From the human T2T-CHM13v2.0 reference genome, Homo sapiens, in the NCBI RefSeq assembly GCF_009914755.1, contig NC_060934.1: a stretch of 64,000 nt of DNA; one strand, 5' to 3'. The translations under genes were made by a program, and so were the position numbers. The notes beneath the pieces were generated by a model. That model was not told where the DNA came from. It saw only the letters and a list, made by a program, of their open reading frames with translations, and did not search any database. Each line of letters begins with the position of its first letter. The first letter of the stretch is position 1. Below are positions 1 to 64,000 of the stretch, piece after piece.

Positions 1-3000
1 AAATTTGTTTAAGTTCTTTGTAGATTCTGGATACTAGCCCTTTGTCAAATGGGTAGACTGCAAAAATTTTCTCCTATCCTGTAGGTTGCCTGTTCACTCT
101 AATGATAGTTTCTTTTGCTGTGCAGAAGCTCTTTAGTTCAATTAGATCTCATTTGTCAAATTTAGCTTTTGTTGCCATTGCTTTTGGCGTTTTTGTCATG
201 AAATCTTTGCCCATGCCTACGTGCTGAATGCTATTGCCTAGGTTTTCTTCTAGGGTTTTTATGGTTTTGGGTTTTACTTTTAAGTCTTTAATCCACCTTA
301 AGCTAATTTTTGTATTAGATGTAAGGAAGGGGTCCAATTTCAGTTTTCTGCATATGTCTAGCCGGTTTTCCCAGCACCATTTACTGAATAGTATATCCTT
401 TCCCCATTGCTTGCTTTTGTCAGGTTTGTTGAAGATCAGATGATTGCAGATTTCTGAGGTCTCCGTTCTGCTCCATTGGTCTATATGTCTGTTTTGGTAC
501 CAGTACCAGGCTGTTTTGGTTACTGTAGCCTTGTAGTGTAGTTTGAAGTAAGGTAGCATGATGCCTCCAGCTTTGTTCTTTTTGCTTAGGATTGTCTTGG
601 CTATATGGGGTCTTCTTTGATTCCATATGACATTTAAAATACTTTTTTTCTAATTCTGTGAAGAATGTCAATGGTAGTTTGATGGGAATAGCATTGAATC
701 AATAAATTATTTTGGGCAGTATGGCCATTTTCACGATATTAATTCTTTCTATCCATGAAGATGGAATGTTTCTTCATTTGTTTGCATCCTCTCTTACATC
801 CTTGAGCAGTGGTTTGTAGTTCTCCTTGCAGAGGTCCTTCACATCCCTTGTTGGCTGTATACCTACGTATTTTATTCTCTTTGTAGTGATTGTGAATGGG
901 AGTTCATTCATGATTTGGCACTTATCAGTTTAAGGAGTTTTTGGGCTGAGATGGTGGAGTTTTTTAAATATAAAATCATGTCATCTGCAAACAGAGATAA
1001 TTTGACTTCCTCTCTTCCTATTTGAATATGCTATTTCTTTCCCTTGACTGATTGCTCTGGTCTGAACTTCCAACATTATGTCAAATAGGAGTGGTGAGAC
1101 AGGGCATCCTTGTTTGTACCAGTTTTCAAAGGGAATGCTTCCAGCTTATGCCCATTCAATAATGATATTAGTTGTGGGTTTGTCATAAATAGCTCTTATC
1201 ATTTTGAGATATGTTCCATCAATCCCTAGTTTGTTGAGAGTTTTTAACATGAAGGGATGTTGAATTTTATCAAGGGCTTTTTCTGCATCCATTGAGATAA
1301 TCATGTGGTTTTTGTCTTTGGTTCTGTTTATGTGATGGATTATGTTTACTGATTTGCTTAAGTTGAACCAGCCTTGCATCCCAGGGATGAAGCCGATTTA
1401 CTCGTGGTAGGTAAGTTTTTTGATGTGCTGCTGGTTTCGGTTTGCCAGTATTTTACTGAGGATTTTCTCATCGATGTTCATCAGGGATACTGGTCTGAAG
1501 TTTTCTTTTTTTGTTGTGTCTCTTCCTGGTTTTGGTATCAGGATGATGCTGGCTTCATAAAATGAGTTAGGGAGGAGTCCCTCCTTTTTAATTGTTTGGA
1601 AGAGTTTCAGAAGGAATGGTACTAGCTCCTCTTTGTATTTCTGATAGAATTCAGCTGTAAATCCATCTGGGGCCTGGGCTTTTTTTGGTTGGTAGGCTAT
1701 TAATTACTGCCCCAATTTCAGAACTCGTTATTGGTCTATTCAGGGATTCAATATCTTCCTGGTTAATCTTGTGAGGGTATACGTGTCCAGGAATTTAACC
1801 ATTTTTTCTAGATTTTCCAGTTTATTTCCATAAAGGTGTTTATAGTATTTGCTGATAGTAGTTTGTATTTCTGTGAGGTCAGTGGTGATATCCCCTTTGT
1901 CATTTTTTATTGTCTATTTGATTCTTCTCTCTTTTCTTCTTTATTAGTTTAGCTAGTGGTCTATCCATATTGTTAATTTTTTCAAAAAAACAGTGCCTGG
2001 GTTCATTGATTTTTTGGGGGGTTTTCACGTCTTTATCTCCTTTAATTCTTCTCTTAGTTATTTCTTGTCTTCTGCTAGCTTTTGGATTCATTTGTTCTTG
2101 TCTCTCTAGCTCTTTTAATTGTGATATTAGGGTGTCGATCTGAGATCTTTCAAGCTTTCTGATGTGGGCATTTAGTGCTATAAAATTCCCTCTTAGCACT
2201 GCTTTAGTTGCCTCCTAGAGATTCTGGTACATCGTCTCTCTGTTCTCATTGGTTTCAAAGAACTTCTTGATTTCTGCCTTAATGTCATAATGTTTACCCA
2301 GGAGTCATTCAGGAGCAGGTTGTTCAATTTCCATGTAATTGTGTAGTTTTCAGCGAGATTCTTAATCCTGAGTTCTAATTTGATTGCACTGTGGTCTGAG
2401 AGACTGTTGATTTCAGTTCTTTTGCATTTGCCGAGGAGTGTTTTACTTCCAATCATATGATCGATTTTCGAACAAGTGCCATGTGGCACAGAGAAGAATG
2501 TGTATTCTGTTGATTTGGGGTAGAAAGTTCTGTAGACGTCTACTAGGTCCACTTTATCCAGAGCTGAATTCAAATCCTGACTATCCTTGTTAATTTTCTG
2601 TCTCATAGATCTGTCTAATACTGAGAATGGGATGTTAAAGTCTCCCACTATTATGGTGTGGGAGTTTAGTCTCTTTATAGGTCTCAAAGAACTTGTTTTA
2701 TGAATCTGAGCGATCTTTTATTGGGTGCCTATATATTTAGAATAGTTAGCTCTTCTTGTTGAATTGCTCCCTTTACCATTATGTAATACCCTTCTTTTTC
2801 TTTTTGGACCTTTGTTGATTTAAAGTCTGTTTTGTCAGAGACTAGGATTGCAACCCCTGCTTTTTCTTTTTCTTTCTTTTTTTTTTTTTGCTTTCCATTT
2901 GCTTGGTAAATTTTTCTCCATCCCTTTATTTTGAGCCTATGTGTGTCTTTGCACATGAGATGGGCTTCCTGAATAGAGCACACTGATGGGTCTTGACTCT

Positions 3001-4075
3001 TTACCCAATTTGCCAGTCTATGTCTTTTAACTGTGGCCTTTCGCCCATTTATAGTTAAGGTTAGTATTGTTATATGTGAATTTGATCCTGTCATCATGCT
3101 GCTATTTGGTTATTTTGCACATTAGTTGATTCTGTTTCCTCATAGTTTCATTAGTCTTTATATTTTGTCATGTCTTTGCAGTGGCTGGTACTGGTTTTTC
3201 CTTTCCATATTTAGTACTTCCTTCAAGAGCTGTTGTAAGGCAGGCCTGGTGGTAATGGAATCCCTCAGCATTTGCTTGTCTGTAAAGGATTTTACTTCTC
3301 CTTCACTTACGAAGCTTAGTTTTTAGCTGGATATGAAATTCCGGGTTGAAAATTCTTTTCCTTATGAATGTTGAATATTGGCCCTCAATCTCTTGGCTTG
3401 TAGAGTTTCTGCTGAGAGGTCCGCTGTTAGTCTGATGGGCTTCCCTTTGTAGGTTACCTGGCCCTTTTCTCTGGCTGCCCTTAACAGTTTTTCCTTCATT
3501 TAGACCTTGGAGAGTCTGATTATTATGTGTCTCGGGGTTGATCTTATCATGGAGTATCTTAATGGTGTTCTCTGTATTTCCTGAATTTGCATCTTGGCCT
3601 ATTTTGCTAGGTCGGGTAAGTTCTCCTGGATAATATCCTGAACTGTGTTTTCCAGCTTGTTTCCATTCTCCCCATCTCCTTCTCATATTCTAGTAGTAGG
3701 TCCAGTCTTTTTATGAAGTCCCATATTTCTTGGAGGCTTTGTTCATTCCTTTTCATTCCTTTTACTCTAGTCTTGTCTGCATGCCTTATTTCAGCAAGGT
3801 AGTCTTCAAATTCTGATATCCTTTCTTCTGCTTGGTTGATTTAGCTATTGATACTTGTATATGCTTCATGAAGTTCTCACGCTGTGTTTTTCAGCTCCAT
3901 GAGGTCATTTATGTTCCTCTCACAACAGGTTATTCTAGTTAGCAATTCCTCTAACCTTTTATCAAGGTTCTTAGCTTCTTTGTATTGGTTTAGAACATGC
4001 TCCTTTAGCTCAGTGTAGTTTTTTATTACCCATCTTCTGAAGCCTACTTCTGTCAATCTGTCCATCTGATCCTCC
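1..4075 (-). mobile_element. Decayed LINE-1 (older primate L1PA, roughly L1PA8-13 type): most of ORF1 plus ORF2 endonuclease/RT, running off the window start
   Basis: Fragmented ORFs: ORF1-like LTEVGFRRWVIKNYTELKEHV (3877-4161); ORF2 start MMTGSNSHITILTL (2729-3097); EN (2193-2687); RT MQGWFN...[14 protein letters not shown] (1146-1379); C-terminal [14 protein letters not shown]-like (149-559). Many stops and frameshifts; no 5'UTR. Confidence 0.95.
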
Positions 4076-5058
4076 ATACTTAATGATCTTTCACCCAAAA
4101 TTCTTCTCAATGATCCGTCACAGGACAACTTTATTAGGTCTTTCATTTTTGTGGGCAGCAAGGGGTTTATCAGATCATTAGAATCAGGCAGTTATCAGCA
4201 GAATACCAATATTTTGAATTTTTCTGCTTGCCCCCGCCACCTCAGGGGTTTTTGCACCCTTGGGCAATGTGCGTGAGAGAGAGCTAGGCTTTTCTTAGTA
4301 CTAGGGCAGAAGGAATGTGTGTTAAAGGATCAGTGGGAAGGGAGACTCTGCAGGAAGTTGAGGAAGTAGAGAGTTATTCACTTAAAACTAAGTGGCCCCA
4401 ATCCCGCTGGAGAAGTTTTCACAAGTGTTCTTGGTTTAAGAGTTCCCCAACTTGAAGATCCCTGAGACTGGTACTTAATACCTACCCTAAGGATAATCAC
4501 ATTAAAAAATACAACAAAATTTGATTCAATACGTTCATGTAACTTTCTGGATTGTGTGAGCAGATATTGAAAGTAAGCCTAATTATTCTAATGTATAAGC
4601 AACAAGATACAACCCTATTTCTAAACTACTAGCCAAATCTCAATAGTATTAATGTTATTTAAAAATAACATTTGAATTGCAAATAGTACATGGCCTAATT
4701 TGAACATTCTTTGGAGCACGTTTATATCTTCTGCCTTTTATGTTGATTTAAAACATTTGCTTTTATAAACCAAAGTAAAGCAGCCTTTCAAGTGAAAACA
4801 GCATTTTACTATTAAAATAAAATCTGGAAACATACAAAAAATAATGTCCAAATGTCTACTTCATAATGTAAAACCTGAAGACATCTGATGGAGAAATAAT
4901 ATACAATAATCACATCCACTTTCCACCACCTACACAAAAAACATTTCATACAGACTGCAGTACAGTGATTTTTTTTTATGAACTAAAAGGTCAAAATTGT
5001 TTCATTTTCTCTTCTGCAGATTCTAAGTAAAAAATGACAAAATATGCATAGAGATGTT

Positions 5059-5654
5059 TGTAAACCAAAAATAAATGTCTAAGGCCCCGAACCATCTGAA
5101 TGGACCCCTCCTCTCAGCCAAGGGCATTCCAAAATTAACCTGCAAAACTACTTCAGGTCATGATGGGTAAGGGAAGCCAGGCATGCCTCATTCTGCCCTC
5201 CTCCTTTTCGGAATTACTGATAGAACAGACTCTTTAAATCTGATAAGAAACATTTACAATCTATTCTCTCTGAAGCCTGGGAGGTTCAACTGCATGATAA
5301 AACCTTGGTCCCCACAACCCCTTATCATAACTTAGATATTCCTTTGTATTGATAATAACTCTTTCAACCTGAATAACTCTTTCAATCAGAAAATCTTTGA
5401 ATCCATTGATGACTTGGAAGACCCTCTGCTTCCATTGTCCTGCCTTTCCAGATGGAAGCAATGTACATCTTGCATGTGTTGACTGATGTCTTGTGTCTCC
5501 CTAAAATGTATACAACCAAGCTGTACCCGAACCACCTTGGGCACAGGTTCTCAGGATCTCCTAAGGGCTACATCACGGGCCACCAGTCACTGATATTTGG
5601 CTCAGAATAAATCTATTCAAATATCTTACCAGTGTCTGACTCTTTTCATCAAGA
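5059..5654 (+). mobile_element. ERV1 solo LTR, MER4 family
   Basis: Begins tgtaaaccaaaaataaa...aaccatctgaatggacccctcctctc; ends ggctcagaataaatct...gactcttttcatcaa, as in recalled MER4 consensus. Confidence 0.8.
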
Positions 5655-5856
5655 ATTTCAAACTGTGCTCACACAGAAAAATAACTATTTTAGCTGCACT
5701 CATTCATCCTTGAAAATTATCTTCCACAAAGCAAAATGCTACATACTGAATGCAAAGTGTTTGGCTAAGAGCAAAATCTATCTCATCCATCAACTCCTTA
5801 ATCCTTTGAGGTATACTGTTTCTTCTTACAGATACATATTTTTTGTTGATTTTGCC

Positions 5857-6370
<514 letters not shown>

Positions 6371-7773
6371 TCATGATTAGTGCTATAAGAGTATAATATT
6401 GATTTGATAAATAGAGATTCCAAGGTTCAAAGAAGTGAAATTACTCATTCAAGGCTGCACGCACCAAATTTAGAACGAGGCTTGGACTATGAGTGCTGGC
6501 TCTACAAGACAATCAAGGCATGTCTTCAGAGGGGTTACTAAGGCAAAGTCCCTGTGCTCACACTTGCAGCCACTCTTAGCCTTCCCTTAGCTACATTCAG
6601 AAGCTGCTACCTCTGATCTCTGATGTTTGTTTACTAACAACATGTGGCATCTAAAGACTCAGTAGGGAAAGGTGACATTTCACCAGTGGAAGAGCTGTGA
6701 AGTATTATATTCTTTAGCCATTGTTCCTTTAATCACCTTGCTTCCATGACAAAGTCAGCTGTTTCCCCAAGGTACAACTCATCAGTTCTAGCTGAACTGC
6801 AAAGAGCTACCTGAAGCACAACTCTTTCAACTGTAGTTTTCCTTGTAGTATTCTGAACACTGACTTCAAGTGTCAGTCTCCTTTGGATCTTCTACAGATT
6901 CAGTCTAGCTCTTTTCAAAGGCATGTAGCTCTTCAAGTAGCCAAAATTGCTGCAGGAGGGATGCCTCATCAGGAAGCTGCACAAGATATCAATGATGCGA
7001 CTGCCTGGCTGCACAGGCAGCGCTGGCCCAGCTGCTGGGACATTGACAGGTCAGTGGAAAACGAGTGCCTAGGGTGAATGTAAGATCTTTAATTAGCATC
7101 ACAGTTCTTGCAGTCATGAAGATGGGCAAGACCAGCTGATCCACAGTGGGACTGAAAAGTACCTGCCATTTAATGATTCACACTTAATTCAGTTAAAAAA
7201 AAAAAAAAGAGGAGGAAAACTAGCAGGCATTTGTTCCACTTCACTCCACTTTTTGGTTAAAAAAATAAATTTTGAACTCATTTCTTTGGCTTTGAAGCTG
7301 GTGTGGCCTATCACTCACTTTCCTGACACACGGTTCTGATTTAGGATGCCATTCTGTTCAAAATGATCTTCACTAACTGTCATTCACAGTTACTCCTCAG
7401 TCAAGTCTAAATTCTTCAAGTTAGCATTCAAAGTCGTCTAAAATCAGTTCCTGCTATACTTGGTCCAACTTGGCCTTTCCTGATTCCCTTAACTTATACT
7501 GCAATTAACAAACTCTCTGCAGCTTCTGATAAGAGTCCCTCCGTTGTTTTACTGTCTTGCCCACGCCATTTCATGTACCTGAGAGTTCCTTTCCCACTTC
7601 CTACAGGATCCTTACTATCTTAGAGCAGAGCATTTCTTTGAAATCTTTTCACAAATTAAATGGAATCTTTCTACCTTCCAGACTCCTGTCTTATTTTCTA
7701 TACCTCTTTTGGGGGACCTGTAACTTTTTACCTAGTATTTTCTTTACCTGTGGGCACACATGAATATTTCCAG

Positions 7774-8228
7774 TGACAAAGATGCTCTTCCTTGACTTAA
7801 CTCTAGTCAAGCTTCTCTGAATTCTCTTCTCATCTAGACTTTTGGCTTTCCATATGTTAGTGTCTGCTTAGTTCAGTTTTAGCAAGACTCCTACTGGATC
7901 AGTTTAATGAAAATCCCAACCCTTTCTATTAGATCAAATTCCTTATCTCCCACCCTGCCACTCTTATCAATCTGACCTGCCTTTGGCAATAATCTTGTCA
8001 AGTCAGTTTAGCCAGAAGTGCCCCTACCCTTGACATTTCCTCTTAGTAATTTTCTATTTACTGACCTCAACCCTACTCCTTGGCTATAAATTCCCACCTT
8101 TCCTTGCTGTATTCAGAGTTGAGCTAGATCTCTTTACTACTATAAAATTCCTTTGTAGTAGCCCCCTTTGGATAAAGTCAGCTTTACTGTTTTCTTACAA
8201 GTATCATGAATAATTTTTTAATTTAACA
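7774..8228 (+). mobile_element. ERV1 solo LTR, MER31-like
   Basis: TG...CA termini (tgacaaagatgctcttccttgac ... tttaaca), internal cttggctataaattccc, near-TSD ccag/ctag. Confidence 0.75.
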
Positions 8229-9657
8229 CTAGTTTATCTCTGAGGACAAGATTACCAGCTTAAGGGATAAATGAATCTTACAGAGGAGGTAACTTAGTAC
8301 TATGTCCATGAAAGTTGCCTAATAAAAATTACTGAGTAAATGAATGAATGGAGTGAGTGAATGAATGTGTTTTCAGGCTAGTGAAAAAAAATATTTTCTA
8401 GTTAGTTGTTTAAAATTATTTTCCTTGTTATCCTTTTTGTTTAAGAGTAGACTCATTTTGTCTACTTCAGTAGCACTATTAAAATACCTTATTTTTCCAG
8501 AAAAGTAAAATTCTCGATAGAATAAGTGACTTGTAAATTGGGATTTGATTTAAGGATGTGACTAAGTCTCTTAGCTTTCAGAATTTGTTCTAAATAAGAT
8601 TTCCTTTTTCTACTCAGAATACTAATAAGCGTAATAAAAGAGCTATGGTTGATACTGTGCTTTGCAATGTAGCAGAGAACTGGCATATTCATTTCCCTAA
8701 AATTAGAGCCACGCTTTTTTTTTTTTGAAGCGGAATAAGGATTCTTACTTGCCTCCAACCCCTAGAAATGTATAATTAATGAACAAAGTCACTTAGAATG
8801 AGCTGGAGACCAAAAAGCAGTTTTTCAACTGCATAGAATAGTGTTGATCTCCAGTTGAAAAATGCTAGACAAAGGCAATTTCGGGGGATTGAGGGAGGGG
8901 GTGCCTCAAGAAAGGCAACATATGCAGTTGGACAGGAGAGAATGAGAGGGATGCTGAGTTGCCATAGTAACATTACGGAAGGGAAATGAAATTGCATGGG
9001 GTTAGTAATATTTTCCAATTCCCTTGATTTTTAAAGCACTCACATAATGAACAAGTTTCCCTTGGGCAGAATTCTAAAGCAACACAAACTGGCTAGTCCA
9101 GATCTCATATTTCATTTTAGTGACAGTAATCTTATTAGTGAGGAGGGGAACTGCACGTTACTCGCCGGACAGAATGCTCTCATGTTAGCCTAAGAGCAAA
9201 TCCTTGTACATGCGAAGGTCAAAAGACTTTCCGGTCTGATTTTTCTGAAAAGCATGAAGCAGGATGTTAAGGCATCACACCTAGGACTATGAAACCAGAA
9301 TGTGTCTTTAGCAGGTCAAATTTGCTCAGTGTCACTGAAGTGACACAAATTCGTGGTTTGGGAAATATTTTCAAGAAGAGACATATTTATTTTGATTTGT
9401 ATCCTTTAGGATACTCTTTCTTTTCTTTTTCACCAGCAAAATAAATAAATAAATACAAACTCCTCACTCTAGAGAAAGAAAAGGAATTCAAGCAGAGAGA
9501 ACTCTGCAGATAGATCATGGCTGTAGAACAGGATATAATCTTTAATTAAAAACTGAAAACAATGAAAAAAATGTAGAGAGTCCTTCAAGAGAAGAGAGCT
9601 ATGATGATAGTGAAAGATAAACTAAAGGGCATCACTTACAGTCTAATAGCTAAGCTC

Positions 9658-10106
<449 letters not shown>

Positions 10107-10109
10107 TGA

Positions 10110-10325
10110 TATAGGCACATTATAATTGTGATCTTATTTAATCTTTGCAGCAATTCTATGAGAAAAGCATCAGTAGCTACATTTATAGATGAGAAAACTT
10201 CTCCAGGGGATTCATATACCTACTCAAGGTCACATGGCAAGTACATAGAGTAAATAGATAGAATTAGAATTTACATTCAGGATTGCCTCCCTTGGAAGGA
10301 CTGGGTTCCTTCTACTATGCCAAGC
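10110..10325 (-). mobile_element. MIR SINE
   Basis: Core tttatagatgagaaaact...caaggtcacatggcaagt. Confidence 0.7.
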
Positions 10326-10938
10326 AACCTCTTCAAAAAATATAAGCAGTCAATGTTCTATTTAAGATTAAGAGTTCATTTCTGCCTTTTATATATAGGA
10401 GGGAAAATACATTAATTAGCTTCCTTGTTCTACTGCCATACCGCCTATATGTTTAAATGAAAATAAGGTAAAATCCTTTTGTGTCCTCTCTACTTGGAAA
10501 ACTACAGCCTTCATTCTGAGACTAGAACACACCCTTATGTTATTTGTATTGTAGTTTTCCACTCTGTTCTTTGTGTTTATTGTCCCTCGTTGCTTGTCTC
10601 CTTTTGTGCTGGAATTATTTAGTATACTAATCATTGAAACATCATATATATCATTGGCTGTCTTCTGATTTTTTTAGTTAATTTTTTTTGGGGGGATAGT
10701 TGTTTTATAAATTAAAATGTGTATCTTTAACTTACTAGTGTGAATATTATAATATTACAAATTGTAATTCCTATAATGTAATAAGATAATTGTATATCAT
10801 ATATATTATATATAATAGAGAGTGTATATAGTATATATTATATATAATATAGAGGATATAGTATATATCTAAATAGTATTTACTGTAATATATATTATAT
10901 ATTATATACTATATGTGGTAATATATAGTATTATATAT

Positions 10939-11270
10939 GTAATACTATATATACTATGTATATATACTATATTATATAGTATATGTAATACTATATATAC
11001 TATGTATATATACTATATTATATAGTATATGTAATACTATATATACTATGTATATATGCTATATTATATAGTATATGTAATACTATATATACTATGTATA
11101 TATACTATATTATATAGTATATGTAATACTATATATACTATGTATATATACTATATTATATAGTATATGTAATACTATATATACTATGTATATATACTAT
11201 ATTATATAGTATATGTAATACTATATATACTATGTATATATACTATATTATATAGTATATGTAATACTAT
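10939..11270. repeat. 46-bp AT-rich minisatellite, about 7 near-perfect copies
   Basis: Unit gtaatactatatatactatgtatatatactatattatatagtatat starts at 10939, 10985, 11031, 11077, 11123, 11169, 11215 and 11261. Confidence 0.95.
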
Positions 11271-11364
11271 ATAATATAGTAAATTATAGAATAAATTATA
11301 GTATAATATAGTATAACATATATAACATACTATACAACATATAATATATAACATACTATAAAAT

Positions 11365-11600
11365 ATAGTATATATACATAGTATATATACTATATATATA
11401 CATATACTATAGTATATATACATAGTATATATACTATAGTATATATACATAGTATATATACTATAGTATATATACATAGTATATATACTATAGTATATAT
11501 ACATAGTATATATACATAGTATATATACATAGTATATATACATATACTATGTATATATACATAGTATATGTATATATACTATGTATATATACTATATATA
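11365..11600. repeat. 27-bp/13-bp AT-rich tandem array ending in an 80-bp perfect palindrome (11516-11595)
   Basis: ctatagtatatatacatagtatatata at 11407, 11434, 11461 and 11488; palindrome centred on gtatatatac 11551-60. Confidence 0.93.
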
Positions 11601-13250
11601 ATCAAAAGCAAAAGTCACTATATATTATATATAGTATAGATAATATATCATAATAAATTATAGTATAATATAGTATAACATAATATACTATATTATATAG
11701 TATATATAATACATAGTATTCATTATATAAATAGTATATTATAAAGTAATATTAATATTACATATATACTGAATTAATATACCACTTTATGTATAACAAG
11801 AATTCTGCCATATTATAATTATATTTACACTGTTAGTTTTATCTTTTGTGCTATAGCATATATTTTATTTCTACATACTATTACATATCATAGACCTCAC
11901 AATAGATTGATATTTTGCTTCAACAATTGACTTTTAAAGAACTTAAGAAGAATAATATTTTATTGTATCCACATATTTCCTACTCCTAGCTGTTCTTTCC
12001 TTTATGTAGATCCAGTTTTCTTTTTGGTATCATTTCCCTTAGATGGAAGAAATTTCTTCAGTATTTTAGTTCGTCTGGGCCTGATGGTAACAAAGTTATG
12101 TCAGCTTTCGCTTGTATGAAACAGTCTTTGTTTTGCTTTTATTATGTAAATATAATTTTTAGTAGATATAAATACCTTTTTTACTAGATATTTATATCAA
12201 TCTATGTAAGTAGATTGCTAGATATTTTTCATTCAGAACTTTAAAGGTGGCCCATCATTTTCTGACCTTCAGTGTTTCTGATGAGAAGTCAGATAACATT
12301 CTTATAATTGTCTTTCCCATTCATGATATGTCTTTTTCTCTGGCTACTTAAATTTTTTTCTTTTTGATTTTTTGACTCTTTGTGTGATATGACTCTGTGT
12401 GGTTTTCTTTGTATTTATCCTCTTTGGGGTAGGCTAAGATTCCTTGATTTGAGTGCTGCAGTTTATGATCAAATTTGGAAGTAAATATAAACTTATTTTA
12501 TGCCCCATTCTCTTTCTCCTTTGCCTGTTGGACTACATTGTATAGATTTAGTCGACTTGCTATTATTCCACAGGTTACTGACATAGCAGTGTATTTTATT
12601 TTTAATCTTTTTTCTTTCTGTGCTTTAGTATGGATGATTTCTATGACTTGTGTTCAAGTCCTCCAATTTTTTTCTTCCTTTGTATTCAATCTGTTATTTA
12701 TCCCATGTAATGATTTTTAAAATATTTCTGATACTGTGTTTTTCAATCTTAGGATTTCCATCTGGTTCTTTCCCCCGCATTATACTCGTTTCTCCTATAG
12801 CTTAACATATTTATCTTAGTTATTTTAAATTCAGCAAATTTCAACAGTGGAGTCATCTGTGGGTTTGTTTCTATTATCTAACTTTTCTTTTGACTGTCGG
12901 TCATATTTTCCAGTTGACTTTGTTTAGTAATTTTAAAATTACATACTGGGTATTATGTATGATATGTTATAAATAATTTGGAACTTACAGCAGCTTGGTT
13001 TTGTCCAGAGCTGATGACTTTTCCCAGCAGAAGGCTTAGTCCAATGCATGCTATTCCATCATAACTTAATGCCAGAACTCTCATATATTTGAATAAAAAT
13101 AGGATATGTGACCTCTGCATATTACGCCATCATAGTTTGTATTTCTTTCTATCATGCACCACTTACGAATATTTCTTCTATGAATACATGAGAGAATTCT
13201 TGACTTTCCAGTTGGTAGATACTGAATAACCTACTATAAAATATGATTTT

Positions 13251-13546
13251 GGCCAGGTGCAGTGGCTCATGCCTGTAATCCTGCACTTTGGGAGGCCGAG
13301 GTGGGCGGATCACGAGGTCAAGAGTTCGAGACCAGCCTGGCCAATATGGTGAAACCCCGTCTCTATTAAAAATACAAAAATTAGCTAGGCGAGGTGGCGT
13401 GTGCCTGTAATCCCAGCTACTCAGGAGACAGGTACGAGACTCACTTGAACCTGGGAGACGGAGGTTGCAGTGAGCTGAGATTGCACCACTACACTCCAGC
13501 CTGGGCAACAGAGTGAGACTGTGTCTCCAAAAAAAAAAAAAAAAAA
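13251..13546 (+). mobile_element. AluS element (antisense to ANK3)
   Basis: ggccaggtgcagtggctcatgcc... with an 18-A tail. Confidence 0.95.
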
Positions 13547-15604
13547 GATTTCAAACATACAAAGGTGCTTTTATATGCTTCTTATAAGATGTTACATGTT
13601 TGAAACAATTTAATATTCATAATTTACAAAACACTAATAACTTCTTTTATCTTTATCTTTCCTTTGAGGAAGGAGGGTAATTAAAGATGGTTATAGTTGA
13701 CAGCTATAGGGTAATTTTGTGTCTAACTGATGTAGAGCTATTTAAAAAAAAATTAGATGTGAGCATTACCAACATACATTAAGAAACAGTAGGAGAAAAA
13801 GCAGACAACATTCTGACCATTAGCACTTGGAACCACATAGCAATTATCTAAAATAAAACTGTCCTGAGCCTATTTTGTTGACTCTTCAACAGAACCAGGC
13901 ATACGACATTTATTAGGTTGGTGCAACAACAATTGTGATTTTTGCCATAATACTTTTAGATCTCTAATTTGGCAAGGGAAATGAGGTTTACAATGTAGTG
14001 TAAAAACTTTAGGAGAGGGAGAAAAATAAAACAAAAGATGCTCCCTCCATGTTCTCAGAATGCTTTGCAACTGTAAAAAACATTCTTTCCTTCAAAGATA
14101 TTCTCTCGTGTTTTGAAAGCTAGTGGCATTTCATGATTACTGGTCCTTCTTTTAATCTAAATAAATATTTTCAATTAACTTGTAATTTTTTGACATAAAA
14201 ATGAAAAAATTGATATATTTTTATATGACATGAAGAAACATTTTCAGGCTAGTTTCAACTAATATAGAAACCCAGGGTCTTCTTCACTATTTCTAATGTT
14301 CTTGTCAACATATCTATTTTAGAACTCAAGGAGGAAGTACTGTTTTAGAATTTCTTTTTCAGAGAGACTATTCTATGACTTTGAAATATTTAATATTTTA
14401 TTCAAGGATTTATTTTTAACTTTGGACAATCACATCCCTTGAAATATAATCAAAAGCAAAAGTCAGTATCAATAATTCTTTTTTCTTAGTATTTAACCTG
14501 AGAAACAGAATCAGTTACATTTCTGGGAAAGCATGGGCTGAAATTATAGTACATCCAAATGTCCCCTGACACCTTCCCAGGCAGTAAAAATTTAACAATT
14601 GACAGATTGGAAGTGCCTTGAAAACACTTCATCTACCTGAGCATAAATACTTCTTTATTCTTGTACATAAACCGGATGCCATTAACTTCAGTGGAAAAAT
14701 TACGTTACCATAGGACCAGTATAAAGTCAAGTAAATTAAGATGTTTTGACAAATGTAATATTAAGAAGTATATCTTATTTCAATATATTCAGCAAACACT
14801 TATTAGGCATTTAATATGCACCAGGAAGTGTGCTAAGTATGCTAAGTGTGGCAGACACTAAGATGACCACGTGCATCTTAGAGTTAAGGTGTAGCTTTGC
14901 AAATAATACTGTGGTAATGGGTTTCTCTGAGGATGCAGGCAGTGGCAACTCGCTAGAAAGGCTAGAAGTTGGGAGGGGCACAGTTAGAGTAACATTCTGG
15001 CAATGAGAGTATTGTTATTACCAACACTACCGGGGATTCTGCATCTTCTCTGAAGCACTAAATACAAGTATAGCTGCTTTTATTATTAGATGGAGAGGAG
15101 TCAGTGAAAAGAGATAGAGAACTCAAGTCTCAAAATGGTTCGGATTTAGGGTCTATATTGAGTCTCTGATTGGTCTGTGAATTGATGCAGAGCAAACTAA
15201 AAATGACAAGAGACCATCCACTGCAAAGTATCTTCCTTCAACATGTACCAAATACTCACGCTAGCTTTAAAGAGGGAAGAATTCAGTGGAAAGAAATAGG
15301 GGCCATTCTCAGCAAAACATTTTAGTCTATAAAGAAACGAAGCCATTGTGATCTTGTTGAAAAAATGAACTACATAAATCATTTTAAAATTAGAAAGCTG
15401 CATATAGACCAGATTGACAAATATGCCTTGATAGGTGTTTATATCTCAGCACATGTCCCACCACTATGACAGAGATTCTCTATATACTTACTATCAACAG
15501 GAACATGAGTTAACAAGCCAGTTGATATTAATTAGCATTATGGAGCTGGGAAAATGGGAAAGACTTTCCTGAAATGAGGTAAATAGAAACATGAAGGGTT
15601 TGGG

Positions 15605-15904
<300 letters not shown>

Positions 15905-18438
15905 GAAACCTGAAGGGTCTGTAATTCATCATATCCTAGCTAAACACCTCTAAGAAGATTCATGTGCAATCATCCTAAATTTTACAATAACTAATTATTC
16001 TTAAAGTTACAATTTCCAGTGCCCTTCCAGCTGAGAGAGTGAGATCTTCAGGAACAACTTTCTATCTGTACTGGCTGGAAAACTATGACTCAGAAGGGTG
16101 AACTTTTCTCAGGTCACAATTTCACTACTTGCTAGTCACACTTAAGATTACAGATCAGGCACTAGGGTGAAATTAAATTCACTCATCTGCCTTTCCAGCT
16201 GGTAATATCTTGCTCTGATCCTACCTAAATTACACTGAACACAATTCAAGTTTACATCCTTGAATGAAAGAGCTCTAAGAATCTTCTTTTAAACTGAATC
16301 CTTTATTCTGTGAGCACCCAGGCAGGGCACAGAGCAATAGGAACAAGGTCCCTTACAGTGCTGTCCTCTGAGGTGAAATCCAGTGATGCTTTCCTGCCTC
16401 TAAAACACGGGGGATAAGTGTGTACCAGATCAGATTTATTGAATGCAAGCAAGGTTGCCACAATAGTAAGTACTTGGTGGGAGGCAGATGGATAGATAAC
16501 GGTATCTATTTTCTCAGGGGCTACCGGACTGGGTAGTTAGAACTTGTTTTTGTGACAAATTCTCCTTTCTATTTTTAGGCTTGCCCCCATGGCTTTCTGA
16601 CATTTTAGCCCGCTCCTTCCCTTTCACCCACACACCCAATCACTACTTCATCATTTCAGCAGGAGAGAAGGGACATTTTGATGAAGAGAACACAAAACAG
16701 TTTACATATTTCAGGTATATACTATAATTTCTCCCATTTAGTCTGCCAGAAATTCAGTCTGCCCAACTGACACCCTTCCCCCAACCCATTCCATTCAGGA
16801 CAACTGCAGAAGAAAATGTCAGGCTTTTCTGTTCTCTGGTTCTCCATGTCTTTCCTTCACATAATACAGGAGGAATGTAAATCCAAGTCAAAACTGAGTG
16901 GGAGGTACAAAGGAATCTGTATCTTTGTCGAAAATAAGACAGCCCTTCGGAACAGGGAGGCAAAGTGGCACAGAAACCAAGTTGCACACCAAACTTTGCC
17001 TATGTAGATTATTTCCTATATTTGGTACTTTCATCAGAGGAATTTGTATGTTTTTCTCCTGGCCCTCCCCTGTGACCCTCTATGCCCTCTAAAGATGGGG
17101 CCTGAACTTCCTATGTATCCTTTTCTCCTCCCATTGAACGAAATAGGACATGTAAGTGTTTGACAAATGATGAAAAATGACTGACAAATCATTTTGCTGT
17201 TCTGTTGATTGACTATATCACCAGAGAGAGAAATAAGGTAATTTCCAATCCATATGCCAACTGAAATCTGTATATCCGGGCACCTCTTCAAGCTTCTCTT
17301 TTCTGCGTGTCTTGGTAACCCTCATTTCCCTTTGCAAAGATTCCTCCTCTTTACAAATGTTCCTTTTTCTCCATGTGATAATCAGGCAACAGATGCAATG
17401 CATCTCTACTTTTTATTCCTTACAACTCCTTAAATAGCCTGCGCTTTTTAAATGGCAGAAGACCCCTGCCATTTAAAGCAATGGTTCTAGCATTCTTTAC
17501 ATACTGATAATTGCTTCTTACTGGAATGATGCAAAATCAGTTCAGTAAGACCTATATTCAATTTACCTCTCCAGTAAGACAGTCATTTAGGGGTCGGCCT
17601 TCCTTTCTTCCCTTTTCCTATTTAGAAAGTTTGTTTCTTTTAAGGTACATACATGGTTTCCAGGTTCAATGGTAATCAAGAAAAAGAAGTCTAGGTCTCC
17701 TGCCTATGGCTGGGCTGTCTTAGGGTCAAAGTACAGAATACAAACTAGACCTTTTGTTTCATAAGGGCAGGGGAAGTGTTGTGGTGTCTTGCTCTGTCAC
17801 CTGCTATGTCTGGCCCACAGTAGACACTCGACGATCATCTATTGGTTGAGTAAATAAATGCAAGGAATAAAAAATGAAGTAGTAAATCAAAGCACTACAG
17901 AAATTAAGCTGAGGTTACCAGGCCAGTTTTAGGATCATGGAATCAGAATTTTTAGAAGAAGGAAGCACAGGATTGCAGGAGTTGCAGTTACAAGAAAACT
18001 ACTTAAAACCCTTCGATAGATGGATGTTTGTCGTGAGACCATCTTTTGATTAGATTGCTTCTTGCACAAGAAATATTGAATAAGAAAACCCGTGGCTAGA
18101 ACTTTAATACTAACTGGAGCTCTGAGATATACTAGCAGTGGCTAGAATTTATTTCTGCCCTACTTTATGCCAGCACAGTTTACAAACATTATCTTGATCT
18201 TTGCAACAACCCTACAAGGTGGCCATTAATTTTCTTTATTTTCAGATAGAGAAAGGACAATCAGTAAAGTTAAATAGCCTACCTAAGTCAGCTAGCTAAG
18301 TTTAGAATTTGGATTCAAATCAAATTCTAAGTCTTGGTTTTTTCCCCTACCCACAATGCATCACTCCAAAGAAGCAACATGACATAAACACCTAGATTAG
18401 ACATATTTGTGGGTTTTTATAATTTTTTAATTAAAAAA

Positions 18439-18731
18439 TGTTGTTTTGTTTTGTTTTAGAGACAGGGTCTCACTCTGTTGCTGAGGTGTGATCAAAGCCT
18501 ACTGTAGCCTTGAACTCCTGGGCTCAAGCGATCCTCCTGCCTCAGCCTGTTGTACAGCCAAGACTATAAGTGCATGCCACCACTACCAGTTAATTTTGTT
18601 CTCTTTTATTGGTAGAGATGGAGGTTTTGCTGTGCTGCCCAGGCTGGTCCCAAACTCCTGGACTCACGTGATCCTCCTGCCTTGGCCTCTAAAAATGCTG
18701 GGATTATAGTTGTAAGCCAGTGGGCCCAGCC
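18439..18731 (-). mobile_element. AluJ element with internal deletion, in the tail of an L1MB fragment
   Basis: gagacagggtctcactctg...ctcctgggctcaagcgatcc (J-type). Confidence 0.9.
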
Positions 18732-19353
18732 TTTAAAAATTTTTAATTGTGGTAAAATACATACAACATAAAATTTACCCTCACAATCCAAAAGCAGACA
18801 CTTCAATAATGTTAACCACATTCACACTGTTGTGTAACAGATCTCTAGAACTTTTTCATCTTGCAGAACTAAAACTCTATACCCATCAAATAACTATTTC
18901 CTCTACCCCCAGTCCCTGCCAACTACCATACTACTTTCTGTTTCCATGATTTTCACTATTCTAGATGTCTCAGATAAGTGGAATCATACAGTATTTGTCC
19001 TTTTGTGACTGGTATATTTCACCTCAGCATAATGTCCTCAAGGTTCATCAATGCTGTAGCATGCAACAAGATTTCCTTCTAAGGGCCGAATAATATTCCA
19101 TTGTATTTTAAAATTTTTAAATTCATTCATCTGTCCATGAACATTTGGGCTGCTTTTACCTCTTGCCTATTGCTGCTATGAACATGGTTATGCAAATATT
19201 TTGAGATCCTGCTTTCAATTATTTTGGACATATACCCAGAAGTGAGATTGCTGGATCATATGTTAGCTCTATTTTTAATTTTTTTTGAGGAAGCTCCACA
19301 CTGTTTTCCATAGCAGTCACATCATTTTACATTTCTACCAGCAGTGCACAAGA
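18732..19353 (-). mobile_element. L1MB-type 3' end fragment
   Basis: ttttaattgtggtaaaatacatacaacataaaatttacc...tatacccagaagtgagattgctggatcatat. Confidence 0.85.
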
Positions 19354-19682
19354 GTAGACAGATTTGTTTCTAAATAGAATAACTTGCAGTTTTAGTATCA
19401 AACTGACCGAACAGCTTAGCTTACAGTGTCTTGAAAATTAAATGCAACAAGAACTCTAGAACTTTTAAAGCCAGGTACCATTTAACTGTGAATTAAGTAT
19501 TTATAAATATAGATGGATGGCCATACCATTTTAAAAAGAATAAAAGTAGCAGTCATTTTCCAAGAGACTATAACAAATAGAACAGAAAACAAAGCTCATG
19601 TTGTATCAGTGCAAAGGTATCAGGAAAAGTATTCCTACTTCCTGAATACAAGTAGAAGCAGGTACATAAGTTGCACACTTAC

Positions 19683-19781
19683 CCTGGTTTTGGCATCGAT
19701 TTTAGCTCCTCGATCGAGCAATAGTTTTACCATATTTGCATTTCCTCTTTTTGATGCAACATGTAAAGGAGTGATGTCATT
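19683..19781 (-). CDS. ANK3: ANK3 coding exon (exon 8), 99 nt, [33 protein letters not shown]
   Basis: Acceptor tttttcctcttcttcccag, donor AGG|GTAAGT (acttac 19677-82). Hand translation; not in the ORF track on the correct strand. Confidence 0.97.
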
Positions 19782-20546
19782 CTGGGAAGAAGAGGAAAAA
19801 GTACAGATTTGATATTTTTGGTTTCAACAAAACGTTCCTTTCTAAACTTCCCCCAACATATCCCCATTTCCCCCTCTCCTTTTCTAAACATCCTTTATGA
19901 ACAGTGTGCTTCCTAATACTTCTGACAGGAATTTTCTTCAGAAGGAGACTTTAAAAAGGAATGAATTGTAAGGGAATCTGTGAGGCAGGGTCCAAGTTAA
20001 TTTATTTCAATCACTTGAGGTGACTGATGGATGAAGTGATAATTTGTTTTTTTGCTCAAAAGTCCTGCATTTTTAAGTCAATGTATTTTTCTATAATTTG
20101 AGTGATACATACTGGCTAGTGAGTGGTTGACTAACAAGTAGCTGATTAAGTCAGTACAGACTCAGTTTAAAAGAGTGTCATGTGACTTGGAGCCTTTCCC
20201 AGGTTCCAGTGGGAGCATCAGGTTGTCAAGGAGAGACAATAGGAACTCAAACTGGAAAATCTGTTACTTCTATACATAGTCACATAACATCCCATGCCCG
20301 TGGTGCTTAAATGTGTTTACAGGCATTTGTTAGCAGTCTCATGAAAACTGTAATGCTTATTTGACAAATATTTGAAGAATAACCAGATTGTTAGGATTAT
20401 CTGAAATTCTAATTGTGTTCTCCTTGATTTCAGTGGTAGGCTACCATAGTTATTCTTCTCTCCAAGCATCTTACAGGCGCTATGATTATTTCCAGACTGT
20501 CAAGGAAATGTACGCATACATCAAAAACAATTCCCTGATTTCTTGT

Positions 20547-20693
20547 TTTTTTTTTTGTTTTTTTTTTTTCTTTTTAAGTGACAGAGTCTCGTTATATTGC
20601 TTAGGCTGGTCTCAAATTCCCGAGCTCCAACGATCCTCTCGCCTCAGCCTCCCAAGTAGCTGGAACTACAGGTGTGCACCACCATGCCTGGCT
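20547..20693 (-). mobile_element. FLAM (Alu monomer)
   Basis: Single Alu monomer after poly-T. Confidence 0.85.
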
Positions 20694-21004
20694 TCTTATT
20701 CTTGTGTAGCAGCAATATGAGTTTAAGTTCTGCTGTTCACAAAGAATCAATTACATCATAAATGAACTAGGCTCACAGGGATTATGTATTTATAATTCGA
20801 TAACAGAAACAATATAGTAGCTATCAAGTATTGATCACTTCCTGCATGTCAGGGACTATGCTAAACTCTTTACTACTTCATTTAATTCTCACAATCCTCA
20901 TATCATCATACATAATCTGAATTACAATCCCCATTTTACACATGCAGAAACAGTTGGCAGAACCAGGATTCAACTCTTCAACACTTAAACTCTTGAATGC
21001 ATGA

Positions 21005-21600
21005 TTTTAAAAAACACAATAATGAAAAGTTCCAACATACACAAAGTTTGGGCAAAAAAACATAATGAACTTCAAGTGCTCCTTACCCTGGTTCAGTAAA
21101 CATCAACCTTTAGCCAATATTATTTCTTTTATGCTCCCTACTGTTTTTTTTTCTTTCTGAAGGAGTTTAAGAAGAGGAGAAAGAAAATTCTTGGCATCAT
21201 GTTATTTTACCCATAAATACTGCAATTTAATTATCTCTAACAGATGAGGACATCTCAAAAAATCACGATACCATTATCATAATGAAGAAAGTAAAAATAA
21301 TTCCTTTATAGCACCCAAGACCCCCTCCATGTTCAAATTCTCCCATTATCTCCAACTATCTCCATTAGTTTGCTCAAGTTGGAGGGTCGACATATTGCAT
21401 TAGGTTGAGTCCTTTAAGTCTTTCTTAATCTCCACAGCTCCTCTATCCCACCTTTTTCCCCCCGTGTTCATTTATTTATTGAAGAAACTGGGTAATTTAT
21501 TGTGTAGACTCTTCCACACCTGGATTTGACTGATTGAGTCCTCATGGGGAGTTGTTTAACATGTCCTTTTCTCCCTGTATTTTATGTAAACTTTTCTAGT
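21005..21600 (-). mobile_element. Ancient L1ME/MC 3' fragment
   Basis: aaagttccaacatacacaaag...ttattgaagaaactgggtaattt...ctggatttgactgattg. Confidence 0.5.
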
Positions 21601-21796
21601 TAAATGCTTTTAATGGTTGTATGGTTAGGGTTAGGTTTACAACCTTTCCACAGATGGAAAGGTTGCACATTCTCTTTGCTCACTATTCTTAGATGCTAAA
21701 ATATAAATCTTAAATGAAAGAAGAAAGAGACCTGAGGAAAACAAATTTCTCTTAGTAATGCTGGTGGAAAGTAAACAGACCAATATTGCTGTTACC

Positions 21797-22023
21797 CAGG
21801 GTATAGGCAAACTTTGTCCGCAAAGGGCCACATGGCAAATATATTCTGCTTTGCAGGCCATACAGTCTCTTGCATCTACTGAACTCTGCCATTGCAGCAC
21901 AAAGGCAGCCATAGGCACATGCAATATGTAAAGAAATGGGAGCGGTTGTGTTTCTAAAACTTTATTTATAAAAACAGGCAGTGCGCTGGATTTGGCCTGT
22001 GGGCAGTGGTTTGCTGACCCCTG
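21797..22023 (+). mobile_element. MER58A (hAT-Charlie DNA transposon MITE)
   Basis: Terminal inverted repeats caggg..ggcaaact / tttgctgacccctg; internal aaaactttatttataaaaacaggc. Confidence 0.85.
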
Positions 22024-22567
22024 CTCCAGACCTACCAGCTTGCAGCTGCACAGCTTTCGACTGTGTATAACAGGTTACAAAAGAGGAAGTGAAACTATAG
22101 GCTGTGCCTTTGGGCACGCTGTGGTCTTTTTTGGTGTGGAGGACTATTTGGTTTGAGTGAAAGCTGGCAGAAGGAAATAAATTTCATGACGACTTTCAGA
22201 TCTGCTTATGTCTGTTTTCTGAGTACAAGTGTGTATTGCTCTAGTGACCCAAGCGGCACAGTGGATGAATTCTAGAGCTGAGACAGCAGATGGAGGGTCA
22301 GGTTGGGAATAAAGGAAACACCGACCAATAGGAGAGCTCACTGAGCCCCAAGTGGGACGTGACACGAAGACCTCATCACTTCCCAGTGTGAGTAAGGGCT
22401 GGCATGCCATTTCCCTTTAAAACTATGCCCTCACTGGTTGAGAAAGACTTAATTAACCTTTATCACAAACAGGCTAAGTTTAGTAAGAGGAAGAAGTCTG
22501 TTTCTAATTTCACTCTCTTCCATATTCATGCACTCTCTCATACTGTGGATGTGTAGATGACAAAAAG

Positions 22568-22713
22568 GTGCCTTGAGTTTCTTTTTTTTCTCTTTTTTTT
22601 AAATTTAATTTAATTTTATTATTATTATACTTTAAGTTTTAGGGTACATGTGCACAATGTGCAGGTTAGTTACATAGGTATACATGTGCCATGCTGGTGT
22701 GCCTTGAGTTTCT
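22568..22713 (-). mobile_element. Extremely 5'-truncated young L1PA (L1PA2/3-like) 3' end with perfect 15-bp TSD
   Basis: TSD gtgccttgagtttct at 22568-82 and 22699-713; body tatactttaagttttagggtacatgtgcacaatgtgcaggttagttaca. Confidence 0.95.
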
Positions 22714-23439
22714 AATTCTCACATTTTCTCCACCTCTCTGGCCCTTCCTAGAGAAATACTTTATATTCTACAGCACTTAAACAGCGTTGTAAAGGACCTG
22801 AACTTCTGTAATTTCATTTTACCCTCACAGCAATCCACTGAAATAGGATAAATATCATTAACCCTATTGGATAAAGAAAGTGAGGCACAGAACTGGTAAT
22901 TTGCAGATTAAGAAACAGCTAATCAGAGGCAGAATCAGGATCAGAATTTGGGCTCTAGACCCTCAGGCTGTGGTATTTTCAGGCAGGATTCAGAAGACGT
23001 TTGTTTAAAAACCCTAGCTTCTCATCTCTGTCAAATGCAGCTTCCAATAAAATGCAATCACTTTTTACTCCTGAATCATATCGTAGATGCCTCTGTGAAG
23101 TAGAAACAAATCAAAATGACAGTGGTACCTCAGGGCCACTCAACGGACTACTCATATTTTGATTCCTCAGCTAACCAATAAAAATGTATCGTGCCCTACT
23201 ATGAGTAACGCTGTGAGCTGCACTTCCACTGTCTAAGCAAGCAACAGAGTTAAGAAATCCCAACATATCAAAGAAACTCAGTGATGTTAGAGCTAGAAAG
23301 CCTGCCTAAGAGAACCCTCATTTACTGCTGGTGAAATGTAAATTTGTACATGCTTGCTAGAATGCAATTTGGCAGTCTGTACAAAGAGCCTTCAAATCCG
23401 TCACCATACATACAGGGCAGAGTTTGGCTGCTGTGGTGG

Positions 23440-24900
23440 AAAGGGCAGGAATGTGGAGAAAGACACAGCCTTGAACCCAGACACACACCCTAAAGACTGA
23501 GTCTGAGCTTACATGAAAGACCCCCAACCCCTAGCACTAGCCTAGCACAGAGTAACAAGCAAGAGTAGTCAACTGCTGAGGTAAGGCAGGAGTGTGGGGA
23601 GACCTCCTCTGTGCTGCAGGTGTGCAGAGAAAGCTCAGGGTGGAGCACTAACACTAAGCAAAATTCTCTGATGCCCCAGACTCCACCCCAAGCAGAAAGC
23701 AATGGCAGCCTTCCACTGAGGAATCTGAAGCCTGAAACAAAATGTAAACTCAGCTCAACTCCTGCCAAAACAGGCTCCACCTCTCACATTTGCAGCACAG
23801 AAGAAAAAGTATGAGTATGCTCATTTCCAGGTAAAAATATTATTTAACTCAATCTCTCCCCTCCTACACACAATATCCAGTGTTCTATCTAGTAGGAACA
23901 ACATGCATGAAAAATAGGGAAGTGCAGCAAAGGCATGGGATTCTTAGCAAAGAGTCAAATGGAAACATTTGATAAGAAAAATTGCAATATCAGAGTAAAT
24001 TGCTTTGTGGGCTCCTCAATAGACTTCACACAGTTGAGGCAGGATCCATTGAACTTACAGATATGTCACTTTAAGTTATTTAAAATAAAAACATTAAGGA
24101 GAAAAAAGAGTGGAAAAGAAAGAACAGAGCCTCCAAGAGCTGTGGGATGATACAAAACAGCTAATGAGAGCTGCATAAGGAGAAGAGATAGAATGGGACA
24201 GAAGACATACTTGAAGAGATAATGAATGGTCAAGAATTTTCTTGGAGTGATGAAAGGCAGAAAAATACAAATCCAGAAAGCTCAGGAGATGCCAAGCAAG
24301 ATAAACAATAAACAAACTCCAACTAGACACAATAGTCAAATTGCTGAAAATGAAATATAAAGGAACAATCTCGATGGTAGCCCAAGGAAAAAAGACACAT
24401 CTCATACAGAGAACAAAGATAATAGGTAGAGTGGCCTCCTCATCAGAAATTATGCAATCCAGAAAAAAAGAAGTGACATCTTTAAATACTGACTGTCAAA
24501 TAAGAATTCTACACCAAATGAAAATACCTTCAAGGAGTAATAAAGACTTTTTAAGATAAACAAAAGCTAAGAGAATTCATCATCAGCAGACCTGCAATAC
24601 ATAAAATGTTCAGTTCTTCAGATAGTAGGAATATGACAGTAAACAGAAACTTAGGCCTGCACCAAGAAATGAAGGGCTCTGGAAATGGCAAAAAATGAAG
24701 GTAAGTAAAAGAGATAACGGATGGTCCAAAGTAAAGACAAAAACAACAAATTGTGGGGTTTATAATATATGCAAAAGTAAAACGTATGACAACAACCACA
24801 CATAGATGAAAAGGAGAAACTGGAACTATACTGTTGTCAGGCTCATACCATATTTGAAGGTATACTGTGATAAGTTAATGACATGGAAAACATGGATGTA
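23440..24900 (+). mobile_element. Ancient L1M 5'/ORF1-region relic
   Basis: A-rich strand with cagagcctcca..gagctgtgggat, agaattctacacc, agaattcatcatcagcagacctgc motifs. Confidence 0.65.
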
Positions 24901-24982
24901 TTATTAAAGATATCAAACTATGAAAAATAAGATAAATTTTTATACATAAATATATATGCATTCTAAAATATATTGATCCAAA

Positions 24983-25260
24983 TATATATGTATGTGTGAA
25001 TATATACACATATATATACACATATATATACACATATATATACATATATATACACATATATACATATATACATATATACACTATATATACACACACATAT
25101 ATACATATATATACACACATATATATACACACATATATATACATATATATACACATATATATACATATATACACATATATATACACACACACATATATAT
25201 ACACATATATATATACACACATATATATACACACATATATATACATATACACATATATAT

Positions 25261-25291
<31 letters not shown>
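24983..25291. repeat. Complex (TA)n/(CA)n microsatellite, ~300 bp, abutting an Alu tail
   Basis: Near-continuous purine/pyrimidine alternation (tatatacaca...). Confidence 0.97.
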
Positions 25292-25877
<586 letters not shown>

Positions 25878-27739
25878 TGAGATATTAATCCAAACGTTAA
25901 CAATTTCTTTCAGTAATGAGATTATAGATGACTTTTTGCTTCTTCATGCTTTTCTAAAAAATTTCTACATGTACATTTGTACAGTGGAAAGATGGTTGTA
26001 TTTTAATATTGCCTATTTGCAGCCCACTACCACCATCTGTTTCAACTCTCATCCCTTGCTTTCTATACTCTGAATGCCCCAGAGAGGTTTAACTTAGCCA
26101 TTAACTTCCCTAATATGTAAACTTTGAAGGAACCTGAGAATATCCTGCACCTAAAAATATGATGATTTTTTTTCCCATTAAGGTAGAATATTAAGTATGG
26201 CTAGAATTAAAGATCTATATGCACTTTGTGAGAAGAAGCATGAATTAACATTTAGATAAAAACAAATTCAACCTGGAGTTTTGAATTTGACCTGATTTAG
26301 TTCAAACAAAAAAGTAAATACGATTGTAATTTTATATATATTAGTTTCTTAATACAATGTTTGTTCTTGTACCAAATAAATTTTTTCCTGTTCATTCAAA
26401 ATGTTATAGAATACATTAGCATTTGGGAAGTTTCTGAAAGACCTCTGAGTTCATTCAGTCTAATCACCTATATTACAGGTAAGGAAGAGACCAGGGAGGA
26501 GGCTAAGTGATTTACATGGAGTCACAGAGCTTGGTGCTTGGCCAAGACCCCAGGTTTCCCAACTCCCAGGTACTACCCCTTCTATTTCACTAAACTCTTT
26601 GGGTTTATTTATAAACCACTATTTTCATCACCGGCACAATAGCATCTTATTTAACTTAACTTTCCCATCAAACTACTCAAGGTAATATTTATTCACTCTA
26701 AAAAACTTAAGTATACATATGATTAACCAATACTTTTTTTTCTCTAGTATTTACTTCTCCTTAATCCTTTTTGAAAAATGGTGGATAAAGACAAAAAGGG
26801 AATCACATGTATACGCAGATGCATTTTATAAACAACAAAGGGAATCGGCTATACATACATTTATATAAAGCATTAATGAGACCTGGATAAATATTCAGAA
26901 ATTTGACTGAGCAAAATTACAGTACACAGCAAGTTTAATTCTCTCAAATTTCTAGGCCAATAAATTAATTAAGTACTTAAGAAAACAACATGGATCACTG
27001 CTATATCCTCTAATGTGTGGATTTTTGTTCTTATGTATAATACCATTTCTAGCCCTTTTTTCTTTTGTAGTTTATTCACTTTCTTCCATGAGGATCTCCT
27101 TCCACCTCGATTTTCAGACAAGGTTTTTAGTCTCTAACCTACTCCTGGAAGGCCCCTACAACTGAAGTTAGAGGATAAAATTCCAATTTAGAAAAGATTT
27201 TGCCTTCTACTTTTAGGAAAAAGAGAAGCAAATCACCCAGAACAAACTAAGATCACTTATGATTTGTAAAAATTCAATATATTCCTTTACAACTTCATCA
27301 CACCGCTCTACAGTAATATATGGTATTATATGTTACATTATATCATATGATATACTTTAGAATAACTCTTAAAAGGTCATCTAACTCCAAAAATAAAGAT
27401 GACTTTTTACAGTACTTCCTAAACTATAAAACTGGCTTAGAAATGTACAGAAAAATTTTAATAATGAATTGGGTAGGGGGAGAAATTCTATCCTGGTTAT
27501 AACTTTATTTCAGTCCTGTCCTTAGCATATGTCTAGTGGGAAGCACATTTCATCAGGAATGAGAAGACAAGGCCCCACTCTCACTCTTCTACACCCACTT
27601 TCATGAGAGCTGATACTGAGAATGTGCCTTATCCTTAATGAACTTATCTCCTCATCTGTGCGGTGGATACAATACCTCCACTGCCTCCATCACAGGGGTG
27701 TCAAGAGGAGACATGAGATAATTTGTATTAAAAGAAGGA

Positions 27740-27970
27740 CATTCACAGGTATTTCATATCTTTTGTCTCATTTAATATACACAACAACCCTAGAAAGAAG
27801 TACTATCGAATGTTTTTCTTTATTTTACAGATGAGGAAATCTGTGAAAATCTGAAAAATTTGATTTTTTGAAGACCCTAAAAATGAAAATACCTTGCCAA
27901 AGGTCACAAAGCTCCCATCAGTTGTCTAACCCCAAGTTCATATTTTTTTCGCTAGACCAGGTCATGCTGT
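27740..27970 (-). mobile_element. MIR SINE
   Basis: tcatttaat...acaacc...ttttacagatgaggaaa...cttgccaaaggtcaca. Confidence 0.65.
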
Positions 27971-28074
27971 CACCGTACTTACTTTGTAGTGTACTAATAT
28001 ATACTTATGTCTTACTATTTTTGCATTTTTGGAGCACCTAAGAGTGTGTTAAGAGAGAAACATTGCATTGTGGC

Positions 28075-28680
28075 AGGACAGGACAGTGGTTAAGGGCTAG
28101 ATTGCTTAGGTTCAAATTCCAGGCCTGCCCCATACTAGCTAATTAACCTTAGGTAAGTTTACTTAAATTCTCTGTATTGCAGATCTCTTATCTGTAAAAT
28201 TAGGCTAATAATAGTACTTACTCATATCATAGTTGCTATGGTTTGAATATGCCCCCCTAATTTTATATGTTAGAAACTTAATCTCCAAATTCATATGTTG
28301 ATGGAATTTGAAGGTAGGGTCCTTGGCAGGGATTAATGATTAGATAAGATCATCAGGGTATGGCCTCCACAATGGGATTGGTGGCTTTATAAGAAGAGGA
28401 GAAAGACCTGAACTGGACATGCATACTCTTGTTCTCACCATATGATGTCCTCCGCCATCTTGACAAGGCCCTCACCAGATGCAGCCCCTCAACCTTGGAC
28501 TTCCCAGCCTCCTGAACTATAAGAAATTTTTTTCTTTATAAATTACAAGTCTGTGGTATTCTGTTATAGCAACAAAAAATGGACTAAGACAATAGACTGT
28601 CATGAGGATAAATGAGTTAATAAGTGTAGAGTCTTAAGAATGGTGCTTGGCATTTAGTAAACATTATAACAATTAGATGT
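28075..28680 (+). mobile_element. MIR split by an MST LTR insertion
   Basis: ggttcaaattccagg...atctgtaaaat...aatagtactta before the LTR; gtcatgaggataaatgagttaat...tgcttggca after it. Confidence 0.75.
28234..28591 (+). mobile_element. MaLR solo LTR (MSTC/MSTD-like)
   Basis: tgctatggtttgaat ... gttatagcaacaaaaaatggactaagaca; near-TSD atagt/ataga. Confidence 0.85.
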
Positions 28681-29876
28681 TATATTATTTGTGTTACTTA
28701 TTATACAGACATTTAGAAATGTATGAAATGACTGCATCTCACAAGGATATTATGAAATAATTTGGGTAGAAAAGACATGGCGATCTAAAGTAAGCCTTGA
28801 AAGATAAGGTACTAAATCAGGTGGATCTTATGAGGGATGCAAAGGGTCTTAGAGGAGCATGAGCTCAGAACAGGCTGTGTCTGTGAGCCATGCTGGGATC
28901 AGGAGCAGCTGAGAGGAATGGGAAGCTCAGGCAAAGCTGGAGTTGATTTAAAATGATAGACATATGTGGTATATAACATGATCTACATGATAGAATATGA
29001 TAGAAATATATGGGTACTATTGATGTCAGGGACCTGGAAAAACAACTGCCTCTGCTGGGAAATGTGGAATTGCTTGCTTATTTCTTCTTTCTCAGTGTTT
29101 CTGAAAAACCCAGCCAAATTTATTTCATGAAATAATCATCAAAACAGGGGCATGTCTGCAACTGCCCAAAGTGAAATCAGGGCCATTTTCTATATTACTT
29201 GTGATAAATGGGAAACTTTTCATTTAAATACGAAAAGGATGTATGTGAATTACTGATGTCTCCCCCAACCCTCCCATGTCTCATCTCTTCTTTAAAAATG
29301 TCTGGGAGAGGTTATCATTAAGGGAAGAGTTAAGTGGATGATATCACTCAAAATCTTGTAGATAATGAAAGATTAACTTATACAGCCTTTTAGTTTGGTT
29401 CCTTGACATGCTCCCACTGAAGACAAATTCTAAAATAATAAAAGTTGAGATGGAATCCAGTATCTTCTGCTAATTCTTACCACTTGTCATAATTTTTGTC
29501 ACAAAGTTACTATTATGATTAAAAAATAAGTCGAAGTGGCATAACAAATTGAAGATCCAGATTTCAGTGTGTGATTTACATTTAAAACACATACATTTTA
29601 AGATTTTTATGTTTTCTCATTCTATTTTCTTATACTTTGGCATTATTTCTAGTATATATAGAAACGGAAAAATGATTAGTGAATACGTTCACAGAGAAAG
29701 CACAGGAAATACACGGAAGCAAAGATTACTACCATCCTTGTTCACGCTATAAACATATATCTTTTGAAAACTCTTTTAGCCTCTGAGGGAAGAGGTTGCA
29801 TCTGCTAACTCTCCAGCACATAAAAGGTAATCAATAAATGTTTGATAAATTCTATTTAACAGTCATATAGGTTTTG

Positions 29877-30213
<337 letters not shown>

Positions 30214-30329
30214 TTAGAGAACTGAATTTCTGTTCCCTTTAATTTTCTTAAGAGTATAAAAACATATTTTCTGTAAGTTTTTATTATCTTCCACTGAAAG
30301 TTTTCTCTAATGGTTTATTTTTATAATGG

Positions 30330-30690
30330 CATTATTAAGATTGACATATCATAATTTTCATCATTTTAAAGTGTACAATTCAGTGATTTTTTTATTCCAT
30401 TCATAAGGATGTGCAATCAGCAGCAGTATCTAATCCTAGCACATTTTCATCATTTTCAAAAAGGAATCCCATACCATTAGGTGGTCACTTCCCATTTCTC
30501 TGTTTCCCAAGCCCTTGTTAACTACTAACCTACTTGTTGTCTCTATGGATTTGCCTATTCTAGATCTTTCACACAAATGAGATTATATAATATGTAATCT
30601 TTTGTGACTGGCTTCTTTCACTTAGCATGTTTTCAAGGTTCATCCATACTGTAGTACTTATCAGTACTTTATTTCTTTTCATGAGGATGC
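30330..30690 (-). mobile_element. L1MB-type 3' end fragment
   Basis: ttttaaagtgtacaattcagtg...tctctatggatttgcctattct...tggcttctttcacttagca. Confidence 0.85.
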
Positions 30691-30965
30691 CAAGTTTTTA
30701 AATTCCTTAAGAATCCCATAAAACATATGCAAACAATGATAACTTCCAATGATAAGGATTTGAGATTTCAAGGATATACTCAGGAAAATTTCTAATATTT
30801 GAATAGACTGATAAGAAAACACTCCAGCCTTCCTAGTCTGACACTATGTGCAGGACATTTCTTTTTAAAAATTTGACTTAGATGACCTATTATTAGTGAC
30901 ACAAGTATAAAATAAACTCAGAAACTTCCTTCATACCATAGTGATCATTATTAAGATAACCACTA

Positions 30966-31340
<375 letters not shown>

Positions 31341-31984
31341 TTAAATGAAATAGGTCTTTTTAGACAAAGTCCTTTTCTCTTTTCCAGTTTTGCTAACTGT
31401 TTGCTTATTCTACACCAATTTTTCTCTGTATGCTTTCTGGATAAGGAGATTAAGTCCATACTGGATTTGCTGAGACTGACACCGAAGATACTGATGCCAA
31501 TGACATTTCCTTAACCTCACTGCTCTCAGAGAGACCAACTAATCCCATTTGATCAGACACCTGATAGTGCTGGCCTTCCCAGGAAGCAGCAGCAAATGCT
31601 TGGATGTTTGCTGTTTGTTGTGAAGTCAGGCTCTGAGTGTTGGGATCTGTTCTAAACTCAAGAGCCTTATTTTCTTTTAAGGACAGTACAAGGCTGTTTA
31701 TTGTTAATCCTGTCAGAGGGCTCCCTTTGAATTAATAGAGGATGGCTCATCAACAATTCAGATAAGGCACAGCCAGGTCTTCCTTCGGTTCTCAAGTGAG
31801 TTAGGGGGAAAGCAGACCATATTTAAAGATTCCCACACCTGCTTCTCCCCACACACACCCTCAGCCAATACACACAATCTCAGGAGTTGCCAGAGGAGAA
31901 AGACTAGGATGGAAGCTGATCTTGGATCTCCTCCCTTAATTACAAATTCTCTTCCACCTTTGCATGATTAGATGTTACAGATGA

Positions 31985-32308
<324 letters not shown>

Positions 32309-32339
32309 AGAGCCCAGTGATTTTCAATATACGCTTTAA

Positions 32340-33372
<1,033 letters not shown>

Positions 33373-35174
33373 CCATATGTGCTTTTTAAATATATATTTT
33401 TTCAGGCTACATTTCAGAGTTTCCATAATTCCATAAAAAATAAGAAATTTGGGGGCACTAAAGATTGACATAGTAAATGCCTAATTCCTGTAGAAATTAG
33501 TTAGAAAAAGAGTTCTGCTACAAAAAAAAGGACACCACTGATTTTGACCAAGAAACTATTTGTTTGACATGAGAACAAACATAATTAAAATGGAAGAAAA
33601 TTACCAGTTATGGGACCTCTACTTTGTGCAGGCTCTATGAAACATGCCTCATCTCATTTCATCTCCATAACAACACATGAAATAGATGCTATTAATGTCA
33701 GTTCACAGAGGAGCAAAGTGAAGCTGGAATGGGTTACAGGTAACATGGCTAGAAAATACCAGAGCTGAGGTTTGACCCTGAGCTGTCTGATTCCCAAAGC
33801 TGTGCTCTTTCCTGTGGGTCACAGAAGAGAAAATATATCCTGATAGTGAGTCTCTTCCTAACTTGGGCAAACATTAGCTCCAGCTCTGAATCCAAGTAGC
33901 ATAGTCTCTATACAGAAAATGTTGCCGAGAAACAATTTCCAACCAAAAGGAAACAGCATATTCAGTGACAGCAAAAATAGTTAATGTCTAAAAGAGTGGC
34001 TAGTTCAACTCTTTCATTTTAAATAAGAACTCATGGTTTTTCTTTATATTTCTTTAAAGATGTCACTATCAAAGCTCAATCAAAAGTAGCCTGCTATCTG
34101 TTTTACAGTAAAGAAAGCCCCTCCCAGCTAGAAAGATCTATGAGTAGAGAGATATATATAGCAGTTGAATGGAAAGGGGCATTTAAAACTCAATTGTGGA
34201 GGAATCAATTACTTACTCTACTTTGAGGAAAGTTATTTTAACATTTGAAACAATTTAGAATATGTTGATCTAATGATATTAGATTTCCTGAAATGTTTCT
34301 AATGAATTTTATAACTTCAATTAAAAAGTCCATCCCCTTTTGTTTTAACATTCTGCCATCAAAAATTCTTAAAAAAGTAATGGGGATTTATATTACAAAT
34401 TTTCTATACTCCTGTATCACTTCTGACAAACCTGGAACTAAATTAATTTCTGTTTTGAATATTTTTTCTTACCCCCGCAGAAAGTAAATCACTCTTGCAG
34501 GCTTCTGAGATATCAGTTAACTTGAAATTCTTAGTTTCTCAGGTATCTTGCCTTCACTTGATCTTTTAACAAATTAGATGCTGGAGTTTCAAACATGTCA
34601 AGAAATGAAAACAATGTCTTTGAAGTTTCTAAAGAAAGATGGTTTGGAAATACTAAAGTCAGTCTGTGCCAACAGCTTTATCTGTGGGCAGCACACATGT
34701 CCTAAGGAGCTGGAGCTACTCTTCTAGGTGCCATGAAGACCCCAGCTACCATCAGTGGCCGATACCCCATCCTCAACGAGAATGAGGCAATGAGGCTGCC
34801 CACTGAGCACCGTGCTGACTCTCCCCACAACCCAGCATGCCCCACCAGCTCCACAGGTCACGCACTGAGGCGTACCAAAATGTGTTAGAAGGTCTGGATT
34901 CACACCTGTGTTCTGCCACTTTATTCTTAGTAGGGCCCAAGACAAATGGGGGCCTCACTGACTTATCTATAAAATTGTATATTTTTTGTGAATTTCATAT
35001 GATGGACTATACCTAAATGTGTTTTGTAAGATGTAAGACATAAAATAAATTCAAGGCTATATTAAGGGGTTATCAACACAAAAATAATTGTTACAAGTAA
35101 ATGATTTTTAAAGACTTCCATGACTCAACTTTGGGCAATTTATATAGAGAAACATTTTCATAACATAGCATTGG

Positions 35175-35656
<482 letters not shown>

Positions 35657-36419
35657 TGCTTTTATATTTTAAACTAAGGGGACCTCACTCCTTTTAGAGA
35701 CAAGCCTGCCTTATATTTCTTACCAGGAAATATATATCATATGCTTTTGTCATAAGGTCATCAAGTTTCTAAATGTCCAGAGTCCATTTCAAAGCCCGAT
35801 TATTTAGGGATTCAAAAATGTATTTAATTTATCTCACAAGCCTGGCCCAGGTAGAGACCAAATCACCAGCCAGAACACAAGAGGCTGCTGTCAATTCTGG
35901 TTTTCTTGTGATGATATTGGATTACGTCAAAGCCCAAACACACATTGCCTTTGATGTTACAATATTATGAACTACACAGTTTTTTATTGTCTTTACTGTA
36001 TCTTAGCACTAGCTCCACTAGTTTGTGTGGCTTTGTACAAGTTATGGAACTTCTTGCTTCCTAGTATAAAATGGAAATCATATCCACACCTCATGAAATT
36101 ATGAATAATAAATGAAATACTTGCTACTGTACCTGGCACCCAGTGATACATGAAAGCTATTAACTAAATTAGTTTGAATTTTGTGTTGTTTTTTCCACCT
36201 CGTATTTCAAAGTCTTAGCAGTGGGAGCTGAACAGAGCCTCAGGGTCTTCTGACCAACCGCTCTCTGGGGTGCATTGCTGGGGGATGCTAGACACTTTCT
36301 GAGGAGCATCTCAGACCAACCATGGATTTCTGGGCCCTTCCTTCCCATCCTGGGACACCTCACTGCTCCATTTCTTGGCTGTAAAGAGATGTTCAATCCA
36401 GCATGTCTGATGGGTGCAT

Positions 36420-36604
36420 CACTGGCCTTTCGGTTGGGACACTGTTATTCGTGTGAGACTGACCCATGCATTGAAGGAGCCTAAGCCATCCTGGGCCTCT
36501 CCCATTACATGCCAACCACCACTGTGACAACCAAAAATTCCTCTACAAATTTTCAAATCTTTTAAGGCAGATGATGCTCCTTTTCCCTCCACTGAAAACC
36601 AGTG
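36420..36604 (-). mobile_element. MER20-like hAT relic
   Basis: Reverse complement reads ...atttttggttgtcacag...tggcatgtaatgggagaggcccaggatg...caatgcatgg. Confidence 0.55.
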
Positions 36605-38986
36605 GCTCTGGCCAGACTCCACAGAGGTCATCAGCAAGTAGAAGTGCATCATACTAGGGGGCAACATGCTGCCCCTGTCGGTACTTTTCTTTCTGTGACT
36701 GGAGTCAGCCACAGCTTGTAACTTCAGTTTCCTGATTTCCCCTTCATATGTGTCATAATTCACCTTATACACTACTGCCATCATTCTATCCACTTAAAGA
36801 CCTGCAATAAGTAACTCCCTCTACCTGCAGGATCAAGGCCAGTGCCTACAGCCCAGGCTGGTATTCACTGAGCCCCTTCCCCACCGGGCTGGACTCTCAT
36901 AATTCATCTTCAGTCTCATTTCACACCTGCATCTGGGCTTCAGCCTCCTTTTCTTGGAGCTGATCCCCATTTCTATATTTCCATCACAGTCTAGCTTTGC
37001 AACTTTTTCCTACCAATTATCTGGTCCATGCTGATCTTCTATCTGAATTTATTTTCTTAGAACTTCTTGCTTAAGTTTGGAAGAGGGCCAATAAATGATC
37101 GTGCCTGTGTCCAAAGGGGCTGACACCTGTGCAATCCTTCAGTTCTATGAACCCTAACCTCTACACTCTAGGTACCCCTTTGCCCTTTCTGTATATTCTT
37201 CAAACCACCAGAGGAAGAAGAGCAATGTTTTTTTCACTGCTGTGGAAGAACTGCAGTGCTCAAGGAGGGGACCAGGATTCATCTGAGCAGATCCAAATGC
37301 ACTGTCTGATGACAGGGAGTGTGGACAACGTGCTGGAACATTTAGCAGAGCATCAGTCTGGGGCATGGCAGCCCCTAGCTGTTATTTTCACTGAATGGGG
37401 GAAATAAAAATTCTACAGCTAATGAATAATTCTCTTTTAAAGTGCAAATGAATAAAGTGAGTTTTGCCAACTCCTACCTTAATAGAACTTCATTTCACAC
37501 AATTTCAAAATAGGATTTTTTTCGGGTCATTTAAAAATGTTCTCAGAGCAACAATTCTAGAGCAGCACCCCAGGCGGCAGGGCACATATTCAAGGAGAAA
37601 AAGTGAAAAACCTTCCAATTTCCATGATTTCTTTTATTGGCTCTCTTATTGTCTCAGTGTCATTAATTAACAGTTTCTTATTTCTCATTTATTATTTCTT
37701 ATTTCTTATTATGAGACTTTCTCATGCTGACAAATAGCACCACAAACAACATAATTCATTCTGAGAAGCCACATTCCTGACTACTTCTGGATGTACTTTA
37801 GAGGGCTACCTTGGTGCCATCGACCTGACCTGCGTCATGCTTTACAGGGGAACGTGACTTGCAGTGACAGCGTCCCCTCCTGGATGCAAGCAGTGACAAC
37901 CATCACCATGTCTTGAGCCCTTGCCCATGTCTTGTGGGCCAGGCACTGTGTTAAGCAATTTCTGTGGATTATTTCATTCAATCATCACATTGATAGCATT
38001 AGGTTCTACCATTGGACCCATTATATGGATGATTAGGCTGAAACATAAATAACTACTCAAGAGCACCAGGATAAGCTGCAAGGCCAGTGTGGGACTCCAG
38101 CATTCTGACAGTGCGGTTTACTTTGCCACTGTCCCATATGTACTCTATTGTGAAAGGGGGAGGGAAGCTGAAGACTACCTCCATTGCTGTCAGACAAGGT
38201 GGTTGGGCAGAGGACAAGGGCTTGGGGTTGGCTGATGTCTCTCTCATTTGGCTAAAATAACTGTAGGCCAGGTGATGAAGGGACTTGCCCTGGACCACAT
38301 TAGTGATTGATGATACAGCCAAGATAAGAGTCCAGAGTCCAGCACGTATTCCTCCCCTCACTCCACTGTCACTTAGAAATGGCACCTCTGTAGGTGAGGA
38401 ACATAGATCCCACTCCACACGGGAAGATGTCAATGAATTCAAGTATATAAATGGACATCAGATAAAAATACTCCTTTAAAAAATGTATGTAAGAGATTCT
38501 CCTTTGATGTGGCATTCAGGAAAAGGCAGAAATGAGATTGCACAGCATAATTATAAGAGCAAATCTATGTAAACATGCATCTCCTCCATTCTGTCACCTT
38601 ACAAAAACTTACTGGTTTTGTTCCTCCTGAAATGTTAATATCACCATGGCAACAAGAATATGTTTAATGCAATAGACACATGGCTACTTTCCCATAACTC
38701 ATATTCCTTTGCTAAGGCTCTCAAATCCCCATTTTCATGGGGAGGTTTACATAACCCTTAAAAGAAAGAAAAGAAGTCTTTGTCTTTAATGCTGTTGAGC
38801 CTATACTAGGAGATAAACCTATTAAAAAATATGTACCAATAAAAAAGAAATGTATGTGTGTGTGGTCTCTGTTGGGATAAACATTCAAATGCCAAAAAAA
38901 GTCTGCTATAAGTGGTTTTTATTTTCTCACTTGTGATTTATTGTATTTTGTTTAAAGCATGATTTGTATAATAAGAGGAAAATATA

Positions 38987-39307
38987 CAGTCATCCTATGG
39001 TATCCATGGGGATTGGTTACAAGACTCCTGAGGATGCCAAAACCCATGGATGCTCAAGTCCCTTATATAAATCAGCATTTGCACATAACCTACACACACT
39101 CTCTGTACACTTTAAATGATCTCTAGATTTATAATGACTAATACAATATAAAAGTCATGTAAATAGTTATTATACTATATTTTAAAATTTGTATTCTTTT
39201 TCTATGTTGTATTCTTTTTTATTGTTTTTTTTTTCCCCCCAAATATCTTCCATCCATGGTTGGTTAAAACCATGGATGTGAAATCTAAGAATGTGGAGAG
39301 CCGTTAG
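38987..39307 (+). mobile_element. MER2 (TcMar-Tigger MITE)
   Basis: ta|cagtcatcctatggtatccatggggattgg...ggatgctcaagtcccttatataaa; TA flanks. Confidence 0.85.
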
Positions 39308-39877
39308 TATTTTAAACATATGTTTGCAAATGCATCACTACACAAACCAAAGTAGAGTCTCCAAAAGCCCTACACCCTTGTAAAACCATCAGGAGTTTGC
39401 CACACTCTTACTGGAGCCAGGCTCACCTCCTCTCCATGCTCCAGTAGCTGATGTCCTTTCTAGCATCTTCTGGTGGTCACTTGGGGCCTTCACAGCCCAG
39501 AGCCTGAGGCCCTGCTTAAAACACTCTTAATTTTGAACAAAGCTTGGCGATAGACTTTTAGCCTAGGCTTAGCCCAGTTAGCCTAGGCCTGTCTTCCAAG
39601 GTCATCTACAGAGCTGAATGCAAAGTCTCCTTGCTGCTCAAATAAACTTGCCCCTCTGCCTCTGACATTGGGTTTGGTGCACTGGTCTAAAATTCTATTA
39701 GTATCCTGTGAATTTTTCCATCTCCCTTAACGCAGCTGAGTTTAGTTTGGAAAGCAGCTCCTAGACCAGGAGAGATTCAAGTTGAAGTAACAGGAATTTT
39801 GATAGGCTAGGGAGAGGAAAGCAGGTTTGTATAGGTGCTGGGTGACCAGGAGTGGTGGACAGAAAGGCCAAGAAGTG

Positions 39878-40020
39878 ATTTATTCATTCATTTTTGAATT
39901 CAATAAATATATACTGAGTCCCTCCCAGCACCAGGTACTGGGCTATACTCCAGGGATTCCAAAATGTGTAAGATGACACAGGTCTGTTCTTGGGGAATTC
40001 AAAATCTGCATGTGAGATGA
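39878..40020 (-). mobile_element. L2 3' end fragment
   Basis: ttcattcat...tcaataaatatatactgagt...ccaggtactgggcta. Confidence 0.55.
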
Positions 40021-40689
40021 AAAACAGGATGTGGGAGAGAGCTATATTTTATTACATTTTTACTTTAGCCCTCATAGGATTGTTATGACAATAAGTGTAA
40101 AATGCCTAATAAAGAAGCTGGATAATAAATTATAACTTAAAAAATCATTATTACTATAAATATCACCTGCAGAAGTAAAGAAGGGAATGGACATTTACTG
40201 AGCACTTATTTCGTAGCAGGCAGAATTGTTGATGTTTTTACATTCATTGCCTTCTAGGTGAATGAAATGCAGCTGAACATTTTGGTGACTCTATTAATAT
40301 GTCAAGGAAGGTAAATAGAAAAAAGGCTATCAGGCAGCAAAAACAAATCATCCTCTGAAAGACTGAGAGAATTAAGTTCATGTTAAAGTCACTTGCACAG
40401 AGCCAGGCACATGGTAAGCACCTGGGGACCAAAGGAAAACCTAGAGACAGAGGATGACTAGGGCATCTCAACTTTCCAGGGGCTTAGATAGCAAATAGAG
40501 TGTGCAAAATGGACAATAGCAGATAAATAAAATTATATTTGAGGCCTAATGTGAGTGGAAGTACAGGCTGTGATGCTCACCTATGGGGTCAGGGACTAAC
40601 CATCTTCCTTGAGGGAAATGTTGCATTTTCAGATCATTATGACATTGAAGGGAAGGAAGGCCTAAGATGGATGGTGTCATGGCTTCATT

Positions 40690-40850
40690 CAAAATAACTT
40701 TCTATGATGATGGACATGCGATATATCTGTGCCATTTAATAAGACAGTAGCCACTAGCTATTGAGCACTTAAAATGCTCTTGAGAATAAAAAAAAATTTA
40801 TTTAAATCAAAGCTAGTTCCCCAGGTTAGTGGCTACTGAAGTAACATAGC
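40690..40850. mobile_element. MER3-like hAT relic
   Basis: actttctatgatgatgga...gtagccactagctattgagcactt...tagtggctac. Confidence 0.6.
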
Positions 40851-41469
40851 CCAGGTGTAGAGAAAACAGAGTTTCCTTCCTCACTGGGGCCCAGAGGTGG
40901 TTAAGAGGCCTGGACTCTGGCTAGGAGAGATCTGGTAAAGGGGTTCCCACTTGGGGGAAATGAGATAGACTCTGCAACACAGTGGTCTCCGGGGGCTCAG
41001 AAGGGGTCACCAGACAAACTCCAAGGAAGGGGGCACAGCCTGTGGTCTTTGGGGACACTGTTACAGAGGACCTATCCTTCAGCTTTGCCTTTCTGCTTTC
41101 AACTCCTTTCATCAATTCCTGAGTTTTTAGAAAAGTCCTATTCAGCATTATAGCCTAGATGCAGCTATGCTTTGGGGACTTACGGGAGAAATTGTATTAT
41201 ATGGTTTGGCACCTTGGTGCCTGAACAAATTGGTAGTGTAGGGACTAATAAAGTACTAAGTATTCACACATTAGTAACAAGTACTAATGGTAGAGTAGGT
41301 AACTCAAGTCTGAACCTTCAGGTCCAGCTTATAGTAGATGCTCTATAAATATTGCTAAATTGGATTGAATTTAGAAAAGAAATCCCCCAGATAATGCTCA
41401 TCCATGGATACTGTTTTGCTCATGCATGTGCTAAGCCATGTTGGCCTCAGGTTTGGACAGAACATAATT

Positions 41470-42088
41470 CTTTTAAAAAAATAATCTCAACCTTTATATT
41501 CAGGAGGTATATGTGCAGGTTTGTTACGTGGGTATATTGCATGACACTGAAGTTTGGTGTACGAAAGATCTCATCACCTAGGTTGTGAGCATAGTACCCA
41601 ATAGGTAGTTTTTCAACTCTGCCACAACAGTAGTCCCCAGTGTCTATTGTTGTCATCTTTATGTCCATGAGTACCCCACATTTAGCTCCCACTAGTAAAT
41701 GAGAATACGTAGTACTTGGTTTCCTGTTCCTGCATTAATTTGCTTGGGATAATGGCCTCCAGCTGCATCCATGTTGCTGCAAAAAACATGACTTTGTTCC
41801 TTTCTCATGGCTGTGTGGTACTCCATAGTATATATGTACCACATTTTCTTCATCCAGTCCACTGTTGATGGGCACCTAGGTTGATTCTGTGTCTTTGCTA
41901 TCATAAATAGTGCTTCAATGAACATGTGAACACGTATTTTTTGGCAAGACAATTTATTTTCTTCTGAATACATATTCAGTAATGGGATTGCTGGGTTGAA
42001 TGGTAGTTTAAGTTCTTTGAGAAATCTCCAAACTGCTTTCCAATTTGTGGCTGAACTAATTTACGTTCCTACCAACAGTATATAAGTG
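41470..42088 (-). mobile_element. L1PA15/16-like 3' end fragment
   Basis: ORF 41692..41973 resembles the ORF2 C-terminus (MFIEALFMIAKTQNQPRCPSTVDWMKKMWYIYTMEY), followed by 3'UTR. Confidence 0.9.
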
Positions 42089-45000
42089 CAGAAGAGAAGT
42101 CTAATCCTTTTATTTTTCCACCAACAGGCTTAGTAGTTCAAGTATCTAAAAACATTGCTCTCATTTTATCCAAACATTAAAATATCTTAAATAAAGTAAC
42201 CCTTTGTATGATTTAGTAGGGTTCTGAATGTGGTCCAATATCGATCAAAACCTTGTATAAAATACCCAATATTTGAAAAAGGCAGCCCAATGGACATGTT
42301 AACCAGTCACTGATCTGTGCCATACATGCCAAGTTCTTTCCTACACAACTAGATCATCATAAAGTTAAGTAGCTGGGCCACAGTCTCTCAGCTTCTCTGG
42401 GCAAGGTGCCTTCACAGATGGAGTTATAGCAGTCATAGGCAGTAGGAAGTAGAATTGAGCCTTTTGAAGTATAGTAACTAAAGATATTGCTAACTATTTA
42501 ATTCTCTGTTCTTAAGGATTCATATGATAAAAATAATGTTTGAGTTATTTCACACAAAAATTGTCTCTATAGGTAACTACAGGATTTCAGTTGTCAAAAG
42601 TGGAAACTCTATTATCCATGCTTCCCTTTCCACTATATATATCAAAGCTTTTAAGGCCTATATTTATTTTCCATTGTATTTACTGGCTCATTCCTGCTGC
42701 TTGGTAACATTTACTTTTTTGGTTCCGCCCTTCACGTCTGTATATTTTAATCTGTAAACCACCCGAAATCTTTTTGGAAACAAATGAGGTATAGAATCCA
42801 AACACATAAATCCCTAATCCTTTCAGAGATCAAAACAGAAAGTGCTAAATGGCAAGACTAACAGAAGAATGCTTTATTCAATTATCTTCTCAAAATGGGA
42901 AGTTGAATAATAATTTACAAGAGAAAGGCCAATGACAAGAGTGAAGATTAGATTAGGTGGTCCATTGTATTTGATGAAAAAATTCAGCCAGCAAAGTATT
43001 AATCTATCTTATTCAATCAATAAAGGGAACTTTGCAGGCAACCACATAATACAATTTGGCCTTTTGTTACTCTAGTGCACAAATGCTCCTTACTGGAATG
43101 ACAATCAGTACTAGCTCTAGTATGTTTTAGTTACATTCTCTTTCCCAAGAGAGCTAGAATGATTTGCAAAGAGAGCAAGGGTCATGCATAAATTCAGACA
43201 GTGTCAGTGCCATCTCAGCAGACTCAGTTCAAAGAATGAAGAATGCTGACGCTGCATTGCAGCATTCAGCAGCTACTACATTAACTCCCTGCAGCAGACC
43301 CATGAGCCTGAATAGATCTCCAAGGATAATCCAAAAGGAAATATTGACGATGTCAGACAGGATATCTTACATATACCTAGTAAAATTACAATGCAAACAT
43401 CATAATAAAAATTGAAGGAAAGGTGTTATTGAAACAGTTAAGTATGCTATAAATCAGTTACCGGAACTGCTACTCAGAAGTATACATTCACCACTGACTG
43501 GGACCTGCTTTACTGCTGCATGAATTAGTTGGCACTACAAATGAATACAGAAAGCAATTCCTTCTATTGTTTACTCCCTTCAGTCACATCGCCTTTGTTT
43601 CTACCTATTATCTGCTTTGGAAAGGAACATCTATTGCATGCAGGAAAGATTCCAGAAGTGTTGTCATTCTTCCTCTTCCCCAGCTCTCTTTGCTAGCAGG
43701 TGGTCACTCTCTGGGACATTCCCTCAGTCTACAGTGCTATAAAGAACTGCAAGACTTTATCTGTCATACTTCTTTCTTCACTGATTTAAATCTTCCACTC
43801 CCTACTGTATTTTGTCACAGGCAGAAAACAGAAATTGCAGCCCCCCAAGACAAAGGGTGCTGCTGTTTTTTAATCTACTTCTAACCACCTCATCAATACC
43901 TCTCTCCAAACCTAGCTCTGAAGCATATGATTTATGGTTACAATTTGCAGCCAATTCTTAGCAAATGAGGCTTAATAATGCTCCCTTTATTGCTCTGACT
44001 GGATACAATTTGATCCTGTCTGCATTCAGGGGCCTCTTACTTTCACCTGCTATTTCTGTTACCTTCTTGAGAGAACTATGACCTAGAAAGACTCCTTGGA
44101 AGCTGGGAAGGGAGAAGCCTCTGTAATATGAAAGTGGAGATGCTAGATTATTATACAACAAAATTGCTACAGATGTGGGACCTCAAATGGATTGCTTGAG
44201 GCAGCTGGCAGTTGCCTCAGTTTAAGCTCTTTAAAAAGAGTTCTCAGGTACCCTAAAGCCAGTCATCAATCACCCACTGCAGAGAGAAGCATAGCTCATT
44301 TGGGAATATGCAACAGCCCAAGCCTCCTATTAAATAAAATCAAATTCCACCACAGCCTTCAGCTCAGAATGCTATTAGACCTCATTAATTAGGAAAGACT
44401 GGGAAAAATGCATTTCTGAATCAGTGAAAAGTCTGAATTTTAACATATTTTAAACAAAAGCACAGTGTAAGTATTTTAAATCATATATGGTAACTCAGGA
44501 AGGTTAACAACGTGGGTCTGATGTCTCCACTGATTTTTAATCAATAAATAAGCATCTTTTGTCATTACCACAGTCATTGTTTTAATGCAAATGAACACTT
44601 TAGAATCACTTGGAAAAGTCTGAATATACTGTAATATGTCCTCTTAAATTGCTTAAACATTTCTCTAATCCTCTTGTTTTTAGCAACATCAGAAAATTTC
44701 TGAACAAAGGCACAAAGACAAACTTCAAACACCACCCTGACATAAATTTTCTGAATGTCCTAATTAGAAGATGTAACTTAATGAGGTTTTATTATGCTAT
44801 GAATTACAGAAATAAAACCAGAAGAATGCATCTTGAAATGAACTTCAGCTTCAACACTGACATACCCTGTTTATACTTGACTTAAAGAAGGGCTTAGCTT
44901 TGTCCTTCAAAGTGTCAAACTAGGCCTTGGATCTGCCACATCAAGGATGTAGTTAACACAATAAGAAAAATTGTGAATAAAACTGACTGACGCTCTCCAG

Positions 45001-45514
45001 TCATTTAAACTGATGAAGGCTTTCGGCAAGCTCATGACAACAGGATAGGAAATAGCTTTTCTATTAGTACAATCTCAGCCCTTATTAATTTTTATAGAAC
45101 TAACAAATTATAAGAGGGAAAGTAAAATAAACCCCTTTAAGTTACCTAGGGGAGAGAATAGTGGTTAAGAGCTTTGGGGCTGAAATCCTGCCTCTTCCAA
45201 CCTGCTAGCACTGTGATCCTAAAGCAGCTACTTCTTATCTCTAAACCTAGGTTTCTTCTTCTGTAAAATAAGGATAAACTGTACCTTTCCTTATATTAGT
45301 ATACGTGAGATAAAATGCATAGCCTGGCATCTTACAGTCAGGAAAGACTTCAGAAATGATATTATTTTTACTGCTGATGCAACTACCACTGTACTGCTGT
45401 TGCTAGCATTATACACTATCTCCCTATCTAATCTAGTTTCATTTCTCTTCTAAGAAGTGAGGGTTCAGCAAAAAATAAGACTTCAAATGCTACGTTCAAA
45501 ATAACAGTGCTGCT

Positions 45515-45941
45515 TGATATCGTGTAGATGTATGTCCCCACCCAAATCTCACGTTGAAACGTAGTGTCCCATGTTGGAGGTGCAGTCTGGTGGGAGGTGA
45601 TTGGATCATGGGGAAGGACTTCTCATGAATGGTTTAGCACCATCTGCTTGGTGCTGTCCTTGTGATAGTGAGGGAGTTCTCATGAGACCTGGTCATTTAA
45701 AAGTGTACAGCACCACTCTTCTTGCTCTCTTGCTCCTGCTCTGGCCATGTGATGTGCCTGTCCCTGCTTCGCCTCCTGCCATTATTCTTAAGTTTCCTGA
45801 GGCCTCCCCAGGAGCCGAGCTGGTGCCAGTATCATGCTTCCTGTACAGCCCGCAGAACCAGGAGCCAACTGAACCTCTATTCTTTATGAATTACCCAATC
45901 TCAGACACCTCTTTATAGCAATGTGAAAACAGACTAATACA
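45515..45941 (+). mobile_element. MaLR solo LTR (MSTB-like)
   Basis: tgatat...ccccacccaaatctcacgttgaa...ctttatagcaatgtgaaaacagactaataca; near-TSD ctgct/ctact. Confidence 0.9.
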
Positions 45942-45959
45942 CTACTGCCGCTGCTGTTA

Positions 45960-46200
45960 GTGATGATACTACATCAGGCACCGGCTGAGTGATTTACATA
46001 TGCTATCTCTTTTAATTTTCAGTGACGCAGTGAGGGAGAGGTGATATTTTATAATTGTTTATTTAATTTCATAATTCATATTATCTCATCTTATAAATGA
46101 GGAAACTGACAGACACAGGGAAAAAAGTGAAAGCCAAAATTTGAACCTAAGGAGTCTCAGAGTCCAGGATTTCAGCCACTACTTCATCCTGCCTCCAGCT
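45960..46200 (-). mobile_element. MIR SINE
   Basis: ttataaatgaggaaactgacagacacag...tttgaacctaag. Confidence 0.6.
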
Positions 46201-46850
46201 TCACTTGTACTTCCAACAGTGTTTCTGATGGTCAAGCTGAACACCAGTTTTTAAATTGAGAGCAGTGCTACTATGTTTGGATGTCCAACCTGCTGTGCAG
46301 TGGGCCATATGACATTGTAATTCCTTTCTTCAATGGATATGAGCTTACTCAGGTTACACCAACTTGTTACTCATTATGAAAGTTTGTAGGGGACAGAAGA
46401 TAAAGGCAAAAGATGGTCTCATTATTTGGATTCTGTAGTTTAGGCCTCACCCAGGTATTCCAGAACATTCCCATTGTAAGGTCAAGACCCTGATCTCTAG
46501 AGCACTGAGTGCCATCTGACCAATTTCTAAGGGTTTCAGAAATTTTAACTTAGGGAACTATTTGTTGTCCCCAGCCACGATTCCTTGAATCACATCTTCT
46601 ATATATGCATTTATAGATTTATTTATCATCCATCCCAGCTAGCATTCCTGATCTTGGTTTACCTCTCCTGCTAGGAAACAGGCACACCTATGTAAAATCA
46701 AGAACATACACTAGGATGAGTAGAAATCATAGCCTTCACTGACTGGAAGGACTCTTGGAGAAAATTTGTCCCAACATCCTCATGTTGGGGAAAGAGAGTA
46801 TAAAATAGTTGCAAATGCTTTAAAGGTATTACACATTGCTGTGCTCTTAC

Positions 46851-46949
46851 CCTTGCGGTGAAATCCACAGCAGCCGCTCGGTTTAACAGCAACGTGGCTA
46901 CATTGATATTTCCATAGTGAGCAGCTATGTGGAGCGGAGTGAAGCCACT
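46851..46949 (-). CDS. ANK3: ANK3 coding exon (exon 7), 99 nt, [33 protein letters not shown]
   Basis: Acceptor tgttttctttacag, donor AGG|GTAAGA (cttac 46846-50). Within ORF 46698..46973. Confidence 0.97.
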
Positions 46950-48117
46950 CTGTAAAGAAAACATAGCAGACATTCAATTGATTCCTGCCAGCCCCCTGCC
47001 TGACAGGCAAATATCATAACCCTGCCCAAATAAAAATGAGGAAGCAAAATATGCTGAGGTCTATGTTCCATTCTGTACTAGGTTTCGATCAGTGCCAATT
47101 GCTCACAGGGTTTCTAATAAACCCCAAACTTACAGGCAGAAGAATAGCCAGGGAGGAACCAAGGGTGGAGACTGAGCAATTTTAGTAATCCAATAACAGA
47201 ACTATATAAAAGCCAACATTTCAAGAAATTAAGATAGAGATGAGAAAAATCTTTATAGCTGATAGCTTGATTAGTGCCGCTGTTTTATTACTGACGATAG
47301 AATTGTGCATTGAAACTCAAAATTCAATTAGTTTATATATTTGATATAGATTCATATTACTGAACAGTAAATGCCAATTTTCATGACAAAAGCAGTTTTG
47401 GGGGGAAGACGTACTACCACAAAGTTGGTTTTATATAATGGGCAATTGTATTCCATGAAGAATCCACAAGTTAATCTCTTTGTTAGCCAATGCCTATTCA
47501 ATAACACATGTTTTTGGATTGTTCATACCAAGGTCATTTTACTTCCTTAAAAAATGCTAAAACATGCAGCGATTCACTTAGTCCCCAAAGATTGAAACCT
47601 TATAGGAACTAGATGCATTTCTAATTTGTTAGCAAGCTTCTTAGCCATGCTAGCTATCTCACTGAGTCTTGTAGAAGGGTGGGTCATATTGACACCATTC
47701 TGAAATACCTTTCCTTTTGCTGACACCACAGAGGGTAAGTGTCATGCACAACCCTAAAAAACGAGTCCTGGATGAGTAGAATGACAGGGTTGTCTGCAGC
47801 TTTAGATATAGCTGATAAACATCTAAAGTGTCCAGACTCTTCATCTCACACAGCTCTATTGCAATACCCTTAAGAGTCAAGGATTCCTCATCTCTTTCAA
47901 ACACCAGGTTCAGCTGCAGAAAGCCCTGGTAATCAAACTACTGCTATCTTATCTGGCACATGCTCCTTTGGGGAGAGGAGGGATTGGGGATAAAGCAGGT
48001 ATCTAGCCTACAGAAGGCGATGCAAAGAAGAAGGGAGAGACATGAGGCAGCAGCACTAAGTCATGGGAAAATGATGATGCAGATATAGACTACACGTATA
48101 TGCATATATATATATAC

Positions 48118-48141
48118 CTCTGTTGTTCTATTCACCACCAT
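48118..48141 (-). CDS. ANK3: ANK3 alternative 24-nt microexon, ATG GTG GTG AAT AGA ACA ACA GAG = MVVNRTTE
   Basis: Flanked by TAG acceptor (plus ct 48142-43) and GAG|GTATAT donor (ac 48116-17), with an upstream pyrimidine tract and ACTAAC. Phase 0/0. The peptide is 7/8 identical to the MMVNRTTE insert at the equivalent position in ankyrin-B. Confidence 0.93.
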
Positions 48142-48195
48142 CTAGGTTAACACATTTGGAAGCAAAGAGGAGGAAAAAATGAACGGTTAGTTCAC
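48142..48195 (-). promoter_or_regulatory. Microexon 3' splice region: ACTAAC branch point (48186-91), pyrimidine tract (48165-79), UGC (48162-64)
   Basis: Minus strand reads gtgaactaaccgttcattttttcctcctctttgcttccaaatgtgttaacctag. Confidence 0.8.
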
Positions 48196-48826
48196 TATTG
48201 GTGATATGGATTGCAGAAAGCTCATGACAGCTAAGTAATGAGGATGGAAGCTCTGATGAAAGCACAATAGGCACAGAAAGAAAGCTAGACTGAATGATGG
48301 GCTACGCAACGGCCTAGTCCAAATGTCACATTTCCGTCACAGAGACTTTCAGGTACCACATGTCAAGACGATGGGAATTTTTGGCTGCGGCTCTCTTGCT
48401 GCTGGCATGCTTTCCGCAGCTGATCTACGCTCAGTGCCTGGCCTGTCATCTTGGGTATCAACCAGAGGTTTGTTTGTGTACACTGTCTTCAGTATTTTGT
48501 AATTTTTCGCCCTGATGTTTGAGCTGAACTGTTGAATATATTCCAAAACTATATTCAAAGGAAAGAAATGATCACTGCATAGAAATTGATTTCTTCTGAG
48601 GTGGCCTCCCTTTTAGCACGCATAGGGCCGCATTCCCCTCACCCCCCAACTTCTCATGTGAAGGGAGGCTGTGCCTTCAGTGGCTAGCTCAGACACACAT
48701 TGTTCCTCCCTTCAATGAAGTTAAAGGCATGGCATAAGCTTGCGAAGAGGGAGACCGGGTGCTCTTAAAGGTTGTGTGTCTAACACCGGAGAGTTGCATG
48801 ACAGGCCCGTGTCCCTCGTGCCTCAC

Positions 48827-49012
48827 CTTTGATTCCACATCTGCATTGTTGTCATTCTGCAGCAGCAGGGCGGCGGCTTTCGTGTCGTCTTTTCGGGCCG
48901 CGATATGAAGAGCTGGGAGACGCACTTTTCCTTTGGTGTCATTCTCTAGCAGGAGCGAAACGACTTGGTCGTGACCTTGTTGCAAAGCCACTGCCAATGG
49001 TGTGAAGCCATC
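48827..49012 (-). CDS. ANK3: ANK3 coding exon (exon 6), 186 nt, [62 protein letters not shown] (shortened repeat plus next repeat)
   Basis: Acceptor atttatttgcag, donor AAG|GTGAGG (cctcac 48821-26). Within ORF 48689..49108; locally CpG-rich. Confidence 0.97.
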
Positions 49013-49335
49013 CTGCAAATAAATGGATGGGTCAAGATGGGCTCCAATGAATATTTTCTTTTTTATTAAATTAACAAATAAGAAGGCAACCAAGTGACCA
49101 AGCATCAATTTTTGTTTGGGATTATTAAAACTAACAACATATTTGAATGGACAGAAATGTGAAAGATATTTTCAAAAAAAATTTATCTATACAAAGTAAA
49201 AAATACTAAGAAATTTGTAATAAGTTCATGGGTTTTGGTTTTCTTTTCCATTAAAAATTAATATACATTAATTGGGAAAATTTTGAAAGTGTACAAAAAT
49301 ACTACATATAAAAGAAAAAGTTGCTATAATATCAA

Positions 49336-49649
49336 TATTCATAAAATAATCTCAGGGCCAGGTGCGGTGGCTCATGCCTGTAATCTCAGCACTTTGGGAG
49401 GCAGAGGCGGCCAGATTGCCAGAGGTCAGGAGTTCGAGACCAGCATGATCAACATTGTGAAACCCCGTCTCTACTAAAAATACAAAAATTGGCCGAGGGT
49501 GGTGGATGCCTGTAGTCTCAGCTATTTGGGAGGCTGAGACAGAGGAATAGCTTGAATCTGGGAGGTGGAGACTGCAGTGAGCCAAGACCATGCCATTTCA
49601 CCTGTGTGACAGAGCAAGACTCTGTCAAAAAAAAAAAAGAAAAAAAAAA
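49336..49649 (+). mobile_element. AluS element
   Basis: Alu dimer; TSD aatctcagg. Confidence 0.95.
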
Positions 49650-49959
49650 TCTCAGGCTAAATCCAGGCAAAGTTTTCAAAGGAGATCATTTAAATAAGAT
49701 GTAAACATTTCCACTGATTTTTAAAAACTGAGATGTATGTCTGTCTGGTTCATTACTGTGCCCTGTTGCCTCGCATATTCCTGGTGCTGTCAGGATAGGT
49801 GAATTCATGAACTGTACTCATTGTTGCTTTATGAAAGATCTATAGAGGCTAAGGTCTCTAGAGCTAAGAGAAAGACTCTTGGCTTCTGTGACCATTGAGA
49901 GAAGACAACACAAAGATCATGCAAAACATGACTCTATATATTTATTCTGGTTATTGTCT

Positions 49960-50310
49960 TTTTTCTTTTTAAATTTTATTTTAAATTAAAAATTATAAAT
50001 ATTTATAGGGGTACAAGTGATATTATGACTTATGAATACAATGTGGACAAATCCAGCTAAGTAACATCTTCATTACCACACTTATTTTTTTGTGGTGAGA
50101 ACATTTGAACTTTATTGTCTTAGCAATTTTGATATGTACAATACATTATTACTAACTCTGTTAATCAAGTTGTGCAATAAATTTCAAAAAAAGCAAAATA
50201 AAAACAAAAACTTATCCCTCCTCATTGACCATTACCTCCTGTCTCCCCATTACTCCCAGTTCCTAGCCTCTGGTAACCACCATGTTCCTCTCTGCTTCTA
50301 AGAATTTGAT
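49960..50310 (-). mobile_element. L1MA-type 3' end fragment
   Basis: ggggtacaagtgat...ttttgtggtgagaacatttgaa...cttagcaatttt...gcctctggtaaccacc. Confidence 0.8.
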
Positions 50311-52986
50311 TAAAACACGACTTTAGAATAAATTCAGACATAAGTGCACACATACATACTCTATACATTTTGACTCTCCCCTTTGTGTTGCCCTGGGACT
50401 TGATAAAGGGGACACAGCTACAGATTTCACTGCAGTGAAATTAACTTGTGGATTACCTAGAGTTGTTGAATGTAGAAAAAACAGCACAGGGTAGAAAAAT
50501 CCTAGGACTGGCTCACAAATTGTAATTCTGCAAAGGTTTCATTATTATATACTCAAAAGGGCATTTTTTTTTTAACTAGAGAACTGGCATGCAAGTTACT
50601 TATTATTTTATTTGGGTCATGATATTTTATTTCTGTAGTCCCATGGTAAAGAAAAGCATTTGGAAAACACATAGGAGCACATATGCACCAAGGTCTTCCT
50701 AAAACATCCCTTTCAACATTCCTTCCCTTGCTAGCATATGGAGAAAGGCTCTCATAATTCATCTGACTGAATGCAAATCAGCATACTTATATCCAAGATG
50801 TGCAAAACATTGACCCAAAGCACTTAAGGGACATTATTGCTCAGTACTGTCCCCTATAAAGTCCTTTCTGCCAGTGTCTGTACTGATTATGCACGTACAG
50901 ACTTCACTCTCCTCTGACACCTGTACTCATGCTATTTCCCCCACCCTGAAATGCCCTCTTCTTTTCTCTATGTATACAAATCCCCTCTACCCTCCATGCT
51001 TCAAGATCTGGCTTAAATGCCACCTGTTTCTTTTAACTTTACTACCAAAGACAGCAGGAAAAAGGAAAACAATAACATAACCAAAACAACTAGAAGGTTA
51101 TTCCCTGAAGCCTTAAGAAAGATAACAAACAGGGAAAGACTAGATACATCCAAGATGTCACAAAAACGATATCATAGGTTTACACTTAAAGACAGGAACT
51201 TTAGGATATAACAAGAAAAGTAGTCTACATGTCAATGTAAATATATATTTTCATTTTCATAAAGGTACATACATGTATCTAATGTGTACATGTGCAAGCA
51301 ATCGGGTAAAATGTTATCTCTAGGGAAAATTAACAGAGATTTCTTGCTTCTTATTGTACTTTCTCATTTATGTAATGTATTACTTTTGCAAAAAAAAGAA
51401 AATATGCATTGTTTAAATAAGAGTGTGGCAAAAGGAAAATTGTGTTTTGAGATTTAATTTTGCATCTCACTTAAAAAACCTGAACAAAAGCTAAGGGGTA
51501 AAAATGACAGTCCACTTCTGCTCTGAAACCAAACAAAATGGCTACATTTCCACTGATGAGAATTTTAAAATTCACAGGACCTATACATAAAGGAAACTAC
51601 TTTGTACCAGAAAATAAACTGCAACTGAGCCGATTAGCAGTGACAAGAATATGTTTCCTGCATAAGCCAATTAAAGACACAAAGATACCAGCTCTAAGGT
51701 GTTAATAGCTAAAATTAGCAGCTCCAGATTTTGTTTCAAAACCAAGTTTAAATGGTGTGGTTTGCTTTGTGCAGTTATTCTTCAGAGAAAAATGAGCAGA
51801 AAGGAAATGTGATAGAGGCTACTGGAAAAAAGGTCCATCCCCTGGTTGCTCAAGGATATCCAGTACCTTATGAAGTGTCTGAAACATAATAGGTGCTTAA
51901 TAATTACTCATGGAATAAACGAACAAACAAATATACTGTGTGCTTCAGAATCGTAATTAGCAAAAGGAAGATTATATATAGAGAGAAAAGATATGAGATG
52001 CAGTACACAGTAATACAAAAACGTTTTAAAAACCACAATTATACTTAAGTCTTGCTACATATATACAAGATTTGAAGTGTGCCAGGCTTACTGAAAAAAA
52101 TACATTTGAAAGAATTTGGCAATATCCCATCGTGTAGTGAATTAAAGATTCTATTAAAAACTTGCTATTTAAAGGATCCTTTAATTGCCCCCTACTGTTT
52201 GTTCTGTAAATACAGAGTTCTCTATAAATAACACCAATATTATTGCTAATGAGAGAGCAATACAGTAATTAGAATATCATTTGAATAAAATGTCTTATTT
52301 CCTGTTGTTGTTCTTATTCTCCAATTCCAATAATCCAAAAGAAGAGAAAAAATTCAAAGGTTCAAACATCTCTAGGTAATTAGATGTTGTTTATATAGCA
52401 ATATAACAGCAACCTCCCTGAAGACATGAACGTGACTTAATAGACACCATGTTTCTTGTTTTTTCCCTTAAAACTACAAAAATAACATGAAATTAAATCA
52501 ATGTAAAAGAGTAAAAACTTTAAAATATATATCCTTTGCTAAAAGACTGAAGTAGTGATTTGAAGATCTCACGTACTATTTTTCTTTAAGTTAGCTGTAG
52601 GGCTTCTTTTGGGGCCTTGAAAACTTTAAAAAGTACTAGAGAGCTCTGAGAGTTACTGGTAATTGGTTTACAATCTAATTCTAATCTATTAGCAGTAAAT
52701 TGGGGTTATGTTTGCTTCTAAAGGAGAGATACTTAGTGATCCGTACATCACAGTGTGAAAAAAGAGTCCTACGCCATCTTCACAAAGAAAGCTATGGAAT
52801 CACTTTCATTAGGTTATTTACAGTACTTAATATTTCCATCCAAAAAATGAGGATGGGTTTTCTCTTAACCAACAGTCTCTGCCTGTCTCTATTTCCCCTG
52901 TCCGCTAGGACACAATGTGTGTATCGTAGTGTGCTTAGAATAGCTACTCTTGAGTGTGAAGAGAGGCACCGTTCTCTGCCTAGCAA

Positions 52987-53164
52987 GTTTGTTCTTTTTT
53001 GTTTGTTTAGAGACAGGGTCTCACTGTTGCCCAGGCTGGAGTGTAGCGACTACTCACAGGTGCAACCACAGAGCACTGTATCCTCAAACTTCTAGGCTCA
53101 AGTGCCTCCTGTCTCTACCTCCTGAGGGGCTGGGACTACCGGTGTGTGCCCTTGCACCCGGCTA
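52987..53164 (-). mobile_element. FRAM / Alu right monomer
   Basis: gagacagggtctcactgttgcccaggctggagtg...cacccggctaa. Confidence 0.85.
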
Positions 53165-53214
53165 AATGTTTGTTATTTTGATATCAACCAGTGGTTATTT
53201 CCTAACTAGCTTTA

Positions 53215-53950
53215 AGAATACTATTACAAAAATAGTACATTCTCATGATAAAAATTCCCCAAAGCACTGATGGGTATAAAATAAAAAAATATGTATAAAA
53301 ATTCCCAACAGTACTGATGGGTACAAAGGCTCCCTCCGAATTCTCAGGGCAAACCACTGGTAACAATCTACTATGGACATTTTCCTATATCAGTACATAG
53401 AGCCTTGCCTCGTTTTTAACAGTGCTAACAGCGTGTTATTGTATAAATATATGAACATTTACTAACAGGTTTCTTTTTTCTTTCCAAGCCAAATAGTTCT
53501 GAATAAACAGGATTCTTATTGGTGTAAATTTAGATTCTGATTTTTAAAAATTGCTATTATTAATTGTGTTGACAAACATCCTTTATACTATTTTTGCATC
53601 CTAATGCAAACATATCTATAATATATATTTGATATATCTAATATTTCTATAATATAACTTTTTAGAAGTGCAGCTGCTAAGTAAAAAGGCTTGTAAATAC
53701 TAGTTTTTGATAGTTACTGCCAAATGTTCTGTAAAAGTGTTGTAACCAACAATCAATTTCACCAGTATTGTAGGAAAGTTCTGGTTTCCTCTCCCCATGA
53801 AATTTTTGTTTTTAGTCTCATGGGCAAAAGATTAGATCTTATTTTGTATCTGACTAATAAATTAGTATTTGACTATAAATGAGGATGAGAAATTTTCATA
53901 TATTTATGTTTGTTTGTGTATGTTTTCTGTGAGCTATCTCTTAATTTATT
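53215..53950 (-). mobile_element. Ancient L1ME fragment
   Basis: tttagaagtgcagctgctaagtaaaaagg...tttgatagttactgccaaat. Confidence 0.5.
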
Positions 53951-54354
53951 TAGTGGTTTCCCTAGAAGGTATAATCTCAAAAACTAAGTGAGATTAGATG
54001 CAGTTTATCTACTGCCATCTTTTCTGTGCCATTCAGGAAGCACATCAGCATGCAAGCAAGAGTAGTGGTTTATAATAGGGATAACCCTGCATCTGCCCTA
54101 ATTCACTGTGTTGTTAGAAATAAAAAATACTCAAATATTGATCCTTTATTATTAGCAATAGATATCTGGTGACATGCTTAAGTGATTCCAGTCTTCCATC
54201 CAGATTAGTTTAAAAAATAAACAACATTACCTAAGACAGTGCCAATGGCCTAAATAACTTTCTATTTTTAAATAATTATTCTATTCTAGACAGCAAAGAT
54301 TTTTTTTCTTCAAATACCACATCTATTTAACACTTAAAAATGTGTAATAGTTTT

Positions 54355-54667
<313 letters not shown>

Positions 54668-55121
54668 TTATTTATAACTATGAATTAAGTCTAGTTAACT
54701 TAAAAAATACAAATTCAATCATTATAATTAGGTAAACTTAAATTTGGAAAAACAATTTAAAACTAATGTTTTATTGAAAAGATAGTTCACATCAATTACT
54801 CCAAAACAATGATTGCCTTTGCCTATAAGCCAAAATTGTAAGAGACAGAAAAGAATTCTCAAGCAAATACGTTAAATATTAAAATAATAGCATAATTATA
54901 GCATAGAATCGGGCATTTAAGAGTAGAAAGAGTATCTATGCAACAGAAGATTTGTAAAAATTAAAAGTAGACTTATAGTAATGTATTTCATAAAACTTAT
55001 GAACCCACACATTAATATAAAACTTCAATTGAAATACTAGTAGGACAAATTCACAACTCCAGGTTTTCAAAATGCCCTATAAATACGTGAACTCACCCAC
55101 AGGAAAAAAACAGTATCTTAC

Positions 55122-55220
55122 CTCTGTGGCTAGGCTCTGGCTTGCACCATTGTCAAGAAGAAACTTGACAACTTCCAGGTGATTTTCCTGGGCTGCCATA
55201 TACAATGGCGTGAAACCATT
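55122..55220 (-). CDS. ANK3: ANK3 coding exon (exon 5), 99 nt, [33 protein letters not shown]
   Basis: Acceptor ttttttttcttattttgcag, donor GAG|GTAAGA (cttac 55117-21). Translated by hand; the listed ORFs here are in other frames. Confidence 0.97.
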
Positions 55221-56166
55221 CTGCAAAATAAGAAAAAAAATGTTTGTCTGCAGCTTTCCAGAGACAATCTATTTTTCCATGGTACTGATGATTTATGCTC
55301 CAAGAAGTGCTCACATACAATAACTTTAATAATACTTTCATATAGATATAAATATTTATTAGAAAACCCAAGCACCATGGCTTAAGCTAAATTCCTGATC
55401 TGTGTAATTCAAAATTATATTTCATAATTCATAATTTGAGTATAGCTCATAGTTAATAGTTCATAGTTAATAGTCCAAGTATAATTCAAAGCAATTTACC
55501 CACTTTAAAGAAATAAGTACACTCACTTAGTCATCAACCACTTATTGAGAGTCTACCATGAGTAAGTATTTTACTAGATGCTATGAGACTATGAAGAAAA
55601 ACACATTTAGTCACTGTAGCTCCCAAGCATCAATTATCTGTTTTAAATAAACATGTAATATTTTCACACAAAAGTATCTGAACTAGTTTTGACTAGTTCA
55701 GGGAGGAATTTATATTAATCTCAAATAGCTTCAAAGCTTTTCAAATAGCTTCAAATAGCTTCAAAGTTACCACAGATGTGGTCTTTAAGAGCAAAAAAGA
55801 AATGCCGATTTGCATAATGGTATGATTCAATCTAATTCACAGTCTGTTTTTTGTAGGCCTCCTTTCTTTGTGTTTTTTTGCTAAGGTAGTTTAATGTTCA
55901 GAATACATATATGGATACATATTACACGTACATACATATGCACATATATTTAGTTTGTATGTGTCTGTGTGCCTCTCTGAAATGTGCATCAACTCTCAAA
56001 GAATTTGGATTCAAGCAAATTAATATGCATATTACATCTTTTCCTACTAAAAAAATGTTGTATATATATTTTTTCTCTAGAATAATGTATTTCATATCTA
56101 TGAAATACTATACTATTTTAAAATCTTATTGCAAGATATAAGCATCAAACAATTTTCAAACTATAA

Positions 56167-56496
<330 letters not shown>

Positions 56497-57080
56497 AGTA
56501 AATTCTTTTTGAATATACTTTTCAGAATGCAGTTCTATTTAACTGAATGTTCCAGAAATTTTACTGTATACATTACGCAATTTCAAAGAATAAAAGTAAA
56601 TATATTCTAAACTACAATGTTACCAAATATTCAACCTTTTGTGATTCAAAAAGTTTAGGTTCATTATTATAAATATCAACTACTATATGATCACCTTACT
56701 TATCCATAAGTTCAGCCTCTGGCAAACACACTGCTTTTGGCTTATAACTGAGAATTAGAAAGTAAGTTAAAAAGATCCTCAAGCAGATAAATGCGATGCC
56801 ACATAACAAATCCACCATAGCTATGTACTTATCAGAGAGTTCCTCTATTCTACTTCCTCTATTTGGCACAGAATTGTAACAAGTTAGGTGATCTAGTTGC
56901 CAAGCTCAAGATTAGAAACACAAAATTAGAGGCAGTGGAATGCAACATCACATTCAATCTTCTTCCTTTTAAATTGTCTACCTGATAATATCTCTGGAGC
57001 CCACTGTTACTCTGTTTTATCATGAAACATTCTACCACATTTAAACATGAAGCATGGAGTACTTGGAACACTGTGGGATT

Positions 57081-57106
57081 TGTGTGTGTGTGTGTGTGTG
57101 TGTGTG
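57081..57106. repeat. (TG)13 microsatellite
   Basis: Direct reading. Confidence 0.95.
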
Positions 57107-57425
57107 CATGCCCATAGGTCCGTGTGTCTTTCATCTTTGTCCCTCTTCCCAGTGCTATGACGCTATGAGTGAAATTCAAAGGGAGTTTAGGATTATCCTC
57201 ATCATATTGCTATTTTCTCATTTTCTAATTGGACCAAAATGAAAGATCATTACATCCTTAGTTAATTTAAATATTCTTTAAGCAACAAAACAAGAAAAGA
57301 AAAGAAAAGGCCAAAACCAGTATGGCTTTTTCTCATAGCTAAACTAGGTACTAAGCATCTATCTTCCCTCATCAAGTGCTCTCTCCGAAAGCTGAAACTT
57401 CCAGAGGGCAGGTTCAGATTTTTAG

Positions 57426-57764
<339 letters not shown>

Positions 57765-58294
57765 TAATTCCAAAATAAGTGTTTTTCTTTCAGACATGAA
57801 TATCAACAAGATATTTATGTCAAGACAAGTAATGTCAGTTCGTTCTCAATGTTGGGGTGGAGGTCTGCTGTGGCCCAAGATTGCCTAAGAAACACTAGTC
57901 TATCCACACATCTCTGGCTCTAGTGAGTGTCCACTGTTCTCACAGTTTCCTTCCAGAACCAACCATTTCAGGATCCATGAAGAAAGCCCAGACTCAGGCA
58001 CTGGGTTTTAAGGTAATGCTTTCTTACAGACCGGGAGTTTCTCAAGAGTTATTCTTAAAAGGCACAACTCTGAAATCACTCTACATGCCCTGTTTTATGA
58101 TGACAGAAACTGAGATGCACAGAATTAGGACTACTTAGAAATATTTGTAGACAACAGCCACAGCAAGATGCAGCCCTATAATTCATTGTTTTCCTTTTCC
58201 ACAATAGCTTTCTACTTTCTTTTTGAGTGCTTGCCATCCTAAGATTATTACCTGAAAGTTGGTCATTTTCTGAACAGTTACATACTTCCTTGTT

Positions 58295-58585
58295 TTTTGA
58301 TTTTTAAAATATTTGTTTATTAATATATAATTTGCATATCATAAAGCTCACCTTTTAAAAGTGTACAATTTAGTGGCTTTAAGTATATTCATAAAATTGG
58401 GCAACCCTTCCCACTATCTAATTCTAGAATATTTTCATCACCCCAAAAAGAAGCCCTCTATACTCCTTAGTGATCACTCCCCATTTCCCCCTAGTAACCA
58501 CTAATGCACTTTCTCTCTCTAGTTTTGCCTATTCTGGATATTCTATATAAACAGAATCATATGATATCTGTCCTTGAATGGTCTG
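58295..58585 (-). mobile_element. L1MB-type 3' end fragment
   Basis: ttttaaaagtgtacaatttagtgg...tagaatattttcatcacccc...ttgcctattctgga. Confidence 0.85.
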
Positions 58586-58591
58586 ATACTA

Positions 58592-59249
58592 TTTCTTTAA
58601 TTTTCTTAAGAGATAGTGATATGATTTGGCTGTGTCCCCACCCAAATCTCACCTTGACTTGTAATAATCCCCAGGTATCAAGGGCGGGGCCAGGTGGAGA
58701 TAATTGAATCATGGGGGGGGTTTCCCCCACACTGTTCTTGTGGTAGTGAATAAGTCTCATAAGATCTGATGGTTTTATAAATGGGAGTTTCCCTGCACAA
58801 GCTCTCTTGCCTGCCACCATGTAAAACGTGACTTTGCTCCTTATTTGCCTTCCACCATGATTGTGAGGCCTTCTCAGCCATGTGGAACTATGAGTCAATT
58901 AAACTTCTTTCCTTTATAAATTACCCAGTCTTGGGTATGTCTTTATTAGCAGCATCAGAACAAGCTAATACAGATAGGGTCTTGCTCTTATTGCCCAGCC
59001 TGGTGTGTAGTCGTGTGATTATAGCTCACTGCAGCCTTAACATGGGCTCAAGTGATTCTCCACCCTTAGCTTCCTGAGTAGCTAGGACTATGGGCATGCA
59101 CTACCACATCTGGCTTTTTTATTTGTATTTTTGTGGAGATAGGGTCTCACTATGTTGCTGAGGCTAGTCTCAAATTCTGGCCTCAAGTGATCCTCCTTCT
59201 TTGGCCTCCCAAAGTGCTAAGATCACAGGCATGAACACTGTGCTTGGCC
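58592..59249 (-). mobile_element. AluJ split by a THE1 LTR
   Basis: T-rich tail 58592-611, body 58973-59249; TSD atactatttct/atgctatttct. Confidence 0.85.
58617..58972 (+). mobile_element. THE1 (THE1C-like) MaLR solo LTR
   Basis: tgatatgatttggctgtgtccccacccaaatctc...ctaataca with perfect 5-bp TSD gatag (58612-16, 58973-77). Confidence 0.93.
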
Positions 59250-62200
59250 TTCTTATGCTATTTCTGCTATCTATATTGATAAAATGTTTTTGGTGAGTGT
59301 TTCATGGTGGAAATTTCAATTTTACAGTGGTCATTTGTAGTGCATGGGTGTTTGTTTTATTTTGCTTTAGTTTTGGTCACCAGTGCCCACACACCCATTT
59401 CCCCTTCAGGACAATGTCACCCCTATTTTCTTTCAGAGAATTACCTATTCCCCATTATGCAGGTAGGACTTGTCCTGGATGGACTGAGACAGAGAAGCTT
59501 GCCCTTCATTAATTACAGGGTAGACACACATGCAGGCTATCTTCTGTTTTCTCTTTTAGGTCCACCCTTGATTCCCCCTCTCCAGTCTTGATTGACCTGT
59601 AGGAACCAGGTCAAAGGGTAATCCTACTCTCTTTCTTCTCACTCTGTTCTCCCACTCTCCACCCCAGCTATTGGGTTTCCAAAGCTTTCTGAAAGATTCT
59701 TTAGCTTTCTATTCTCCGTGTTCCTTAACTAATTCCAATAAATTCCCTCTTGTGCTTAAGTTAGTTTCTCTCCCTGTAATTCAAGTAACACCCCAAAATT
59801 ACAAATTTTATGTCTCAAGAAATGGTCAAGACATGAGAACACATACATAACCATTTAGTTATGATTCTAGAGAGAAAATTAGAAGTGTTCTTTGGAAAGA
59901 GCGAATAAAAATATTGCCATCACTCCCTAGCTCAAAGAGGTTGAGGCATCATTAACTCAATGTGTTGTCATTAGACAACCTAGAGCCATAACTGTTTGCT
60001 GTGAAATGGCACATGGATTGGGAGAATGGTCAGATTTCAAAATAAGAGAAAAAAGTACACCACTGTTTTTATAACAATTTCCTAACTTAGAACATTTCCA
60101 AAACAAAGGTAGCTAAAAAGGAATATATGGGTGCCCAATTTGCATTTTCTTTTCTGTAGCAACAACAGATTAAATTCTCAAAAGGCAGAGCAGCTTAAGA
60201 TGGAACGAGTATGCTGTTTGAAGTCTGATTTTATCCAATATATTCAATACCTTCTGCTCTGAATGTTTATAGTGGTGCTATTATAAGCATGCAAATCTGC
60301 AGACTTATAATTTTGTAGATAGTACTGAGGCATGCTGTCTAATACACATCAAAATGAAATAATAAGTATTCCTATGACTTCATTTGGAAAAGGGCTTAAA
60401 TTTCATCCATGAAATTTTTCTACTCATTCTAGTTTTCTATGGCCAGCCTTTGCACATCATAAAGTGCTGTTTTTAACTAAGATGTTAAGGGTATGGTGAA
60501 AGATTTGCATTGATTCATATACGTTACTAATTTTCATGAAGGTCAGTTAGATTAGAGGTGCAATATAAGGTCACAGAGGCTCAATCTGGACCATAACCAA
60601 AGTCCCATACTTGTACTGTCTAACTTTGTCAGGATCCGACTTTCCCACCATAGGGAATATCAGAGTACCCAGAAAGACCAAGGAGGCACTGGCTAACCTA
60701 AAGGGTCTTACCTTTGCAAACGCCACTAGAAAAATCTGTTCACTAAAAATACTTTGGTAGTTAAAATATTATTGGAAACAGACTTTGCTTCTTTATAAAT
60801 TCAGTTGGTATTTTATATTATAAAGACAGAGAAGGAGAAAAGAGTGGGGGATGTCATTTGACTGTGCAGTTTGAGATTTTTTCAATAGCAAACATTGTTA
60901 ATCATTGTTGATACATCTAATATAAAGTATTAAGGACTTAATAATAGAATTCTTTATAATCACAATTTAGTCAACTCAATTTCTTTCTCAGAGTAGGACT
61001 AAATGATTACTGGAATGTTAAGTACTAAAAGAAAGAGTTAACTTGTTAAGACCTAAGATCAAGGCAATGACAAAAATTACTTTAAAATCTACAAATTCCT
61101 AGTTTATAGAGCCTTGGTTTATAAGATGAGAACTTGATATTGCCCAATGTCATTTTTATATTTAAGATAAGGAGAATTTTTATAGTAAAGAAGAGTAAGG
61201 GGCTCTTTTTACCCTATTTTTTGTTGGCTATTAAATATCACTTACAGGTTAAAATTTCATGTCAACAGAGATGCTGTCTTGAATATTAATATTTCTGTCC
61301 TGTTTTATGTGCTGCTTCCTAAATGGAGGTGACATCATTGTTTGTTACTCTTTATAACAGTTCCTACTGAAGAGTTGTTACCAGGAATTATCATTGAAAC
61401 TCCATTCCTCTGCAGGGTCATCTCATTACTTATTCCATCCACAGAACAATGCAGTTCAGAAGGCATATGAGGGCAGGTGTTCAGATGAAGGGGCAAATGC
61501 TTTGCTGTGCCATGTGTGGCTGGTAATTCCGAGCACAACTGTAAGTAACAGGGAATTTCACATGTTCTTCTGCCTTACTGCATCATAGGTGTGGAATGCG
61601 TATAAATTGAAATTAGAACTAATTAGGATTTTATTTCAACTGCAGTTTCTCCCAAACATTGCCGAGCCAGTTTAAAACCATGGCTACTCTAACCATTAAT
61701 AGTCAATAATGGATGTGATGTTTGAAAGGAGGAGGTTGATTAGGTTGATTTTTTCCTCCCTTGAGAAAATAATAAAAGAAATGAAAATGGATTAAAGAGT
61801 TTTCCCACTATCTCAGAGCCTAAAACTACCTAGCCACATTTCAGTAAAATATTATTGGGGTATTTTGAAAAACATCCGTTTAAAAGCATGATGCTTCTAT
61901 TGTAGTAAGCTGGTCTGTGTCTCTCTCAAAGTACCATACTTGTTGCTATTCAATTTTACATCATTCCTTTCTGGAAAAGCATTATTACTCCAAGAGAACT
62001 CTCCTAGGGAATCAGAATAATTGGCATAGATCATGTAACAGGGATCTAGAATTAATTTAGAGCAAATATACAAGAACCATGCAGTTGGAAGCACTGTGCA
62101 GTTCCTTTTCTTTGACTCTGACATTTGATGGCATCAGAGCTATCACTGCTATGTCGGTAGTAAGCAGGGGAGGAAGTCACTACAATTCTGTGAACCCATA

Positions 62201-63359
62201 AAACAGAGGAGACTCCCAATATCCAAAGATAATCATACTAGAAAATCCTGGTAAAATCAAGTGCATTTAAAATGGAGAGCAAAAGGCCATAGTAAATAAT
62301 TTTGTAAAGTTTGATTCAGACTTACTCTTAAAAGATAAAACTGGAAATTATAAAAATAGGCTTATATGATTTAATAAAATGTAAGTTATAACTGTATTCA
62401 TATATGTTCTCAGAATGAACAAAGACTAAACCAAGTGTTATTTTTCCCAACAAAATGATATATGTTGACATTCTTCACTTTTTAATTTTCATAGCATAAG
62501 CAAAAAAGACCATCTTTTGGAAGAAGTATTTGCCATCCAAAGATCTCACTTATTTTTTTGTCTTCATTTAATCTATGTATTTTCAAATCATTCTTATATG
62601 AAACCGCTAACAGGAAATCATCCTAACTTTTCACATGCTTCCTAGCCTAATACTGCCAGAGTGTGCCATGTACCCACAGCTCAGCTGTGCACCCAGAAGT
62701 TCTCCAATATCACTTTCCTTGACTTCAGGAAACTTAGTGTCTTTGTCAAAACTTGCAGTTTTGTTCTGCAATCAATTTGTTCAATATCCAACACCCCTGG
62801 GGAGACAATGACAAATAAGGATGGAAGTCAGCATTCGACTGGAAGGAATGTTTGAGTGGGAACCAGTTTTAAATGTGGTCATGTCCTTAGTGAATATTTT
62901 TGAATTATGATGATGTTTGCTTTCCTACATGACCTGTCTGTGGAGACTCAAATAATGAATACTTGAATAATGAGGACCTATATTTTTAAACATAATAAAG
63001 CAAAGTTAATTCTTTTAGATTCAAAGTCTATCAAATGATAAATGATAACCTATTGGTGTTCCTCTTAGAAATTCAATGAAAGACCATGTAAGATTTATAG
63101 GAGGACCTATGTTCATTACAAAGAATCTGAAAATTTTTATTAAACTTGAGGACTTTTAAAGTTCCTTCTGCCTGTTTTTAAAAAGATTGAACCTAAGCTA
63201 GCATCATAAAATAGTGTAAGACCCTGCATTACAGATACCCTTTAAACATTTGTGTCTATGACTAGTATCTTTTATAGATAGGCCGCTTTAAAAATCTCTC
63301 TCTCACACACATATATATTGCAAATGAAAATACATATGAATTTAAATAATCTGCAATAA

Positions 63360-63615
<256 letters not shown>

Positions 63616-63751
63616 GCCAAATATAACTTTTTAAATATAGTTCTTAAGTATTCTGTTCTTAGAGGATATGTGAACTAAGCAAGCACCTGACCCAAAGAAC
63701 ATTGTTTGTAAATGATAACAAAATGTCTGTGGCATGGAGTTGTAGGCTTAC

Positions 63752-63850
63752 CTGAGATTGTGCATTGACATTGGCTCCATTTGTAACCAAGACTTTTACC
63801 ACCTCTGCTTGCCCAGCCAAAGATGCGATGTGCAATGCTGTGTTTCCTTT
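63752..63850 (-). CDS. ANK3: ANK3 coding exon (exon 4), 99 nt, [33 protein letters not shown], one ankyrin repeat
   Basis: Acceptor ...tttcacag (plus-strand ct at 63851-52), donor CAG|GTAAGC (cttac 63747-51), phase 0/0. Contained in ORF 63659..63868. Confidence 0.97.
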
Positions 63851-64000
63851 CTGTGAAATGAAAGTCAAGATATATCAACTCATCGATCTTTTGAATTTTC
63901 CTGTTCTCCCCAAAGAGAACAAATTTGACAAATATCTTATGAGATATGTGCCCCCATTCTTACTGAGGGCTGAATCCTCACAGAACATGGCGAGTGGTTC

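What the first reader, a model, noticed from the sequence alone, without database searches (positions are those of the whole stretch)
47560..48195. Complete neural-microexon regulatory code around the 24-nt exon
Seen on the minus strand. Upstream: ACTAAC (48186-91, ~46 nt upstream), a pure pyrimidine tract (48165-79), then UGC (48162-64) before the AG. Donor: non-consensus GAG|GUAUAU followed by (AU)n. Downstream: a UCAU-UCAU-CCAU cluster (~48062-79) and two UGCAUG elements (47743-48, 47563-68). Known: UGC between tract and AG is the SRRM4/SRRM3 enhancer; downstream YCAY and UGCAUG are NOVA and RBFOX activating positions; ACUAAC is both the SF1 branch point and the QKI site. Inference: inclusion in neurons and possibly QKI-mediated repression in glia, of interest given ANK3's neuropsychiatric links.
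Basis: partly seen in the sequence, partly recalled or inferred. Interest (0 to 1): 0.7.

Follow-up and report, generated by a model that had tools for sequence, protein, structure and literature searches.

The report
Known neuron-enriched ANK3 mini-exon, regulators unproven

Summary
All motifs are at the stated coordinates. They flank a real in-frame 24-nt ANK3 cassette exon (48141-48118, minus strand) that adds 8 residues between ankyrin repeats 6 and 7. The exon is already known: Ensembl ENSE00003979629, 'Region 1' of Falck 2026, about 10% included in human frontal cortex, almost never in corpus callosum, and about 6-fold higher in mouse neuronal than oligodendrocyte nuclei. So the neuronal prediction holds. 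The peptide recurs in ANK3 from shark to lizard, in a paralogous ANK2 exon and, more loosely, in amphioxus and molluscs. The 'complete code' is overstated. A published mouse table classes this exon as neural but not SRRM3/4-regulated. YCAYs are denser upstream than downstream, both UGCAUGs are distal, and the branch ACUAAC lacks a QKI half-site. Best reading: a weak-donor, low-inclusion exon, probably switching late after birth and likely MBNL-activated. No regulator has been tested directly.

The parts
48118..48141 (-). 24-nt cassette microexon encoding MVVNRTTE, between ANK repeats 6 and 7; Ensembl ENSE00003979629, mouse ENSMUSE00001258555, VastDB MmuEX0004909
   Evidence: homologous inserts; paralog
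48186..48191 (-). ACUAAC, predicted branch site (A at -46); SF1/QKI core motif without a UAAY half-site within 20 nt
   Evidence: use as branch point is inferred
48178..48196 (-). Predicted 7-bp hairpin that presents UAAC of the branch site in its loop
   Evidence: z -2.05, 11 of 200 shuffles fold as well; the longer fold is not significant, z -1.09; coordinates
48164..48179 (-). 16-nt pure pyrimidine tract, displaced about 20 nt from the AG; AG-free zone 51 nt
48162..48164 (-). UGC at -23, candidate SRRM3/4 element; function doubtful
48142..48143 (-). acceptor AG of the microexon
48105..48120 (-). non-consensus donor (no U1 pairing at +4/+5) running into (UA)6; the ANK2 paralog's donor also lacks +4/+5 pairing
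48063..48077 (-). three YCAY in 15 nt (+41, +44, +52), candidate NOVA cluster
48008..48040 (-). second strong acceptor (17-nt pyrimidine run, UGC, AG at 48009-48008), 111 nt after the microexon donor; frame closes after 24 codons; candidate poison or terminal exon
   Evidence: highest pyrimidine fraction of 122 AGs in the two introns; mouse VastDB row lists an acceptor at +124
48179..48300 (-). upstream YCAY-rich stretch (9 in 200 nt), in the position where NOVA is recalled to repress
   Evidence: 84 of 6380 windows as dense
47743..47748 (-). UGCAUG at +370, candidate distal RBFOX site
47563..47568 (-). UGCAUG at +550, candidate distal RBFOX site
48827..49012 (-). upstream constitutive exon (ANK repeats 5-6)
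   Evidence: hub annotation
46851..46949 (-). downstream constitutive exon (ANK repeat 7)
   Evidence: hub annotation

Best explanation
This is an annotated, neuron-enriched 24-nt ANK3 cassette exon that adds eight residues between ankyrin repeats 6 and 7; it is likely skipped by default because of its weak donor and displaced pyrimidine tract, and likely activated in maturing neurons mainly through the downstream YGCY (MBNL-type) cluster, with SRRM3/4 probably a minor player. Shown (sequence or cited data): the exon, its frame, low inclusion (about 10% human cortex, 15-30% mouse), neuronal bias, the paralog in ANK2, and non-eMIC classification in mouse. Inferred: late postnatal timing (a table row matched by elimination), MBNL as activator, and extra help from NOVA, RBFOX or relief from QKI. 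At protein level the insert is predicted to lengthen the R6-R7 finger loop at the border of binding sites 1 and 2 without bending the solenoid, which would fine-tune partner binding.
For: Exon and frame. Known and neuron-biased: (human cortex 6961 and 8696 reads, callosum 5 and 8; mouse nuclei OLIG vs NEU log2FC -2.69, adj P 2.3e-9; ASTRO vs NEU -2.07, adj P 2.2e-5). Weak donor shared with ANK2. 'Neural', not eMIC-dependent or -sensitive. PMC5989265 Dataset S5 has an Ank3 coding exon (CA-sr-chr10f-1585, module M1+) rising from 0.3% at E14.5 and 1.8% at P0 to 11% at P15 and 25% in adults, which matches this exon's adult level. That paper ties late switches to Mbnl and puts nSR100/SRRM4 with early ones. 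YGCY cluster: 20 of 6390 windows hold one as tight. Models with and without the insert both fit the straight AnkB solenoid (rmsd 3.3 and 2.6 A), and only the included form has a low-confidence segment, in that linker.
Against: The developmental row has no coordinates and was assigned by elimination only. The exon is absent from the Mbnl/Rbfox/Nova/Ptbp target table (0 of 6 Ank3 rows), so MBNL control is untested. The YGCY cluster was found after trying four motif types on two sides at two window sizes. The ANK2 paralog has only two YGCY in that zone. A low-PSI exon can miss the eMIC thresholds, so SRRM3/4 is not excluded, and the acceptor does look like an SRRM-type acceptor. MBNL is also expressed outside neurons (recalled), so a repressor or co-activator is still needed for the cell bias. 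Mouse corpus callosum showed 15-30% inclusion, unlike human.
Confidence: 0.45

Rival explanations
1. One reading: a classical neural microexon driven by SRRM3/4 at the UGC, helped by NOVA and RBFOX downstream.
For: Distal branch site and tract, UGC and a 51-nt AG-free zone fit the described architecture. The joint pattern is unique among 4599 AGs. The ANK2 paralog also has a UGC, at -8. Neuronal bias is real.
Against: Classed non-eMIC in mouse. Not among the 4 ank3 rows of the zebrafish conserved neural exon table. Donor is weak, whereas SRRM-type microexons are described with consensus-like donors. More YCAY upstream than downstream. No UGCAUG within 300 nt; the constitutive downstream exon also has a UGC at -19.
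Confidence: 0.2
2. Cell bias is set mainly by repression: QKI, abundant in glia, outcompetes SF1 at the ACUAAC branch site, which a small hairpin would present in its loop.
For: ACUAAC lies in the -60 to -20 zone described for QKI-repressed, SF1-activated exons. Near-zero inclusion in human callosum. Predicted hairpin.
Against: Strong QKI repression needed two elements or a half-site in the tested case; here the next UAAC is 36 nt away, outside the 1-20 nt rule. In Qk-deficient oligodendrocyte brains Ank3 is listed under 'exclusion', with no gained exon (exon not named). The paralog has no upstream ACUAAY and instead a full element downstream.
Confidence: 0.2
3. Part of the 'downstream code' serves the second acceptor at +111. 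The YCAY and YGCY clusters sit 40-70 nt upstream of it and would silence a poison or terminal exon, not activate the microexon.
For: Most pyrimidine-rich of 122 AGs in the two introns, with its own UGC; frame stops after 24 codons. The mouse VastDB row lists a downstream acceptor at +124.
Against: No such exon in the full-length mouse nanopore table, although those amplicons cannot show a terminal exon. Candidate donors are weak. Equivalence of mouse +124 and human +111 could not be checked.
Confidence: 0.1
4. Most downstream motifs are chance matches, and other factors (CELF, ELAVL, PTBP) or core splice-site strength set inclusion.
For: Single motifs are common. None of the downstream NOVA or RBFOX features recurs in the ANK2 paralog, and intron similarity between paralogs is not significant (34 of 500 shuffles).
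Against: Two tight clusters lie within 75 nt of the donor. The upstream intron length is kept between mouse and human (684 vs 685 nt).
Confidence: 0.05

Closest known systems
ANK3 'Region 1' exon (ENSE00003979629; mouse ENSMUSE00001258555; VastDB MmuEX0004909), Falck et al. 2026, PMC13646255
   Same: The same exon: 24 nt between the 186- and 99-nt exons, 684-nt upstream intron in mouse vs 685 here, and the paper's mouse probe matches the window exon at 21 of 23 letters (compared by eye). Neuronal bias already measured.
   Different: In what I read of that paper, no cis-elements, regulators or protein effects are addressed.
SRRM3/4 (eMIC)-dependent neural microexons
   Same: Short, frame-preserving, conserved, neuron-biased; distal branch site and tract with a UGC before the AG.
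   Different: Weak donor, low inclusion, probably late timing, and classed as not eMIC-regulated in mouse.
ANK3 microexon E35a (PMC12713133)
   Same: Same gene, neuron-restricted, with an ANK2 paralog.
   Different: A different 27-nt exon between the UPA and death domains, with shown regulators (Ptbp2, Celf2, SRRM4, Mbnl) and a knockout phenotype.
ANK2 paralogous 24-nt exon (G000:C4:116546322-116546345)
   Same: 21 of 24 nt and 7 of 8 residues identical, same position and phase, weak donor, UGC before AG; present in AnkB crystal constructs.
   Different: No upstream ACUAAY, a full QKI element downstream, no YCAY cluster, UGCAUG only at +867; carried by 36 of 39 ANK2-type proteins against 33 of 68 ANK3-type.
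QKI/SF1 branch-point competition exons such as RAI14 exon 11 (PMC13004596)
   Same: ACUAAC in the branch zone.
   Different: Single ACUAAC, no nearby half-site.

Membership tests
neural microexon | 3-27 nt, frame-preserving, AG/GU-bounded exon | tested here: met
neural microexon | higher inclusion in neurons than other cells | tested here: met
   published data read, not re-measured
neural microexon | deep conservation | tested here: met
SRRM3/4 (eMIC)-dependent microexon | UGC between tract and AG, distal branch site | tested here: met
SRRM3/4 (eMIC)-dependent microexon | consensus-like donor | tested here: not met
   no U1 pairing at +4/+5; expectation
SRRM3/4 (eMIC)-dependent microexon | inclusion drops on Srrm3/4 loss | tested here: not met
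   grouped 'Neural', not eMICdep or eMICsens; raw dPSI not seen, and low PSI could hide an effect
NOVA-activated exon | downstream YCAY cluster dominating over upstream | tested here: inconclusive
   tight cluster downstream, but 9 upstream vs 4 downstream in 200 nt
NOVA-activated exon | CLIP peak and knockout response | not testable with these tools
   exon absent from the target table
RBFOX-activated exon | UGCAUG in the proximal downstream intron | tested here: inconclusive
   only +370 and +550; conservation across mammals not testable; not kept in the paralog
QKI-repressed exon | ACUAAY core upstream in the branch zone | tested here: met
QKI-repressed exon | second element or UAAY half-site within 1-20 nt | tested here: not met
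QKI-repressed exon | gain of inclusion on QKI loss | tested here: inconclusive
   Ank3 listed as 'exclusion', exon unnamed; supplement not read
MBNL-activated late-switch exon | downstream YGCY cluster | tested here: met
   (post hoc)
MBNL-activated late-switch exon | switch at about P7 or later | tested here: inconclusive
   matching row identified by elimination only
MBNL-activated late-switch exon | loss in Mbnl1/2 knockout and CLIP peak | not testable with these tools

The most novel reading that the evidence does not exclude
An ankyrin microexon as old as bilaterians runs on an SRRM-independent, late-maturation switch: MBNL activates it in mature neurons, QKI blocks a hairpin-presented branch site in glia, and the same downstream elements silence an adjacent poison or terminal acceptor, coupling an 8-residue change at the Nav/neurofascin site border to ANK3 dosage.
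Probability: 0.12. Interest if true: 0.6.

Novelty: already known. Interest (0 to 1): 0.3.

Why it matters
ANK3 is a bipolar-risk gene, and this exon changes the membrane-binding groove at the border of site 1 (used by Nav1.2) and site 2 (used by neurofascin). The rat AnkG sequence listed for soma-targeting constructs includes the insert while the selected human RefSeq lacks it (hub table), so laboratories may be using different forms unknowingly. The exon and its neuronal bias are in print. What remains open and testable is which factors control it and what the loop does. If it proves MBNL-driven, it would be a candidate mis-spliced exon in myotonic dystrophy brain (inference).

Tried and rejected
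ANK1 paralog: a peptide-like match in the 1206-nt intron has no AG/GT borders, so it was rejected; no convincing copy. Homology of ANK2 and ANK3 intron flanks: looks alike by eye but is not significant (34, 372 and 26 of 500 shuffles). Idea that the insert biases a hinge near repeats 5-6: the included model fit AnkB (3.3 A) and not ankyrin-1 cryo-EM (15.6 A), but the skipped model did the same (2.6 vs 12.1 A), so there is no support. Repeat or duplication artefact: the region is single-copy and holds no tandem array at the exon. Long-range RNA structure over the exon: z -1.09. Regulator tables: coordinates not found in PMC5989265 supplements and the exon is not in Dataset S9. Full-text search for six identifiers of the exon found 0 papers. 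Peptide-word search found only a construct table. The nematode unc-44 paper text held gave no microexon passage. PMC11188260, PMC6429586 and PMC5779224 passages did not concern this exon. The mouse heart exon table omits it. A protein-database check of the second acceptor's 24-codon frame could not be run, so its use stays open.

Full report
Observation. They flank a 24-nt segment, 48141-48118, bounded by AG and GT and in frame between the annotated 186- and 99-nt exons; it encodes MVVNRTTE. Against the window's own background the single motifs are modest: UGC 28% of 25-nt windows, ACUAAY 3% of 60-nt windows, the YCAY triplet 1.4% of 100-nt windows, two UGCAUG 0.9-6.5% depending on window size. 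The acceptor as a whole is unusual: a post hoc joint rule picks 1 of 4599 AGs.

The exon is real and old. Among the best 120 of 5869 homologs listed (many are isoforms of one species, so rows are not independent), 33 of 68 ANK3-type proteins carry an 8-residue insert matching at 7 of 8 positions, 34 skip it and 1 has an unrelated insert. Of 39 ANK2-type proteins, 36 carry it. Of 13 invertebrate proteins, one amphioxus protein has an 8-residue and three mollusc proteins a 9-residue insert at the same site. Both forms occur within single species. Whether the invertebrate inserts are separate exons was not checked, and convergence on the ankyrin finger motif is possible. Human ANK2 has a paralogous AG/GT-bounded exon, 21 of 24 nt identical; ANK1 has none that I could find. 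The AnkB crystal construct holds the insert, and a published rat AnkG sequence does too (10.1101/773069, passages).

The exon is known. Falck et al. 2026 (PMC13646255; I read parts 1-4 of 8 of the text, part 1 of the spreadsheet and searched rows; figures not seen) call it Region 1, ENSE00003979629. I did not lift coordinates between assemblies; identity rests on exon order and sizes, the 684 vs 685-nt intron and the probe match. Human nanopore reads show about 10% inclusion in frontal cortex and almost none in corpus callosum. Sorted mouse nuclei show about 6-fold more of the included form in neurons than oligodendrocytes and 4-fold more than astrocytes; these are abundances, not PSI. Mouse callosum showed 15-30%, which does not fit the human result. 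The published ANK3 microexon E35a is a different exon (PMC12713133, passages and section 5).

The proposed code, factor by factor. SRRM3/4: the acceptor fits the described layout (10.1101/2024.09.17.613571, passages and section 10). However, PMC8797185 Table S2 (supplement rows and passages) lists the mouse exon as 'Neural', defined as not eMIC-regulated, while the 27-, 33- and 12-nt Ank3 exons are eMIC-dependent or -sensitive. It is also absent from the zebrafish conserved neural exon table (PMC12626424 supplement, 4 ank3 rows). The donor lacks U1 pairing at +4/+5, as in ANK2. Low inclusion could hide a real effect, so this lowers but does not exclude SRRM control. NOVA: the downstream triplet is outweighed by 9 upstream YCAY; that upstream clusters repress is recalled. 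RBFOX: both sites are distal and not kept in ANK2. QKI: the core motif is well placed (PMC13004596, passages), but no half-site lies within 20 nt, and the Qk-deficient oligodendrocyte table lists Ank3 only as 'exclusion' of an unnamed exon (PMC5548867, passages). A small predicted hairpin holds the branch UAAC in its loop (z -2.05).

First, three YGCY in 10 nt at +63 to +72, one of two such clusters in the 64-kb minus strand. In PMC5989265 (section 9, passages, supplement rows) one unplaced Ank3 coding exon rises from 0.3% at E14.5 to 25% in adults. The other two unplaced rows fit the levels of the 12- and 99-nt exons, so by elimination this row is probably the 24-nt exon. Late switches there are tied to Mbnl, and SRRM4 to early ones. 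The exon is not in that paper's target table, so this is a lead and not a test. Second, the most pyrimidine-rich of 122 AGs in the two introns lies 111 nt after the donor and opens a frame that stops after 24 codons; the mouse VastDB row lists an acceptor at +124. Some 'downstream' motifs may act on it.

Protein effect. The insert falls between repeats 6 and 7 (PMC4449188 Table 2), the border of binding sites 1 and 2 (PMC4358367 section 7). Models of a fish ANK3 fragment with and without the insert (21-row alignments) both form a straight solenoid. Only the included form has a low-confidence stretch, just before the insert, consistent with a looped-out linker. The models give no sign of a hinge effect and may echo the solved AnkB structure.

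Verdict. The regulatory claim is partly contradicted (SRRM3/4) and otherwise untested. Ten paper searches found no study of this exon's regulators or function. Subscription papers, VastDB itself, bioRxiv supplements and the supplements of the QKI papers were not seen and may hold such data. Interest 0.3.

Noticed in passing
window 48040-48008 (-): Strong unannotated acceptor 111 nt after the microexon donor, with a second AG 5 nt on; frame stops after 24 codons; nearest AATAAA at 47289. Possible poison or terminal exon; mouse VastDB lists an acceptor at +124.
   Followed up: partly
window 48104-48020 (-): Three UGCAY within 100 nt of the donor (+14, +37, +94); only 3 of 6390 windows are as dense (post hoc). 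Binding factor unknown.
   Followed up: no
L004:919-934 (ANK2, +74 after the paralogous exon): A full bipartite QKI element lies downstream of the ANK2 exon, the activating side, whereas ANK3 has its ACUAAC upstream; the paralogs may respond to QKI in opposite directions.
   Followed up: no
window 48118-48141: The second residue is V in human and rat ANK3 but M in the non-mammalian ANK3 and ANK2 proteins listed; the insert resembles the ankyrin finger-loop pattern and may replace the residues before it in the hairpin.
   Followed up: partly
window 48827-49012: This exon encodes two repeats in 62 instead of 66 residues; ankyrin-1 cryo-EM structures differ strongly from the straight models over this fragment.
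   Followed up: partly
window 47989-47966 (-): A third pyrimidine-rich AG at 47965 (rank 2 of 122).
   Followed up: no
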